Source: Candidatus Hermodarchaeota archaeon
Lineage (GTDB): Archaea > Asgardarchaeota > Hermodarchaeia > Hermodarchaeales > Hermodarchaeaceae
Length of the DNA stretch: 64,000 bases
Direction: 5' to 3'
Assembly: GCA_016839805.1 (NCBI GenBank)
Contig: JAEOTO010000031.1
Span: 32,001 to 96,000, forward strand
Within the stretch, counting starts at the first letter, position 1, and every line of letters begins with the position of its first letter. Position numbers and translations under genes: made by a program. The notes beneath the pieces were generated by a model. That model made no database searches. It was not told the DNA's origin and worked only from the letters and a program-made list of their open reading frames with translations. Shown here one piece after another: positions 1 through 64,000 of the stretch.

Positions 1-505
1 ATCCTAAAAGGAGGATAGGATAAGAGCTGGCTCCGATTATCTGGGCTGATGCCTGTGACACACCGTAGGTTGCATTACTTGATCCTACGCTCGGAGTTAT
101 TATTAGCAAATCATATTCTAATTGCGTTGGAAGAGCATTGATGTGAATTGAAGTAGTATTGAATCCCATATTCTCAAAGAGAGTAATCCAAACATGAACT
201 GGCTCTTGTCCTGATTCATTAACAAGATCACCATAAACGAGAAGCAGGTTTCCAAATGGAAGTGACTCGAGGATTCCTTCTTGAGGATTAGGCTCTGGAA
301 CAGGAGGGCTACGAGGGTCACTGAGCTTTGATGATAATAAGGAATTTTGTAAGTTCAATTCCTCTAGAGGAACATCGTCAGTTGATTCTAGTGCAGTTGA
401 TTGGGTTGGGTAGTTAGTGGGTGCATTTGCGGGTAAACCAAGTAGGAGAAAAAGCATGACAGAAAGGACTATTAGTTGAGGAATTGCTTTTGTCGTGGAA
501 ATCAT
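1..505 (-). CDS. Secreted/cell-surface protein, partial (runs off window edge; absent from ORF track)
   Basis: ATG at 505 with GGAGA upstream. Open frame MISTTKAIPQLIVLSVMLFLLLGLPANA... continues 168 codons to the edge. Signal-peptide-like N-terminus; sequons NES/NTT/NAT. Confidence 0.8.
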   Translation of the reverse strand, partial: MISTTKAIPQLIVLSVMLFLLLGLPANAPTNYPTQSTALESTDDVPLEELNLQNSLLSSKLSDPRSPPVPEPNPQEGILESLPFGNLLLVYGDLVNESGQEPVHVWITLFENMGFNTTSIHINALPTQLEYDLLIITPSVGSSNATYGVSQASAQIIGASSYPILLLG

Positions 506-558
506 TGAGTTGCTATCTCCCCAGGAATGGGTGTGCGGCGTGGGTTTTAGGTTCGTTT

Positions 559-1392
559 TTAAGCATTATGCTCACTGTGCGGAGGGAGGAGTCGGTTGTG
601 ATGACGTGGTCGAAATCGTTGTAAAAGATAGTAGAAGAAAAGGGCAACTAGAGTAGCACCTGTGAAGGAAAGAATTATGGAATTGTAGTTGGTCCAATAA
701 TGAAGGAGGGTAGAATTTGAAGGAAGTGGGGGATTTGCTGTTTGTAACTCAAGATAGATTTCATGCAGGTATTGAGTAGAGTCCTGAAGAAGCGAAATGG
801 CACGAACAAGTATGCCAGTTCGATATTCATAGTAGTAAAGTTCGTGTTGTCGATTTCCCGATGAATACGATAATTGCCAACACAGAAAATATTGGTGAGC
901 GACTTCAATTGATACTAAATCAGTAACGGTGAAGGGGGCGATCCGAAGAAAATTATTTGTCGCGGGGAGATCTCCATCAATTCGTATTTGTTCACCTAGT
1001 TGGATTGATGGATTAATCCACCAGGCTGTATAGCAATTCAGACCTGCATAGTTGTAAGTTCGATTTGAGGAGTAAGTATAGTTGGTGTTATCTGCATACC
1101 AGGTGTGACCATTATCCCAGGTGAGATTCCACGTGAGATAACCGAGATAGGAAAGGGATCCGGTTGAATTCAGGGTTAATTGTTCTTTCCCATAATAAGA
1201 AATTGATAGATTGTCGTTAGATGAAATGACCTGGAGCTGGTAGGTCCGAGTCTGCGTGACAGGAACGGGATTGGTGAATGTACAATAAGCAAAGGTATTG
1301 GACATGAAACTTAACGAGAAAATGAGGAGAAGCCCTAGCCAGCGAAGGGGGCGTTGTCGAGTGATTCTGTGTTGTGCATTAATGCGTTTCAC
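559..1392 (-). CDS. Membrane-anchored surface glycoprotein, hypothetical
   Basis: N-terminal hydrophobic signal, about 6 N-glycosylation sequons, C-terminal TM plus basic tail. GTGA overlap with the radA-like stop. Confidence 0.75.
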   Translation of the reverse strand: MKRINAQHRITRQRPLRWLGLLLIFSLSFMSNTFAYCTFTNPVPVTQTRTYQLQVISSNDNLSISYYGKEQLTLNSTGSLSYLGYLTWNLTWDNGHTWYADNTNYTYSSNRTYNYAGLNCYTAWWINPSIQLGEQIRIDGDLPATNNFLRIAPFTVTDLVSIEVAHQYFLCWQLSYSSGNRQHELYYYEYRTGILVRAISLLQDSTQYLHEIYLELQTANPPLPSNSTLLHYWTNYNSIILSFTGATLVALFFYYLLQRFRPRHHNRLLPPHSEHNA

Positions 1393-2420
1393 TCGGTGTC
1401 ACCATTATCAGTACTTGTGGGGTTAGCGAGGGTGCCAAGACCGTTTTTGTCTACGAGTCCAATGTCGGTGAGATAATAGGTGACTTCCTCTTCGGGAAGG
1501 TCAGGTGCGTCCCGGATGGTTGCTCGACGTTCTTCTCCTTTAATTGGGCGTAGTCGAATTCGGTAAGTTGAGCCATAAGCGAGGATATTCCCACCTGCCT
1601 CCTTGGTGGGGCTTCCAAAGGGTGAGGGATTAGCTCGAACTTGGTTTGTGAATATTACAACTGCTTGGTAGGCATCAGCATATTCGATGAGAAGCTGTAA
1701 CAAGCGACTAATAATCTGCTGTCGTCGTGCTAACGTTTCTCGACCAATAAATTCAGCACCAAAATGTCGAATTAGGCTATCAACGACGATGAGTTTAGCG
1801 TTTGTAGCGTCTAATACAAAGGGGAGGCGTTCTTCGATGAGCCAGCGGAGATGATGAGCATTGACAACCTTAACGTAGTTTATACTCTCAACAGCCATAT
1901 TGGGATCCATGCCAAACCGCTCTGCAATTCGGGAAACCCGATCTGGACGAAATGTCTTTTCTGTGTCTAGCCAGATAGCAGGACCACCTCGACCATGGAC
2001 GGTGTATTCTTCATCCTTTCCAATCTGAATAGTTCGTCCATCGGGTGGGAGTTGCACGGTTACACAGCACTGGCAGCACACCGAGGTTTTACCAGATCGG
2101 GCTGGTCCGACAAATTCATAGATAGCACCTGCACGAAGACCACCACCTAGAATCTTATCCAACCCAGCCACACCAGTAGAAAATATTGGTACATCTAATA
2201 CTTTGGCAGCTATACTACCTGGAACGAAATCCAAGGCCATTTTTTCTTTCAGCATAAGGCGGGCTTCAGTGATGAATCGGTTTCCAGTGCTTTCTGGTAA
2301 TCCCGTACGGTCTGCCATCACCTTAGGGTCCTGAATGGCTAGGGCTTCAAGTGTGAGAATTCCTGCGTCTTGCAGTTTTTGCAGGCTTTTAGGACCAAGT
2401 CCATTTACATCTTTAAGCAA
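1389..2420 (-). CDS. radA: RadA/Rad51-family recombinase, divergent paralog
   Basis: N-terminal HhH (LKDVNGLGPKS), Walker A GPARSGKT, DTEKTFRPDR, LIVVDS, GRETLARRQQ, TNQV, DAPDLPE. TTG start with GGTGG RBS. Confidence 0.9.
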   Translation of the reverse strand: MLKDVNGLGPKSLQKLQDAGILTLEALAIQDPKVMADRTGLPESTGNRFITEARLMLKEKMALDFVPGSIAAKVLDVPIFSTGVAGLDKILGGGLRAGAIYEFVGPARSGKTSVCCQCCVTVQLPPDGRTIQIGKDEEYTVHGRGGPAIWLDTEKTFRPDRVSRIAERFGMDPNMAVESINYVKVVNAHHLRWLIEERLPFVLDATNAKLIVVDSLIRHFGAEFIGRETLARRQQIISRLLQLLIEYADAYQAVVIFTNQVRANPSPFGSPTKEAGGNILAYGSTYRIRLRPIKGEERRATIRDAPDLPEEEVTYYLTDIGLVDKNGLGTLANPTSTDNGDTE

Positions 2421-2486
2421 GGTTTTACCACCAAATTTGACCTGATTGTTGAAGCGTCGAATTGGGGCGCAGATTTTGGTTGATTT

Positions 2487-3155
2487 TTATGAATTTCGGT
2501 GTGGTTTGAAAACTTGCCAGAATAATAAGGCGAGTAATGCACCTGCTAAGACTGCTCCACTGAAAAGCCATATTGAGAACGGGAGTGCCCACAAGGTTCG
2601 TAGGAATAGGTAGGTAAGGGCAGTGAATAGGGGTATGGATAATAGACCTAATTCCAGGATGGTTTGATTTGGTCTTTCTTTTGCCACTGATGTAACTAAT
2701 TTTATGTCTGCTTTGCTTGGGGCGAGTCCGATAAAAAAGCAGAAGGCGAAGTAATATTTGAGAATTTCATGCATAGGGATAATGACCCAGAAGGCAATTA
2801 GAAGATACAAAGCGAGTGCTAAAATGATAAGTGGGGCAAAACCGATAAGAACGCTGGTTGTGAAAGTGTGGATTTTACTGGCTTCAACAACTACACCTCC
2901 TGCAACGCCATTACGGTTACCAATGAAGATTCGGTGTTCCAGAATTGGAATGCCTGTAATGCGACAGAGGAGATCGTGGCATATCTCATGGAGAACTACA
3001 CCAGGAAAAGCAAGATAGCGAAGGAGGGTTCCAAGGCGATGGCTGATGAAATCAGTAAAGGTCATGAGGAGCAGGCTAGCAATAAGAAAGAGGGGAATAC
3101 AGAACATGACTTCTAGGAGCAGTCCCAGTGCATAGAGATCAGGATTCACCTGCAC
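2487..3155 (-). CDS. Membrane zinc metalloprotease (M50-like/DUF3267-type)
   Basis: PGVVLHEICH (HExxH), GFAP and PSKAD motifs, multiple TMs. Likely GTG start at 3155 with GGTGA RBS overlapping the upstream stop; track start 3272 overlaps the upstream gene. Confidence 0.75.
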   Translation of the reverse strand: MQVNPDLYALGLLLEVMFCIPLFLIASLLLMTFTDFISHRLGTLLRYLAFPGVVLHEICHDLLCRITGIPILEHRIFIGNRNGVAGGVVVEASKIHTFTTSVLIGFAPLIILALALYLLIAFWVIIPMHEILKYYFAFCFFIGLAPSKADIKLVTSVAKERPNQTILELGLLSIPLFTALTYLFLRTLWALPFSIWLFSGAVLAGALLALLFWQVFKPHRNS

Positions 3156-3159
3156 CGGT

Positions 3160-5592
3160 TCACCCTCGTTGTTGAATCTTCTGAGATTTGGTTTTTCGTC
3201 TTCGCCGTGGTTGGGGAAGTGTGTCATCGAGAAATTGATTTTGCGATTGACCATCGAGGGTGGGTAGCACATCCATAGCTCGGAGTTGGTGTATATTCGC
3301 GATTAGGTGCTCTGCTTTGGGTTTCGTTAAAAGGCGTTCTGTACCGTTAAAACAGAGTTTGACAGAGCCTGGGGGTAATTTCAATACTTTACTTGCAGTA
3401 GGGTGGTTTTCGCTGTCGATGTACTGGGCAATAAGATAGGGTTCTTCAGCTGCAGCTGTTTCGAGTGCATCGAGGATGAATTGATCCCGAGGAAGACGTA
3501 CAACGGCTAATGCAATAAGTTGCATACGCGCTAGGACTCGTCGTTCCTGAGCGACCGATAAATCGACTTCCATTACCCGCTGTGTGGCTGTGTTCAAAGG
3601 AGCAGTTATCACTTCTTCAATGACATCATCTATTTCCGCTACTACCGAAGATGGAAGTGAACCTGACTCAGATACTTTGGCAGGCTCTGTTTTGTTTTTA
3701 TCAGAGACGGATTCCGTTTTTTGATTAATTACCCCTTGGGGAGAAGCCGGTTCCAGTGCTTCAGGGTCAATCTGATAGGTTTGAGCCGTCTTGATGAGAC
3801 TTTCTACCTGGTCAAGAAATCCTTTGATTCGGTATTTGATAATGAGGTCGGTGGGAACTGGGAATGCATCTTCAACTATATGCATCAATAATTGACGTGA
3901 AAGCAAACAGATGAAAGGTAATGAAGGGGGCTCAGTGCTTCCTTCAACGCGAAAGAGCTGGTAATATTCCATAATTTCGGGGGTACGTTCGGAGTCACCA
4001 AGTCCCGGGAAAAGGATTACATTCAGTTTTGAGCCTAATTGCTGGGCGACTTGATTCACATGAGTTAGGAGTGTGCTCCAACTAGTGACATATCGGTTTG
4101 CGAAGACCAGGAGGTAAGGAGAAGCCCCACTTCGGATTAAATCAGATAGTAATCTCAAGTCATTTTTAGATTCCACTCGCAAAGGAACCCCTTGATCTAG
4201 AGTGGTTGGTGTTGATGGAGTATCTGTCGGTATAATTTGTCTTGGTTGTATAGGTATTGTCCGTGATGGTTCACGATTCATTTCTTGATCAAAAACCAAA
4301 GAATTGGGTGTAGGGAGTTTAGGTTGCGTTATAGGCAGTGATATTAAATTATTGACTCGTGGAATCACTTGGAAGACCTGGATTTCCCAAGTGGGGGGAA
4401 TGGCATGTTGTTGCCGAAGGATATGGACTGCATAATTCATGAGTTGCTGAGCTTCTGAGGGTAAAAGGGGCCGCTGTTGTCGGGCAATCGCAAGGCGTTG
4501 AAGCCAAGCAGCGAGCGATTGGCGTGTTTCATCAGAATCTATCTGGTTAAGAAGCGATGTTAGATTATCCGGTGGAGCTTCGCCACTTTGTTTCAAAACA
4601 CCCATTCGCAAGCCATTGATCAGGAAAGCACGGGCATGTTCGGAGAAGCCACGCCAATTCCCTGCCTGATAGGTGTTTAAAGAGGCCGTCATCGCGGCGT
4701 GAATTGTGTCCTGAAGATATGCTGCAGTGGTTGTAGCAGTCCAGGCAGTGTTAGTAGTAACTAGTTCATCATTGACATTTAGCTGGCTGAGCTCTGCTGG
4801 TTGCCCTTGAATACCAATAACTTCTGGAGGTGCCGATACCGTCGAGGGCGATTTAAGAAGCGTTACTTTGATGGAATGTTGCAATCTGAATCGATGAAAT
4901 GCGTTCAGGGCTTTTCGAAGCAATAAGATCGGGGCAAAAAGTCCACACAGCATTATTGGAATTCCTAGTAGAACCAGACCAAGTCCCCAAAGAATGCCTG
5001 AAAGTCCTAGCAAAAACGGGAAACAAATTAAGGCAAGACTCAGATACTGATATGCCCTTTGAAGGGGACGAAAAGTCCCTTCAAGTGGGTGCAGTTTTGT
5101 ATCACTTTGAATGATATTTTGAGTGAGATACGTTGCGAGTTGGTTTACCTGAATTATAGGTGGTGCAAACACCGAAGTAGAGTCTTGGAAGACTTCAGGG
5201 TTAGTGGAAGAATGCGAGATGAAAAGAGGGTAAATCCGACATTCGAGGAGATGACCAGATTCATCGGTGAGAATGTACGCCTTTTTACCGAGGAATGTGA
5301 TGGTTTGGCTTTGAGTTTTAGGGTTAAGGTGGAGAGTGGGGCTTTGGAGTTGAGTTTGGAGTTGTGAGATAGCTTGAATGAGAAGGGGAACCTCATTAGA
5401 GAGCGTCTCACCCTTCCCTTGGAGTTCTCGATAAACAAGAAAATCGCAGCAAACAACATCCTGAATATCATATTTGCGCACCGTGAGTTGAGTACCATCT
5501 ACTCCTGTCGGCAAGGGCACAAAATCCTGTTCTTGCAGGATTTGTTGTATATCAGTTGATCTAGGTTGATTCACTCTTTTCACTTCGCCCAT
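3160..5592 (-). CDS. 810-aa multidomain membrane-tethered hypothetical protein (2 TM, degenerate HEPN-like, two Cys-less thioredoxin-like segments)
   Basis: Long ORF with a TM hairpin near nt 4920-5050 and low-complexity linkers. Domain calls by pattern recognition only. Confidence 0.75.
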   Translation of the reverse strand: MGEVKRVNQPRSTDIQQILQEQDFVPLPTGVDGTQLTVRKYDIQDVVCCDFLVYRELQGKGETLSNEVPLLIQAISQLQTQLQSPTLHLNPKTQSQTITFLGKKAYILTDESGHLLECRIYPLFISHSSTNPEVFQDSTSVFAPPIIQVNQLATYLTQNIIQSDTKLHPLEGTFRPLQRAYQYLSLALICFPFLLGLSGILWGLGLVLLGIPIMLCGLFAPILLLRKALNAFHRFRLQHSIKVTLLKSPSTVSAPPEVIGIQGQPAELSQLNVNDELVTTNTAWTATTTAAYLQDTIHAAMTASLNTYQAGNWRGFSEHARAFLINGLRMGVLKQSGEAPPDNLTSLLNQIDSDETRQSLAAWLQRLAIARQQRPLLPSEAQQLMNYAVHILRQQHAIPPTWEIQVFQVIPRVNNLISLPITQPKLPTPNSLVFDQEMNREPSRTIPIQPRQIIPTDTPSTPTTLDQGVPLRVESKNDLRLLSDLIRSGASPYLLVFANRYVTSWSTLLTHVNQVAQQLGSKLNVILFPGLGDSERTPEIMEYYQLFRVEGSTEPPSLPFICLLSRQLLMHIVEDAFPVPTDLIIKYRIKGFLDQVESLIKTAQTYQIDPEALEPASPQGVINQKTESVSDKNKTEPAKVSESGSLPSSVVAEIDDVIEEVITAPLNTATQRVMEVDLSVAQERRVLARMQLIALAVVRLPRDQFILDALETAAAEEPYLIAQYIDSENHPTASKVLKLPPGSVKLCFNGTERLLTKPKAEHLIANIHQLRAMDVLPTLDGQSQNQFLDDTLPQPRRRRKTKSQKIQQRG

Positions 5593-5665
5593 GAATAAGG
5601 GCAGCTGTGGGCGGCTTTTGAATAATTTTTAAGGATTTCTATTCGTGACAACTTTGGGATTGACC

Positions 5666-6631
5666 ATGGGAGTGAAACTAGCTCAGCTCGTCACAAGCGA
5701 AATCCGTAATCTTTCCACATTAACTCGAAAACGAGTGGTACTTGATGGCAGCTATGTCATTATTTCCGCATTGAAAAAAATCCGTCCTAATGGACAGATG
5801 TTCGTAAATCGTTGGGGTGAACCGCTCGCTCCAGTGCACGTAATCTTCTATAAAACCCTGCGTCTGCTCGAAGAGGGGATTCGACCAATTTACGTCTTTG
5901 ATGGCATTCCACCAATCGAGAAAAGATGCAACGATCAGCGAATACAACTCCACATGCAACAACTTTGGAAGGCTTACGAGAGAGCAAAAGAGGTGCAAGA
6001 TGGAGAAACGATTCGAAACCTTTTCCAAAGCACCGCATTAACTTACCGCAAAGCTATCCTCGACGCTGTGGAGTTACTCAAAGCCATGGGGGCCCCAGCA
6101 ATTATTGCACCAAGTGAAGGAGAAGCACAGGGAGCAGCCCTCGTGAAGGAGAACCGAGCGGATTTTCTCTTTACACCGGATTATGACGCCCTCATTTTTG
6201 GGTGTCCAACAATTATCCGTCGCATAGACTTCGACCAACACCAAATCGAAGTTATTGTATTAGAAAACGTCCTGAAAACTCTGGATCTAAATCTATCACA
6301 ATTAATCGACTTAGCAATCCTGATTGGAACAGATTTCAATAAGGGTGTTCCCCGTATTGGTCCAAGACGGGGATTGGCATTAATCAAAAAATACGAAGCC
6401 CTTGAACAAATTCCAACCTTATCCTCGATAGAAGACTTACTAGAAATCCGACAGCTGTTCCAAACTCCACCAATTATATCCTTTGATCCACATGTCCGTC
6501 CACCCAATGTGGAAATGGTCCAACGGCTCCTCCTTGAAAAGGGATTCAATGCTCGTCGCGCTCTGAAAGCAAGAAATCGACTTGTAAATGCTTATTATTC
6601 ACACCGAACGGCCCAACAACACCTTACTTGA
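5666..6631 (+). CDS. fen: Flap endonuclease-1 family protein, divergent
   Basis: MGV start, VLDG, GIRPIYVFDG, SEGEAQ, DYDALIFG, LIGTDFN-G-PRIGP (H3TH). Confidence 0.88.
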   Translation: MGVKLAQLVTSEIRNLSTLTRKRVVLDGSYVIISALKKIRPNGQMFVNRWGEPLAPVHVIFYKTLRLLEEGIRPIYVFDGIPPIEKRCNDQRIQLHMQQLWKAYERAKEVQDGETIRNLFQSTALTYRKAILDAVELLKAMGAPAIIAPSEGEAQGAALVKENRADFLFTPDYDALIFGCPTIIRRIDFDQHQIEVIVLENVLKTLDLNLSQLIDLAILIGTDFNKGVPRIGPRRGLALIKKYEALEQIPTLSSIEDLLEIRQLFQTPPIISFDPHVRPPNVEMVQRLLLEKGFNARRALKARNRLVNAYYSHRTAQQHLT

Positions 6632-6952
6632 AAATAAGTAGTTGGATAAGCAGGAGAGTGGTGATCCAAAAAATTTCAGGATTTCACTCAGTTTACTGAA
6701 ATTCCTAGCAAATCCTCACCATTGAGTAACTAAATAAGCTGCTCCACAAGCGTCGATAAAGAAAGGCATTGATGGAGTAACGTACGTATTTTGCAATGAT
6801 ACTTGTTTCCAAAGGAGTTTGAAAGATTTCAACAAATGCCTGAATTCGATGAAATTCATTTCTCGGTTTATGGTTATTTAGCAGAAGACTTCATGATACT
6901 TGTGTGGTTTAAGTAACATTTACTCGAGGGAGGGGTGAGGAGCGTTTATAAT

Positions 6953-7237
6953 ATGAGCGAGTCGCATTGGCTGATTAGAGAAACTCTAAGACGCATTGCT
7001 TTGAATGCCAGGGGACCAGCGCTCCCCTTAGCTAGAGGAATGTTAGAGCAGATTCCTCAGTTTTTATCCACTGGTATGCCTATTGTAAACGCTCTACGTG
7101 AATCATTGTTAATTGCGATTCACACAGCGCAACTAAGGGCGCAACATTGTGTGGGCACGGAACGATATGCGTTAGACGATTTCATTAAAACTTGTGTTGA
7201 AATGGAATCAGAAACTGAATATCTCGTGACGGTCTAA
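6953..7237 (+). CDS. Small helical hypothetical protein (94 aa)
   Basis: ATG at 6953 preceded by GAGGAG; fills intergenic space. Confidence 0.65.
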   Translation: MSESHWLIRETLRRIALNARGPALPLARGMLEQIPQFLSTGMPIVNALRESLLIAIHTAQLRAQHCVGTERYALDDFIKTCVEMESETEYLVTV

Positions 7238-7323
7238 CCTGTTATGTAATTTAAGAGGGAAAAGGTCACAGAAAACCTTTAATCGCTGATTGAAGGGGTT
7301 GGCATCAGCTAGTGTGGTAGAGG

Positions 7324-7572
7324 TTGATTGATGTGACTGTCTCTGCATATATCATGTGTAAGGTTTTCATGGGTTACATTCAGGATGTTGTGAATGCACT
7401 TCGTGAGCTTGAAGCGGCCACGAGTATCACGGTGACGACAGGGGATTATGATATCATCGCTCGATTCGATGTATCCAACCTGGAAGCCCTCTATGATTTG
7501 ACCGTTAATGCGATTGGTAAAATCAAGGGGATGGAGAGCGTCACAACAGCAGTTGTAGAAAAGGAATTCTAA
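7324..7572 (+). CDS. Stand-alone Lrp/AsnC ligand-binding (RAM) domain protein
   Basis: SAYIMCKV...VTTGDYDIIAR...IGKIKGMESVTT; no HTH. Start may be GTG 7333. Confidence 0.85.
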   Translation: MIDVTVSAYIMCKVFMGYIQDVVNALRELEAATSITVTTGDYDIIARFDVSNLEALYDLTVNAIGKIKGMESVTTAVVEKEF

Positions 7573-7601
7573 GATCGGGTTATGACTAAGAATAGGCGGG
7601 A

Positions 7602-8867
7602 TTGACCTTGCGGGCGGCAATGGAACGACGAATGGGGTCGCAACGCACCCGGACCGTGTTTTATTTCTTAGCCCTCATTTCTGGTGTCTTGTATGCCTTT
7701 TCGGTGTTTTATGATGTGTTTATCTATCGCGTGTTTTTACCCAATCCTATCGCCTTTGCCCTTGCGGAGCAATGGCTTGCCCTCCTCTTTACGGTAGCGA
7801 TGCTCCTTGTGCTAAGTATTCCGACAAATAGGGCTCGTCGTCGTAGTTTGGGAACACAACTTGATCGATCCTTTGCTCACATCTCTTTACCCTCACGCAA
7901 AGTAATTTTCGATATTATTCTAGCGGGTATTTTCGCAGGTGCTGCGACCTTTGCCTATTACTACGTTACAGGCCTTAGTGCTGACGTTTCAGCAGTAATC
8001 CCCTTCTCACGGTTTTCTCTTATCTATCTCATGATTGGTGATTTGATCTTAATCCGCGATTGGCCAAGTCCCATCGAAGCGCTCTCGATTCTTGCCATTA
8101 CCTTTGGTGTCATCCTTGTTGGTACAACGCCTGGAATTTTTGATCCAGCGATGCTGCTGTTTGTCATTGGTTCATGGGCAGGTGGAGTTGCCGTGAGTAT
8201 CTTCTTTCAAAGTCGGGCTAAGCGCAAAGAGATACGTCCAGGTGCAACTATCGACTCCTTAAACTTGCGATTATGGATACTTCTCTTCCTCAACCTTATC
8301 ATGACACTCATGATGATCCCCCTGATAACTCCAGATACCGTGACTCTGCTCATCGTTCAATTTCCGATTGTTGCTCCCTGGCTGCTGCTTCCTGTCTGCC
8401 TCACCTTCTTTTCATTGGTCGCATATCTACAAGCCTTAGGTCAGGGTAAAATGTCTATAGTGCAAAGTGTTGGTTCCGTATCGATTATTTTGGGCATTCC
8501 ACTCACACTGTTGGGTGCTTTTTTGTATCCTGGCGTCTTCAACCCGCCAGCCACTGATGTTCTCTCGTGGCTTCTGAAATTAACTGGAACTATTTTTGTA
8601 ATTGCGGGAATCGTCGCTTTGTCCATGAGTGAAATGCGTGGCTTTGTTCTAGTGAAATTGCGACCGGGAACAGGTGATATTATGAAAGAATTGCGTGGTA
8701 TTCATGGTGTAAGCCGAGTCTCAGCCATTTCAGGAAAATGGGATTACATCATTCGAATTGATATTCGAAGCCTCAGTAGCGCCCGGGTCAAGACGCTGCA
8801 ACGGATTGAGGAAACACCTGGTGTAATAGATATGGAAACCCAGCTTATACTCAGAGAATGGGCCTAA
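7602..8867 (+). CDS. DMT/EamA-like transporter fused to a C-terminal Lrp/AsnC domain
   Basis: About 10 TMs followed by GFVLVKLRPG...ISGKWDYIIRI...IEETPGVIDMET. Confidence 0.78.
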   Translation: MTLRAAMERRMGSQRTRTVFYFLALISGVLYAFSVFYDVFIYRVFLPNPIAFALAEQWLALLFTVAMLLVLSIPTNRARRRSLGTQLDRSFAHISLPSRKVIFDIILAGIFAGAATFAYYYVTGLSADVSAVIPFSRFSLIYLMIGDLILIRDWPSPIEALSILAITFGVILVGTTPGIFDPAMLLFVIGSWAGGVAVSIFFQSRAKRKEIRPGATIDSLNLRLWILLFLNLIMTLMMIPLITPDTVTLLIVQFPIVAPWLLLPVCLTFFSLVAYLQALGQGKMSIVQSVGSVSIILGIPLTLLGAFLYPGVFNPPATDVLSWLLKLTGTIFVIAGIVALSMSEMRGFVLVKLRPGTGDIMKELRGIHGVSRVSAISGKWDYIIRIDIRSLSSARVKTLQRIEETPGVIDMETQLILREWA

Positions 8868-8953
8868 CTACTCTCTCAAGAAGCGGTTTACTTCTCAGAC
8901 AGCGTCCAAAACTTATTTAATAATCCCAAAAAACGGCGAGTCATTGAATCGCC

Positions 8954-9901
8954 ATGGAACCAAGTACACTTCTTCCACTGGATGGGCTCACCGAAGGTTA
9001 TGGTCTTCGTGATGATGCCCTTGATCAAATGCTAATGACCTCCGAATATCGTGAGGTGACGATTCAATATCGTTCAGCAATCAAGACTATTCAGGAAGCT
9101 TTTTGCAGCGATACACGAATCCGTGTAATTGCCTTTCCTCTCAATGACGACCAAGACCCGCTCTGGCCGCATATGGCATGGGTGCCGTTATGGTCGAACC
9201 GAGATACCTGCGTCCTCGTTGCTGATCCTTTAGAGCCTCCAAGCCGACACGACCTCGATTACCTTATTCCACAAGGATTTGCCCAACACGCTGCTCATGT
9301 AACCGAAGGATTTCCCTATTATTTACCAAACACCACACCGGAGATGCTTTGGCCTCAATATTTAGACTGTCATCCCATTCGGATATCTCCATTACATGTT
9401 TTGAATCCAAAGGTACCCCATCAGCCAGAAGAAAGCGAGCCCACAATGTTCGCATTAACTCTGGAAGCTATTCTCCGGTTACGAGCATTCATTGCGGACT
9501 ACTTGTTAATTGATCGTGGTTTTTCCACAGGTGTCGCATATCAACATGCTACCCTCCTCTATGAACTACCATTACCCGCATATTCCGATGCAGCAAACTC
9601 GCCTTGGCTTCTCTCCTTTCTCCTGATTGATGCCGCACGGGCAGCCGTTACCCTCGGGAAAACTAACTGTTTCACTTGGACTGGACTCCGGAACATGATT
9701 GACCAAGCACGGTGTCGACTTAGTGAACTTGATCATCTACTTGGAAACATCCAGCCAATGCCAACATTTACAAAACAATTTGACCAGATTCATCACTGCT
9801 TTACGACGTTGCATCCGTCTAGTTTGCGAGACTCCTCTGATACTAATCGGTTCATCTGCGAATTATTAGAGAAAGCAGATATCTATCAGGAAGAGCGTTA
9901 A
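8954..9901 (+). CDS. Hypothetical protein
   Basis: 315-aa ORF with ATG start and TATA-like TTTAATAA upstream; no recognised motif. Confidence 0.7.
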   Translation: MEPSTLLPLDGLTEGYGLRDDALDQMLMTSEYREVTIQYRSAIKTIQEAFCSDTRIRVIAFPLNDDQDPLWPHMAWVPLWSNRDTCVLVADPLEPPSRHDLDYLIPQGFAQHAAHVTEGFPYYLPNTTPEMLWPQYLDCHPIRISPLHVLNPKVPHQPEESEPTMFALTLEAILRLRAFIADYLLIDRGFSTGVAYQHATLLYELPLPAYSDAANSPWLLSFLLIDAARAAVTLGKTNCFTWTGLRNMIDQARCRLSELDHLLGNIQPMPTFTKQFDQIHHCFTTLHPSSLRDSSDTNRFICELLEKADIYQEER

Positions 9902-9960
9902 ATCGGATGAGCAACCAGTCACAAGATATAAAAACAGAGTAAAAACTGCACAGCATCTCG

Positions 9961-11529
9961 GTGACCGTGAACGCTGACTACTTTGACCTTCCACTTCTAA
10001 GGCCCCAAACAGTGAAGCGTCGTCTGTATCAGGAAGTAATTTTCGCCTCCGCCATCAACCAAAATACGTTAGTTGTTTTACCAACTGGATTGGGAAAAAC
10101 CATAATCGCAGTGGTTTTATGCGCATATCGTCTCGAAAAAGAGCCTATAGCAAAGGTTGTGATGTTAGCCCCTACACGACCTCTAGTGGGACAGCATCAT
10201 AAACGGTTTTCTGAGATGCTAATGATAATTCCCGAGAAGCTTCGCATGATTACAGGTAGAACACCTGTGAAACAACGGGCGAGGATATGGGAGAGGAGTA
10301 GTGTAATTTTCATGACCCCCCAAACCTTGCGAAATGATCTGGAACAGAATCGGTATTCTCTGAATGAGGTAGCGCTATTAATTTTCGATGAAGCGCACCG
10401 GGCGACTGGACGTTATGACTACATCGCACTAGCTGATTATTATCTTCGTCAACGAGATGATGGTCGAATTCTCGCTCTCACGGCTTCACCCAGAAAGGTG
10501 AGAGAACTAGGTGAGGCGTTGTATATCGAGAACATTGAAGTCCGAACAGAACAGAGCCCGGATTTAATTCCTTATATTCAACAGGTAGGCATCCATTATG
10601 TAATAGTAGATTTACCCCCCGAATATCAACAGATAGAAGCTTTACTTATACAGGGTACTCAAATGGCTGCCATACCCCTTATTGAATTGGGGCTAGTCAA
10701 ACCCAGCGAACTCAAGTTTCTCAGTCGACGTGATCTCCTCAAATATAGAATCTCTTTAGGACAACGAATTAAGTTTGGAGAGGGAACTTCTGAGCCACGT
10801 CTTTTTGATGCAATGCTTGGAATTGCCCTGATTCTCCGATTGTCGCATGCACGTGAAGTCCTCGAAACTCAGGGTGTACCACAACTCTTCGAATATTTTC
10901 GTGGAATTGAACGAAAAGCTCAAGATGAGAAGGCTCCAAAAAACGTTCACGTTCTCTTATCTAGCCCGTGGTATCATGAAGCCCGAAATCTCCTTGAAAC
11001 CTTGACACAACAAGGAGAAAATCATCCTAAACATCCTATTCTCCTTCGGATACTCCAAGAGCAGCTTCAACAGAAAGCTAATAGTCGTATTCTCGTATTT
11101 ACGCGATTTCGTGTCTCCGCAAAGATACTCACGAAGTATTTGAATGACCATGAAAAATTACGTGCTGCTCGATTTGTGGGTCAAACAAATATTCCTGGCG
11201 ATCGAGGCCTAAGTCAGAAAGAACAATTAGACCTTTTAGATGGCTTCCGAGCGAATACCTACAATGTGCTGGTTGCTACAAACGTGGGCGAAGAGGGATT
11301 AGATATCAGTGAGTGTAATCTTGTCGTCTTTTATGACAGTGTTCCGAGTGCAATTCGTCGAATTCAACGCGCAGGTCGTACAGGTCGACGGACACCGGGT
11401 CAGCTCATAGTCCTTATCACTAGAGGAACCCGTGATGAAAGTTACCATTACAGCAGCCTCCACAAAGAACGAAATATGCAATCAAAACTCATTCATTATT
11501 CGCGACGGTTACAAAATTCATCCAGATAG
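9961..11529 (+). CDS. hef: Hef/Mph1/FANCM-family SF2 helicase (helicase domain only)
   Basis: RLYQ, LPTGLGKT, APTRPLV, DEAHRATG, LTASP, FVGQ, ATNVGEEGLDI, QRAGRTGR. Confidence 0.9.
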   Translation: MTVNADYFDLPLLRPQTVKRRLYQEVIFASAINQNTLVVLPTGLGKTIIAVVLCAYRLEKEPIAKVVMLAPTRPLVGQHHKRFSEMLMIIPEKLRMITGRTPVKQRARIWERSSVIFMTPQTLRNDLEQNRYSLNEVALLIFDEAHRATGRYDYIALADYYLRQRDDGRILALTASPRKVRELGEALYIENIEVRTEQSPDLIPYIQQVGIHYVIVDLPPEYQQIEALLIQGTQMAAIPLIELGLVKPSELKFLSRRDLLKYRISLGQRIKFGEGTSEPRLFDAMLGIALILRLSHAREVLETQGVPQLFEYFRGIERKAQDEKAPKNVHVLLSSPWYHEARNLLETLTQQGENHPKHPILLRILQEQLQQKANSRILVFTRFRVSAKILTKYLNDHEKLRAARFVGQTNIPGDRGLSQKEQLDLLDGFRANTYNVLVATNVGEEGLDISECNLVVFYDSVPSAIRRIQRAGRTGRRTPGQLIVLITRGTRDESYHYSSLHKERNMQSKLIHYSRRLQNSSR

Positions 11530-11594
11530 TAGTTTAAATGCTTAAAAGTCGAAACGGATAACAGATACCCTAACATCCCCCCTGGTGGCATGAT

Positions 11595-12248
11595 ATGGCA
11601 TTCCCGTCCCCTGACCCTCTATGGATATTAGAACTTGTAAAAGTCATCATTCTATTCGCGTTAGGTTTACTCCTCCTCATCCGATGGAGCCGTGCCGAAC
11701 GCCGTTTCTATACGGATATCCCCTTCCTTTTCGCTCTAGGATTCTTCATCCTTGCCGGTGCTGAATCAGTTGATGTGTTAATTCACTCAGGGTTATTACC
11801 CCCGTTTGATCTCTTCACATATAAAATCCGAGCCGCCTTTACCGCTATCAGTCTTGGTTTCTTTCTATATCCCACACTGCTCATTTGGATTAGTGAGCGT
11901 CGACGAATCAGGGATCTGATTCCAATCATCTACATAATCTCCGTTCTACTGATAATTCTCCTATCCCCCACAGAGCAGCTTTTGCGGCTCCTACTGATTC
12001 CCTTTATGTTAGTTGTGTATATTGGCTTTACAGTTTCTTTCTTCCTTGCATGGATGTGGAAGCGCCTCACTGAAGTCCATGGTTTACTTATCAGTCTAGG
12101 TGGAACAGTTACCATCCTCGGTCAAATTCTCAAGGTGTTCGTTCCACCTACACTAGTATGGGTTTCAGAGGTGGTTGAAATCCTTGGCCTGATAATTCTT
12201 TGGGGTGGTCTCAACATTAAGACTAAGACTGCTAAAGCGCCTTCGTAA
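11595..12248 (+). CDS. Compact 7-TM membrane protein, hypothetical
   Basis: Seven hydrophobic segments in 217 aa; GGTGG RBS. Confidence 0.75.
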   Translation: MAFPSPDPLWILELVKVIILFALGLLLLIRWSRAERRFYTDIPFLFALGFFILAGAESVDVLIHSGLLPPFDLFTYKIRAAFTAISLGFFLYPTLLIWISERRRIRDLIPIIYIISVLLIILLSPTEQLLRLLLIPFMLVVYIGFTVSFFLAWMWKRLTEVHGLLISLGGTVTILGQILKVFVPPTLVWVSEVVEILGLIILWGGLNIKTKTAKAPS

Positions 12249-12302
12249 TTACCTTAGAGAGACACGTAATAACTACGTACAGATTCCCATTGTCTTCATT
12301 AG

Positions 12303-13877
12303 CTAGGCAGCGGTTGCTGTTACTATTAGTAGCTGTTCTTGAGCTTGGTCAAAAGTTGTAATTCGTGGCATCTTTGTTTGCCCAATTGTACATTGCTGGG
12401 ATTGAAGCTTGTTAAACTCGTAATCATCAAAGCGACCTGAGGGAACGGGATGAATAACCGCAGGGCTAATTGTGCTTGCCGTACGAACCTCCCAATAAAG
12501 GCGATTAACCGCTTGGAGCGCTGAATCAAACCCTTTTGTAAATCCTTGTAAATCATGAGGTGCACGGCTAAATTCTACGAATAGATGATAACAAGCACCA
12601 GTAGAACCCACTTGGGGAGCAACAACGAAATCTCGGACTAACGCATCCTGTTCTTCACTTGTAATAGTAAGAGCAGCACTAATGTGTTGTTCAGAGACTT
12701 TTTCACCACTAAGATTTAGGATATTCGTGCTTTTGCCAAGGCACTGAAGGGTTAGTGGATTAAGGGATGAAAACATTACTACATCATGTAGGTCGTAACG
12801 CCACAAAGTACTGGGAGTTGACACGATGATACGATATGGTGTGTTTTTCTTAACTTCGATTAGAGGAATCGTTTCAACATCTGGGGGTAGCGGACCCTTC
12901 TGCATACTAGCAAATTCAAAAACTATGTCATCCAGCATTGGAACGACGCCAGCTAGATCTTCGTAGAGCTGAATTCCATAACAGGCCTCTGTACCGGCAT
13001 AGACCTCATGAATATGAACATCACCAGCAAGATCACAAATCATCGGTTCGTAAAGATCACGAACAACGCCTCCATGAAAAATCACTGAAAGCTTAGGCCA
13101 CAAAGCTCTGAGGTCAAGAGTATTTTCATCAGTGAGAGCCGCTTGGAGTCGATGTTGTGTCTTTGAAGAAAGTGTAGGATCATTCTTCAGCCAATCAATG
13201 GATTCATACTTGATTCGTCGAAGGAGTGCGAGTATGAAAGAAGTAATTCCACCACAAGCTGTGACTTTGGGAGTGTTAATGCCTTGACGAATCGTCTCGC
13301 GGAATTTAAGCTCCCAATCCTTGATATCAAAAACATCAGGACTAGGCACAACTTTGCTCTTGATGAGTCGGCTGCCTCCCTTCATCGCTTGACCAGTCCC
13401 ATAACCTACATCCCATTCGCCGATCTTAGTATAAACTGCAGGAGCGACCATGACTAAGATTTTACCATGCAGAAATGGCCGAATGTTAGCAGCGGCGGCA
13501 AATGACATGATACGCAACCGCTTGAGTGATTTCAGGCATGTCGCGGTTTGAGGAATAAGCTTGGGTTTACCTGTGCTACCACTTGTTGATAAGACAACTT
13601 GGATGGGTTCGGGATACAAAGAATTATTGATTCCCTCTAATTCCTGCTGAATATAGGGTTGCAGATCTGAATATTGATTGATTGGGATGTGATCCACAAA
13701 TTCTTCATAACATCCAATGTCACTAAATCGGTGGCGCTTACCATAAGTTGTTCCTTCAGCATAGCGGAGAAGTTCAAGAAGTCGTTGTTCTTGGGCAGCC
13801 ACAGGGTCCTCAACGGTCTTAAGAAATGGTTTGAGCTTCATTCGATAGAGAATTTTGGATGCAAGTGACCAAATCAT
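12303..13877 (-). CDS. GH3-family acyl-acid amido synthetase-like protein
   Basis: QEQRLLELL, TSGSTGKPKLIP, EVYAGTE, FEF, LWRYDLHDVV, NLSGEK, GQTKMPR. Likely start ATG 13877 (GGAGA RBS). Confidence 0.88.
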   Translation of the reverse strand: MIWSLASKILYRMKLKPFLKTVEDPVAAQEQRLLELLRYAEGTTYGKRHRFSDIGCYEEFVDHIPINQYSDLQPYIQQELEGINNSLYPEPIQVVLSTSGSTGKPKLIPQTATCLKSLKRLRIMSFAAAANIRPFLHGKILVMVAPAVYTKIGEWDVGYGTGQAMKGGSRLIKSKVVPSPDVFDIKDWELKFRETIRQGINTPKVTACGGITSFILALLRRIKYESIDWLKNDPTLSSKTQHRLQAALTDENTLDLRALWPKLSVIFHGGVVRDLYEPMICDLAGDVHIHEVYAGTEACYGIQLYEDLAGVVPMLDDIVFEFASMQKGPLPPDVETIPLIEVKKNTPYRIIVSTPSTLWRYDLHDVVMFSSLNPLTLQCLGKSTNILNLSGEKVSEQHISAALTITSEEQDALVRDFVVAPQVGSTGACYHLFVEFSRAPHDLQGFTKGFDSALQAVNRLYWEVRTASTISPAVIHPVPSGRFDDYEFNKLQSQQCTIGQTKMPRITTFDQAQEQLLIVTATAA

Positions 13878-13911
13878 TTTTTTCTCTCCATTTTGTTTTA
13901 ATCTTCTTTTT

Positions 13912-14044
13912 GAATGAGAGCGGAACATTCGCTTCGTACCGTCTTCCAGTATGCCGGGTGTACCACATTCGCCTTGAGCTGCTGACACATCCAGAACTGG
14001 TGGGGCTCAGAGAACCCTTATGTCCGCGAGTTCTCGCTCTTTCC
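13912..14044 (-). ncRNA. Candidate structured non-coding RNA or 5' leader (~130 nt)
   Basis: Terminal stem AGAGCG(A)GAAC/GTTCCGCTCT with inner TCGC/GCGA, ACAT/ATGT, TGAGC/GCTCA and GTAC-CC/GGTAC pairings. TATA-like CGCTTAAAA at 14070-14078, about 30 nt upstream. Confidence 0.45.
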
Positions 14045-14520
14045 TGAAAATCCGACTAATTTGATCCTCTTTTAAGCGATACGGGGAGAGAGTAAGATTA
14101 ATCCAAAAGAGATCTCTGTTGAATGCATCGAAAAATGTACTGAGAAGCCGTTTCCAGCCTAGTAATCAATAATAGAATTCTTCCCGAAAAACTGAACTAG
14201 AGATAAAAAAAATCGATAGTTTTTTTAATTTCAGGAGTTTTTTGAGAATAAAATTTTCACTACTGCAATTTGATCTGGTTCTCAGCTACTTGAAGAGTAA
14301 AAATTAAGGTTAAACCACCCCTGAAGGGGGTTTGAGAGCGAATATTATCAATCTCGGGTTCGCATAGTTGCCCGTAACGCTTAAAAACTCATCAAAATCC
14401 GCGGGGAAATGGACACAACTCAACCCTCACCCAAGAATCCGAGGCGAGGAACAAATGGACCCAAGAGAACATGGACCAGGTGCCCCTCTTCCCTGTTAAA
14501 ATTTAATATGAATTAAAATC

Positions 14521-14556
14521 GAGGGATGTGCAATGCATTCTGACACTGCCTCCCTC
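14521..14556 (-). terminator. 3' hairpin downstream of the RimK-family gene
   Basis: GAGGGA/TCCCTC outer stem and GCAGTGT/GCATTGC inner stem (G-U compatible on minus strand), followed by AT-rich sequence. Confidence 0.4.
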
Positions 14557-14570
14557 TTTCCCCTTTTTAA

Positions 14571-15467
14571 TTAAGACTGCAGTTGATGAAAAATGTAATC
14601 CACGATTTCTTCTGCTGCATCCACTCCAGTTGCCTTCTGCAGTCCACTCCAGTTTGGCGCAGCGTTAATTTCATTAACAACATAGCCTTCATCGGATTCG
14701 AGAATATCAATACCAGCAAAATCCATTTTCATTGCCTTCGCAGCCTGTAAAGCAATCGACTCAAGATCCTTAGAGAGAGTACATTCCGTGGGCTTTCCAC
14801 CTCGCGAGATGTTGGTTTTCCAATCGCCAGGTTTTGCATACCGATACATTGCACCAATTATCCGCTCTCCTACTACGAATACACGAATATCACGACCAGG
14901 TGTTTCTATGAACTCCTGAATCAGGATGGTTTGGTTTGCGGTTTGTAATATCTTAAAAATACGAAAAGCCAAATCAGGTTCCTGTAGTCGAAAGATACCT
15001 TGCCCTTGAGATCCACGAAGAGGTTTCGATACGATGTCACTATAGCGTTTGGTTGCAGCGACAGCGACTGCTAGCCGCTCCGTGACGGTCGTCCGTGGAA
15101 TAGGAATCCCATGATGGGCAAGCCAAACCAGTGTTGCGAGTTTATCCTTTGCACGACGATGACTATAGGCCGAATTGAAAATCCGAACTCCCGAGAATTC
15201 AAGGGCCTCTAAAATCGAAATACGGCTAGTGATTTGATCTGTCGATCCACCACCGATACTTCGAAGAATAATCCCGTTAACATCAAGAGGACGTCGACGG
15301 GGTAGTAAGAATTGCACAGACTCTGAATTCATGTGAATGGAAAGATCCTTTAGACGAAATGTGATTACCTCACATTGCCTCGTTTCTAACGCCCGAGTTA
15401 ATCGTCGAACAGGCCAATTTGGACGCTCTCGACTCATTGCAATCCCGATTCGCATGGCATCGCACAT
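14571..15467 (-). CDS. RimK/MptN/CofF-family ATP-grasp alpha-L-glutamate ligase
   Basis: AKDK, IPIPRT, KPLRGSQGQG, QEFIE, DIRVFVVG, WKTNISRGG, GIDIL, NEINAAP. Confidence 0.9.
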   Translation of the reverse strand: MCDAMRIGIAMSRERPNWPVRRLTRALETRQCEVITFRLKDLSIHMNSESVQFLLPRRRPLDVNGIILRSIGGGSTDQITSRISILEALEFSGVRIFNSAYSHRRAKDKLATLVWLAHHGIPIPRTTVTERLAVAVAATKRYSDIVSKPLRGSQGQGIFRLQEPDLAFRIFKILQTANQTILIQEFIETPGRDIRVFVVGERIIGAMYRYAKPGDWKTNISRGGKPTECTLSKDLESIALQAAKAMKMDFAGIDILESDEGYVVNEINAAPNWSGLQKATGVDAAEEIVDYIFHQLQS

Positions 15468-15534
15468 CCATAGTAACTACTAGTGCTACTGTCGTTTGAC
15501 GCCATAACTTATAAGAACGGTGGACAGCGCTTCG

Positions 15535-16602
15535 CTAGACAGGTCGAGTACTTCGAATAAAGTGTTCGAATATTGTTTCACTTAATGAGAGAGGATAAGG
15601 TCGAGGAGGTGCTTTAAAGCCATAAGAACACACCGCATCAATTGGCCCAGCGAACCCACGGTCAATACCAATTTGCACACCACGGATAACATCTAAGAGA
15701 ATAGAGGTACTATTAGGTGCATCTTGGCTCACCAATCGAAGATCAATTTTGAAATCTGCATCACCGACATAGCGACCCTGTAGATAGAAATAACTTTCCC
15801 GGCGATTACCCAAGAAATAAACGTAATCAGTTGAGCCAGCTGTAACTGGTACTTCGTATGGGATTTCAGTAGAGACAATATTAGTTTTCATGGACCGTTT
15901 CTGATCCCGAGCACGATGAAGTGATTCTAAGGATTCTGTGCCTCCGCCGACATCCAGTTGATAACTTTCGATGATACGGACACCTCGTTTGACAAGAAAA
16001 TCAAGAAGTGCCCGATGGAGCGCAGTAGCTCCAATTTGGCTCATCAAATCATCACCGACAAGGGGAACTTTCCTGTCAGTAAACCGTTGTGCCCATTCTC
16101 GGTTGCATGCAAGAAAAACGGGAGAAGTGTTGATATAACCACACCCGGCTTTCAAAGCCTCCTCCGCATAAAACAAAGTAGCGTCATTCGCTCCACTTGG
16201 TAATAATCCCACAAGAATCTGGGCTCCGCTTTCTTCAAGTTGTTTAGCCACATCTGCTGGTTTGGCATCACTCTCTTCCACTAGCTCATTGAGTTCAGTG
16301 GGAATCCCATCCAATGTAGGTCCACGTTGAACCATAATTTTCGTGATGGGCATTTCGGTGAATTTGGGGGCATTATTAGGTTTGGCAAATATCGCCTTGC
16401 TAAGATCTTGACCCACCTTTTGCTTGTTTACATCGAAGGCAGCAACGATTTCAATATCACTCACTGCATAGTTTCCCAACATTGGATGGGCAAGACCAGC
16501 ACCTTCGCCAACATCGGTCAGATTACCATAATGATGAAGGGTTTGCACTAAACTACTCGCGCAATTGCCAACGCCGGCAAGGGCAACTTTGATTTTTTTC
16601 AA
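15535..16602 (-). CDS. ino1: myo-inositol-1-phosphate synthase-like protein (divergent active site)
   Basis: GVGNCASSLVQ, AAFDV, VGDD-x-x-SQIGAT, YQLDVGG, DAPNS, FKAPP. Confidence 0.8.
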   Translation of the reverse strand: MKKIKVALAGVGNCASSLVQTLHHYGNLTDVGEGAGLAHPMLGNYAVSDIEIVAAFDVNKQKVGQDLSKAIFAKPNNAPKFTEMPITKIMVQRGPTLDGIPTELNELVEESDAKPADVAKQLEESGAQILVGLLPSGANDATLFYAEEALKAGCGYINTSPVFLACNREWAQRFTDRKVPLVGDDLMSQIGATALHRALLDFLVKRGVRIIESYQLDVGGGTESLESLHRARDQKRSMKTNIVSTEIPYEVPVTAGSTDYVYFLGNRRESYFYLQGRYVGDADFKIDLRLVSQDAPNSTSILLDVIRGVQIGIDRGFAGPIDAVCSYGFKAPPRPYPLSLSETIFEHFIRSTRPV

Positions 16603-16767
16603 CAGAGACGCCTCCGTAATTATTTTATAGTCATGAAATAAGTAGCGGGTAAAGGGCGTTCATTCATAAACCCATTTAAGCGTTTCTCTTTACAAAGGCA
16701 AAACCTGTATAACATGACGGGGAGAGAATAAATGGCATAAAGGGAATGTATGTGGATGGTTGATATA

Positions 16768-17199
16768 ATGTCAGGACGTATCACTCCTTGTGTGGGTGCA
16801 GTAATTCTCGACAATCAGGAGCGAGTGCTTCTTGTGAAACATGTTCCAGAGAAAGGTGGGTTTTGGGCTGAGAAGTACATTTGTCCTGGGGGACGATTAG
16901 AGCCGGGTGAGGCTCTTGAGGAAGGCGTGCGACGTGAAATTTGGGAAGAGACAGGTCTAGAGATTAATATCGTGCGTTGGGTTCGACCAATGGAACGAGT
17001 CATTCGAGATGCGCAAGGAATTCTCTTAGATCATGTTCTTTACCTCGATGTAATTGCCAAAGTAAAGAAAGGAACCTTTCAACCAGCATCAGATGTAGGC
17101 TCGGGAGCTTGGTTTACCAAAAAAGAACTCCAAGAAATTGTGAATGAAATTCATGAGGATACCCAGGAACTTCTTCGAGAAGCAGGTTTACTAACCTAA
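16768..17199 (+). CDS. NUDIX hydrolase
   Basis: Nudix box GGRLEPGEALEEGVRREIWEETGL. Confidence 0.9.
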   Translation: MSGRITPCVGAVILDNQERVLLVKHVPEKGGFWAEKYICPGGRLEPGEALEEGVRREIWEETGLEINIVRWVRPMERVIRDAQGILLDHVLYLDVIAKVKKGTFQPASDVGSGAWFTKKELQEIVNEIHEDTQELLREAGLLT

Positions 17200-17211
17200 A
17201 CGAACCAAAGT

Positions 17212-17760
17212 TCATTTCAAATATTTTGGCAAATGTTCCTTGATTTCAGAGGGGCAACTAAGGATCGTCATGCCCGTCATTGCACGTAATCGTTCAACAT
17301 TCTCTAAGTCTACTTCTCGGGTGGCTAATTCTAATTTATCGCCACTAGGCAAAACTGTAGTTACTATCCCGGGTTTCTGATCCACAGGGTACACATAAAT
17401 TGGTACAGCTGTTTTCATAGCCTGAGCAACTGAATTAGTAATCAGCGTGTCGGCAATGCCATGGGCAATTTTCGCTACTGTGTTGGCAGTGGCTGGCATC
17501 ACCACCAAAAATTGGTAAACCTTGCGCTGGAGAGCACTCACGACAAAAGGAGTATTAGCATCAATCTCAGTTCGAATTTTCGAAGTAATGGATTTCAACT
17601 CATCCATCAGTTTATACCATTTTAGAACTTGCAAGCCAGCCTTTGAAACGAAAACCAGAACCGTCACATCATGTTCGGTCACAATTTCTTTCATAACCTG
17701 AACTGATTCGGGCATGAAATCACCAGCACCAGTAATCCCCCATGCAAATTTTACTGTCAA
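17212..17760 (-). CDS. afpA: Archaeoflavoprotein AfpA-family flavoprotein
   Basis: AWGITGAG, VLKWYKL, ANTPF, PATANTVAKIAHGIADTLITN, PVD. Confidence 0.85.
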   Translation of the reverse strand: MTVKFAWGITGAGDFMPESVQVMKEIVTEHDVTVLVFVSKAGLQVLKWYKLMDELKSITSKIRTEIDANTPFVVSALQRKVYQFLVVMPATANTVAKIAHGIADTLITNSVAQAMKTAVPIYVYPVDQKPGIVTTVLPSGDKLELATREVDLENVERLRAMTGMTILSCPSEIKEHLPKYLK

Positions 17761-17910
17761 CCAAGTTGCCTCCTAGCTTAATGAGTAACATGAACTTAAC
17801 AGCTTATTTTGATTATGTCTTGTCCTAGATGACCTTTGCATATTATCTTGATACTTGATAATTGATAAGGTTGAAAAAACAGGTTCACTGAGTAGTGATA
17901 GGTGAAAGTA

Positions 17911-18525
17911 ATGTCCAGCAAGAAAATTCGCTTATTGGGAATCTCAGGTAGCCCACGGAAAGCTGCAACAGTGTACGCCATTCAAGAAGCGCTGAACTAT
18001 GCAAAAGAGAAGTATAATGCGGAGGTTCGATCCTTTTCAGTCGCAAATAAGAAAATTAATTTTTGCATTCATTGTGATCATTGCATTCGGACTCGGGAAG
18101 GGTGTGTCTTTAAAGACGATATGGAAGAAATTTATGAATTAATGGAGTGGGCGGATGCGTATATCATTGGAAGTCCTGTATACCAAGGCAATATTAGTGG
18201 ACAATTAAAGACCGTATTAGATCGGACTCGAGCCTTGGTGGCTAGAACTCCTAAGGTCTTTGATGGGAAATTTGGTGCAGGAATTGCTGTTGGAGGAGAT
18301 CGAGTTGGAGGGCAAGAACCTACTTTACGGACTATCCATGATTTTTACACAATCAATTTCATCTTATCGCTAGGAGGAGGTGCCTTTGGAGCGAACCTTG
18401 GGGCAACGATTTGGTCAAAAGATAAGGGAGCTGCTGGAGCAGAAGCAGATAAACGTGGATTAAAGACACTTTACAAGACAATGGACCGACTTATTCTAGT
18501 CGCGCAAAGACTCCGAAAATCATAG
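17911..18525 (+). CDS. Iron-sulfur flavoprotein (Isf/flavodoxin-like)
   Basis: GISGSPRK, CIHCDHC-x5-GC, GSPVYQG, GGQE; GGTGA RBS. Confidence 0.88.
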   Translation: MSSKKIRLLGISGSPRKAATVYAIQEALNYAKEKYNAEVRSFSVANKKINFCIHCDHCIRTREGCVFKDDMEEIYELMEWADAYIIGSPVYQGNISGQLKTVLDRTRALVARTPKVFDGKFGAGIAVGGDRVGGQEPTLRTIHDFYTINFILSLGGGAFGANLGATIWSKDKGAAGAEADKRGLKTLYKTMDRLILVAQRLRKS

Positions 18526-18722
18526 ACCTAAGTCTTATTTGCTGATTTCAGTTTTGGTAAAAGAACCAAGAAATATGACCAGAAACTTTGATTCGATGAA
18601 TTCGAGACTAATTTTTGTATCTGCGATGGCTCAGGATGGTCTGTACTCATTTGTACACCCTATTGATTAATAGAAGACCTCTATTCAGAGGTTACATTGA
18701 AAAAAAGTATATCAAAGAGTAA

Positions 18723-20441
18723 TCAACCATCAATGAGCAAGGACCTAGCCAAGATTTTGCCAATTATATAATTGAGAAGAATTCCTAGCCATAATCCAGC
18801 AAAGCCGATTATGTGAGCAGTTTCTACAATTCCTGTAATAATCGAACCTATGATCCAAAATATGCCAAAGAACCCGATTGGTATGAAGGATATAAAGGCA
18901 CTAATAAAACTCACTAATATCATTTGAGTGATATGTTGTCCAATCTCAAATCCAATCAATCGACCACCGCCAATAATCCGTGTGAAGAGTACAAGCGAAA
19001 TCATCGCTGAAACGTAAACTACAGGTATTTGAGAAAAAGCAATCGCAAACGAGATGGGATTGGTAAATGGCTTAAAGAAAGATACTGCGATTACAAAGAG
19101 GGGAATCACGACACTAATGCAGGTTAAAAGTTGGGCTTTCGATCGGAGAATGCGTTCTGTTCTAATCGGCAAGGTCAGGGTGTAAACCATTCCTCGAGCT
19201 TCAAGGCTTAGAAAGAAAATCGAAGTAAACCCAAGCATCATGGTTGGGATAACCACATAGATGAGGACATCCGAGACGTATACGTATCCAGCATCCCAAA
19301 AGAACTGGAGAAAGATTGGAACCATTACAAGAATTGGTAGAAAGAACATTATCGCTTGTCCTGGTGTCCGTAATGCAATGCGCAAATCCTTGCGGAGTAA
19401 AGCGATACTTGTACTACTTACTTTCACCTTAACAGGACGAACCACACTTGGACCAGTTTGGATAATACTACCAGTTCCTATTTGCAGGAGAAATCGTCTT
19501 GACCACCTGACACCGACAAAAGCTAAGAAACCATAGATTATGACAGCGATTATGTCGGGCCAGAGGGCTGGAGTTCCATGAACCCCGGATATTAACACTA
19601 CAAAGGTTCCAAGCGAGAAGGGATAGCTGAAGGTGATAATAAACCAAACGGGGAGTAAAAGAACAGCAAAAGTTTCGACGAGGGGAATGATATAGGGAAG
19701 TATTTGAAATGAGAAGGATAAACCCATGAAAGCTACAACCCAAAGGAAAATGAAGATAATTCTGATTATTGAGCCAAGACGGGAACCACCAGTTGTTTGA
19801 ATACGGGTATAAAAGTATAGGGCGAGTATAAGCATCAAGGTGATGGCTAATCCCACTGTAATTAGAAATGAGACAAAACAAGCTAATGCTCCAATGATAG
19901 ACATTGTCGCAAGGCCATAGGCAAGAGGAAATCCGATGATAATAGTAAACATCTGAGCATCAAAAAGGCGGATGTAAGCTAAAAGTGCCAGTTTTCCTGT
20001 ATCTGAATGGGAGAGGGGAAGGTAATGTCCAATGGAAGCGGCATTGGTGGAAATAAACGAAGTGGAAATCATAAGCCCCCAAAAAACCAGGAAGCCTAAA
20101 CCGATTAAATTGAAAACTGATACAGTAAAAGCGATGGTAATCCAGCGGTTTTCAACAAGGGTTCCTAAAAGACCATTGAGCGTACTCCAGATAATGAGTC
20201 CGAAGACTCCCGCTAGCATTGCAATGAAAAAACTCACAAATCCCTTGTTTCGTTTAGTATTTGCCCGAGCTTTCTCAATTTGCTTTTCAACTAATTGGTC
20301 CATCCCCCCTTGACTCATCGACATCGCTGAACGGAATTGGATCTCAAACGCAATCTTACCTGCAATTTTCCATGCATCACCCCAACTTAGATTTTGCTTG
20401 GATTCTATGATTTCGGACACGTCTTGTCGACCATCCAGCAC
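18723..20441 (-). CDS. ABC-2-type exporter permease
   Basis: Multi-TM protein with LLRKDLRIALR and TLPI...SK repeats; adjacent to an ABC ATPase. Confidence 0.8.
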   Translation of the reverse strand: MLDGRQDVSEIIESKQNLSWGDAWKIAGKIAFEIQFRSAMSMSQGGMDQLVEKQIEKARANTKRNKGFVSFFIAMLAGVFGLIIWSTLNGLLGTLVENRWITIAFTVSVFNLIGLGFLVFWGLMISTSFISTNAASIGHYLPLSHSDTGKLALLAYIRLFDAQMFTIIIGFPLAYGLATMSIIGALACFVSFLITVGLAITLMLILALYFYTRIQTTGGSRLGSIIRIIFIFLWVVAFMGLSFSFQILPYIIPLVETFAVLLLPVWFIITFSYPFSLGTFVVLISGVHGTPALWPDIIAVIIYGFLAFVGVRWSRRFLLQIGTGSIIQTGPSVVRPVKVKVSSTSIALLRKDLRIALRTPGQAIMFFLPILVMVPIFLQFFWDAGYVYVSDVLIYVVIPTMMLGFTSIFFLSLEARGMVYTLTLPIRTERILRSKAQLLTCISVVIPLFVIAVSFFKPFTNPISFAIAFSQIPVVYVSAMISLVLFTRIIGGGRLIGFEIGQHITQMILVSFISAFISFIPIGFFGIFWIIGSIITGIVETAHIIGFAGLWLGILLNYIIGKILARSLLIDG

Positions 20442-20442
20442 C

Positions 20443-21252
20443 TTAGTCGCTATTTTTTGCTAGTGCAAGGCGAAGGGCTTTCACAGTCTGAGCAACTTCG
20501 TCATCTTGTTGAACTGCCCGAAGAAAGATTTCTTCAAGAGACCCATGAGCTTTGACCATTTCACGGAGTTCGTCAACGGTACCCTCGGCTACCATTTTCC
20601 CCTTATCTATGATGCCTATTCGATTACAAAGACTTTCAGCAACCTCAAGAATATGGCTGCTGAAAAGAATACCGCCTCCATTCTCCAAGTGAATATTCAA
20701 CACGTCTTTCAGGACGCGAACCGTTCGTGCATCTAAACCACTAAAAGGTTCATCTAAAACCAATAAGGGAGGATCATGGACGAGTGCAGAGAGAATACTG
20801 GCTTTCTGCCGATTGCCATGGCTTAAGACTGCAATCGGTTTATCATAATATTCTGCAAATTCGAAAGCTTCAACAAGAGATGTAATTCGCTTTTCAATAT
20901 GTTCTTGGTCTAGTTGTCGTACTGAGGCAACAAAATCAAAGAACTCGCGGGGGGTCAGGGATTCATAGAGAATATGGTCCTCAGGGACCAATCCAATTCG
21001 TTTTTTCACTTCAATGGGTTGAATCATCGGATCAAACCCAAAGACTTCAACATGACCTTCAGTGGGAGGAAGAAGTCCACTAACCATCTTTACGGTGGTT
21101 GTTTTTCCAGCTCCATTTGGTCCAAGTAAGCCATAGATTTCACCTGCTTGAACTCGGAAGGAAAGCTGATCAACAGCTACGGTGTCACCAAAATGGCGGA
21201 CCAAGTTAGTAGAAACGATGGGGTAACCATTACCCATGATGGATTCCGTCAT
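20443..21252 (-). CDS. ABC transporter ATP-binding protein
   Basis: GPNGAGKTT, LSHGNRQK, LDEPFSGLD, SSH. Confidence 0.95.
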   Translation of the reverse strand: MTESIMGNGYPIVSTNLVRHFGDTVAVDQLSFRVQAGEIYGLLGPNGAGKTTTVKMVSGLLPPTEGHVEVFGFDPMIQPIEVKKRIGLVPEDHILYESLTPREFFDFVASVRQLDQEHIEKRITSLVEAFEFAEYYDKPIAVLSHGNRQKASILSALVHDPPLLVLDEPFSGLDARTVRVLKDVLNIHLENGGGILFSSHILEVAESLCNRIGIIDKGKMVAEGTVDELREMVKAHGSLEEIFLRAVQQDDEVAQTVKALRLALAKNSD

Positions 21253-21312
21253 TTACTGTCTCCTGATTTCATCAATAAAGTTCAAGGCTAAAAGATTTCG
21301 GAATCAGGGAAA

Positions 21313-22527
21313 TTATTCAGTCTCTTTGGATGACTGACGTTGGTGGACAAGTGGGATTAATAATGTGGCAAGAAATGCTAGAAGTGCCATCATGAAGAAA
21401 CCAGTAACCCATGTGCCAAAGTATACTTGACTCAAAGCTACTATAGGAATGCCGAAAGCGCCTAATCCAAATCGCGCAAAGAAGCTCCAGCCAAACACGG
21501 TTCCTCGGCTTTCAGGGCTAGATAATATGGAGACCATAGTGTTATTCGCAGCTTGCGCAGAGAAAAAGGAGAAGCCAAAAAGTAACATAGCTACGACGAG
21601 TAACACATCGTTGAATACCGTTTGTACATAGGGTATAGCCAACAGTAAGAGAGCTACACCAGATAATGCTGTCATGAATATGAGTGTTTTACGCCAACCA
21701 TAAGAGTCTGTTAACCGACCCCCTACCTCTTGACCCACCATTCCACCGATATAGATGAGAGTGCCAAATAACCCAGCCAGGATAAGTAGTGCGTTTAGTT
21801 CGGTTGTAATATAGACAGGGAGCGCAGTCACTGTTCCTCGATATAGCATCCCACGAAATGCAAAGATGATGGTAACAATAATCATGACAACTGGCGTCAT
21901 CAAACTGAAGAAGCCAGTAGACGACTTGGCTTCTGTGTCAGACCTTGGTTTAACGTCGTAGACCTCTCCTTTCATTCGTAGAGTTACAAAGATGATGAGT
22001 AATCCGACTGCTGAAAGAAAGATGAAGATAACAGGCCAAAATATGGTACTGAGTATGAAAGCTGAGATGAGAGGAGCAGAGGCTTGACCAATACTACCAC
22101 CGATACCATGACGTCCTAGGGCTCTTCCACGATTCTTTTCAAAGGCGTTTGAAACCCAAGTTGTACCAGCTGGATGATACAAACCTGCTCCAAAGGCATA
22201 AATAATAAAAAGAATCGTAATGGCAATGATGCCAAGGGGCCAGAGGAAGAATAGAGCAATCCCGGCTATTACAGAGAGTGATAGGCCCATGACAATTGTT
22301 TGACGGGGTCCAATACGATCACAAAGGACTCCAGCAGGAAGTGCTCCAAAGCCAAAAATGAAGTAGGCTGGAGTATTGAGGAGTAGAACCACTAATCCTT
22401 CTTGACCAGGAAGCACAGGCGTAATTAGAAGAAGTTTAGCTGTAATAAAAGGCAAGGCAAGCATTAGTAAATGAACCAACCCATGAGATGCTCCCGTAAT
22501 GAGCAACGTCGCATTCTGGTGGTTCAT
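21313..22527 (-). CDS. MFS transporter
   Basis: About 12 TMs; motif A GVLCDRIGPR and GRLTDSYGWR; GLYHP. Confidence 0.9.
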   Translation of the reverse strand: MNHQNATLLITGASHGLVHLLMLALPFITAKLLLITPVLPGQEGLVVLLLNTPAYFIFGFGALPAGVLCDRIGPRQTIVMGLSLSVIAGIALFFLWPLGIIAITILFIIYAFGAGLYHPAGTTWVSNAFEKNRGRALGRHGIGGSIGQASAPLISAFILSTIFWPVIFIFLSAVGLLIIFVTLRMKGEVYDVKPRSDTEAKSSTGFFSLMTPVVMIIVTIIFAFRGMLYRGTVTALPVYITTELNALLILAGLFGTLIYIGGMVGQEVGGRLTDSYGWRKTLIFMTALSGVALLLLAIPYVQTVFNDVLLVVAMLLFGFSFFSAQAANNTMVSILSSPESRGTVFGWSFFARFGLGAFGIPIVALSQVYFGTWVTGFFMMALLAFLATLLIPLVHQRQSSKETE

Positions 22528-22704
22528 GATTCAATACACCTGCTTTCCTGTTGTTGTAAGGAAGTTGGCTATTTCATCTCCCCTTTAAGTTCTTTTCACA
22601 TAGTTGAAATACAGATACGTTTAGCTAATGAGGACTTTATCAAGCAGAAGAGAAAAACATTAAATTGACAAAGAAACTGGTAGCTGCACTCAACGGGGAT
22701 ATCA

Positions 22705-24090
22705 ATGACTGCCAATAATGAGAAACCAGAGACACCGCCATGGGCTGGTCGTGATCGCCTAACCTACGGTATACTCTTTTTTCTCTCCGTAATCATCAGT
22801 GCCGCTAGTGCGCTCCTCCCACCCATGACGGGAATCATCGCCCCCATTCTTGGTGTACCCTCTGATGACTGGATTGCCTTGATAGTAACCGTCTTTCTAC
22901 TCATCTCAGGATTTGCTGCTATCCCCTGGGCATACATGGCCGATCGCACAACCCGACGGAAGCTTCTCATTATCAGCACCTTTTTTTGGGTCTTCTGGTT
23001 TATTCCCATTCTACTCCCAAACATATCGTATTGGACCCTCTTTCTCTTCTATAGTTTAGCAGCCATTGGAATAGGTGCGACAGGACCCCTTGCCCTGTCA
23101 ATGACCATTGATTGTGTACCCTCTCACTTCCGGTCCACGACCATTGGCTTATTAGGCACCGCAGCAGGAGCAGGGTATGGCTTGGGCTTCATTATCAGCG
23201 GGCTCCTCGTTGAAACCGTTGGGTGGCAAATGCCCTTCCTCATCATCATAGTAATTGGATTTGCCACTGGATTTTTTCTATTACTCACTCGAGAACCCCC
23301 ACGAGGACAACACGACGAATGCCTGATTGACCTCCATCAGGCTGGTCACGTCTACAGCTACAAGCTAAACCGACAGGACCTGCATCGCATGTGGCGTAGA
23401 CGATCGAATATTTGGCTCATCGTAGTAGGTATAATTGCCATCATTCCCACCGCTGCCTTCGGTGCATGGGCCGTTCGATGGCTTAATGTGGACCATAGCC
23501 TCAGCATTTTTGTTGCAACCATCTTCATGACGCTAGCGTTAGCTAGCCAAATTGCTGGCACAGCTTTTTTTGGTCGATGGGGCGACCGCTTGTTCCAGAA
23601 GGATAAACGTGGACGCACCTATCTCATCCTACTCTGCTGTTTGGCAGCCGGACCACTCCTTCTCATAGCATGTTTCTATCCATTCACCGTAGCTCCTACA
23701 TCCACCATCTTTGACCTCTTCTTAAATCCAATTACCCTGATCTTTTTCATCCTCGTGTTCGCAGGTACTTTCTTTGATGCAGGTATCTCACCTTTGATCT
23801 ATGTAAGCGCAGGAGACATCAATCCACCTGAAATTCGCAGCACCGCTTTATCACTTCACCTTCTAGCGCACGTAATGGGGGTAGCCCTTGGCACTCAACT
23901 AGCGCCTACTTTCGCAGTTCTTTTCTTCGGGGGAATCTACTCACCCGCCTTAGCTGTAATTTGCATTTTCTTTTTCATTGCAGCAGTAACCACAATACCA
24001 ATTGTCCGGGGCATTCGCCAAGATATCACCTCCACAGAAAAGGATGTCAGAAGTCGCATTGAAAATACTTCACCCAGCAAACACGACTAG
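22705..24090 (+). CDS. MFS transporter (spinster-like)
   Basis: YMADRTTRRK, GWQMPF, REPPRG, GRWGDR, PEIRST. Confidence 0.88.
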   Translation: MTANNEKPETPPWAGRDRLTYGILFFLSVIISAASALLPPMTGIIAPILGVPSDDWIALIVTVFLLISGFAAIPWAYMADRTTRRKLLIISTFFWVFWFIPILLPNISYWTLFLFYSLAAIGIGATGPLALSMTIDCVPSHFRSTTIGLLGTAAGAGYGLGFIISGLLVETVGWQMPFLIIIVIGFATGFFLLLTREPPRGQHDECLIDLHQAGHVYSYKLNRQDLHRMWRRRSNIWLIVVGIIAIIPTAAFGAWAVRWLNVDHSLSIFVATIFMTLALASQIAGTAFFGRWGDRLFQKDKRGRTYLILLCCLAAGPLLLIACFYPFTVAPTSTIFDLFLNPITLIFFILVFAGTFFDAGISPLIYVSAGDINPPEIRSTALSLHLLAHVMGVALGTQLAPTFAVLFFGGIYSPALAVICIFFFIAAVTTIPIVRGIRQDITSTEKDVRSRIENTSPSKHD

Positions 24091-24167
24091 CTGACTAAGA
24101 ATCTTTTAATCTACCAACTGGACCTAAGCATGACTGAGAGTACGTATTAGCGTTGAAGGTGATTGTT

Positions 24168-25190
24168 ATGACTAAATCTGCCTTAACAGCTGGAATTGTT
24201 AGCACAGGGGTTTATTTGCCTAAACACCGTCACATGGCTTCCTACATCTCAGAACAAACCGGAATTCCTGAAGAGATCTTAAAAACAAAATTTGGACTCA
24301 CAAGCAAAACCGTCGGCGGCCCCGAGGACGGCCCAGTCAAGATGGGTATCCGTGCCTCCCAAAATGCTCTCGACAAAACTACCGAAGTTAAGCCCAAGGA
24401 TATTGATGTGATTCTTTGGACCGGTGAAACCTTCATTGAACGACCCATGCAAGTTGCCGGTGTCAAACTTGCCTATGAAATCGGAGCCACTGATGCATGG
24501 TCTCTCGATATCAGTGCAAGATGTGCAACGCTGATGGGTGGAATCCGACTTGCCAAAGCTCTAATGACCGCTGAACCAGAAATTCAAACAGTTTTACTTG
24601 CAAGTGGCTATCAAAACTGCGATTTAATCAATTACAAAAACGAGCGAAGCCGCTTCATGTTCAGTCTAGCGGCAAGTGGTGTAGCAGCAATCATTCAAAA
24701 GGACTATCCCCACAATCAGGTTCTTGAAACGACCATCATCACAGATGGAGCCTTTGCTGATGATGTCTATTGCCCAGCAGGTGGCACGGAGTTGCCAGTA
24801 AGCTGTGAAGCAATTGAAAAGGGACTTCATTATCTCGATGTTCCAGACCCAGCTGGGATGAAGGAACGACTGGATAAATTATCTATGCAAAACTTCATTC
24901 GCGTCGTTAAGGATGCCACTGAAAGAAGTGGTTATTCGATTAACGATATTGATTATCTAGCACTACTTCACATGAAACGCAGTGCCTTCACCTACGTCCT
25001 CAACAAACTAGGATTAACAATGGAGCAAACCACCTATTTTGAGGAATGGGGGCACATGGGCCAAAACGACGCAATTGTATCTATCGAAGAAGGGTTAAAA
25101 GCCGGAAAAATCAAACCTGGCGACCTAATATGCATGGCCGCAGCAGGGATTGGCTACACCTGGTCTGCAAGTTGTATTAAATGGGGATAA
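24168..25190 (+). CDS. 3-oxoacyl-ACP synthase III (FabH)-like protein
   Basis: GVYLP, ARCAT catalytic Cys, LLHMKRS, WGHMGQND, AAGIGYTW; AGGTGA RBS. Confidence 0.88.
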   Translation: MTKSALTAGIVSTGVYLPKHRHMASYISEQTGIPEEILKTKFGLTSKTVGGPEDGPVKMGIRASQNALDKTTEVKPKDIDVILWTGETFIERPMQVAGVKLAYEIGATDAWSLDISARCATLMGGIRLAKALMTAEPEIQTVLLASGYQNCDLINYKNERSRFMFSLAASGVAAIIQKDYPHNQVLETTIITDGAFADDVYCPAGGTELPVSCEAIEKGLHYLDVPDPAGMKERLDKLSMQNFIRVVKDATERSGYSINDIDYLALLHMKRSAFTYVLNKLGLTMEQTTYFEEWGHMGQNDAIVSIEEGLKAGKIKPGDLICMAAAGIGYTWSASCIKWG

Positions 25191-25239
25191 ATTCCAGTTT
25201 CATGCATTTCCAGCGAGCGTAGCAGAATTTCTGGAATTG

Positions 25240-25398
25240 CTAGATTTCCTTTAGATGTCGTTCAACACAGTTGAGCTGATGTTCTGCACCTTTGATATCG
25301 CCTTCGGCTAAAAGCTTACGAGCGGTGGTAATGTGTTTAAGTGCACAACCCTTGAAATCGTTCGTATGTTCACATTCCTGACACTTGCTCTCTTTCAT
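25240..25398 (-). CDS. 52-aa Cys/His-rich small protein, putative metal binder (not in ORF track)
   Basis: MKESKCQECEHTNDFKGCALKHITTARKLLAEGDIKGAEHQLNCVERHLKEI*, with AGGTGA RBS upstream. Confidence 0.7.
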   Translation of the reverse strand: MKESKCQECEHTNDFKGCALKHITTARKLLAEGDIKGAEHQLNCVERHLKEI

Positions 25399-25548
25399 CA
25401 ATGATGAGTCACCTTAGATGGACAAAAGTTCACAAGTTCCTCTTATGTCTTATCACCGAACCTATCAATTCAATTTGATTATGAAGAAAAATCGGTTTGA
25501 ATCCTCCCATATCCAAATCTAAAATCATAACGAATTGAAGAAGACATT

Positions 25549-26577
25549 TCAGGGGGAATTGCGTGGTGAAGAAGTACTCAGTTTCACCGCATCCATTATT
25601 GAAACAATTTTGCCAGTAGAAAGATGATAACCAGCGACGGCATTCGCAAATTTTGTGGCTTCAGGGATGGTTAATCCAATTTGTTGTCCTGCTAAGAAAC
25701 CAGCGTGCCAACAGTCACCCGCTCCCGTTGATCGAATAATAGGAACTTGAAAACTAGCTTCAAGAGCAAGTTGTTTATTTTTTTGCCAAATTTCAGCTTT
25801 TGTAGGTGTATGTAATCCAAATAGTATGTTAGGAAAGGTTGAGGATAGAAATCGGATTGCCTCCTCAGGTGTTTTCTTTGGTTTTCTGGCCAACAATCTA
25901 ATTTCAGTCGCATTACCAAAAATTTGTGAAGGAGGTCGTGTATGTTTTAAGATTCGCTTCCAAATTTTATTTATTCGGTGAATATGTGGGGTGAGGTCCG
26001 AAAAATCGATTGAAATCTTCACATTGTTTGGCGTTTTATGAAGAATCGCCTCCACAAGTTCTTCCATTTTTAAGTTATGAGCATTGGTAATTACAATCGC
26101 ATCACTCTTTTTCATGATGTTCCATTGTTCTTGCGTCAGTTTAGCGGATGAGAAATCTGCCACACTTCCTGAACTATTTACCATTACATTATTCTTACTT
26201 GAGCCATGTGGAATCTCAAGAATCATAGAACTTGCTAAGTCACCTGTGTCAGTTATTATGGTATTAACGTTTAGAGGATGTAAGAAAAATTCGATGAGAT
26301 GTTTACCAAGTGGAGATGTTTCAGTTAAGAAAGTAGTCGATACACCCAGTCCGGCTAATATTTTAGCAACATTCCCTGCATTTCCTCCCGAAACGAGTTG
26401 AATGCTTGGTCCTAATAAATTCCCTCCACCTCTTGAATAAATGTCACTTATTCCAGCCATTAATTTCTCGTAAGACATATGTGGATTAACAATGATGTCC
26501 AAATAGAAATCCGGCAGAACTGTCACATTGGATTTTTTTATCTTTTCTAATGCTGATTGAATATCAATTGATACCAT
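25549..26577 (-). CDS. PfkB-family carbohydrate kinase
   Basis: GGNAGNVA, GNATE, STGAGDCWHAG, FANAVA. Confidence 0.85.
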   Translation of the reverse strand: MVSIDIQSALEKIKKSNVTVLPDFYLDIIVNPHMSYEKLMAGISDIYSRGGGNLLGPSIQLVSGGNAGNVAKILAGLGVSTTFLTETSPLGKHLIEFFLHPLNVNTIITDTGDLASSMILEIPHGSSKNNVMVNSSGSVADFSSAKLTQEQWNIMKKSDAIVITNAHNLKMEELVEAILHKTPNNVKISIDFSDLTPHIHRINKIWKRILKHTRPPSQIFGNATEIRLLARKPKKTPEEAIRFLSSTFPNILFGLHTPTKAEIWQKNKQLALEASFQVPIIRSTGAGDCWHAGFLAGQQIGLTIPEATKFANAVAGYHLSTGKIVSIMDAVKLSTSSPRNSP

Positions 26578-26751
26578 AACGACTAACCCCAGTATGTCGC
26601 CCAAGATAATCAAATCTTATAAATTAAAATCATTACTTTTGATAGAGTAGCACTCCTAAAAGTGGAAAGTTTAGTTTTGAAATGCAGGAAAGCCTATTCT
26701 TTTGTATTACTTGCCAGCTTTTGTATCCCACCTTGACTGAGGTTTGAGACA

Positions 26752-27231
26752 ATGTCAGATTGGATACGACAAGCTTTCACCGATGGGCTCTATGGCAAAC
26801 TCGCACACTACGATGTGCTCAAAGCCCTTGAAGGAATCACACCAGAACAGGCAAAGAAAAAATCATACAAGGGTGGGCATTCGATTTGGGATCACCTCTT
26901 CCATATCGTGTTTTGGCATGATATCACGATGAAAGCAATTCAGGGAAAAGCCATTGATTGGGATGCCATCAAGGGTACTGACTGGTTACAATCCGATGCA
27001 AAGCTTACGAAAAAATCGTGGGAGAAACTCGTCAAGAGCTTTGCCAAGCATCTTATCGAATTGAAAGAACTTGCTGAGACTGAGGACTTGACACAACTTA
27101 TCAAAGGATTCGGGGACATGCCACTGGGAAAAGGTATTCTTGTAGAAATTCAGCATAATAGCTACCATATCGGGCAAATCGTCATCCTACGCCAACTCCA
27201 AGGAAATTGGCCGCCACCTGATGACAAGTGA
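26752..27231 (+). CDS. DinB/YfiT-family protein
   Basis: HSIWDHLFHIVFW and QHNSYHIGQI His triad. Confidence 0.85.
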   Translation: MSDWIRQAFTDGLYGKLAHYDVLKALEGITPEQAKKKSYKGGHSIWDHLFHIVFWHDITMKAIQGKAIDWDAIKGTDWLQSDAKLTKKSWEKLVKSFAKHLIELKELAETEDLTQLIKGFGDMPLGKGILVEIQHNSYHIGQIVILRQLQGNWPPPDDK

Positions 27232-27498
27232 GCTCCACAAATACTTGCTCTGTACACTTGCTTGAATAGGTCGGAAACAAGATAGCTTCTAAGTTAATCT
27301 GTTCATCACGGCGCGTAATTTCGAGAATATTTGTTGGTACAGGTTTCACCTCATTAAATGTCTATTGCAGATTTGTCAACATCTTATGAGGGGAACTACT
27401 CCAAACAGAATCTTTTTACACTAATTTTGGGCGGGATAAATTAAAGAATATGTGACTTGGAAGGTTGCGAAAGATCTGACACTTCCATCAGTTGAAAA

Positions 27499-27924
27499 CT
27501 AGTACCTCTCTCCCCTCTCAGGGGAAACAGTGTTTTCAGAAGTGTTAAATCCGCGATCGCCTTCGAGCACACCAGGTTTAGCAGTAATATGCTGTACTGC
27601 GGTTTTGAGAATTTTTCGTAAACGTTCGGGTTCTAACTGTGATAGCTGTCGATAACGGAGACAACTCTTCCCCACACTTAATTTCGCTAATGATACTCGA
27701 TATTGATCCAAAACCTGAGGATCTAAATAGAGACTCACATAGTGTTTTTGAGCAGCCAAAGAGGCAAGAGTAACTCCATTCAGCGAATAATGAAGCATCC
27801 CATATTTCACCCCTTCATGGACAGTGGGAGCAACTTCGAATATCAGACTGCGTACTGACTCCAGGATTTCCCGGAGCTCCCCAGAAACATCAGCACGATA
27901 AGCCGACGGAGAAGATGCACTCAC
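27499..27924 (-). CDS. DUF1801/YdhG-like protein
   Basis: EGVKYGMLHY, AAQKHYVSLY, GKSCLRY. Confidence 0.8.
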   Translation of the reverse strand: MSASSPSAYRADVSGELREILESVRSLIFEVAPTVHEGVKYGMLHYSLNGVTLASLAAQKHYVSLYLDPQVLDQYRVSLAKLSVGKSCLRYRQLSQLEPERLRKILKTAVQHITAKPGVLEGDRGFNTSENTVSPERGERY

Positions 27925-27950
27925 AGGATGATCATTGTAGAGTCTAGGAT

Positions 27951-28679
27951 TTACTTATGGTCGAAGTTTCCTCCATCAACATGAAGGGTTTCGCCAGTAA
28001 TATATGACGCCTTGCTAGAGGCGAGAAAGAGAATGGCATTCGCAACGTCTGTGGGATGTCCAGTACGTTTGATGAGGGCTTGCTTGATAAACACAGCTTT
28101 CTCTTCTTTGGTCATACCCCAGGTGTCAATCGGTCCTGGTGAGACGGCATTAACGCGGATTGGTGCCAGTTCACGGGCTAGCCCCCGTGTAATTGGTGTA
28201 CCCGCGGTTTTAGTCAGCGCGTAACCGATGCCGCCAAGATGGTAATCCATAACGACATTCACGATGTTTCCATGTGTTTCCTTCAAGTAAGGGGCTACAT
28301 AATGAGAGCAGACTAATATGCCCATGATATTGACTCGTACCATTCGTATCCAGAGATCCCAATCCGGATTTTTAAATTGAAACAGTGGAGGCGGATGGGC
28401 TGCTGCATTATTGACGAGCACATCAATTCTTCCAAATTGATCTATGACTTCTTTGGTCATAGTAGATACGTCGGTTGGGTTTGAGACATCCGCTTTGAGG
28501 CACAAGGCTTGCCTTCCTAATTGTTGAATAGCGTCTACTACTTCATCAGCTTTCGTTGAAGAAGAATAATAATTGACGACCACATCAGCACCATTTTCTG
28601 CAAATAATCGAGCTGTTGCACTACCAATTCCTCCACTTGCTCCCGTAATAATCACGGATTTTCCATCAAAACTATGCAT
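27951..28679 (-). CDS. Short-chain dehydrogenase/reductase (FabG-like)
   Basis: TGASGGIG, NNAA, YALTK, IRVNAVSPG, ITGETLHVDGG. Confidence 0.92.
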   Translation of the reverse strand: MHSFDGKSVIITGASGGIGSATARLFAENGADVVVNYYSSSTKADEVVDAIQQLGRQALCLKADVSNPTDVSTMTKEVIDQFGRIDVLVNNAAAHPPPLFQFKNPDWDLWIRMVRVNIMGILVCSHYVAPYLKETHGNIVNVVMDYHLGGIGYALTKTAGTPITRGLARELAPIRVNAVSPGPIDTWGMTKEEKAVFIKQALIKRTGHPTDVANAILFLASSKASYITGETLHVDGGNFDHK

Positions 28680-28924
28680 AGAAATCTCCCTTCAAGTAAA
28701 TTACGTGAATAATCTACAGTATCAACCTTTTCATTCAGATTATTCAGAAGTTGTAGGCATCCGTTTGAACACAGTTCGCGTTTTTATTTATTTTAAAACG
28801 CTTTCATAAGCACACAACCACTCACAAATAATTCAGATACAATAGGGAATACTACAACCAACTCGTGTTTGAATGAAAATTAATATTTCATTAAATAAAA
28901 GTGATGATGAGGAAGGGGAATAGG

Positions 28925-29260
28925 ATGAGCGTGCTTGTGAACAAACAGGGCATTTTCTCCGTGATATCTACGACCATGTGGTACGGATTCTTGATACAAT
29001 CGAAACTTACCGCGATATGTTATCTGGGATGTTGGACATTTATCTATCGAGCACAAGTTTTCGCATGAACGAAGTCATGAAAGTTCTAACAATTATCGCG
29101 ACAATCTTCATCCCCCTCACACTCCTTGTTGGCATCTATGGCATGAATTTTCCAAATATGCCAGAATATACTTTCCCCTGGAGCTATTCTATCCTGCTAG
29201 TATTGATGCTTGTCATTACAATCAGCCTTCTTGTTTATTTTCGGAAAAAAGGTGGCTCTA
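28925..29260 (+). pseudogene. corA: corA Mg/Co transporter remnant (C-terminal part only, frameshifted end)
   Basis: FLRDIYDH...MNEVMKVLT...GIYGMNF. In-frame stop at 28921 and no N-terminal domain. Restoring one A in the A-run gives a typical RKKRWL* end. Confidence 0.75.
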
Positions 29261-30850
29261 ACGAGCTTCAGAATTGGGTGTCGTTTTACTTAACGCACTA
29301 GCTTGCTTTTCGAGTACTCGTTTCGCTATCTTTCCGGCGCTGGTTTTTGGAAAGGCATCAGTAAAGACAAGGTGCTTGGGAACCTTATAACGTGCAAGCT
29401 TCGACCGCATGAAAGCAAAAAGCTCGGTCTCTGAGACCTGCATTCCCTGCTTACGCATGATGAAAGCACAGCCAACTTCCCCCCACTTCTCATCAGGAAC
29501 TCCGACAACTGCGGCTTGATCGACTGCCGGATGCTCATCCAACACCCGTTCAATCTCGATTGGAAACACATTCTCACCCCCCGAAATGAAAAGGTCTTTC
29601 TTTCGACCAGCAATGAAGAAGAAGCCGTCTTCGTCTTGCCGAGCGAGATCTCCTGTATGAATCCAACCATCAGGTTCAATGACATCCTGAGTAGCTTGTG
29701 GGTTATTCCAATACCCACTGAACGCGTGAGGTCCCCTGAGAAGGAGTTCGCCTACCTCGCCTTGCGGAACATCTTCAAGCTCGTCATTTATGATGCGGAC
29801 TTCATTGTGGAAGAAGGGAAGGCCAATGGCGGTTGGTTTCTGTTTTGATGTTCCGGGTGGCATATAGAAGTTATTGGGTCCCACTTCAGTGAGCCCGTAT
29901 CCCATAGCAAATTCCTGACCACGTTTCCAGAAGGATTCCATTATTGAGACTGGACAGGGTGCCCCGCCACTGAGCCAGAAGCGTACAGAGCTAAAATCAG
30001 TCTTAGCGAATTCCGGTGTATTGATCATCATGTGGTACATAGTAGGAACCCCGATGACAATGGTGCAGCTTTCTTCTTCGATTCGACGGAGGACATCGAT
30101 GGGATCAAAATTTTGCCAAAGAATCATGCGGGCACCAACGTGGAGGAGAGAGACGAGAAGGACGTTCCACCCACCGGTGTGGAAGAGAGGAAAGATGATC
30201 GGACAGACATCGGTGGGGTTGATACCCCAGCAGACGATGGTGTTCACTGAGTTCCAGAAAACGTGGCGATGTGAGAGTACTGCGCCTTTGGGTAGCCCGG
30301 TTGTTCCCCCAGTGGGAAGGATGAGAAACGGGTCTTCAAATCGTAGTGTTGGACGTGGCGGTGGCGTTGTGGGCTGGGTTTTGATGGATTTGTAATAAGA
30401 TGTGGTGCTAGAAAGTGAGGTTTCTTCTATAGCAAGAAAGTTGATGAGACTTGGAGTTTGTTTGCGGAACGCTAAGATGGTTTCATCAAATGTGTTTTCA
30501 TATATCAGCACTTTTGGCGAGGTATTATTGATGTATTCTTGGTGCTCAACAGGGGTGAGCCGAGCATTGAGGGGAACTAGAATAGCACCGAGTTTTCCAC
30601 AGGCAGCAAAGGCGTCGATGCATTCGACGCGATTGTTCATCAAAAACGCTACCCGGTCTCCTTTTCTAATATTATATTTGTTAGATAGAAGATTGGCGAG
30701 TTGGTTTCCTCGTTGATTAAGTTCGTCATATGTGTATCGGCGATTAGTTCTGGAGTCAAGCAGGGCCTCCAGTTTGGGCGTGAGGCCAGTGCGGCGTCCG
30801 AGCCAGTCACCTATCCAATGCCAGTCCTCTGGGGGTGAGATATTCATCAT
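29258..30850 (-). CDS. Long-chain acyl-CoA synthetase (AMP-forming)
   Basis: TGGTTGLPKG, PLFHTGG, GYGLTE, TGD, GRKKD, SGGENVFP, GKIAK. Confidence 0.92.
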   Translation of the reverse strand: MMNISPPEDWHWIGDWLGRRTGLTPKLEALLDSRTNRRYTYDELNQRGNQLANLLSNKYNIRKGDRVAFLMNNRVECIDAFAACGKLGAILVPLNARLTPVEHQEYINNTSPKVLIYENTFDETILAFRKQTPSLINFLAIEETSLSSTTSYYKSIKTQPTTPPPRPTLRFEDPFLILPTGGTTGLPKGAVLSHRHVFWNSVNTIVCWGINPTDVCPIIFPLFHTGGWNVLLVSLLHVGARMILWQNFDPIDVLRRIEEESCTIVIGVPTMYHMMINTPEFAKTDFSSVRFWLSGGAPCPVSIMESFWKRGQEFAMGYGLTEVGPNNFYMPPGTSKQKPTAIGLPFFHNEVRIINDELEDVPQGEVGELLLRGPHAFSGYWNNPQATQDVIEPDGWIHTGDLARQDEDGFFFIAGRKKDLFISGGENVFPIEIERVLDEHPAVDQAAVVGVPDEKWGEVGCAFIMRKQGMQVSETELFAFMRSKLARYKVPKHLVFTDAFPKTSAGKIAKRVLEKQASALSKTTPNSEAR

Positions 30851-30885
30851 TACGTCTCACTTTAAATGGTTAGTAATCTACCAAG

Positions 30886-31662
30886 CTATGTTTTGTCGAC
30901 TTCAGCCAAGAAATTGAGCACAAGTTTGTTGAATTCATCAGGGTTATCAACAGGTGTCATATGAGAAGCCCCTTTCATGATGATGAATTTGTTACCAGGA
31001 ATCCAGTTCTTTAGCTGTTCAGCATGCCACATTGGAACAGTTTCATCCTTCTCTCCTTGAATAATCAGCGTAGGGGATTGGATTTTTTTCAACTCATTTG
31101 CGATGTTGAACCCTGCCGTTGAAATGAGGGCTAACCGATAATCAGTTCTATCAACTCGGCGAATCATTTCCCGAACATGATTCTTTGCTTCATCCGATGC
31201 AAGCCGTAGGATTTTCTTGACTCCCCAGTTGGCAAACCAGTTCATATCGTGATCAGCTGTGAGAGTGAGTCGATCGCTCACTGCATGATCTGCTATCATG
31301 GCAGCAGAATCAGCCAGAATGAGTCCCTTTACAAGTTTAGGGTATTTTATCGCTAACACTTCTGCGACCATTCCTCCCATCGAGAGGCCACAAACGTGGG
31401 TTTGGCTGATATTCAGATGGTGAAGAAATGCATTAAGATCGTTCGCATGTGAGTGAACCTGATATTCTTCACTAGGTTTGGTGGATTTACCGAACCCCTT
31501 CAAATCGACAGTGATGACGCGATAATGTTTGGCAAAGGGATCAATCTGGTATCGCCAGCTAGTTAGGTCACTTAGTAATCCATGGATGAGAAGTAGTGGG
31601 AACCCTTCGCCTTCTTCTTCATAATAGAGTGTTACATCATCACTTACTTGGGCTTCTGGCAT
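30886..31662 (-). CDS. Alpha/beta hydrolase
   Basis: HG, DLKGFGKS, GLSMGG, GEKD, GASH. Confidence 0.9.
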   Translation of the reverse strand: MPEAQVSDDVTLYYEEEGEGFPLLLIHGLLSDLTSWRYQIDPFAKHYRVITVDLKGFGKSTKPSEEYQVHSHANDLNAFLHHLNISQTHVCGLSMGGMVAEVLAIKYPKLVKGLILADSAAMIADHAVSDRLTLTADHDMNWFANWGVKKILRLASDEAKNHVREMIRRVDRTDYRLALISTAGFNIANELKKIQSPTLIIQGEKDETVPMWHAEQLKNWIPGNKFIIMKGASHMTPVDNPDEFNKLVLNFLAEVDKT

Positions 31663-31750
31663 GCTAAACCCTCTTTTGCGTAAATATACATTGAAAGGGT
31701 CGTTCATTTACGCTTAAATATCTTGACTGCGTGATATAGGATTCGCCAAA

Positions 31751-33010
31751 ATGTCAACAGGTGTTGACACAATGACAGAAGAAAAACCATTAGAAAAACA
31801 GATGTGGCGTCCAGTCATTACGGAACGTCGTTGGAACTGGATTGTTTCAGGTTTAGTGAATTTCATCATCGTTTTCATCGTTGCTCTATTGTTCTGGTAT
31901 GTCTTCATGGACTGGCGATTCTCCCTCTTTTACTGGTTTGGATGGATGTTCCTAGGATCTGCGATAGCTGGATGGGGAATTCTCGTTGTTGTTCTTCAAA
32001 TCTGGTTTGACCGCTATCTATCTTCCAAGAGAGGTGGCTTGGTCACGCAAGGTCTATTGGGTAGCCTACTAAATATCATTGGTATTGCAGTGATAATCGC
32101 AATTTTCTGGTTCGTTATTGGTCCGTATATGATTCCAATGTTTAGTCCCTTTGCCCTCATGAATGTCTCTTCAATCGGAGGCAACTGGTATCTCGCACTC
32201 TTCCTTTCATCTGCGGCAATTGGAACGATTCTTTCCTGTGGTTTCAGTTTTGCGTCTATTTGGGCTGCAGGAGGTATTTATTGGCCATTTACCGAATTAG
32301 AGCAACCCAAGCGTGGCTTTGTTGTCATGCTTGTGGGAGCGGTCATCACGACTTTTACATGGCTTATTCTTTACTGGCCTTTTCAAATCGCAACAGCCCT
32401 CCCACCCACTACAACTACTGTTGATTGGTCAATTTGGACTGCTTGGCCGTTCTGGGCTTACGACCCCATTGCTGGTGAAGTCAACAATGGTGGTGCTTAT
32501 CTCTCACTAGCCTTTACTCAGTGGATTATCGTATTTGGATTACTTACCCTTATGACCTGGGATTATCAGCCATGGAAAGCCCTGAAGAAACAACCCTGGA
32601 TTGGTTTAGCAGCGCTGATTGGCTGCACTCTTCTTGGTGGTCTCTTCGCGTTCTTCATTATGCCTACTCTACTAGCAGGTATAATGATGACTATGGGCTT
32701 TGCGGCGATGCATGGCTTTTCGGCTTGGATTGCAGTGTTCATTATTCTAAACATATTCATCTGGACTCAATACTTTGGTAACTGGCCAAATCGGTTCAAC
32801 ACCATAGTGAACATCCTAATCCGGACAATCATTGTCATCGTACTCGGTATCATTAGCCTCTATGTATACTTCTTCATCTCCCCAATGCTGTTAGGTGATC
32901 TTCTCCTTACTGGAGTGTATAATCCTGTCAATTGGGTTCTATGGCTACTCTGGGCGATGCTGATTCATGTCTATATCTGGAAACGCGCACCAGGTTGGAA
33001 GAGCGTTTGA
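31751..33010 (+). CDS. Trp-rich multi-pass membrane protein, putative transporter
   Basis: About 11-12 TMs with repeated WP/QPW motifs. From memory, resembles proteins annotated as AAT-family transporters in methanogens. Confidence 0.65.
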   Translation: MSTGVDTMTEEKPLEKQMWRPVITERRWNWIVSGLVNFIIVFIVALLFWYVFMDWRFSLFYWFGWMFLGSAIAGWGILVVVLQIWFDRYLSSKRGGLVTQGLLGSLLNIIGIAVIIAIFWFVIGPYMIPMFSPFALMNVSSIGGNWYLALFLSSAAIGTILSCGFSFASIWAAGGIYWPFTELEQPKRGFVVMLVGAVITTFTWLILYWPFQIATALPPTTTTVDWSIWTAWPFWAYDPIAGEVNNGGAYLSLAFTQWIIVFGLLTLMTWDYQPWKALKKQPWIGLAALIGCTLLGGLFAFFIMPTLLAGIMMTMGFAAMHGFSAWIAVFIILNIFIWTQYFGNWPNRFNTIVNILIRTIIVIVLGIISLYVYFFISPMLLGDLLLTGVYNPVNWVLWLLWAMLIHVYIWKRAPGWKSV

Positions 33011-33089
33011 TACATGAAATGTTTATTAGAGCAAAATAAGTCCAAATGCTCTTCCTCTTCCCTTTTTTCTTTTTTTTTGGATCTCGAGT

Positions 33090-33686
33090 TTAGATGAGTC
33101 CTAGAATTCTACCTGTGTTTATGATCGCTAATGCTATGAAGACTATTCCAAGGAGATCACCCACCGTTGTAGTTAAAGGAGGGATGATGCTATCCGGATC
33201 ACGTCCAGATCGGTAGACAACACGCGCTGAAATGAGTCCAATTAAGCTAGTACATGCTGTAGCTAGCACACCAGCTCCACAGATAGCGAGAAATATCAAT
33301 GGGAATCCTGTGGGAGGAAATATTAGCCCAATAATTGGAGACAACCAGATAATGATGGCAATGACACAAGCGCCCAAGAACGCGTAAGCAGATGCAGATA
33401 CTAGTAAAATTGCTAGGAGGTTTGTGATTAGTAAGCGGTAGGGTCTGAATCCTTGATCGAGTTCACCAGTGTAGAGGTGGCTTGTCACTCTAGCACCCAC
33501 AACGCCTGCCAAATCACCTGTGATATCGATGAATGCGGGAACCATCAAGAGAACTAATGGAAAAATAAGTTTTAGGCCTTTAAGGGTACCGTCTAAGAAT
33601 TGTCCCGCAGCTAAAGCAAAAACCAAAACTATAGCAAGCACAGGAAGGCTTTCAATGAGGATTTTACGAACCGTGTGTTCAGTCAT
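33090..33686 (-). CDS. MgtE/SLC41 integral-membrane domain protein
   Basis: P-x5-GD (PAFIDITGD) and DPDSIIPPLTTTVGD; GAGGTGA RBS. Confidence 0.85.
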   Translation of the reverse strand: MTEHTVRKILIESLPVLAIVLVFALAAGQFLDGTLKGLKLIFPLVLLMVPAFIDITGDLAGVVGARVTSHLYTGELDQGFRPYRLLITNLLAILLVSASAYAFLGACVIAIIIWLSPIIGLIFPPTGFPLIFLAICGAGVLATACTSLIGLISARVVYRSGRDPDSIIPPLTTTVGDLLGIVFIALAIINTGRILGLI

Positions 33687-33699
33687 GATTTTCACCTCG

Positions 33700-34329
33700 T
33701 TAGATTTGGATCAGTGGTGGGGGGAATATACTAAGTGTTAGAGTAATAGCCAGCAGAAGACAGGCGATTGTAATGATATCACCGATTGCGGCTACAATCG
33801 GAATTGTGATATTATCTGGATCCAGACCCCGAGCATGCGCAATGAGTGCTACTGTAACTGTGATTGTGACTTGGACCGTGCTAGCTAAAAGAGCTGTTAT
33901 TAAAGCAATGATAAGAAAATGGTGTAGATTTAACAGGTAACCACTTCGTGGTGCCAGTATCTGGATCAATTGGGAGACAAGCCAGGCACCGATTGCAAGG
34001 CAGAAGGACATGATGATGACAAGATAGAAGGCCGCTTTGATATTGGCGCGGAGAGGCTTATTGAGACCTTGTTCCCAGGAGACAGTACCTAGATGTGTAC
34101 CTGACCCGAGTCGTTGAGCTAGGCTAGTTGAAATGTTTCCCCGTAGCTGCATGAGTCCTGGAATGAGAATGAAGAGTCCGATTAGACTGGCGTAAGCTAC
34201 GTCAAGGCTAAGAAGTAGAGTGCCGGCGAAAAGCTCCGCTAGGACCGTGAAGAGAAGGACGGGCATGGCTTCGCGGTAGACTCGCCAGATGAGTTTGGGT
34301 GAACTGCCGTTGACCGCCATCGTCATCAT
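33700..34329 (-). CDS. MgtE/SLC41 integral-membrane domain protein
   Basis: PGLMQLRGN and LDPDNITIPIVAAIGD. Confidence 0.88.
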   Translation of the reverse strand: MMTMAVNGSSPKLIWRVYREAMPVLLFTVLAELFAGTLLLSLDVAYASLIGLFILIPGLMQLRGNISTSLAQRLGSGTHLGTVSWEQGLNKPLRANIKAAFYLVIIMSFCLAIGAWLVSQLIQILAPRSGYLLNLHHFLIIALITALLASTVQVTITVTVALIAHARGLDPDNITIPIVAAIGDIITIACLLLAITLTLSIFPPPLIQI

Positions 34330-34346
34330 CTCCTGGTGAATTGGTT

Positions 34347-34396
34347 AATGTCATTGTGAGATTTCGGTGGCTGAGTTGAATTTGAAATGTCATTGT
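34347..34396. promoter_or_regulatory. Two AATGTCATTGT boxes (palindromic AATG-N-CATT core) upstream of the mgtE pair
   Basis: Identical 11-mers at 34347-34357 and 34386-34396. Confidence 0.4.
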
Positions 34397-34523
34397 TTGT
34401 CACCCTTTTTGGAGCTTTGCTCTGTAAGCCGAATTTTAGGCTTGCTAAAAGCCATAGCTTGAACAAGTCAATAAATATGTTTCCTTTGGTTCGAATCAAA
34501 ATTTCTGAATAATGATCTACTTG

Positions 34524-34542
34524 TGTTCAAAAATGTTGAACA
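34524..34542. promoter_or_regulatory. Inverted repeat TGTTCAA-N5-TTGAACA, putative operator
   Basis: Perfect 7-bp inverted repeat in the divergent intergenic region. Confidence 0.35.
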
Positions 34543-34602
34543 GTATTGTAGTAAATGTTCTATTCTTTAGATTAAAGGTCAATTGTTACAAAATAATACT
34601 TC

Positions 34603-36483
34603 ATGTCAGTTTTCACTAAAGTTAGAAATCGATTACGAGTTTTTCATCATCGTGCTACACCATCTGTTCGGGTGTTACTAATTCTTGCTACGATATTAGG
34701 AAGCACCGCATTCTTGGGTTTTTATTTTGGGTTTGAAAATTCTCCTCCAATACAATTACAACGATTTTCATCATCCATTGCTTTGACCAATTTTCTGGAA
34801 AATCATCACCCTCCACCAATGACTGGGTTATGGGGTGAACAACTAATACTAGGTCAAATTGAATCCACCCCAAGATCAGACTATAGTTTTACTGGAACAA
34901 GTGGTTATTCAACAACGAATGTGCAAACGGAAGGAGTCGATGAGCCGGATAGTGTCAAAACCGATGGAAAATTTATCTATACTATTGTCGAAGAAGAAAT
35001 CGTTGTAGTAGACGCATATCCCCCTGAAACTGCGAAAATCATCTCTAGAATTCAACTTTCCGGAAGCCCACTTGCTCTTTTTATACATACCTCATCGAAA
35101 ATTGTAATAATTGAGCAGAATGTTGGAGAAGTCATTATCGAAATTTTTGATACCTCTAATCCCGAAGAAATTACTTTAGATTTTTGGCTGAAACTTACTG
35201 GATACTATCATGGCGCACGGATGATTGGTCAGTACGTATACCTAATAGCCCATTCATATGTGCAAGATGATCAGGGTATAGCCTTGCCCTTTGTAGAAAC
35301 ATCCAAGAGCTACTACCCTGTGCCTGTAGAGAACATCTACTATGATCCAGGTGCCTATGACTATGGTTTCAACTACAAAATGATTGTTTGCTTCGATATC
35401 ACTGATTCAGAAGCAGATCCGGATATAGAGACAATCCTGGTGGGTGGCTCAACATGCACACTTTATTCATCACTGAACAACATTTACCTCGCTGTATCCC
35501 GATACCCCCTTCTAACTCGAAGCGCGTTCGATAAAAAAACTGCCATTCATCGGTTTCAAATAAATGCAGGAGATGTCTCCTACAAGGCTAGTGGCATTAT
35601 CCCAGGTTATCTTATCAACCAATTTGCGTTAGACGAAGCTCAAGCGTATCTTCGAGTGGCCACTACCAGCTGGTTCCAGACTCTGCTTACACCTGAATTA
35701 GATACAAGACCCTGGATTGAGGTAAGCAACGTTTACATCCTCGATATGAACATGAAAATCGTGGGAAAGGTTGAGGGATTAGCACCTGGAGAGACCATAT
35801 ATTCTGCTCGCTTCGTTGGAACTACTGCATATCTGGTTACTTTCTACAAAACGGATCCATTATTCATCATCGATCTGACTCTTCCACAACACCCGAAACT
35901 TTTAGGTGAATTAGTGATTCCTGGTTACTCAGATTATCTTCATCCGTTAGATAACGGGTTCTTATTGGGACTGGGTAAAGATGTAATAGCCAGTGAGACT
36001 GAACAATGGTGGTATCAAGGCGTCAAGGTGAGCTTATTTAACATAACTAACCCGATTCAGCCTGAAGAGACTGAACGCCTTATAATTGGGGATCGGGGAA
36101 CAGAATCAGAGGCATTATATGACCACAAAGCCGTCTTAGTTGATACCAACCGTAATTTGCTAGTTATCCCCATTTGTTTAGCTGAACATCCAGAGGGGTC
36201 GACTCCAGAACCATATGACCATGGAGATATTGTTTGGCAAGGAGCATATATCTTCAAACTCAATACAACTAGCGGACAAATCGAGCTTCGAGGGGAAATT
36301 ACACATCTAGAAGATCTTGAAGCATTCCAAGAGGATTGGTGGGACTTTCGAGACTTCTTCATTAGTCGAACCTTGTTTATTGGTGACGTTCTTTACACAA
36401 TCTCACAGCAAACCCTCATGTATCACAGTCTATCTAATCTCAATTACATTGGTGAAATTCAACTCACGTCAGGCAGTGTGTGA
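34603..36483 (+). CDS. Membrane-anchored beta-propeller domain protein
   Basis: N-terminal TM; YSTTNVQTEGVDEPDSVKTDG, NQFALDE, LRVATT, GETIYSARF, DPLFIIDL, IPGYSDYLHP. Confidence 0.9.
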   Translation: MSVFTKVRNRLRVFHHRATPSVRVLLILATILGSTAFLGFYFGFENSPPIQLQRFSSSIALTNFLENHHPPPMTGLWGEQLILGQIESTPRSDYSFTGTSGYSTTNVQTEGVDEPDSVKTDGKFIYTIVEEEIVVVDAYPPETAKIISRIQLSGSPLALFIHTSSKIVIIEQNVGEVIIEIFDTSNPEEITLDFWLKLTGYYHGARMIGQYVYLIAHSYVQDDQGIALPFVETSKSYYPVPVENIYYDPGAYDYGFNYKMIVCFDITDSEADPDIETILVGGSTCTLYSSLNNIYLAVSRYPLLTRSAFDKKTAIHRFQINAGDVSYKASGIIPGYLINQFALDEAQAYLRVATTSWFQTLLTPELDTRPWIEVSNVYILDMNMKIVGKVEGLAPGETIYSARFVGTTAYLVTFYKTDPLFIIDLTLPQHPKLLGELVIPGYSDYLHPLDNGFLLGLGKDVIASETEQWWYQGVKVSLFNITNPIQPEETERLIIGDRGTESEALYDHKAVLVDTNRNLLVIPICLAEHPEGSTPEPYDHGDIVWQGAYIFKLNTTSGQIELRGEITHLEDLEAFQEDWWDFRDFFISRTLFIGDVLYTISQQTLMYHSLSNLNYIGEIQLTSGSV

Positions 36484-36487
36484 TGAG

Positions 36488-37921
36488 TTAAAACGCTTCA
36501 AGATATTTGTGGATGTTCTTTGCAGCTTGCTTCCCTTCCCCCGCTGCTGCAATGACGGTGCCTTCTCCACCTGTTAGGTCACCTGCAGCCCACACATGAG
36601 GAATTGAGGTTTCAAGAGTATCTGGATTGACAATAACATCCCCCCACTTGTCACATTCAAGTTCGGGAGTGCAACGAGGGACTGATGGGTTGGCAGATGC
36701 ACCAATGGCAAAGATAACTGTGTCTACTGGAAATTCAAACTCAGAGCCTACAATCGCTTCAGGGCGACATCGACCACTCTCATCCGGTTCACCAAGACAG
36801 TTGCGAATACATCGCATGACTTGGACGCGACCTTGATTGTCACCAAAGAGTTCAAGTGGTTGGGTCAGGAATTTAAAATCCACGCCCTCCTCTTGAGCGT
36901 GGCGATATTCCTCACGGCGAACGGGCATTTCATTTTCTGAGCGACGATACACAATATACACTGTCTTCGCACCCAATCGCAAGGCAGTTCGTGCACTATC
37001 CATGGCGGCATTTCCGCCACCAATCACTGCAACGACTTTTCCACGGATAATTGGAGTATCAAACTCAGGAAATTGGTAAGCCCGCATAAGATTTACTCGC
37101 GTAAGGAATTCATTGCTACTGTAGGTTCCAACGAGATTGACTCCAGGAATCCTGAGAAAGGTGGGAAGACCGGCACCTGAGGCAAGGAGAATTGCATCAA
37201 AACCGTGAGTGAAAAGATCTTCAAGGGAATAGAGTTGTCCAATGAAAGCGTTAAGTTGAAACTCGACTCCGAGCTGTTTAAGATAATCTACTTCAGCTTT
37301 GACGATAGCTTTGGGAAGCCGAAACTCAGGGATACCGTAGACAAGAACCCCACCAGGTTCATGCAGACTCTCGAAAACTGTGACTTGATGGCCTAAGAGC
37401 GCTAAATCACCGGCAGCGGTAAGCCCTGCGGGTCCGCTCCCTACGATGGCTACCCGGTAACCTGTCGGTTTAGGTAATTTTGGAACTTCCACACCATGTT
37501 CACGTTCCCAATCAGCAAGGAACCGCTCAATTCGACCAATCTCGATTGGATTCCCCTTCTTACTTAGAATACAACCTGCCTGACATTGAATTTCTTGCGG
37601 GCATACCCGTCCACAGATTGCGGGCAAACTATTTTTCTCTTTAATAATACGAATTGCTCCACGATAATCGCGATCCCGCACCGCTTCCAGAAATCGGTTA
37701 ATCTCAATTTCAACAGGACAACCATCAACACATTTTGGAGTCTTACATGCCATGCAGCGTTCAGCTTCATGGAGGATTTGCTCTTCGGTATATCCCAAAT
37801 TGACTTCATCAAAGTTCTTAATGCGTACTTGGGGGTCTTGAGCGGGCATCTTAGGTGCGGGGATTGTCCAAGGTTGTGGTGTACTCTTCTTAGGTGTTTC
37901 CTTGGTTTGCTTGTCTGCCAT
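36488..37921 (-). CDS. nfnB: NfnB/SudA (GltD-like) flavoprotein subunit
   Basis: EAERCMAC-x3-CVDGCPV, CGRVCPQE, GSGPAG, YGIPEFRLPK, GGGNAAMD, AAGD. Confidence 0.9.
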   Translation of the reverse strand: MADKQTKETPKKSTPQPWTIPAPKMPAQDPQVRIKNFDEVNLGYTEEQILHEAERCMACKTPKCVDGCPVEIEINRFLEAVRDRDYRGAIRIIKEKNSLPAICGRVCPQEIQCQAGCILSKKGNPIEIGRIERFLADWEREHGVEVPKLPKPTGYRVAIVGSGPAGLTAAGDLALLGHQVTVFESLHEPGGVLVYGIPEFRLPKAIVKAEVDYLKQLGVEFQLNAFIGQLYSLEDLFTHGFDAILLASGAGLPTFLRIPGVNLVGTYSSNEFLTRVNLMRAYQFPEFDTPIIRGKVVAVIGGGNAAMDSARTALRLGAKTVYIVYRRSENEMPVRREEYRHAQEEGVDFKFLTQPLELFGDNQGRVQVMRCIRNCLGEPDESGRCRPEAIVGSEFEFPVDTVIFAIGASANPSVPRCTPELECDKWGDVIVNPDTLETSIPHVWAAGDLTGGEGTVIAAAGEGKQAAKNIHKYLEAF

Positions 37922-38023
37922 AACTTAACCTTCATGAAATTCCTTACTGACATCGAGGGTGCACAGACTCTCGGATTAAAGCGTTCCGCTAATTCAGCCT
38001 CGTATGTCAGATATAGATTCCTT

Positions 38024-39874
38024 TCACCAGAGGTCCTTCGCAACATCGTTTAGATCGAGTTGATGGAGCACTTCGCGTGTTGGTTTCCCAGTTTGTGGAT
38101 CCCATTGACTAGATACATAGAATTCTTTGAGTTGGTCAGGAAGATTCGGAGTTTTTCCCTCATTGGGTCCCTGGGTAAATGGTTTTAGTATACCGCTAGG
38201 TAGTTGGTCATCTTGGGCGGTGATACCGCACCGGATGTTGAAAGCACGTTTTAGTGTCATGGTCCGTTGACCAATTTTGAGGAGTTGAAGTGGCGTTAAC
38301 TCCCGTCCAGTAGTGGTGTTGTATAGAGCTGTAACAAGGGAGGGTTCGAGAAGAGCTAATTGACATATTAAAAGTGAATTGAAGAGGGTTCGCCAGTTTC
38401 GCATTGTAGCTACAGCCTTACCCTGTCCTTCGTTGGTGTGACGATCACCTGGTTCAAGGTCAAATTCTGGAACACTGACACCCATTTCTATCGTATGGAT
38501 GTCTCCTTGCATGTGATGTGCTCCAATAGGTGATACGGCATATGCAGCAGCAAGGCCGTAGAAGGCGCGGGGATCATGCATGGGAACCTCAAGCCCTTTA
38601 ACATGGACTGCTAGCTCCGGTATTCCAAGTCGATCTCCAGCCCGTTCCACGCCTTCAGCTAGAAGATCTCCGAGTCCTTCTCGTTTTGCGATCATCTCAA
38701 TGAGGGTAACTACCGTTTGGGCATCACTGAATTTCAGATTCAAGGAACCAACGAATTCTTTGGCTAGCTTGCCTTGTTCGTGGGCAGCAAAGCTAAAGGC
38801 GATTACATTACCGCATGAAATAGTATCGAGGCCATACAGGTTACAAAGATGGTTAGCTAGACATAATGAGGGTAAATCGTCAACCTGACAAAGTGTCCCG
38901 AGAGCGCCAATGGTTTCGTATTCGGGACCAGCAACATCTTTTAACGAGATCGAGTCTGTCTCAACTGATACTATTGGACCGCAGCCGATTGGACAAAGAT
39001 GACACCGGAACTGCCCCGATCGATATTCTTTGAGGGCAAGGGCATTGATTTTCGAAATATCCATGAATGGTTCAGTGAAATATCGGACCGGCATATCGTT
39101 GAAAAGGTTCATTAGCATATCAGCGCCATACAATGTCCCATTCGCACCCAAAATGGGAGCCAGCCCTTCAAGCAATTGAAATGCACTTCTTACATGTTCA
39201 CGGAATGCCTTAATATCAGCTAGTTCAGGTTTTTGTGACCCTCGAACTGCTATAGCTTTGAGTTGCTTAGCCCCCAAAATGGCACCTGCACCTGCTCGAG
39301 CACTCGCCCGTCCTTTATCATTCATAATAGCTGCGAATCGGACTCGATTTTCACCTGCCTGACCTATGGATAAGACACGAACCTTCTTGTCTGCAAGGTC
39401 TTTTTTGATGATTTTTTCTGTTTCAAAGGTATCTTGACCCCAAAGGTGGTCAGCAGGTTTTATCTTGGCAGTATCATCTTGAATTGTTAGATACACCGGG
39501 GATTGTGCAGAGCCTGTAATGAGGATCCCATCAAGCCCAGCCTGCCGTAGTTCAGCTCCGAAGTATCCTCCGCCTGTCGATTCACCCCAAATTCCAGTGA
39601 GGGCTGATTTTGTGCATATAGCATGACGGCCGGTACAAGGGGCTCCAGTGGCAGTAAGTGGTCCTGTGAATATAGCGATTTCGTTTTTAGGGTGGAGGGC
39701 ATCGAGGGTCTCAATCTTTAGACGGTCATATAGTAGTCGAGTAGCGTAGCCAGCTCCACCAATGAAATCCCGTGCATAGTCCCAATTAAGGGGCTTACGT
39801 TGGGTAATACCCTTGGTCAAATCAACGAAAAGAAATTCACCCATATACCCGTTCAGGGTGGGCACAATTATCAC
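38024..39874 (-). CDS. aor: Aldehyde ferredoxin oxidoreductase family (W-pterin)
   Basis: FIGGAG, KSALTG, ESTGGG, GAILGAKQLKAI, CHLCPIGC, GPEYET, GLDTIS, HDPR. Confidence 0.92.
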   Translation of the reverse strand: MIIVPTLNGYMGEFLFVDLTKGITQRKPLNWDYARDFIGGAGYATRLLYDRLKIETLDALHPKNEIAIFTGPLTATGAPCTGRHAICTKSALTGIWGESTGGGYFGAELRQAGLDGILITGSAQSPVYLTIQDDTAKIKPADHLWGQDTFETEKIIKKDLADKKVRVLSIGQAGENRVRFAAIMNDKGRASARAGAGAILGAKQLKAIAVRGSQKPELADIKAFREHVRSAFQLLEGLAPILGANGTLYGADMLMNLFNDMPVRYFTEPFMDISKINALALKEYRSGQFRCHLCPIGCGPIVSVETDSISLKDVAGPEYETIGALGTLCQVDDLPSLCLANHLCNLYGLDTISCGNVIAFSFAAHEQGKLAKEFVGSLNLKFSDAQTVVTLIEMIAKREGLGDLLAEGVERAGDRLGIPELAVHVKGLEVPMHDPRAFYGLAAAYAVSPIGAHHMQGDIHTIEMGVSVPEFDLEPGDRHTNEGQGKAVATMRNWRTLFNSLLICQLALLEPSLVTALYNTTTGRELTPLQLLKIGQRTMTLKRAFNIRCGITAQDDQLPSGILKPFTQGPNEGKTPNLPDQLKEFYVSSQWDPQTGKPTREVLHQLDLNDVAKDLW

Positions 39875-40539
39875 CGCTTTTTGAGATGTTTCATAACTTC
39901 AAACATCTGTTGCTGAGTCTCAATGGATTCCGTTGGGAGCATAGTGATTTTCTTTTTATCAACAGATGCAGCCAATAGGTAAATGTGAGCAACTCGTTGG
40001 AGGAGAAGAGCATTATAAAGGGCATCATCTAGGGTTGGACCAACACATACCGCTCCGTGATTGGCAAGAAACACTGCATTCCGTGGACCGAGAGCTTCCA
40101 CTGTATTTTTCGCGAGTTCCTCACTTCCCATGAATCCATATTCGGCGACTTCCACTTGTCCTCCCAGTCGAATGACGAATTCATCGACTATTGGAGGAAG
40201 TGGTTCACGGAGTACAGCCATTGTAGAAGCATAAACGCAGTGAGTGTGTATAATTGCGTTTACATCAGGGCGAGCCTGGTAGATAGCTAAGTGGAGGGGA
40301 TACTCACTGGAGGGATTTCGCTCACCTTCGACAATTTCTCCATTCATATCAATTATCATGACATCTTTGATGTCCATACAGGTATAATCAACGTTACTTG
40401 GTGTGATAGCAACATTATCTGTATTGTTGATTCGAATACTAGCATTGCCTGAACTGCCTATGACAAGGGCTGCTTTTAGCATTTCTTGGCAGACATCGAA
40501 AACTTCACGTTTCACATCTTGAGTTGAATCGGGTGTCAT
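39871..40539 (-). CDS. Class II aldolase (FucA-like)
   Basis: GSSGNAS, ITPS, PSSE-x2-LH, HTH, LANHG. Real start probably ATG 40539. Confidence 0.9.
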   Translation of the reverse strand: MTPDSTQDVKREVFDVCQEMLKAALVIGSSGNASIRINNTDNVAITPSNVDYTCMDIKDVMIIDMNGEIVEGERNPSSEYPLHLAIYQARPDVNAIIHTHCVYASTMAVLREPLPPIVDEFVIRLGGQVEVAEYGFMGSEELAKNTVEALGPRNAVFLANHGAVCVGPTLDDALYNALLLQRVAHIYLLAASVDKKKITMLPTESIETQQQMFEVMKHLKKR

Positions 40540-40570
40540 TTCAATCCGCCGTCCAGTAGAGGTTGTTTCT

Positions 40571-42097
40571 TCATAGATTAGCCGATTGCTTGTACAATAT
40601 TTGCCATCGGAAGAAATAGGTTTCGTATTTTCTTTGGTTTTCCGAGTTTGGTTTAAGTGAGGGTAGCAAATTGACCATCTTTTGAGCTGAGTTAAACAGA
40701 GAATCGTAGAGCCCAGCAGCTGTTGCGGCGCAGATAGCAGCCCCCAGGCTAGAAGCTTCAACCTCACTCCCTCGATAGATTTCAAGCCCTGTCACATCAG
40801 CAAGCATCTGTTGCCACAATTGACTTCGTATTAGACCTCCCGCAACAGTACAATGGTCAAATTTGACTTTTGCCCGTTCTTGGATTAATTCCAGATTGCT
40901 ACGCATGGCATAACAGATGTTTTCGAAAAGTGCACGAGCTAGATCATTTATTGTGATTGGGGTAATTGCTGGTAAGGTAAGGGAGGGAAAAATAAACATG
41001 GATGGTCGAAGGGTCGTCATATTACTGGCATCCATGATTTGAGGACCGAGTATCGCCATAGCATCTGTTGAGCCTACCTCAGTCTGTTTTGCTAACTGTT
41101 CAACTAGCATATAAGCTGCCTGTGGATCCTTCAAATTCGGAGAGAGAGGTTGAACAAGATTTTGAATAAACCAGCGGAGTATCTCTCCGGTTGTACCGGT
41201 ATTCGCCTCAAGTATCCAACGATTAGGAAGCAAGTATCTTCCGGTCCAGAGTTTACATGCTTCATCGATGATTGGGGTGTCAGTGATGAGTTGAATTGGC
41301 GCAGTATTTCCAGCCACAATGCATACCTTACTAGGTTCCAATATGGCAGAACCTAATAATGCACATTGAGTATCACCTCCACCGATACCAACAATTGTCT
41401 TGGTTGATAACCCAGTCACCTTACTGGCGTTAGTCGTAACATTTCCTACAACACTTCCCGGATTACGAATAGGTGGCAGTAACTCAGCTGGGACTTCAGC
41501 CATCTCAAGGATTTCCTGAGACCAAACCGATTTTTGAATATCCATGAACTGAGTATTGGAGGCTTGCGAGGGATCGGTCGTTACTTCTCCGGTTAATTGG
41601 TATACAATCCAGTCATTGATAGAAAGCACGTGTTGGATTTGAGCGAAGAGATCTGGTTTTAGTCGTTTAAACCAAATGAGTCGGCAAAGGGAATAAAGAA
41701 GTGGAGGCCAACAGCCAGTGGGTGGGCAGCTCGTTTTAAGTTCCTCAATTACTGAGTCTTGTACAAAAACTCCACGTGCATCTAGGTTGGGACCGGAATA
41801 GATAATTTTTCCCTTCTCCCCGAGAAACACTGCGCCATGTCGTTGGCTTGTTGCAGCTACGGCTTTAATAGTTTCAGGTAACACCTTTTCATCTCGTAGG
41901 CAATCGCGAATCATTTTTGTAATCGTGATCCATGCGCCCGTTGCATCAAATTCCTTGCCAATGCCAGAGAGTCCCTCAGAGTCGTAATATTGGATTGGTG
42001 TGTAGCGTTTAATCACACGTTTTCCTGTGGAAGTAAAAATAATACACTTGATGCCGGAGGTTCCAAAATCAATGGTCAGCAAGTTATCTTGGGCCAT
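40571..42097 (-). CDS. FGGY carbohydrate kinase (YoaC/LsrK-like)
   Basis: IDFGTSG, TSQRHG, GPNLDARG, GGGDTQ, AGG, QMLADV. Confidence 0.9.
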   Translation of the reverse strand: MAQDNLLTIDFGTSGIKCIIFTSTGKRVIKRYTPIQYYDSEGLSGIGKEFDATGAWITITKMIRDCLRDEKVLPETIKAVAATSQRHGAVFLGEKGKIIYSGPNLDARGVFVQDSVIEELKTSCPPTGCWPPLLYSLCRLIWFKRLKPDLFAQIQHVLSINDWIVYQLTGEVTTDPSQASNTQFMDIQKSVWSQEILEMAEVPAELLPPIRNPGSVVGNVTTNASKVTGLSTKTIVGIGGGDTQCALLGSAILEPSKVCIVAGNTAPIQLITDTPIIDEACKLWTGRYLLPNRWILEANTGTTGEILRWFIQNLVQPLSPNLKDPQAAYMLVEQLAKQTEVGSTDAMAILGPQIMDASNMTTLRPSMFIFPSLTLPAITPITINDLARALFENICYAMRSNLELIQERAKVKFDHCTVAGGLIRSQLWQQMLADVTGLEIYRGSEVEASSLGAAICAATAAGLYDSLFNSAQKMVNLLPSLKPNSENQRKYETYFFRWQILYKQSANL

Positions 42098-42109
42098 TTT
42101 AAGTCCTCA

Positions 42110-43141
42110 TCAGGAGGATTTCAACACTTCTGGGTTGGCTAAGTATTTGGGCGTTTCTCCCTTTAAGAATCGATCAATATCTGTGGCAATAATCATGGAT
42201 TGTCGGTATATGACATCAATTGTGTTTCCACCAATATGAGGCGTCACGGTAACATTATCAAATTGAAGAAACCGGTTATCTGAACCTACAGGTTCCCGTG
42301 AATGAACATCTAATCCCGCACCTGCAATCTTACCAGATTGGATAGCTTTGAAGAGTGCATCTTCATCAAGAATTGCGGATCGAGCCGTGTTAATAAGATG
42401 CGCTGTGGGTTTCATCAAAGAAAGTTGCTCCTCACCAATCATGCGAAACGTTTCCGGGTTGGCCTGTACGTGGAGAGTAACAAAATCCGATTCCTGTAAC
42501 AGCGTTTCCAAATCCACTTTTTCAGCATTAACTTGCTTTCCCTGTTTTGCAGTGACATATGGATCATAAAAGAGGAGTCGCGTTTCAAAGCCTTGAAGAC
42601 GTTTTGCGACAATAGTACCAATTTGACCTAACCCGATGATGCCGATAGTACTGCGACCCAATTCACTTCCCTTCAGCGAATCAAAGATTTTTGTAAAGTC
42701 TTCCGCACTCTGTATCTGTACTTTACCGGATTTTAGAAGTCGATCAGTTTGGATGAGCTTCCGGGCTTGAGCTAACATTAGAAGAAGAGTTAGATCCGCC
42801 ACGGAGTCGTTATTCCGACCTGGGGCATAAAAAACAGGAACACCGTTTGCAGTAGCAGCTTCGATATCTATTTCTTTAGGTGAATTTCGGGCGCAACCGA
42901 CAAACTTCAGTGATGAGCCCTCGAAGACCTCATCAGTCACCGCATCTGCTTCAACAATCACTGCATCAGCTTTTTCTTTCTTTAATTTCTTAAGCAGTTC
43001 TTCTCCCCAGTATACTCGATTTGTACTCCGCCAGTCTTCATAAATAATTGTACCATGGTGGTGAAGAATTTCAAGACCTGATTTGTGTAATGAGGCAGTG
43101 ATTAGAATTCGCATCCTCTTTGGGTCCTTCAATGAGTTCAA
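42110..43141 (-). CDS. D-2-hydroxyacid dehydrogenase (YoaD-like)
   Basis: PGRN, GLGQIG, INTARS, GLDV, EP, TPHIGG. Confidence 0.92.
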   Translation of the reverse strand: MNSLKDPKRMRILITASLHKSGLEILHHHGTIIYEDWRSTNRVYWGEELLKKLKKEKADAVIVEADAVTDEVFEGSSLKFVGCARNSPKEIDIEAATANGVPVFYAPGRNNDSVADLTLLLMLAQARKLIQTDRLLKSGKVQIQSAEDFTKIFDSLKGSELGRSTIGIIGLGQIGTIVAKRLQGFETRLLFYDPYVTAKQGKQVNAEKVDLETLLQESDFVTLHVQANPETFRMIGEEQLSLMKPTAHLINTARSAILDEDALFKAIQSGKIAGAGLDVHSREPVGSDNRFLQFDNVTVTPHIGGNTIDVIYRQSMIIATDIDRFLKGETPKYLANPEVLKSS

Positions 43142-43142
43142 A

Positions 43143-43478
43143 TTACATCAAAATTTGGAGCTTAAGAAGATCTGTCATACTCCCCTTTGCCTTAAGCTTT
43201 CCAACAGAGTAAGCATCTAAGGGACTGAGATCTCCATTCATAATACCAATGAGAGTACCACTATCAGTAGTCACTAAGAGATTGGGTTTCTCCAATTTAC
43301 CTTCAGTAAACGGATCCATCAACCCATTGTGAACCCGTGTATGAAAACTAATCTCGAGATCTGTGAACTGGAATTGGAGCGTTCGATCAAATCCTTTGAA
43401 CAGAGGTTTCGTGGCGGGTTCATCAAATTTTCTTCGTACACCTTCAAGAACTTCCAAGACTTCTGCTTTGGTAGCCAT
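43143..43478 (-). CDS. SCP2 sterol/lipid-binding domain protein
   Basis: TLQFQFTD...IMNGDLSPLDAYSVGKLKAKGS. Confidence 0.85.
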   Translation of the reverse strand: MATKAEVLEVLEGVRRKFDEPATKPLFKGFDRTLQFQFTDLEISFHTRVHNGLMDPFTEGKLEKPNLLVTTDSGTLIGIMNGDLSPLDAYSVGKLKAKGSMTDLLKLQILM

Positions 43479-43608
43479 TAGTGGATTTCACCTAGTAGGC
43501 TATTCAATATCGCAATTAGGTTAAAAACGCACCCCCCTTTCAGAATTAGAGATTGCCTTTGTGAGAGAATCTCTAAAATACTGATGACATTGATCTCTTC
43601 ATCAATGA

Positions 43609-43971
43609 TTATATTGTAAGAAACGGGACAATAGTAAAGCATACTATAGACAAAGCGATGAGGATAGCTGCTGCTATTAGGACAATAATACTGCTGTCTG
43701 TTTGTTCCTGACGCCTATCAGAAAAATGATGCATCGTATCGCGCGTTGCTGGAGGATTTGCTGCATACCGATAAGTAGCCAAACCCTCAATAAAGGACGT
43801 CCGCAAACATCCCCCAAAGAGCAGAAGAATAATGCCCACAAAAAGCAGCGATAGTGCAAAGGTAACAAGAGACCAGATATGAAATACCAGGAATGAACCA
43901 ATTGCTGCGAGGGGTACACAGATGACTAGGACAATTAGTAAGCGTTTTCCAAAATAAGACCAATCCATCAA
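43609..43971 (-). CDS. Small membrane protein (3 TM), hypothetical
   Basis: Hydrophobic ORF with GAGG RBS. Confidence 0.65.
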   Translation of the reverse strand: MMDWSYFGKRLLIVLVICVPLAAIGSFLVFHIWSLVTFALSLLFVGIILLLFGGCLRTSFIEGLATYRYAANPPATRDTMHHFSDRRQEQTDSSIIVLIAAAILIALSIVCFTIVPFLTI

Positions 43972-44060
43972 ACAGCCTCAATAAATTAGAAAAAAATATT
44001 GTAAAAAAGTTATGGGATTATGACAATAATTCTACAGTATTATGTCAAGTGTTGTGAGTA

Positions 44061-44897
44061 CTAGTTGTGCGAACACTGTTGCTTGAAATTCTCATAGGCT
44101 CGCGCTTCGTCAGTCTTGTACGTTTCTAGCCGCGTAATAAGCAAATCAAAGTCTACTTTATGGGCATCAAATTCTGGACCATCCACACACGCGAACTTTG
44201 TCTTGCCACCTACCTCTACACGGCAGGCCCCGCACATCCCGGTTCCATCAACCATTATTGGATTTAAACTACACTCCGTTTTCACGCCAAACGGTTTAGT
44301 TGTGGATGCTACGAACTTCATCATGATTGGTGGTCCCACGGTGAAAACATAATCGATTTGCCGTCCAGATTCAAGGATTTCGTTCAGCTTTGTAGTCACG
44401 AAACCCTTGGAGCCTTTTGAACCGTCATCCGTTGTTATATGAATTTCGTCACTAATTTGACCTAATTCTAACTCACAGACAAGGAGATCATCTTGACGGG
44501 CACCTAATATCGTGATCAGATAATTTCCAGCTTCTTTTAATTGCCGAGCCCGTGGCAGTGAAGGAGCTGCGCCACATCCACCTGCTACAACAATAACTGT
44601 GCCATATTTCTTCACATCAGGTGCAGTACCAAGTGGACCCAAGATATCATGAATGATATCACCGGCTTTGCAGTTGGCGAATTCTAAGGTAGATTTCCCA
44701 ACAACCTGAAATACAATCGTAATAGTTCCTTTACCACTGTCCCAATCTTTAAGGGTTAAAGGAATGCGTTCTCCATGCTCATGGAGTCGATAAATGAGAA
44801 ATTGACCAGGTCGAGCCTTTACCGCAATTTCAGGAGCTTCAATATCAAACTCAAAGATGTCAAGGGCAATTTGCCGTGTTGCCAAAATTTTGAACAT
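44061..44897 (-). CDS. nfnA: NfnA/SudB (PyrK-like) electron-transfer subunit
   Basis: PGQF, GERIPLT, GPLG, TDDGS, GPPIMM, MVDGTGMCGACRV, ACVDGPEF. Start ATG 44897. Confidence 0.92.
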   Translation of the reverse strand: MFKILATRQIALDIFEFDIEAPEIAVKARPGQFLIYRLHEHGERIPLTLKDWDSGKGTITIVFQVVGKSTLEFANCKAGDIIHDILGPLGTAPDVKKYGTVIVVAGGCGAAPSLPRARQLKEAGNYLITILGARQDDLLVCELELGQISDEIHITTDDGSKGSKGFVTTKLNEILESGRQIDYVFTVGPPIMMKFVASTTKPFGVKTECSLNPIMVDGTGMCGACRVEVGGKTKFACVDGPEFDAHKVDFDLLITRLETYKTDEARAYENFKQQCSHN

Positions 44898-45105
44898 CAG
44901 TAGGTCTCCTATCACTATTAGGTGGATTACCCGTTTGCGAGGTGTTAAAGGCTGGTGTATAAAGATTGTCAATGTTTGATGCATTGATTTGATTTCTATC
45001 AGAGTTTCAAACCTTGGAAAGGAAAAAGAATAACGACTTGTAATCAGAAATGCGTTGGTGAAAATAGAGTTTATCCAAACAATGAGTGCAATTCAATGAA
45101 GAAAA

Positions 45106-45834
45106 TTATTCCCGAATATCGATATTGAGCTTGTCTACTGTGTAAGAATGGGGTTCGTAGGTTTTTGATTCGTAGCGACCTCCAGCCTTCTTAACACGTA
45201 AAGTGCGCACATTGTCAGATTTAGTGAGTTCCATTACAACTTGTGTTGTGTGTTCTATTGCAGCTAGGAACTCCTTCATGTGGGCATTTCGGTTGATTGT
45301 CCAATAAGCCAAGGTTTTGTAAGCATATAACGCGGGGCAGATATGGCTGAAGAATGCCCGTGCATTATCAGGACCCCAGATCACTTCCATTGCAGTAAGG
45401 CTGTTAAATACGAGGCGGGTTCCATCACTGATAAATTCACGTTCGATACGACCAAAGAAGTGATGAAACCGTTCCATATCCCGGGACATTGGAATTTTCC
45501 GAATCCATGAAGGGGCCTTATCGTAGAAATCAGTGAAGATTAGTTCGCCACGTCCACCAGATTCAGTGAAACAGTCCAATACTAGTAAATGGTCTTCCCA
45601 CCCCTGCGGTAAGGAGTCAACCAGAGGTTTTAGAAACAGGAGTAAGGCTTGTGGTGGATAAATGAAGTCTAAATAAATGACTTGATTCTTTTCTGCGATG
45701 CCTTGTCGCATGAAATTATGAGAGAATTCGTTTACGAAAGTTCCGGTTTCATATTCCCAGACAACATTTTCGCCTAATATGAGACCTTTTTCAAGGACTT
45801 TATCAAGTCCTGGTATGCCGGTTGAACAACGCAT
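45106..45834 (-). CDS. KaiC/RAD55-like ATPase-fold protein with degenerate P-loop
   Basis: STGIPGLDKVL, YETGTFVNEF (no GK[ST]), LDCF, LVFNSL, LRVKK. Confidence 0.8.
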   Translation of the reverse strand: MRCSTGIPGLDKVLEKGLILGENVVWEYETGTFVNEFSHNFMRQGIAEKNQVIYLDFIYPPQALLLFLKPLVDSLPQGWEDHLLVLDCFTESGGRGELIFTDFYDKAPSWIRKIPMSRDMERFHHFFGRIEREFISDGTRLVFNSLTAMEVIWGPDNARAFFSHICPALYAYKTLAYWTINRNAHMKEFLAAIEHTTQVVMELTKSDNVRTLRVKKAGGRYESKTYEPHSYTVDKLNIDIRE

Positions 45835-45890
45835 AGATTTCCATCCAATTTAATGGACTACAAACAATCCATTATATGTATGGCTGTTGT

Positions 45891-45940
45891 TTGATGTACA
45901 TAAGTGAACAAAATGAACACAAGCTTTGAATAGTTGAACA
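45891..45940. promoter_or_regulatory. Cluster of TG(T/A)ACA boxes upstream of gdh
   Basis: TGTACA at 45895; TGAACA at 45905, 45914 and 45935. TTGATGTACAT is shared with 47779. Confidence 0.5.
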
Positions 45941-45970
45941 TGATATTCTAACTTAACCAGGTGAAGATAA

Positions 45971-47731
45971 ATGCTGAACCTGGTTGAACTTACTCCACTA
46001 GAATTGGGTTTGAAGAAGTTGATGGTTGACTTCTTCGTTGATAAACCTCAATACACCGCGGGTCTCGAACAGTTCACATCTGCTCATTACGCATTAATGA
46101 CCGCGCTTTCTCAGAATTTCAAGATTCCCATGGAAGACACTACTCAAGTGTTTGACAGTCTAGCTACAAAGATCCGCAGTGCTGAATATATGAAAGTTGA
46201 ATGTCCTGACACAAGTAGAAGGAATAGCTGCTTATCGCGTAAGGAACTTGACATGCTGAACATTATGATTGAGTATTTCGGTGAGGAGTCCTTCGCGGAA
46301 TCGAGCTTTCTTTCCGATCGAAGGGAAGCATTAGTTGATCATTATCACTGGATTAACGGTGGTGATATTGAAGAAGCATGGAGTTGCTGTAACGATTTAA
46401 TTGAAAAAATCGAAACCTCAACCGCTATAAAAATTGAAACGCTCAATTCAGTCACCCCAAAGCCTAACCCTTACGAAGCTGCGCTTCAACAACTGGATCT
46501 CGCTGCCGAAAAACTGGGTTTGGACCCGGCCACCCACGAAATTCTTCGTCATCCGCAACGCATTCTCATTGTCACTGTACCTGTTCACATGGATGATGGT
46601 AGTGTCCGTGTGTTTACGGGATATCGATCACAGTACAATGATGCCTTAGGTCCTACTAAAGGCGGAATTCGCTATCATCCCGAAGTAACTTTAGATGAGG
46701 TTATTGCCTTATCAGCTTGGATGACGTTTAAAACCGCAGTCGTGGGTCTGCCTTTGGGTGGCGGTAAAGGCGGGATACGGTGTAATCCCAAAGAGATGTC
46801 TATTGGTGAATTGGAGCGTTTAACACGTGGATATACACGAGAATTAGTTCGATTCATTGGTCCCCAAACCGATATTCCTGCACCTGATGTGTATACCGAT
46901 TCACAGACGATGACTTGGATTATGGATGAATACGCGGAATGCACTGGAGTATACTGTCCAGGTGTCGTTACAGGAAAACCGGTAGGAATTGGTGGTTCAC
47001 AAGGCCGTAATGACGCCACATCACGCGGTCTTGTTTATACTATCATTGATGCCTTAGAACAACTCGGTATTGCTCTAAAAGATACACGTGTCGTAGTTCA
47101 AGGCTTTGGAAATGTTGGTTTCCATGCCGCTCGAATCCTTTCTGAACTTGGTAGTAAAATCATTGCAGTTTCAGATTCAAAGGGTGGCATCTACAACCCG
47201 GAAGGATTGGATCCAGTAAAAGTCAAGGAACACAAAAACCAGACACGCTCAGTTATCCAATATCCTGGTGCTCATCCTCTCAGTAACCACGATCTTCTTG
47301 AACTCGATTGTGAGATTCTTATTCCAGCAGCATTGGAGAATGTAATTACTGAAGAAAACGCCCCACGGATTAAAGCGAAAATAATTGCCGAAGGCGCCAA
47401 TGGCCCGACGACTCCTAAAGCAGATGAAATCATCCATCAAAAAGGAATCTTTCTCATTCCTGACATCCTTGCTAATGCTGGTGGCGTTACGGTGAGTTAT
47501 TTTGAAATGGTCCAAAATCAAATGAACTACTTCTGGACCGTTGAAGAGGTTCATAGCAAACTCGAGAAAATCATGCAAACTGCTTTTCGTGACGTCTTTG
47601 CGATATCCAAAGAACAGGATGTACCAATGAGGATTGCTGCGTACATGCTTGCTGTTAGTCGTATAGGTTATGCCTTTAGAACAAGGAAGCGCTCACTAAT
47701 TATAGACCGAAACACCAGTCCTAACAAATAG
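45971..47731 (+). CDS. gdhA: Glutamate dehydrogenase with ~165-aa N-terminal extension
   Basis: GPTKGGIRYHP, GGGKGG, PAPD, TGKP, QGFGNVG, PAALEN, EGANGP, NAGGVTVSYFE; AGGTGA RBS. Confidence 0.93.
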   Translation: MLNLVELTPLELGLKKLMVDFFVDKPQYTAGLEQFTSAHYALMTALSQNFKIPMEDTTQVFDSLATKIRSAEYMKVECPDTSRRNSCLSRKELDMLNIMIEYFGEESFAESSFLSDRREALVDHYHWINGGDIEEAWSCCNDLIEKIETSTAIKIETLNSVTPKPNPYEAALQQLDLAAEKLGLDPATHEILRHPQRILIVTVPVHMDDGSVRVFTGYRSQYNDALGPTKGGIRYHPEVTLDEVIALSAWMTFKTAVVGLPLGGGKGGIRCNPKEMSIGELERLTRGYTRELVRFIGPQTDIPAPDVYTDSQTMTWIMDEYAECTGVYCPGVVTGKPVGIGGSQGRNDATSRGLVYTIIDALEQLGIALKDTRVVVQGFGNVGFHAARILSELGSKIIAVSDSKGGIYNPEGLDPVKVKEHKNQTRSVIQYPGAHPLSNHDLLELDCEILIPAALENVITEENAPRIKAKIIAEGANGPTTPKADEIIHQKGIFLIPDILANAGGVTVSYFEMVQNQMNYFWTVEEVHSKLEKIMQTAFRDVFAISKEQDVPMRIAAYMLAVSRIGYAFRTRKRSLIIDRNTSPNK

Positions 47732-47782
47732 ATTATATCTTCCCTCAGGCAGCTTTATGCTGTCTGTCTTACCATTTTTTGA

Positions 47783-47830
47783 TGTACATTCGAGTTTGTG
47801 TAATGTACAACATTAATAAACTAGTGTACA
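47783..47830. promoter_or_regulatory. Three TGTACA palindromes spaced exactly 21 bp
   Basis: TGTACA at 47783, 47804 and 47825, directly upstream of the RHH regulator. Confidence 0.6.
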
Positions 47831-47854
47831 TTGGCGTGAAATGAGGATTTTTTC

Positions 47855-49795
47855 ATGCCTGTTCATATACACACCACCATCCCCGAAAAATCAGCAGAAA
47901 TTTTGAATCAACTAACAGGTACTTATGGAACGAAAAGCCGAGTTCTAGAGAAAGCATTAGAAACCATGACACGCGTTGAGAAGGTCGGCTCCTGTGATGA
48001 TTGTACGTTTAAGGCGCAAATAGAAGAGCGGATGAAATTACGTGAGGCTTTGGAATTAACTTCGATCCGAAAAGATTTGCTTGATGAGCTCCTTAGGGTT
48101 GCTCTTTCAGATCTCACAATGAGTGAATTTATTCAATGGCAAAGAAACGATGCCCAAAACACTATTGAACTCATTCAGAGCTCGATACAGTGGAAGCCAC
48201 CAACTGAATTTCGGGATTTCCTTTCGTTAATTGACCAAATAAGTGAAATTACCCGGCTATTTGATGTCGCTTCACACCGTGAAATGGACAAAACCATCGT
48301 ACTTAGGCCAATCGTATTTCTAAGAATGCCTGAACTGGTAGCATTTCAATTAGCGATCATTCTTGAAGGGATTGGTGTTTACTTCGATCTACGCATAATG
48401 CGAAAAGAAATAATCTTGAAAATGCTTCGAAAGGAGTTAGCAAGTGTCCGAAGAAGTAATCCATTACAATTCATTTCTGAGCGGATGGATGATAAATTCG
48501 GGTCACTTAAACCCCAATTATTCAAGGATCAATTAGTGCTTGTTGGTCCTGCCTTTCTGAAATGGGCCGCTCAAAGCCTCGAGGAATCAATTGCCGATTT
48601 AGGATCTGTAATCGAAGATATTCGGTTGTCCATCAAACCTGCTGAATTCTCGGATAATCCTAAGGAATTCATTGATGGATTAATGCGCGCCGGACGGAAT
48701 ATGAATTGGATAACCCAGGTAAATACCACTCAAGAGTCTGAGAACAACTTTCGTATTAACTTTCAGGCAACATCACCTTCCATGGCGAATATCGCTACAG
48801 TCACCTTTGCGTTAATTCTCGCAACGAAAGGATGGAAGCTCATCCGCTATTCCACCGAGTATGATAATGGGAATATTGTTGTTGAATTCGTTGGGGAAGG
48901 AAGTCAAGAGGTCTTAGACCAGTTAATCGAAATGAACCTGTTTCGAGTCGTTAATCAACAATTTCTTGATTCTATACCGGTTCCCCGAGAACTTTTTGAT
49001 ACATTTGCTATTAAGGTTTACGATAGTGATCGCCGGCGTTTTGAAGAAATCTATCGTAATATTGGCTTTCGCATCGCAAATGCAATTAGAATGTTAGCAA
49101 AGAACGATGAAGAAAAGATTGGACGGCTTATTCGAAGCTACATTGAAAAAAATGTTCATGAAGCACAATCAAATGCTGAACTTCGATTTGTCGATGATGA
49201 AACCTTTTCGGTAGTATTCAGGCAAATGGAGCCAATAACAATAACTAGTCAACAAATAGTAATCAAATCAATGTTGGAGGCACTCGGTTACGAAGTCTCG
49301 GTAACAACATTTCAAAACCTCCTAAACGTGAAAATGAAAAAGGTTGGCAAGCCCCTTCTAGGTCCTCTCCATCGTAGTGAAGTTGTTCAGATGGTGAGTG
49401 ATGCAATTGCTGCTGATTCATTAAAAGATGCGTTGAATCAAGTTAAACCAACATTGGATAAACTGTTTCCTGTTGAATATCCTTGGACGATTCACGAGAT
49501 TGGAGATCGCCTCCTTGACATGTATCGTGAGTTGGGGATTCAAGTTGAAATTGAATACTTTGAAGGAGGATTCACACTCAAATACCGAACGTGCCCCTAT
49601 TACAAACTCGTCGCTAATAATCAAAAAACCTGGCTCTGTAAATTCCGTAAGAAAGCTATTGAATACATCCTATCCCGAGTTACACGTACTGGCAAAGGAA
49701 GAATCAAGGTAATCAAATCGCTCATAGAGGACGGAACACATCCCTGTGAGTATGCAGTTTTTCTTGAAGAATTCTTAGCGAAGTCTCCGGGTTAG
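47855..49795 (+). CDS. Putative regulator: ribbon-helix-helix + CxxC + tandem V4R/MetOD1-like domains
   Basis: HIHTTIP...TKSRVLEKAL (RHH pattern), CDDC, C-terminal TCPY...WLC...PCEY. Confidence 0.7.
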   Translation: MPVHIHTTIPEKSAEILNQLTGTYGTKSRVLEKALETMTRVEKVGSCDDCTFKAQIEERMKLREALELTSIRKDLLDELLRVALSDLTMSEFIQWQRNDAQNTIELIQSSIQWKPPTEFRDFLSLIDQISEITRLFDVASHREMDKTIVLRPIVFLRMPELVAFQLAIILEGIGVYFDLRIMRKEIILKMLRKELASVRRSNPLQFISERMDDKFGSLKPQLFKDQLVLVGPAFLKWAAQSLEESIADLGSVIEDIRLSIKPAEFSDNPKEFIDGLMRAGRNMNWITQVNTTQESENNFRINFQATSPSMANIATVTFALILATKGWKLIRYSTEYDNGNIVVEFVGEGSQEVLDQLIEMNLFRVVNQQFLDSIPVPRELFDTFAIKVYDSDRRRFEEIYRNIGFRIANAIRMLAKNDEEKIGRLIRSYIEKNVHEAQSNAELRFVDDETFSVVFRQMEPITITSQQIVIKSMLEALGYEVSVTTFQNLLNVKMKKVGKPLLGPLHRSEVVQMVSDAIAADSLKDALNQVKPTLDKLFPVEYPWTIHEIGDRLLDMYRELGIQVEIEYFEGGFTLKYRTCPYYKLVANNQKTWLCKFRKKAIEYILSRVTRTGKGRIKVIKSLIEDGTHPCEYAVFLEEFLAKSPG

Positions 49796-49915
49796 ACTAT
49801 ATGAGAGTGAAAATGTGGTTAAACTGGAAGGGTACATAGAGGGTATGAATAGGGGAATTAAAACACGAATTCGGTTGAATGTGTAAAAACGTGTAGAAAA
49901 ACAGAGGAATAATGA

Positions 49916-52717
49916 ATGGTAACGATAAATTTGGACAGAATTTTCCATCCCAAAACCGTCGCAATCATTGGAGCCAGTAATGAGGAAGGATCAGTTGGAC
50001 AAATCCTAATGAAGAACTTGATGATGAACGGATTTGAAGGTAAAGTCTTTCCTGTGAATATCCGGCGAAAAGAAGTAATGGGAAAAAAAGCCTATCAAAG
50101 CGTAGGTGAAATTCCTGAGCCAATTGACTTGGCGATAATTGCTACTCCCGCAAAAACTGTCCCCAGTATCGTCGATGAATGTGGAAAAGCTGGGATTAAA
50201 GGTTTAATCATTATATCTGCTGGATTTCGAGAAATTGGGGTAGAAGGACTTGCACTCGAAAAGCAACTAATAGCTTTAAAGAAAAAATACAAGTTACGAA
50301 TTATTGGACCGAACTGTTTTGGAATAATCCGTCCTAGCCTTAACCTAAATGCGACTTTTGGAGAAATGCTACCGAAAGTGGGTAACATTGCTTTTATTTC
50401 CCAAAGTGGAGCATTGGGATCAGCAATTTTAGATTGGGCCCTTCAACAGAATCTTGGGTTCAGTAATTTTGTATCAGTAGGTTCGATGGTTGATGTCGAC
50501 TTTGGTGATTTAATCGATTATTTTGGTAGCGACCCCCAGACGCGAAGTATTATCCTATACATTGAGGGCATAACTGATGCACGTAAGTTCATGAGCGCCG
50601 CCCGTCACTTTGCCAAAACAAAACCCATTATCGTAGTTAAAGCAGGGAAATTTAGTGAAAGTGCTCAAGCTGCAGCATCACACACTGGATCCTTAACTGG
50701 CTCCGATCTTGTATATGATGCCGCCTTCAAACGAGCAGGGATTGTCCGCGTTGAGGAAATTTCTGACCTATTTAATGCAGCAGAAGTTCTAGGAATGCAA
50801 CCACTCCCTATGGGACCACGACTAGCAATTATTACAAATGCCGGGGGTCCGGGTGTTATGGCTGCAGATGCTTTACTCAAACGAGGAGGGAAATTAGCTA
50901 AACTCTCTGAGGAAACAATCAATAGCCTTAACAGAATTCTCCCTCCTTATTGGAGTCATGGTAATCCTATTGACGTGTTAGGTGACGCAGATGCTAATCG
51001 CTACCGAGAAGTCATGGATCTCTGCCTTGCCGACAAAAACGTTGATGGGATTCTCATCATCTACACACCACAAGCCATTGTGGCAGCTGAGGCAATTGCT
51101 CTCAGCGTAATTGGATTGTGTGATGCTAGAGGAGGGTGTCAAAAGACTATACTCACTTCATTTATGGGTGGAAAACAAGTTAATGAAGCAAACCGGATTT
51201 TTACTGAGAGTGGTTATCCAACCTATTGGACGCCAGAGCAGGCCGTTGCGACCTACATGTACATGTACCAGTATAAACGGAATCTAGAGTTACTCTATGA
51301 GACACCTGAAGAATTACCTACAGAAAGTGTTCCTCCAAAGCGTCCGGTGACAGTACTAATTCGTAATGCTGCAAAAGAGAATCGAGAGATATTGACTGAA
51401 GTGGAGGCTAAACGTCTTTTAGAGTATTACAATATCCCTGTAGTGAAAACACGCGTAGCAGAATCTGTTGATGAAGCAGCTGCAGCTGCTGCTAGTATCG
51501 GTTATCCTGTTGTTCTCAAAATTCTATCACCTGATATTACTCATAAATCCGATGCTGGAGGTGTCAAACTCAACCTTAACTCAGATATTGAAGTGCGGAA
51601 CGCTTACGACGAAATCCTTCAAGCAGTAAAGGAATATAATCCCAAGGCAAAAATCGCTGGGGTAACAGTACAGTCAATGATTACACCCTCAGGAACAGAA
51701 GTTATTCTTGGAGCAAAACGTGATCCTTTGTTTGGGCCAGTAATTCTCTTTGGTATGGGTGGGATTGGTGTAGAATTCTTCAATGATGTGGCCATCGGTT
51801 TTCCTCCCCTCAATCAGACACTGGCAAGAAGAATAATGGAAGAAACTCGCATTTACAAGATTCTTAGAAAGGGACATCGACGAATTCAGCCTGCTAATCT
51901 GAGATTACTTGAGGAACTCATCGTACGATTCTCCCAGATGGTTGTTGATTTTCCCGAATTGAAAGAGATTGATATCAATCCATTACTAATTGATGAAAAC
52001 CAAGGAATTGCTCTCGATGCACGTGTCATAATTGATCTTCATCGGATAAGTAAATCTATTGAACCTTCGTCAGAATTAGTGATAAGTCCATATCCGAAAA
52101 AATATGAATTAGTCTGGCGAATGCGAGATGGACGGACTGTCCTCTTTCGCCCAATTAAGCCTGAGGATGAACCTCTCTGGTTAGAGATGTTCCAGAATTT
52201 TTCCGAAGAATCGATACGCTACCGATTTTTCGAAATTATCAAAGACACTCCCCATGAAGTAAGAATCCGATACACAAACATCGATTATGATCGAGAGCTT
52301 GGAATCGTTCCAGTAATGCAGGATGGCGATAGCCAAAAAATTCTGGGAGTAGTACGGTTAATTGAAGAACCAGATGGTAGACGTGGGGAAATCGCTTTCA
52401 TTGTTGCAGACCCCTGGCAAGGGTTAGGTCTTGGCTCAAAAATGATTGATTACATGATTGAGATCTGCATTGATCGAGGTTTAGAAGAGATTTATGGTAT
52501 CATGTTACCAGATAACTACCGCGCCCATCGCTTAATGGAAAAAATGGGTTTCAAGTTAGAGCGTACAGAAGATAATCTAGTTCAAGCCAATCTTGATCTC
52601 CGTGCGGAAAGGCAGTGGCGAAAACCGCGTGAATTTGGCAAACCTGTAGCAGAGATACCCTCGGAGGATTTAGAGGTCAAGTCAGCAAAAAAACCTAAAA
52701 AAGGGAAAAAGGCGTGA
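49916..52717 (+). CDS. ADP-forming acyl-CoA synthetase alpha/beta + GNAT fusion (Pat/YfiQ-type)
   Basis: VAIIGAS, GPNCFG, SQSG, ASHTG, TNAGG, NPID, HKSDAGGV, DINPL, PYP, RPIKPED, WQGLGLG. Confidence 0.92.
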   Translation: MVTINLDRIFHPKTVAIIGASNEEGSVGQILMKNLMMNGFEGKVFPVNIRRKEVMGKKAYQSVGEIPEPIDLAIIATPAKTVPSIVDECGKAGIKGLIIISAGFREIGVEGLALEKQLIALKKKYKLRIIGPNCFGIIRPSLNLNATFGEMLPKVGNIAFISQSGALGSAILDWALQQNLGFSNFVSVGSMVDVDFGDLIDYFGSDPQTRSIILYIEGITDARKFMSAARHFAKTKPIIVVKAGKFSESAQAAASHTGSLTGSDLVYDAAFKRAGIVRVEEISDLFNAAEVLGMQPLPMGPRLAIITNAGGPGVMAADALLKRGGKLAKLSEETINSLNRILPPYWSHGNPIDVLGDADANRYREVMDLCLADKNVDGILIIYTPQAIVAAEAIALSVIGLCDARGGCQKTILTSFMGGKQVNEANRIFTESGYPTYWTPEQAVATYMYMYQYKRNLELLYETPEELPTESVPPKRPVTVLIRNAAKENREILTEVEAKRLLEYYNIPVVKTRVAESVDEAAAAAASIGYPVVLKILSPDITHKSDAGGVKLNLNSDIEVRNAYDEILQAVKEYNPKAKIAGVTVQSMITPSGTEVILGAKRDPLFGPVILFGMGGIGVEFFNDVAIGFPPLNQTLARRIMEETRIYKILRKGHRRIQPANLRLLEELIVRFSQMVVDFPELKEIDINPLLIDENQGIALDARVIIDLHRISKSIEPSSELVISPYPKKYELVWRMRDGRTVLFRPIKPEDEPLWLEMFQNFSEESIRYRFFEIIKDTPHEVRIRYTNIDYDRELGIVPVMQDGDSQKILGVVRLIEEPDGRRGEIAFIVADPWQGLGLGSKMIDYMIEICIDRGLEEIYGIMLPDNYRAHRLMEKMGFKLERTEDNLVQANLDLRAERQWRKPREFGKPVAEIPSEDLEVKSAKKPKKGKKA

Positions 52718-52760
52718 AGTTTTATTAATGTGAAGACATGTCCAAAGATGTGTGTTAGTA

Positions 52761-53297
52761 ATGTCTAACCTCTGGCGTGATTTACCACCTGGTCCTGACC
52801 CACCCAATCGAATCTACACGATCGTAGAAGTACCTAATGGTGTAAGTAACAAATATGAATATGACATCAAACTTGGAATCTTTCGTCTGGACAGGGTACT
52901 TTATTCTGCACTCTATTTTCCTGGTGATTATGGAATTATCCCCCAAACATGGTATGAGGATAACGATCCTCTTGATATTATGGTGTTGACCACCAAACCC
53001 ACTTTCACTGGCTGCATTCTGGAAGCTCGACCAATTGGTATCTTAACGATGGAAGATGAGAAAGGCGAAGACGATAAGGTAATTGCGGTACCCATCAATG
53101 ACCCCCGGTGGGATGAGGTGAGAAACTGCTCGGATATGGCACATCACCTTCGCGCAGAGATCGCCGATTTTTTTCTGAAATATAAGAGTCTTGAACCGGG
53201 ACGATGGGTTAAGGTAAAGGAATGGCAGGATTCACCTACAGCGATGAAAATCATCGAAAAAGCTATCAAAATGTTCAAAGAACAGTTCAAGAAGTAG
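52761..53297 (+). CDS. ppa: Inorganic pyrophosphatase (family I)
   Basis: KYEYD, LDRVL, YG, EDNDPLD, DEKGEDDK. Confidence 0.95.
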   Translation: MSNLWRDLPPGPDPPNRIYTIVEVPNGVSNKYEYDIKLGIFRLDRVLYSALYFPGDYGIIPQTWYEDNDPLDIMVLTTKPTFTGCILEARPIGILTMEDEKGEDDKVIAVPINDPRWDEVRNCSDMAHHLRAEIADFFLKYKSLEPGRWVKVKEWQDSPTAMKIIEKAIKMFKEQFKK

Positions 53298-53327
53298 CTG
53301 GATCAGATTCCGCTGGTTTCGTACGCT

Positions 53328-53487
53328 GAAGAGTGAATAATCCCATCGTGAACTACCCCGCCCTGACGGACGGAGCTTCCTGCTTCATCCCATCGGCTTG
53401 TGCCGACTGGTCCACAGGCTCTACTCGCCGTTCCGGCGATGTTGCCCGGTCATGGGGTCTTGGTTCTCGGCCACCTGCCGGGACCTC
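53328..53487 (-). ncRNA. IS200/IS605 TnpB-type omegaRNA/reRNA, stand-alone, with putative guide GATGGGATTATTCACTCTTC
   Basis: Minus strand ...GCCTGTGG...GATGAAGCAGGAAGCTCCGTCCGTCAGGGCGGGGTAGTTCAC matches the typical tnpB right-end hairpin and TCAC end (53348). Several hairpins; TTTAAATA box at 53509-53516. Confidence 0.75.
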
Positions 53488-53525
53488 AACTAGGACCTCT
53501 TGAAATCCTATTTAAACACCTCGAT

Positions 53526-54104
53526 TCATTCCCGGTCTGAAAGGGCCGGGGTCTTCTCGAGGTTATAGATAAGAGGTAACAGTCGGGGAACTAAAAACGG
53601 TGTCGTGCGTTTGTATTCAAGATATTCTTCACCAAACCGTGCTTCTAACTGTGGTTCCTCGTACTTCTTGATTCGGATAACCATGATAACCAGAATAATC
53701 AAGGGAACAAGAATTGCCATTCCAAGCGATCGAAAGAGAAGCCCCATCCCAAGGGGAAGAAGCGTGTATCCTAGAGTGATAGGATTACGAATATGGGAGT
53801 AGATTCCAGTAGTAACGAGCAGAGTTGATTGAGCTTGTTTATCAAATGCACCCCAGGGGAGCCCCTTTCCAACTCTACGTAAATGGCGTGTTGCCTTAAT
53901 TCCGACTGCCGCTCCAGATGACATTATACTAGCGCCGATTATGAGGTTGTATGGAAAGGGAGGAAAAGGAGGAAGGAGAAAGATAGAATCCATCCATACA
54001 CCAGCTAGAATAGTGATAATCGGTACAAATAGGAATATGAGAAGATATGGTCCGATGTAACGCAATCGAATGGTTGGGAGAGAGGATGAATTTCTAGGTG
54101 GCAT
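53526..54104 (-). CDS. Isoprenylcysteine carboxyl methyltransferase (ICMT/PEMT) family protein
   Basis: LVTTGIYSHIRNP, EEPQLEARFGEEYLEYKRTTP. Confidence 0.88.
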   Translation of the reverse strand: MPPRNSSSLPTIRLRYIGPYLLIFLFVPIITILAGVWMDSIFLLPPFPPFPYNLIIGASIMSSGAAVGIKATRHLRRVGKGLPWGAFDKQAQSTLLVTTGIYSHIRNPITLGYTLLPLGMGLLFRSLGMAILVPLIILVIMVIRIKKYEEPQLEARFGEEYLEYKRTTPFLVPRLLPLIYNLEKTPALSDRE

Positions 54105-54110
54105 GGAATC

Positions 54111-54620
54111 CTACCAATGTTCTCTATGCACACGCGACTTATCATATTGTGTACGCGGTTCTTTTTCTTCTGCCGGATGTCCAACTGAGATTAAACTCAA
54201 TGGAATAATATCATCCGGAAGACCGAAGATCTCCTTGACGGGTCTAACACGGTTTTCATGGGGATAAATCCCAAGCCACACAGCACCAAGGCCCAACAAC
54301 GGAGCAGCAAGAAGAAGGTTTTCAGTGGCCGCGGAACAGTCTTGAACCCAATAGTGTGGTGAAGCACTTTCAATCCCACAAATTGCGATGCATAGGGGAG
54401 CACCATGGAGCAATTTGGCACCAGATTTGATTTCAGCGAGTTTATCTAATTTTTTCCGATCAGTGGTTATGATAAAGTGCCAAGGTTTCCGATTTGCAGC
54501 AGAGGGAGCAGCCATAGCGGCCTCAAGCAGCGCTTGGACATCATCTTCACTAACTGGCTGCTTTGTGTACTTACGAATACTACGCCTTGAAAGAATCATT
54601 TTTATCTGGTCTTTAGTCAT
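54111..54620 (-). CDS. Nitroreductase family protein
   Basis: RRSIRKY, APSAANRKPWHF, QDCSAATENLLLAA, GLGAVW. Confidence 0.92.
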   Translation of the reverse strand: MTKDQIKMILSRRSIRKYTKQPVSEDDVQALLEAAMAAPSAANRKPWHFIITTDRKKLDKLAEIKSGAKLLHGAPLCIAICGIESASPHYWVQDCSAATENLLLAAPLLGLGAVWLGIYPHENRVRPVKEIFGLPDDIIPLSLISVGHPAEEKEPRTQYDKSRVHREHW

Positions 54621-54650
54621 TTTTTTCTCCTCTAGGAGGTCAGTAGGTTA

Positions 54651-54727
54651 TGGCGGGCCCGGTGGGATTCGAACCCACGATTACCGGCTTAGAGGGCCGG
54701 TGCCTTATCCAGCTTGGCCACGGGCCC
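54651..54727 (-). tRNA. tRNA-Arg(TCT), intronless, CCA encoded
   Basis: GGGCCCG acceptor stem, CCGGC-CCTCTAA-GCCGG anticodon arm, GGTTCGAATCCC T-arm, GCCA end. Confidence 0.93.
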
Positions 54728-54837
54728 AGATTTGAAGGTTTCTCGGATTCGTTAAACCTTGAGAGTGTAGCAGGAGTGGCTGGATAAATTTTTATCTATT
54801 CATCGTGATGTCAGAGTAACATTGCGGGTGGTTATCG

Positions 54838-55053
54838 ATGGATGCTGAGATTGATATTACACATCGCGCGCTGAGCGCTGGAATTGCTGAAATTCAATTA
54901 ACAGAGGCAAAGACGGTTCGAGAATTATTACGCGAGTTAGGTCTACTCCATCGACATTTTGTGGTGCTGGTTGATGGTAGACGGGCATTACTAGATGATG
55001 AAGTTGCTGAAGGTCAACGCGTGATAGTGCTTCCAATTATTGCTGGTGGATAA
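54838..55053 (+). CDS. MoaD/ThiS/SAMP ubiquitin-like protein
   Basis: TVRELLREL, VLVDG, C-terminal IAGG. Confidence 0.85.
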   Translation: MDAEIDITHRALSAGIAEIQLTEAKTVRELLRELGLLHRHFVVLVDGRRALLDDEVAEGQRVIVLPIIAGG

Positions 55054-55063
55054 CGCCAAAGTT

Positions 55064-55948
55064 TCATACAATTTCAATTTTTTCTTCATTTGGGAGAAAA
55101 ATAGACATTGAATGTGTGAATTCTTTTCGGAGTTCTTTGATTGTTTTCTTATATTCCGCATAGGATAGGTGAGTTGTTAGGTGTGTTAAGAGCACATGTT
55201 TAACGTGTCCCTGATGAGCAATCTCAAAGGCTTGTCGAAGTGTGAGATGGGGGGCCTCTTCAGGTGGTTCCCATTGCGGATAAACCCAGGAGGCATCGAT
55301 GATAAGTAAATCTGCGTCTTTGGTCTTTTCAGCTAGGTGAGAGGAGGGACCTGTGTCACCTGTATAGACGATTTTTCGCTGACGGGGTGTAAGATGGTAT
55401 TGCGTAGAATCGATGCGTTTTGACGCTATCTTCGGACTTTTCCCTTGTGCAATGGCAGACCAATGTTTTTGTGGTATACCATCAGTCTCAAGTTTTTTAG
55501 TATCTAATCGGTATTTGGGAGACTCAGTGATAATAAATCCACAACTGGGACCACGATGATTTACGGAAAAAGCTTCAACTGTTAATTTATCAATACAGCA
55601 TGCTCCTGATTCAGGTGAGAGAGGGCAGAGCTTAAGAAAGGTAGGTTCACCACTAATTTGAACAAGTTGATTAATGGTTGATTTGATTCCTTGCGGATGG
55701 ATTATTTTGATTTCATGGTGCCAATCTCGCTGATGTAAAAACCATAGAAGAGGAGGTAATCCCCATAAATGATCTAGATGTCCATGACTGAGGAGTATCG
55801 CAGAGAGCCCTCGCAGGCGTAACCCGCGTCGCCAAATTTCTGTTATAGTTCCTGGTCCAGTATCGAGAATCAAGCGAGTTCCTTCCCAGTTAATCATAAT
55901 CGAAGTGGAAAGGGAAGCAGCCCCATGCAATGGATAAATGGAAATCAT
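55064..55948 (-). CDS. rnz: RNase Z-like metallo-beta-lactamase, divergent
   Basis: LDTGPG, SHGHLDH, exosite-like insert, YTGDT, LTH. Confidence 0.78.
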   Translation of the reverse strand: MISIYPLHGAASLSTSIMINWEGTRLILDTGPGTITEIWRRGLRLRGLSAILLSHGHLDHLWGLPPLLWFLHQRDWHHEIKIIHPQGIKSTINQLVQISGEPTFLKLCPLSPESGACCIDKLTVEAFSVNHRGPSCGFIITESPKYRLDTKKLETDGIPQKHWSAIAQGKSPKIASKRIDSTQYHLTPRQRKIVYTGDTGPSSHLAEKTKDADLLIIDASWVYPQWEPPEEAPHLTLRQAFEIAHQGHVKHVLLTHLTTHLSYAEYKKTIKELRKEFTHSMSIFLPNEEKIEIV

Positions 55949-56072
55949 CGTTGTAGAAGTGTAGTTGATGAGATGTTATTAAGAAGTGCTCCTACCAGAA
56001 AATCTTTTAAAATCATTGGAGCATTCGGGTTCACTCTATTAATTAGTTTCAACTGCATGATGGTGCGCAACC

Positions 56073-57449
56073 GTGAAGAAAAAGACATCACTGATCTCTA
56101 TTATGTTCCTGCTTAGCGTTCTTATTATCCAACCTCTCCTAGTTCCGACATTGAACATGCTAGGAGGACCAGGCATTAGGTTGACACCTGAGGACAATTT
56201 ACGAGCACCACCAGTTCCACAAGGTTCATCAGAGTGGATCGATGTATCCTTAGAAGTTGAGTATTCCTATGATGACACAGCGACCATTTCCTGGACTGGT
56301 CGCCCCGCCACAGGTCCATCATCGCCATTTAATCCACTTTATAATTGGACTAAATCAGGTTCAATTGAAGGGGGGATATATGACGAGAATCCTGGTAATG
56401 CCACCATTATCGCCATTCCCTGGGATAATCTGACAACAGCAGCTGAAGTGGCAGATTTTCTTAACTATACAATGGAAAATTACGTCCGATATACGAGCTG
56501 GCCCTCGCTTAGTATTTTTAACTTTACTGAATACGAGAATACGACTCTGTGGGTGTTCAATGACACGATTGCTTCACATCTAGAATTTTTCAACACCACG
56601 TTATATCATGTTGTTAATGCAACAGCCTATCTTGTCAATGGTTTTAATGCCACAGGTATTATCGCAGCAATGACCGAATACCGGATTTATTTGGAATGGT
56701 TTGAGGCTCAACCTATTGCGGAAGTTACCTTCTCGTATACTATTGAGAATGCAAGTCTTCTAGCCGGGGACATCTACAACTTCAGCCTTGGACGAGCAAT
56801 GGGTCTTATGGCTCCCCTAAACTTGACTGGTTCTGGAAGCCTGACCATTAGGGGACCCTATAACCGTATGATCACCGATGGTTCACCTGCTTCTGCCTTT
56901 GTGAATAAGATTTTCCCCTACTTTCCGATTGGGGATGAGATATACGATTTCAATGAGACGGAACAAGAATTTGATTATAATGTCTGGTATAAGGAACCGA
57001 TCTCAGATATTTCCATATCACGAGAAGTCACTCCTACTGGTCTTAATCGGGGTGGTTTAATCGCTGTGACAATCACCGTGATTAATACCGGGGATGTTCC
57101 CTTTGCTGAAATTATTGTCGGAGATGTTATTGCTATTGAAACGGGAATGTTTCAGTTAGTCAGTGGAACGGCATCCATTCGCGTTTTTAACCTGGAGCCA
57201 GGAGCAAACATTACCCTGGAATATACGGCGATTGCACTGGTCACGGGAGTCTATGACTATCCTGCCGTTCAAGTTGCTGGCATTGATATGTTCTCGAACC
57301 AATTTACATTCACGTCAACCAGCCAATCACTTACTATTGGCAATGGTCTCACCCCCAATGAGATTGTACTCATCCAAATCGCAGTTGCCCTCATCATTAT
57401 TGTTGTCGTGCTCCTTGTGCTGTATCGATTCCGACGTCGAATCTTCTAA
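56073..57449 (+). CDS. Surface glycoprotein with C-terminal TRAP-beta/DUF11-like Ig domain and TM anchor
   Basis: Signal peptide, 15 N-x-S/T sequons, VTITVINTG...LEPGANITLEY, terminal TM plus RFRRR. Confidence 0.8.
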   Translation: MKKKTSLISIMFLLSVLIIQPLLVPTLNMLGGPGIRLTPEDNLRAPPVPQGSSEWIDVSLEVEYSYDDTATISWTGRPATGPSSPFNPLYNWTKSGSIEGGIYDENPGNATIIAIPWDNLTTAAEVADFLNYTMENYVRYTSWPSLSIFNFTEYENTTLWVFNDTIASHLEFFNTTLYHVVNATAYLVNGFNATGIIAAMTEYRIYLEWFEAQPIAEVTFSYTIENASLLAGDIYNFSLGRAMGLMAPLNLTGSGSLTIRGPYNRMITDGSPASAFVNKIFPYFPIGDEIYDFNETEQEFDYNVWYKEPISDISISREVTPTGLNRGGLIAVTITVINTGDVPFAEIIVGDVIAIETGMFQLVSGTASIRVFNLEPGANITLEYTAIALVTGVYDYPAVQVAGIDMFSNQFTFTSTSQSLTIGNGLTPNEIVLIQIAVALIIIVVVLLVLYRFRRRIF

Positions 57450-57576
57450 CCCAATAATAACACAACACTACCAACCTGTAAATTCAATAAGAACCTTGGA
57501 GAGTTTACCATTGAAACATGGTTGGGCAAACTCCTAAAAGCAAAGAGCCATAACATCCTAAGGGCGGTCATGTGAG

Positions 57577-58929
57577 ATGCCAAAAGACGAACCTGCAGGT
57601 TATTTAGGTGAAGCTCAGAAAACCCTTAATCGGGTGAAAGCGAAAATCGGTGATCGGATTCGAGTTTCAACTACGGAAAATATCTTCGAAGGAATCGTTA
57701 TCCCTCGTGCAGAAATTGGGGCAGATGACCAGCATATCATCATTAAACTGGATTCAGGGTATAATATCGGTATCCATGTCAACAACATCCAAAAGATCGA
57801 ACGAGTAGCCCCAGGAAGGAAGGCACAGCCAGAACTTCCTCCAATAACCCGTAAAACAAAGAAAGGATTACCATGGGCGAGTATCCTAAGTACAGGCGGG
57901 ACAATTGCAAGTCGTGTTGATTATCAAACCGGAGCTGTAAATCCCGCATTAACAGCAGACGACCTCTATACAGTAGTCCCCGAGCTGGGTAATCTTGCAA
58001 ACATCCGTGCTGAAGTGCTCTTTAGCGTCTTTAGTGAAAATCTCTTGCCTAGCCATTGGACTACAATGGCGGAACAGATTGCAAAACATCTTGATGAATC
58101 AGAAGGTGTAGTCATTCCCCATGGTACGGATACCCTCGGCTATACAGCCGCCGCCTTAAGTTTTGCCTTACAGAATCTTCCGGGTCCAGTGATATTGACT
58201 GGTTCTCAGCGTTCATCAGATCGACCCTCATCAGATGCCGCGCTGAATCTAACAGCTGCGGTTATTATAGCGGTGCAAGGACCGATTGCAGAAGTAATAA
58301 TTGCTATGCATCGTTACCCCGATGACACAAGCATAGCTCTCTATCCAGGTACCCAAGTTCGTAAATGTCATACCAGTCGGCGAGATGCGTTCAAACCTAT
58401 TAACGCAGATCTTCTTGGGGAAGTAAAAAATGGGCAGGTCTACATACTCGTTGACGAGAACTCTTATCTTCATCGAGATAAGACGCGCCAGATACGTCTT
58501 CAGCCAGAATTTGATCCAAAAGTTGCATTAATCAAAACCACTCCGGGGTTGATGGGAGAACGAATTGATGTGCTAATTGACCAGGGCTACCATGGCATTG
58601 TGATTGAGGGAACCGGGCTGGGCCATGCTCCTGAAGCAATCTTTGAAGCAATTGAAAGGGCACAATCGGAACAGATCCCTGTTGTTATGACATCCCAATG
58701 TATTTGGGGTCGGGTACAAATGCGGGTTTACCGTACTGGCGTAGAACTAGTTCAACGGGGAGTTATCCCCGGAGAAGACATGATCGCTGAGACAGCTTTT
58801 GTAAAACTCATGTGGGTTCTAGCCCAAACTCGGGATTCCACTGAAGTTCAAAAGCGAATGTTAACACCAATTGCTGGAGAAATTACCGAGTGTTCAAAAC
58901 GGAGTCAGTATGAAGAGTTGAGCCCTTAA
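57577..58929 (+). CDS. gatD: Glu-tRNA(Gln) amidotransferase subunit D
   Basis: KLDSGYNIG, TGGTIASRVDY, HGTDT, GSQRSSDRPSSD, HTSRRDAF. Confidence 0.97.
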   Translation: MPKDEPAGYLGEAQKTLNRVKAKIGDRIRVSTTENIFEGIVIPRAEIGADDQHIIIKLDSGYNIGIHVNNIQKIERVAPGRKAQPELPPITRKTKKGLPWASILSTGGTIASRVDYQTGAVNPALTADDLYTVVPELGNLANIRAEVLFSVFSENLLPSHWTTMAEQIAKHLDESEGVVIPHGTDTLGYTAAALSFALQNLPGPVILTGSQRSSDRPSSDAALNLTAAVIIAVQGPIAEVIIAMHRYPDDTSIALYPGTQVRKCHTSRRDAFKPINADLLGEVKNGQVYILVDENSYLHRDKTRQIRLQPEFDPKVALIKTTPGLMGERIDVLIDQGYHGIVIEGTGLGHAPEAIFEAIERAQSEQIPVVMTSQCIWGRVQMRVYRTGVELVQRGVIPGEDMIAETAFVKLMWVLAQTRDSTEVQKRMLTPIAGEITECSKRSQYEELSP

Positions 58930-60839
58930 TGACCAAGATCGACTATGAAAAAGTTGGAGCGTTAATTGGTATTGAAGTCCACCAGCAGCTCGATACTAAG
59001 ACTAAGCTCTTTTGCAGCTGTCCGACTAAAATTCGCGAAGATGAACCACATTTTACATTTCTCCGTCGGTTACGTCCCACTCAAAGTGAATTAGGTGAAG
59101 TTGATCCCGCAGCTTTATTTGAATTTCACAAGGGACGAGTTCACATCTATGAGAATTACAACGATAGTATTTGCCTCGTCGAACAAGATGAAGAACCGCC
59201 CCATCTTCTCGACAAGGAAGCTGTGAATTTTGCCCTTGAAATCGCATTGCTCATGAACGCACAACCTGTCGATGAGATTCAAATCATGCGGAAATTGGTG
59301 ATTGACGGAAGCAATACCACTGGATTTCAACGCAGTGTAGTAGTAGCCTTCGGGGGAGCAATTCAAGTAAATGGGTTAGAGGTTCCAATACAGACAATTG
59401 GTGTCGAAGAGGATGCAGCTAGGAAAATCCGCGAAGAGGGAGCTAGAACTTATTGGCGGTTAGATCGGTTAGGAATACCCTTGATTGAAGTTGCCACAGC
59501 TCCTGTTATGAAAACACCAGAACAAGTGCAAGCGACTGCTCTTCGAATTGGTCAAATCTTTCGAGTCACCGGTAAGGTCAAACGAGGGCTAGGAACCATT
59601 CGTCAAGACATTAATGTTTCAATTAAAGACGGGGCAATAATTGAGATTAAGGGTGTTCAGAAACTCAATCTCATTGGACAAGTAGTAAAGTACGAAGTGC
59701 AACGCCAAGTCGAACTCTTGAAGTTACGAGATGAATTGAAAAAACGTGGGGTTCGTGCCAGCAAAATAACAAAAAGGGTTCACGAAGTAACCTCCCTATT
59801 CAAGAAAAGCACAAGCAAAGTCATTAAAGCAGCATTGAAACGCAAGGAGGGTGTATTCGCCCTTATGCTTCCAGGTTTTGCAAGTTTAGTAGGTAAAGAA
59901 CTTCAACCTGGTCGCCGATTGGGGAGTGAATTCGCAGATTATGCCCAGTTTTGGGGTGGAGTGAAAGGAGTTTTCCATACGGATGAACTGCCCAAGTACG
60001 GAATTACCACAAACGATGTTGAAAATTTACGAAAACATTTACAGGCTAAGAAAGCGGATGCGATCATTATTGTTGCTGCGACCAAGACAGCTGCTACTGA
60101 AGCGCTAAAAGCTGTTGGTGACCGTGCTCGTCAGTCATTGAAGGGAGTTCCTGCTGAAACACGAGGTCCACTTGCGGATGGAACAACACGATATTCACGT
60201 CCTCGTCCTGGTGCCGCTCGGATGTACCCAGAGACGGATGTCGCTCCTGTGTCTGTAACAGTAGAACATCTTGATCAGATACGAAAACAGTTACCCGAGT
60301 TACCGGAAGAGAAAATACACAAGTTCCAAGAAGAGTATCAACTCAGCGAAGAACTAGCCCAAATTATGATCCGCTCCTTACGTATAGACCTCTTTGAAGC
60401 AATCACCAAGCAGCATCCTGAATTAGCAGTGATTATTGCTTCAACTCTCGAAACTCTATGGAGGAATCTTGAAAGAGAGGAAATCGCAGTTGATGACATT
60501 TCAGAGCAGCAGATAGTCCTCCTTTTTGATAGACTAGCTCAAAACCAATTTGCAAAGGAGGCTATTCCTGAACTATTAACCTGGCTAGCGAATAACCCTG
60601 ATGGTGCGGTAGATGATGGAATAGAAGCTTTGGGATTGGGTGTGATCTCTCAAAAAGAACTTGAAGCTATTGTCTCAAAAATTGTGAAAGCAAACAAGGA
60701 GATGATTGCTGAACGTGGTGAACGGGCAATGGGACCCCTGATGGGAAAGGTCATGAATGAGGTACGAGGTCGAGCAGATGGAAAACTTGTGAACGAGCTC
60801 CTTCGTTCAGCAATTCGAACGCAGCTTGAACCACAATAG
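58929..60839 (+). CDS. gatE: Glu-tRNA(Gln) amidotransferase subunit E
   Basis: GIEVHQQL, KLFCSCP, DGSNTTGFQR, RPRPGAARMYPETD, LMGKVM. Confidence 0.97.
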   Translation: MTKIDYEKVGALIGIEVHQQLDTKTKLFCSCPTKIREDEPHFTFLRRLRPTQSELGEVDPAALFEFHKGRVHIYENYNDSICLVEQDEEPPHLLDKEAVNFALEIALLMNAQPVDEIQIMRKLVIDGSNTTGFQRSVVVAFGGAIQVNGLEVPIQTIGVEEDAARKIREEGARTYWRLDRLGIPLIEVATAPVMKTPEQVQATALRIGQIFRVTGKVKRGLGTIRQDINVSIKDGAIIEIKGVQKLNLIGQVVKYEVQRQVELLKLRDELKKRGVRASKITKRVHEVTSLFKKSTSKVIKAALKRKEGVFALMLPGFASLVGKELQPGRRLGSEFADYAQFWGGVKGVFHTDELPKYGITTNDVENLRKHLQAKKADAIIIVAATKTAATEALKAVGDRARQSLKGVPAETRGPLADGTTRYSRPRPGAARMYPETDVAPVSVTVEHLDQIRKQLPELPEEKIHKFQEEYQLSEELAQIMIRSLRIDLFEAITKQHPELAVIIASTLETLWRNLEREEIAVDDISEQQIVLLFDRLAQNQFAKEAIPELLTWLANNPDGAVDDGIEALGLGVISQKELEAIVSKIVKANKEMIAERGERAMGPLMGKVMNEVRGRADGKLVNELLRSAIRTQLEPQ

Positions 60840-60854
60840 CGTTTAATACTCTTC

Positions 60855-61466
60855 TCAGTAGGCACCAATTAACAAGCATATCAGTGCCGTGATGAGCCCA
60901 ACTATTACTATGCGAAGCCCACCCGCCAATATATTCGTCTTAGCAATTCGACCCATCCAGACCCCCAAAAGAAAGAGAAAAACCAGTGTGATACTCACAG
61001 AAATAAAACCTGCAAATAAAAAATCCCAGGGAAACAACATCAATGGAATCAGTGGAAGAATGGCTGCAGGTAAAGGAGCGATACCATGAATGAAAGATGC
61101 CCAACCTGTGGCAAAGCGGACAGCTGAATCTACCATACATCCATCCATCGGACGTTGCATTTGCTGTTCCAAGTACTGAATCTCTTTTTTACGTTCCACT
61201 CGTTCTGCCTCATATGCACCCCATCCACTAGATAATGCTAGACCAACAGCTGCGCTTAAACCTGCCCTGACCAATATATCAAGTTCAGAAGGATTTACTA
61301 GCACGCCAAATAACATGGCTCCAGCGAGAGCAGCCAGGACAATAGCAACAATGGTCAAAGCACCATCAAATGCTCCAATAACAATATACCGACGAGTAAG
61401 AGCGCCTAGTTCTGTTATTTGCCAGTACATTCTCAAACGTTCTTGTAAACTAAGTTGGTTCGCCAT
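60855..61466 (-). CDS. VIT1/CCC1-family transporter
   Basis: RRYIVIGAFDGALT, GAYEAERVE, five TMs. Confidence 0.85.
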   Translation of the reverse strand: MANQLSLQERLRMYWQITELGALTRRYIVIGAFDGALTIVAIVLAALAGAMLFGVLVNPSELDILVRAGLSAAVGLALSSGWGAYEAERVERKKEIQYLEQQMQRPMDGCMVDSAVRFATGWASFIHGIAPLPAAILPLIPLMLFPWDFLFAGFISVSITLVFLFLLGVWMGRIAKTNILAGGLRIVIVGLITALICLLIGAY

Positions 61467-61582
61467 TCGTCACAACCTAACCCTTCGTTCACGAGGTTAT
61501 TACATAAAATCGAATAACAGAGATATGTGCCTAGATACCCAAAAAGGTCACGTTATTAGTTTACAGAGAAGGGTAATTGGCA

Positions 61583-63091
61583 TTATTTCTGCTTGGATGG
61601 ATGGAGAAAAGAAGGTATTTTCTTGAGAGAGTGCCGTGTTTGACTAGCACTATCACGATTACGAATAGTAGCGGTATCATCATCTAGAGTTTGTGGGTCA
61701 ATAGTAACTGCCTTGGGTATGCCAATTTCATCAGCCCGTGCATAACGACGTCCGATTCGCCCGCGGTCATCATAAAGAACAGCTAATCCCATCTTCCGAC
61801 TTTTTTCGTAGATTTCTTTCGCAACTTCTTCGAGTTCAGGACGATTGAGTAATGGCAGGATTACAGCATGGTATGGAGCTAAATTGGGAGGGAACTGAAA
61901 CCAAGACCATCCTCGGCTCTTATCTTTTGGGCGATAAGTATGCTCTAAAATGGCATAGAGGATACGATCAATTCCGAAAGAGGGTTCGACAACATGAGGG
62001 GTTATTTTTTCACCTTCTACTTCGATGCTCAACTCTTTTTGACTACCCTTCATGTGGGATTGAAGGTCGTGATCTCGGCGATAGGCATTACCAATCACTT
62101 CCTTCCAGCCAAAGCTGAACTGGATTTCCAAATCAAAGTTGCCCCCACTGTAATGAGGAGTTTCTTCTGGGCGCATATGACGAAATCGTATGATTTCTGC
62201 TGGTATTCCAAGCTGTTGAAAAAAGATCATTTCATCACCGAGTATACTTGCCATCCATTGGTTTGGTACAAATTGCTTTTCGAATGCTTCTTTAACAGTA
62301 AGTTGAGTCGAGGAATAATCAGTACTTGATTTTTCAGCAGCTTTGTTTTGTTCTTCACGAGTAACCAGGTTAATGGAAACGTTAGAGACCATATCAAAGA
62401 AAGGGCACTCATTCAAAGATCGAGGATCAATGAAATACTCAATTTCCATTTGGTTAAATTCTCGCACACGAACGATACTTTGACGAGGTGAAATCTCATT
62501 CCGGTAGGACCGACCAATTTGGGCGACACCAAATGGTAATTTTGCCCGCATGGCGGTTTGAACACGCTTAAAACCTAAAAAAATATTCTGGGCTGTTTCC
62601 GGTCGGAGAAAGGCTTGTCTACGGTCACCGCCTACATTAGTACCAAACATGAGCCCAAAACTTTTCACACCCCGCAAAGGCTCTCCACAAACGGGACATC
62701 GGATTTTGTGTTCCATGACTAAGTTAGCAAGTTCATCATTTGACTTCCCTTCGGCGGGTATCTTAAGTAGCTCTTCAATCAATTGGTCGATTCGAGTCAC
62801 ATGACCTTTCGAACATTCAGCAGATGGATCTGTGAAGTGATCAAGGTGTCCCGATGCTTTAAACACTTGACTGGGCAGAATTGTATTACCACTAATCTCA
62901 TAAACATAATCACGCGCTTCTACGAATTGAGTTTTCCAGAGATGGATCAGATTATTTCGAATCCGCGTTCCTATGGGACCAAAATCATAGAAACCAGCTA
63001 AGCCGCCATAAATTTCGGCACTGGGGTAGAGGATTCCACGTCTTAGTGAAACCGTCATTACCTCTTCAAGAAGCGATCGTGGCATATTCAT
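61583..63091 (-). CDS. glyS: Glycine--tRNA ligase (archaeal/eukaryotic type)
   Basis: IYGG, ASGH, LRPETAQ, RNEISPR, REFNQME, VEPSFGIDR, IGRRYARADEIG. Confidence 0.97.
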   Translation of the reverse strand: MNMPRSLLEEVMTVSLRRGILYPSAEIYGGLAGFYDFGPIGTRIRNNLIHLWKTQFVEARDYVYEISGNTILPSQVFKASGHLDHFTDPSAECSKGHVTRIDQLIEELLKIPAEGKSNDELANLVMEHKIRCPVCGEPLRGVKSFGLMFGTNVGGDRRQAFLRPETAQNIFLGFKRVQTAMRAKLPFGVAQIGRSYRNEISPRQSIVRVREFNQMEIEYFIDPRSLNECPFFDMVSNVSINLVTREEQNKAAEKSSTDYSSTQLTVKEAFEKQFVPNQWMASILGDEMIFFQQLGIPAEIIRFRHMRPEETPHYSGGNFDLEIQFSFGWKEVIGNAYRRDHDLQSHMKGSQKELSIEVEGEKITPHVVEPSFGIDRILYAILEHTYRPKDKSRGWSWFQFPPNLAPYHAVILPLLNRPELEEVAKEIYEKSRKMGLAVLYDDRGRIGRRYARADEIGIPKAVTIDPQTLDDDTATIRNRDSASQTRHSLKKIPSFLHPSKQK

Positions 63092-63289
63092 TCAACACCG
63101 GATTAGTTTTTTAGCCCTTTATTATAGGCTGTTGAGCCCATTTCATGCTTTATGCCTTTCTGAAACAGTCCGATGTATGAGAGAGGGTGACGAAACATTT
63201 TAAGCATGATGTGTGAGTGGTTAATTACTGCCCAGCGCAGAGATGTAGTTATTACGCTTTCATATTAGTGGGAAAGGTGTAATTCCGAA

Positions 63290-63997
63290 ATGTCACAGGA
63301 CGAATTTGGTCAAATGTACTGGAACGGTGTACGAGATGCGTTACGCATGGTGCAAACGTTCCAATTCTGGAAAGAAAAGAATCCGAACGAGGAACGAACG
63401 ATCGAAACTTTTGTAACTGATGCCCTTGAGGCCGTTCGCCAGAAATGTGCGCCCTGTCTCAAGGAAATCCTCGGTGTCACTTTTGGTGAAGGAGAAATTA
63501 CCACGGAAGATATCCTTCCCGGTCTTCAAGAGATTGCACCAGAGACTACAGAGATGCCTGAACCAGCACCCGAACCCGTGCCAGAGCCAGAACCGGAACC
63601 AATTCCGAAGCCAGAACCAGAAGTTACCCCACCACCAGTCCCTCCAGTCCCAGAGCCTGCTGAAATTCCAGAGCCAGTACCTGAACCGATTGAAGAACCA
63701 CCAACTCCGGATGTCTTTCTAGCGCCTGAAGAATCCGCAGCACCTGAACCAGCCCCAGAACCAGAACCCGCCTTCGAACCAGCACCCGAATTTGAAATCC
63801 CAACTGTGCCTGAACCAGCAAGCGAACCAGCACCCGAATTTGAAATCCCAACTGTGCCTGAACCAGCAAGCGAACCAGAACCCGCCTTTGAAGCACCATC
63901 TGAGCCACCACCACCAGTACCAGCTACACCAGCTACAACTGAAGAAGCTGCGGAAGACGAGGAAGAGAAGCCCAAACGCCGAACCTTCTTCTTCTAG
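63290..63997 (+). CDS. Hypothetical protein: small helical N-domain, Pro/Glu-rich linker, KPKRRTFFF tail
   Basis: AGGTG RBS; YWNGVRDALRMV, CAPC; PE repeats. Confidence 0.8.
   Translation: MSQDEFGQMYWNGVRDALRMVQTFQFWKEKNPNEERTIETFVTDALEAVRQKCAPCLKEILGVTFGEGEITTEDILPGLQEIAPETTEMPEPAPEPVPEPEPEPIPKPEPEVTPPPVPPVPEPAEIPEPVPEPIEEPPTPDVFLAPEESAAPEPAPEPEPAFEPAPEFEIPTVPEPASEPAPEFEIPTVPEPASEPEPAFEAPSEPPPPVPATPATTEEAAEDEEEKPKRRTFFF
63775..63878 (+). repeat. Perfect 48-bp in-frame tandem repeat (EPAPEFEIPTVPEPAS) x2 plus 8 bp
   Basis: CGAACCAG at 63775, 63823 and 63871 with identical intervening sequence. Confidence 0.9.
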
Positions 63998-64000
63998 ATC

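What the first reader, a model, noticed from the sequence alone, without database searches (positions are those of the whole stretch)
53328..53516. Orphan TnpB-type omegaRNA with its own promoter: candidate trans-acting RNA-guided system
Seen: a ~140-nt GC-rich scaffold on the minus strand with intact hairpins (CCCGG/CCGGG, TCGCCG-GAA-CGGCGA, TCGGC-ACAA-GCCGA, CCTG/CAGG, and CTCCGTCC-GTCA-GGGCGGGG, whose mismatches are all G-U). It ends GTAGTTCAC, followed by the guide-position sequence GATGGGATTATTCACTCTTC. There is no tnpA, tnpB or recognisable left end in the window. A TTTAAATA box sits ~30 nt before the scaffold, between two housekeeping genes. Established: TnpB reRNAs derive from the IS200/IS605 right end and use the flank as guide; nuclease-dead TnpB derivatives act as RNA-guided regulators. 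Inference: a domesticated, independently transcribed guide RNA serving a TnpB/TldR-like protein encoded elsewhere. It also runs convergent to the ppa 3' end.
Basis: partly seen in the sequence, partly recalled or inferred. Interest (0 to 1): 0.85.

Follow-up and report, generated by a model that had tools for sequence, protein, structure and literature searches.

The report
Gene-less mini-transposon carrying a TnpB guide RNA
The flagged RNA-like scaffold is real, but it is the right-hand two thirds of a 221-bp gene-less IS200/IS605-type mini-transposon, one of at least 10 copies in this Asgard archaeal genome, that recently inserted into the end of a gene, so it is a selfish mobile guide-RNA cassette of a known kind and not a domesticated regulator.

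Summary
The hairpins, the ...GTAGTTCAC boundary and the TTTAAATA box all exist as described. The unit runs 53568..53348 (minus strand, 221 bp). It comprises a left-end hairpin, an archaeal TATA box, a 20-nt spacer, a 141-nt omegaRNA scaffold and the right end.

It sits directly 3' of TTAT with no target duplication, inside the last codons of a PEMT-like gene. The closest relative has the exact empty site (TTAT|ATTGGGATTATTC), and five other congeners checked also lack the element there.

The genome holds at least 10 tnpB-less copies. Twenty-four copies from six congeneric genomes share the scaffold with 13 compensatory base pairs. The TATA box is held 20-21 nt before the scaffold start, while the spacer sequence is almost randomised.

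A full-length 1.3-kb relative on contig C41 has the same left and right ends and an intact D-E-D TnpB. The "guide" is simply the flank, and it has no other TTAT-adjacent target in the genome.

Best reading: a PATE, also called a stand-alone mobilised omegaRNA, that is served in trans by TnpB for homing. This kind is already described. Other first-stage notes in this scan flagged the same family on other contigs.

Two sibling copies carry an unexplained 8-9-nt flank duplication, and the assembly contains no transposase gene.

The parts
53569..53572 (-). TTAT target site, the presumed TAM; it is not part of the element
   Evidence: TTAT is present in the empty site of relative G013 immediately before the insertion point. 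TTAT precedes 19 of the 24 aligned copies; the others have CTAT, TCAT or TTTT.
53348..53568 (-). Complete 221-bp tnpB-less IS200/IS605-type mini element (PATE, or stand-alone omegaRNA cassette)
   Evidence: Exactly this block is missing from G013:C466, and there is no target duplication. The own genome holds at least 10 copies of 216-225 bp, and more occur in 7 congeners.
53517..53568 (-). Left end: a variable 10-nt linker (53568-53559), the conserved GAGAAGA, the hairpin CCCCGG/CCGGG (53551-53531), then GAATGAATCGAGGTG
   Evidence: It aligns with the left end of the full-length element on C41, which reads TTAT|CGAAAACTGCGAGAAGACCCTGTCC-TTTA-GGGTGGGGATGAATTGCGG, and with all mini copies.
53509..53516 (-). 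Archaeal TATA box TTTAAATA, the element's own promoter (inherited tnpB promoter)
   Evidence: The genome is archaeal: TBP is present and sigma-70 is not. The box is TTTAAAT[AT] in 15 of 24 copies and a near variant in most of the others. It lies 20 nt (18 copies) or 21 nt (6 copies) before the scaffold start. In the full-length element the same box, TTCAAATA, lies 22 nt before the tnpB ATG.
53489..53508 (-). Fixed-length, sequence-free spacer between the TATA box and the predicted transcription start
   Evidence: Mean pairwise identity is 0.35, against 0.27-0.30 for unrelated flanks, 0.81 for the scaffold and 0.80 for the TATA box. It shows no match to the flanks or to any other genome site.
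53348..53488 (-). OmegaRNA scaffold from TGAGGTCC to GTAGTTCAC. It has 7 helices, including the right-end hairpin (53377-53356) and a closing helix GAG/TTC.
   Evidence: Of the 40 consensus pairs, 96.2% of cells are paired and 13 pairs show changes on both sides. None of 500 shuffles reached this on any measure, and slid controls gave 26-46% paired. The covariance model R1 scores it at 160 bits. There is a sub-threshold RAGATH-18 match at 53377-53418.
53328..53347 (-). Guide position: the right flank GATGGGATTATTCACTCTTC, which is the interrupted host gene's own sequence
   Evidence: It continues the PEMT-like reading frame (..PL|MMGLFTLQRTKPAESDPATS*). It is homologous to the sequence after TTAT in the empty site of G013. 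It has no other genomic match next to TTAT.
53526..54104 (-). PEMT/ICMT-like host gene, now ending inside the element (last 14 codons IYNLEKTPALSDRE* come from the left end)
   Evidence: Pfam PF04191 matches at 6e-11. The frame was read. The orthologues run on through the insertion point.
53287..53347 (-). Cut-off native 3' end of the PEMT-like gene (about 20 codons plus the stop), overlapping the ppa stop by 11 nt
   Evidence: The frame continuity and its similarity to the G013 tail PLILGLFARQREKIGENDPATS* were read.
52752..53297 (+). ppa (inorganic pyrophosphatase), the convergent neighbour; not part of the element
   Evidence: Pfam PF00719 matches at 5e-57.

Best explanation
Window 53568..53348 (minus strand) is a non-autonomous IS200/IS605-family mini element, a PATE or stand-alone mobilised omegaRNA. 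It arose from a tnpB-only element by loss of almost the whole tnpB gene. That loss fused the left end, with its TATA box, to the last ~140 nt, which encode the omegaRNA scaffold and the right end.

It inserted 3' of TTAT in the tail of a PEMT-like gene after this species split from its closest sampled relative.

Proposed working, all inferred:
- The TATA box starts transcription about 22-24 nt downstream, at the G/A of TGAGG. That is exactly the scaffold 5' end.
- The transcript runs across the right end into the flank, giving a scaffold plus a flank-derived guide.
- A TnpB made by a full-length sibling binds it in trans. The best candidates are C41:9290-10495 and C22:21764-22960, both D-E-D intact.
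- The complex cuts TTAT-GATGGGATTATTC..., the empty allele or the donor joint left after excision. Recombination with a filled copy then restores the element (homing/retention).

Shown: the anatomy, the insertion polymorphism, the copy family, the homology to a full-length element, and structural and promoter conservation.

Inferred: transcription, TnpB binding in trans, cleavage, and the agent of transposition.
For: - Insertion: exact empty site in G013 with TTAT retained and no duplication. Five further congeners checked (G006, G002, G005, G011, G012) also lack the element at this locus.
- Copies: at least 10 tnpB-less copies in the own genome with unrelated flanks, all ending at ...TTCAC. 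The family is present in 8 of 14 congeners.
- Full-length relative: the element on C41 has the same TTAT target, the same left end and the same right end. Its tnpB stop codon lies inside GGGGTAGTTCAC.
- Origin: read as codons, the mini scaffold still resembles the TnpB C-terminus. SPERRVEPVDQSAQADGMKQEAPSVRAG* compares with SPREPRVGPVELSALAEASKQEAPSFRAG*.
- Structure: 13 of 40 pairs are compensatory, 96.2% of cells are paired, and 0 of 500 shuffles reach this. Many one-sided changes are C-G to U-G, which keep pairing only on this strand.
- Covariance model: it scores the full-length tnpB 3' ends at 89 and 72 bits over the whole model.
- Promoter: the TATA box is conserved (0.80), the spacer length is fixed at 20-21 nt, and the spacer sequence is near random (0.35).
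- Partner: the C41 TnpB is a close relative of ISDra2 TnpB (E 7e-68) with D190/E274/D356 and the zinc finger.
[quoted passage not shown] Stand-alone mobilised omegaRNAs work in trans with compatible effectors (PMC10691335, citing Altae-Tran 2021).
- Co-occurrence: the two genomes richest in mini copies, G000 and G006, also carry the cognate tnpB clade.
Against: - There is no transcript evidence for this locus.
- No Y1 TnpA, serine recombinase or Cas1 was found in the assembly, which is 87% complete. The only Y1 tnpA in 15 genus genomes belongs to an element with unrelated ends. What moves the family is therefore unknown.
- The 5' half of the mini scaffold is only structurally similar to the C41/C22 tnpB 3' regions, not by sequence. 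Cross-recognition by those TnpBs is therefore unproven.
- Four congeners have mini copies but no cognate-clade tnpB in their incomplete assemblies.
Confidence: 0.85

Rival explanations
1. Domesticated, trans-acting guide RNA. On this view the host keeps this locus as an independent guide-RNA gene that steers a TnpB or a nuclease-dead TldR-like protein to a regulatory or defence target.
For: It has its own TATA box and an intact scaffold, with no nuclease gene in cis. tnpB genes lie elsewhere in the genome. Two tnpB genes with the same TAGTTCAC end have Gly at the RuvC-II Glu position.
Against: - The site is empty in the closest relative and in five further congeners checked, and a complete left end is present.
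- The guide equals the interrupted gene's own sequence, and no other TTAT-adjacent match of 7 nt or more exists in the genome.
- It is one of at least 10 dispersed copies, each with a different flank.
- The cognate-clade TnpBs keep D-E-D.
- A Gly at RuvC-II is the known "rearranged" state, not necessarily a dead one (PMC10691335). The 3' ends of those two genes are not hit by the scaffold model.
Confidence: 0.03
2. Inert relic. This copy is a dead insertion that is neither transcribed usefully nor mobilised any more. Its apparent intactness only reflects recent descent from an active master copy.
For: No transposase of any known TnpB-associated type is in the assembly. There is no RNA evidence for the locus. 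Conservation among copies can be explained by selection on master copies and not on each individual insertion.
Against: This copy is the best match to the family model (160 bits). It has the consensus TATA box, a 20-nt spacer, both end hairpins and the TTAT target. Intact cognate tnpB genes are present. Neutral positions within the family are near saturation while the promoter and scaffold are held, so propagating lineages need both.
Confidence: 0.1

Closest known systems
PATEs, or stand-alone mobilised omegaRNAs, of IS200/IS605 (Dyall-Smith 2011, PMC3119063; Meers 2023, PMC10055086; Altae-Tran 2021 as summarised in PMC10691335)
   Same: It has no gene and keeps both the left-end and right-end hairpins. 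It is multi-copy, inserts 3' of a short motif without duplication, carries the omegaRNA, and needs TnpB (and a transposase) in trans.
   Different: The host is an Asgard archaeon. The omegaRNA is placed behind the element's own archaeal TATA box at a fixed 20-21 nt, so the scaffold 5' end should be the primary transcript start. No cognate transposase was detected in the genus genomes searched.
ISDra2 TnpB-omegaRNA (PDB 8H1J/8EXA) and GstIS homing systems
   Same: The candidate partner TnpB is a close homologue (E 7e-68) with intact D-E-D. The scaffold overlaps the tnpB 3' end in the full-length element. The guide is the right-end flank, and the TAM is the left-end target motif.
   Different: In the mini element the scaffold is uncoupled from coding sequence. 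Its 5' half has drifted to a GC-rich hairpin. The TAM here is TTAT, inferred and not assayed.
sotRNAs of IS1341-type tnpB genes in Halobacterium (PMC4615843)
   Same: Both are archaeal non-coding RNAs from the 3' end of tnpB-only elements.
   Different: Those RNAs are sense-overlapping transcripts inside an intact tnpB gene. Here tnpB is deleted and the tnpB promoter itself is brought next to the RNA.
TldR, nuclease-dead TnpB repressors with fixed guide RNAs (PMC10705468)
   Same: Both are TnpB-family scaffolds with a guide, which could act away from the nuclease gene.
   Different: This element is not immobilised, is not conserved in place, has no conserved target, and its partner nucleases are catalytically intact.
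RAGATH-18 (RF03064), the core of IS607 TnpB reRNAs (PMC11061315)
   Same: The outer stem with its k-turn-like CCUGUGGA...GAUGAAGCAGGAA matches the consensus.
   Different: The score is 26.5 bits, below the 44.9-bit gathering threshold, and the inner part is much shorter. The element ends and the TTAT target are IS605-like, not IS607-like (AGGAG TAM).

Membership tests
IS200/IS605 non-autonomous mini element (PATE) | Subterminal imperfect hairpins at both ends, and asymmetric ends without terminal inverted repeats | tested here: met
   The left-end hairpin is at 53551-53531 and the right-end hairpin at 53377-53356. Both are conserved and covary across copies.
IS200/IS605 non-autonomous mini element (PATE) | Insertion 3' of a specific tetra- or pentanucleotide without target-site duplication | tested here: met
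   The G013 empty site reads TTAT|ATTGGG and the filled site reads TTAT|element|GATGGG. TTAT precedes 19 of 24 copies. Two sibling copies deviate, with an 8-9-nt flank repeat.
IS200/IS605 non-autonomous mini element (PATE) | No protein-coding gene; multi-copy; ends shared with a gene-bearing element | tested here: met
   It is 221 bp. There are at least 10 copies. The left and right ends are shared with the C41 tnpB element.
IS200/IS605 non-autonomous mini element (PATE) | A Y1 (HUH) TnpA in the same genome able to mobilise it | tested here: not met
   PF01797 was not found in G000, which is 87% complete. It was found in 1 of 15 genus genomes, in an element with unrelated ends. Absence from incomplete MAGs is not proof of absence.
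TnpB omegaRNA (reRNA) | The scaffold ends at the right-end boundary, and the guide is the adjoining flank | tested here: met
   All copies lose similarity exactly after TTCAC.
TnpB omegaRNA (reRNA) | Homology to the 3' end of a tnpB gene plus its right end | tested here: met
   BLAST gives 79% identity over the last 87 nt to C41. The covariance model scores 89 and 72 bits over its full length. The codon relic resembles the TnpB C-terminus.
TnpB omegaRNA (reRNA) | Conserved secondary structure with covariation | tested here: met
   Thirteen pairs are compensatory, 96.2% of cells are paired, and 0 of 500 shuffles reach this.
TnpB omegaRNA (reRNA) | Transcribed and bound by TnpB | not testable with these tools
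   Only contig-level RNA data were available. Run X14 holds scaffold-family pieces from other loci or organisms.
TldR-type domesticated guide RNA | A nuclease-dead partner, an immobilised locus conserved across species, and a guide matching a conserved target | tested here: not met
   The cognate TnpBs keep an intact D-E-D. The site is empty in relatives. No target was found.
RAGATH-18 (RF03064) | A score at or above the Rfam gathering threshold | tested here: not met
   The score is 26.5 bits against a threshold of 44.9 bits.

The most novel reading that the evidence does not exclude
The family may spread or persist in this Asgard lineage without any TnpA-type transposase, by a TnpB/omegaRNA-driven copying route. 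On this reading, the 8-9-nt right-flank duplications that replace the left-end linker in two copies are repair scars of that route. The mini elements would then be self-promoted guide cassettes that parasitise TnpB alone.
Probability: 0.08. Interest if true: 0.75.

Novelty: new member of a known kind. Interest (0 to 1): 0.27.

Why it matters
The main value is a corrected annotation: this is not a regulator but a recent mobile insertion that truncated a PEMT-like gene.

The family is nonetheless a clean natural data set. It offers 24 diverged copies in which neutral positions are nearly saturated, while a TATA box, its exact spacing and the whole omegaRNA fold are preserved. That is comparative evidence that expressing the guide RNA is part of what lets a gene-less IS605 derivative persist, as the homing model predicts.

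It also supplies a compact, promoter-defined archaeal (Asgard) omegaRNA with a likely TTAT TAM and two candidate TnpB partners. Finally, it sharpens the open question of how tnpB-only and gene-less elements move in genomes where no TnpA is found.

Tried and rejected
- Rfam at gathering threshold: no family matched the element. Only a sub-threshold RAGATH-18 match and a meaningless lncRNA match appeared.
- Single-sequence folding: not significant (z = -1.9).
- Guide targets: no other full or seed match next to TTAT. The best exact 12-mer, at C38:18975, has no TAM.
- The hypervariable 20-nt spacer as a second guide or as flank-derived: no identity or complementarity to the flanks beyond 8 nt, and no other genomic match. 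Rejected.
- Sequencing runs: DNA contigs of the probable source study (X1, X2) show the filled site only, and no joint across the element was seen. RNA-library contigs (X14, a wetland metatranscriptome) carry only scaffold-family pieces with other flanks. There is nothing for this locus, and contigs cannot show transcript starts or ends.
- Transposase search: Y1 TnpA, serine recombinase and Cas1 were not found in the own assembly. The G013 Y1 tnpA element has unrelated ends.
- IS607 membership was considered because of the RAGATH-18 similarity. It was rejected on the ends and the target motif.
- A bacterial sigma-70 reading of TTTAAATA was dropped once the genome proved archaeal.

Full report
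**What is in the sequence.**

Read on the minus strand, the region is laid out as follows:

| Feature | Coordinates | Sequence / note |
|---|---|---|
| Target | 53572-53569 | TTAT |
| Linker | 53568-53559 | CTATAACCTC (10 nt) |
| Left-end core and hairpin | hairpin 53551-53531 | GAGAAGA, then CCCCGG..CCGGG |
| TATA box | 53516-53509 | TTTAAATA |
| Spacer | 53508-53489 | 20 nt |
| Structured block | 53488-53348 | 141 nt, TGAGGTCC...GGGGTAGTTCAC |
| Flank | from 53347 | GATGGGATTATTCACTCTTC |

**It is a repeated mobile unit with two defined ends.**

- The own genome is an 87%-complete, 2.3-Mb, 50-contig assembly in which the window is C21:32001-96000. It holds at least 10 copies without any gene.
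- With longer queries, similarity starts about 220 nt upstream, inside ORF 53526..54104. In every copy it stops exactly at the final C of GTAGTTCAC.
- The left part carries a hairpin like the right-end hairpin, and almost every copy is preceded by TTAT.
- The elements measure 216-225 bp.

**The site is empty in relatives.**

- The closest congener (G013, about 88% identity in the flanks) matches the ppa side and the PEMT-like side of my query. It lacks exactly query positions 595-817, which correspond to window 53346-53568.
- Its sequence reads ...CCTCTTAT|ATTGGGATTATTCGCC..., against ...CCTCTTAT|[221 bp]|GATGGGATTATTCACT... here. The insertion is therefore precisely 3' of TTAT, with no target duplication, which is the IS200/IS605 signature.
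- Five further congeners in which the locus was read (G006, G002, G005, G011, G012) also lack the element there.
- The insertion removed the last ~20 codons of a PEMT/ICMT-like gene (Pfam PF04191). Those codons are still readable in frame after the right end. The left end now supplies 14 new codons and the stop.

**Origin from a tnpB element.**

- The genome has about 12 tnpB genes.
- One of them, at C41:9290-10495, sits in a ~1.3-kb unit. The unit starts TTAT|CGAAAACTGC-GAGAAGACCCTGTCC-TTTA-GGGTGGGGATGAATTGCGGAC-TTCAAATA. The tnpB ATG follows 22 nt after that box.
- The unit ends ...GAAGCAGGAAGCTCCGTCCTTTAGGGCGGGGTAGTTCAC, with the tnpB stop codon inside the terminal TAGTTCAC.
- Its left end, its TATA-like box and its right end all align with the mini element.
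- Translated in the old frame, the mini scaffold still resembles the TnpB C-terminus: SPERRVEPVDQSAQADGMKQEAPSVRAG* against SPREPRVGPVELSALAEASKQEAPSFRAG*.
- A covariance model built only from mini copies scores the 3' ends of the C41 and C22 tnpB genes at 89 and 72 bits across the whole model.
- The mini element is therefore an internal-deletion derivative that keeps the left end with its promoter, the omegaRNA and the right end.
- The C41 TnpB is a close homologue of ISDra2 TnpB (E 7e-68). It keeps D190/E274/D356 and the CxxC..CxxC zinc finger. The C22 paralogue (69% identity) does as well.

**The RNA is under selection.**

- I aligned 24 mini copies from six genomes of the genus (alignment A1).
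- The RNAalifold consensus has 40 pairs in 7 helices. It includes a closing helix between the scaffold's first GAG and the terminal TTC.
- 96.2% of cells are paired and 13 pairs show double (compensatory) changes. On all five measures, none of 500 column shuffles reaches the observed value. Sliding the 3' partners by 1-3 columns drops pairing to 26-46%.
- Many single changes are C-G to U-G. These preserve pairing only on this strand, which fits an RNA (or top-strand) structure.
- The caveats of the shuffle control for related sequences apply. The slid controls and the count of pairs with double changes are the stronger evidence.

**The promoter claim holds, but as an archaeal promoter inherited from tnpB.**

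- The genome encodes several TBPs and no sigma-70. Earlier notes in this scan call it an Asgard archaeon.
- TTTAAATA fits the archaeal TATA consensus TTTAWATA, which is normally centred about 26-27 nt upstream of the start (established knowledge).
- Across the 24 copies the box is TTTAAAT[AT] in 15 and a near variant in most of the others. The distance to TGAGG is 20 nt in 18 copies and 21 nt in 6.
- Mean pairwise identity by segment:

| Segment | Identity |
|---|---|
| Spacer | 0.35 |
| Unrelated flanks | 0.27-0.30 |
| TATA box | 0.80 |
| Scaffold | 0.81 |

- A TATA box held at a fixed distance from the first paired base, across a spacer free to mutate, is what one expects if transcription must start at the scaffold 5' end (predicted G53487/A53486).
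- In the full-length element the same geometry puts the start at the tnpB ATG, giving a leaderless mRNA.
- These are inferences. No transcript was observed.

**The guide.**

- The 20 nt after the right end are simply the interrupted gene.
- In the whole assembly there is no other site with TTAT followed by 7 or more guide bases. There is also no 16-20-nt near-match of note.
- The only sensible target is the uninterrupted allele, or the donor joint left after excision. This is the homing/retention role shown for IS605 TnpB (PMC10055086).
- That paper already notes that PATEs often encode omegaRNAs that must be served in trans. PMC10691335 summarises that stand-alone mobilised omegaRNAs function in trans with compatible effectors.
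- The kind is therefore known. This is a new, well-resolved member in an Asgard archaeon.
- The G013 allele differs from the guide at positions 1, 2, 14 and 16. This guide would therefore act on conspecific empty alleles and not across species.

**Open points.**

- No Y1 TnpA, serine recombinase or Cas1 is in the assembly.
- Among 15 genus genomes, only G013 has a Y1 tnpA, and it lies in an IS605 with unrelated ends.
- These MAGs are 72-91% complete and lose repeats, so absence is not shown. Even so, the mobilising enzyme is unidentified.
- Cognate-clade tnpB (at least 67% identity to C41) occurs in G000, G006, G010, G004 and G013. The two genomes with many mini copies, G000 and G006, both have it, while four genomes with 1-3 mini copies do not. 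This is weakly supportive at best.
- Public runs gave no transcript for this locus and no empty-allele joint. A wetland RNA library holds scaffold-family fragments with other flanks.

**An oddity in sibling copies.**

- In copies C41:21397-21621 and C4:7580-7805, the first ~10 nt of the left end are replaced by an 8-9-nt copy of the element's own right flank (AGCCTCCAC; AGTGTCCG).
- Empty sites in relatives show that this flank was single-copy directly after TTAT before insertion.
- None of the 14 copies from other genomes shows the feature.
- An earlier first-stage note read the C4 case as a guide aimed at the tbp promoter. The empty-site comparison shows instead that it is a duplication made at, or after, insertion.
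- A scar of imperfect repair at a TnpB-cut donor joint is one possible cause. I could not test this.

**Verdict.**

The omegaRNA identity and the "own promoter" are supported. The "domesticated trans-acting system" is not. The locus is a recent insertion of a PATE-type, self-promoted omegaRNA cassette, which is a new member of a known kind.

Noticed in passing
G000:C41:21397-21621 (L071:1501-1725, minus) and G000:C4:7580-7805 (L008:1419-1644, plus): Two sibling mini elements have the first ~10 nt of the left end replaced by an 8-9-nt duplicate of their own right flank (AGCCTCCAC; AGTGTCCG). Empty sites in G002, G005, G006 and G013 show the flank was single-copy directly after TTAT. This is not expected from TnpA peel-and-paste. 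It may be a repair scar of TnpB-induced homing, or a sign of another copying route.
   Followed up: partly
whole genome G000 and 14 congeners: The genome has twelve tnpB genes and at least 10 mini elements, but no Y1 TnpA, serine recombinase or Cas1 was detected (assembly 87% complete). The only Y1 tnpA in the genus set (G013:C208:451-807, L095) sits in an IS605 with unrelated ends.
   Followed up: partly
G000:C26:95408-96727 (+) and G000:C46:3292-4353 (+): Two further tnpB genes end in ...TAGTTCAC but have Gly in place of the RuvC-II glutamate (LVLGALD / IALGALN). This resembles the catalytically rearranged RIIr clades described in PMC10691335. Their 3' ends are not hit by the mini-element covariance model.
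   Followed up: no
window 53287-53347 and 53526-53568: The insertion swapped the last ~20 residues of the PEMT-like protein for 14 element-encoded residues. The native tail overlapped the convergent ppa stop by 11 nt. Whether the truncated enzyme still works is unknown; the tail is poorly conserved among congeners.
   Followed up: partly
G000:C22 ~22960-23100 (L017), upstream of tnpB C22:21764-22960: The second cognate-clade tnpB element lies directly after what looks like a tRNA 3' end (..GGTTCGAATCCCGGAGCGGGCGCCA). It lacks the usual left-end hairpin, so its left end is different or truncated.
   Followed up: no
window 53377-53418: The outer stem CCUGUGGA...GAUGAAGCAGGAA matches the k-turn stem of Rfam RAGATH-18. 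That family is reported to occur only with IS607 TnpB, yet here the motif is in an IS605-type element. The score is sub-threshold (26.5 bits).
   Followed up: partly
G000:C4:6961-7476 (tbp) next to the mini element at C4:7580-7805: A mini element sits about 100 bp upstream of one of the TBP genes. It is absent from G013 at that site.
   Followed up: partly
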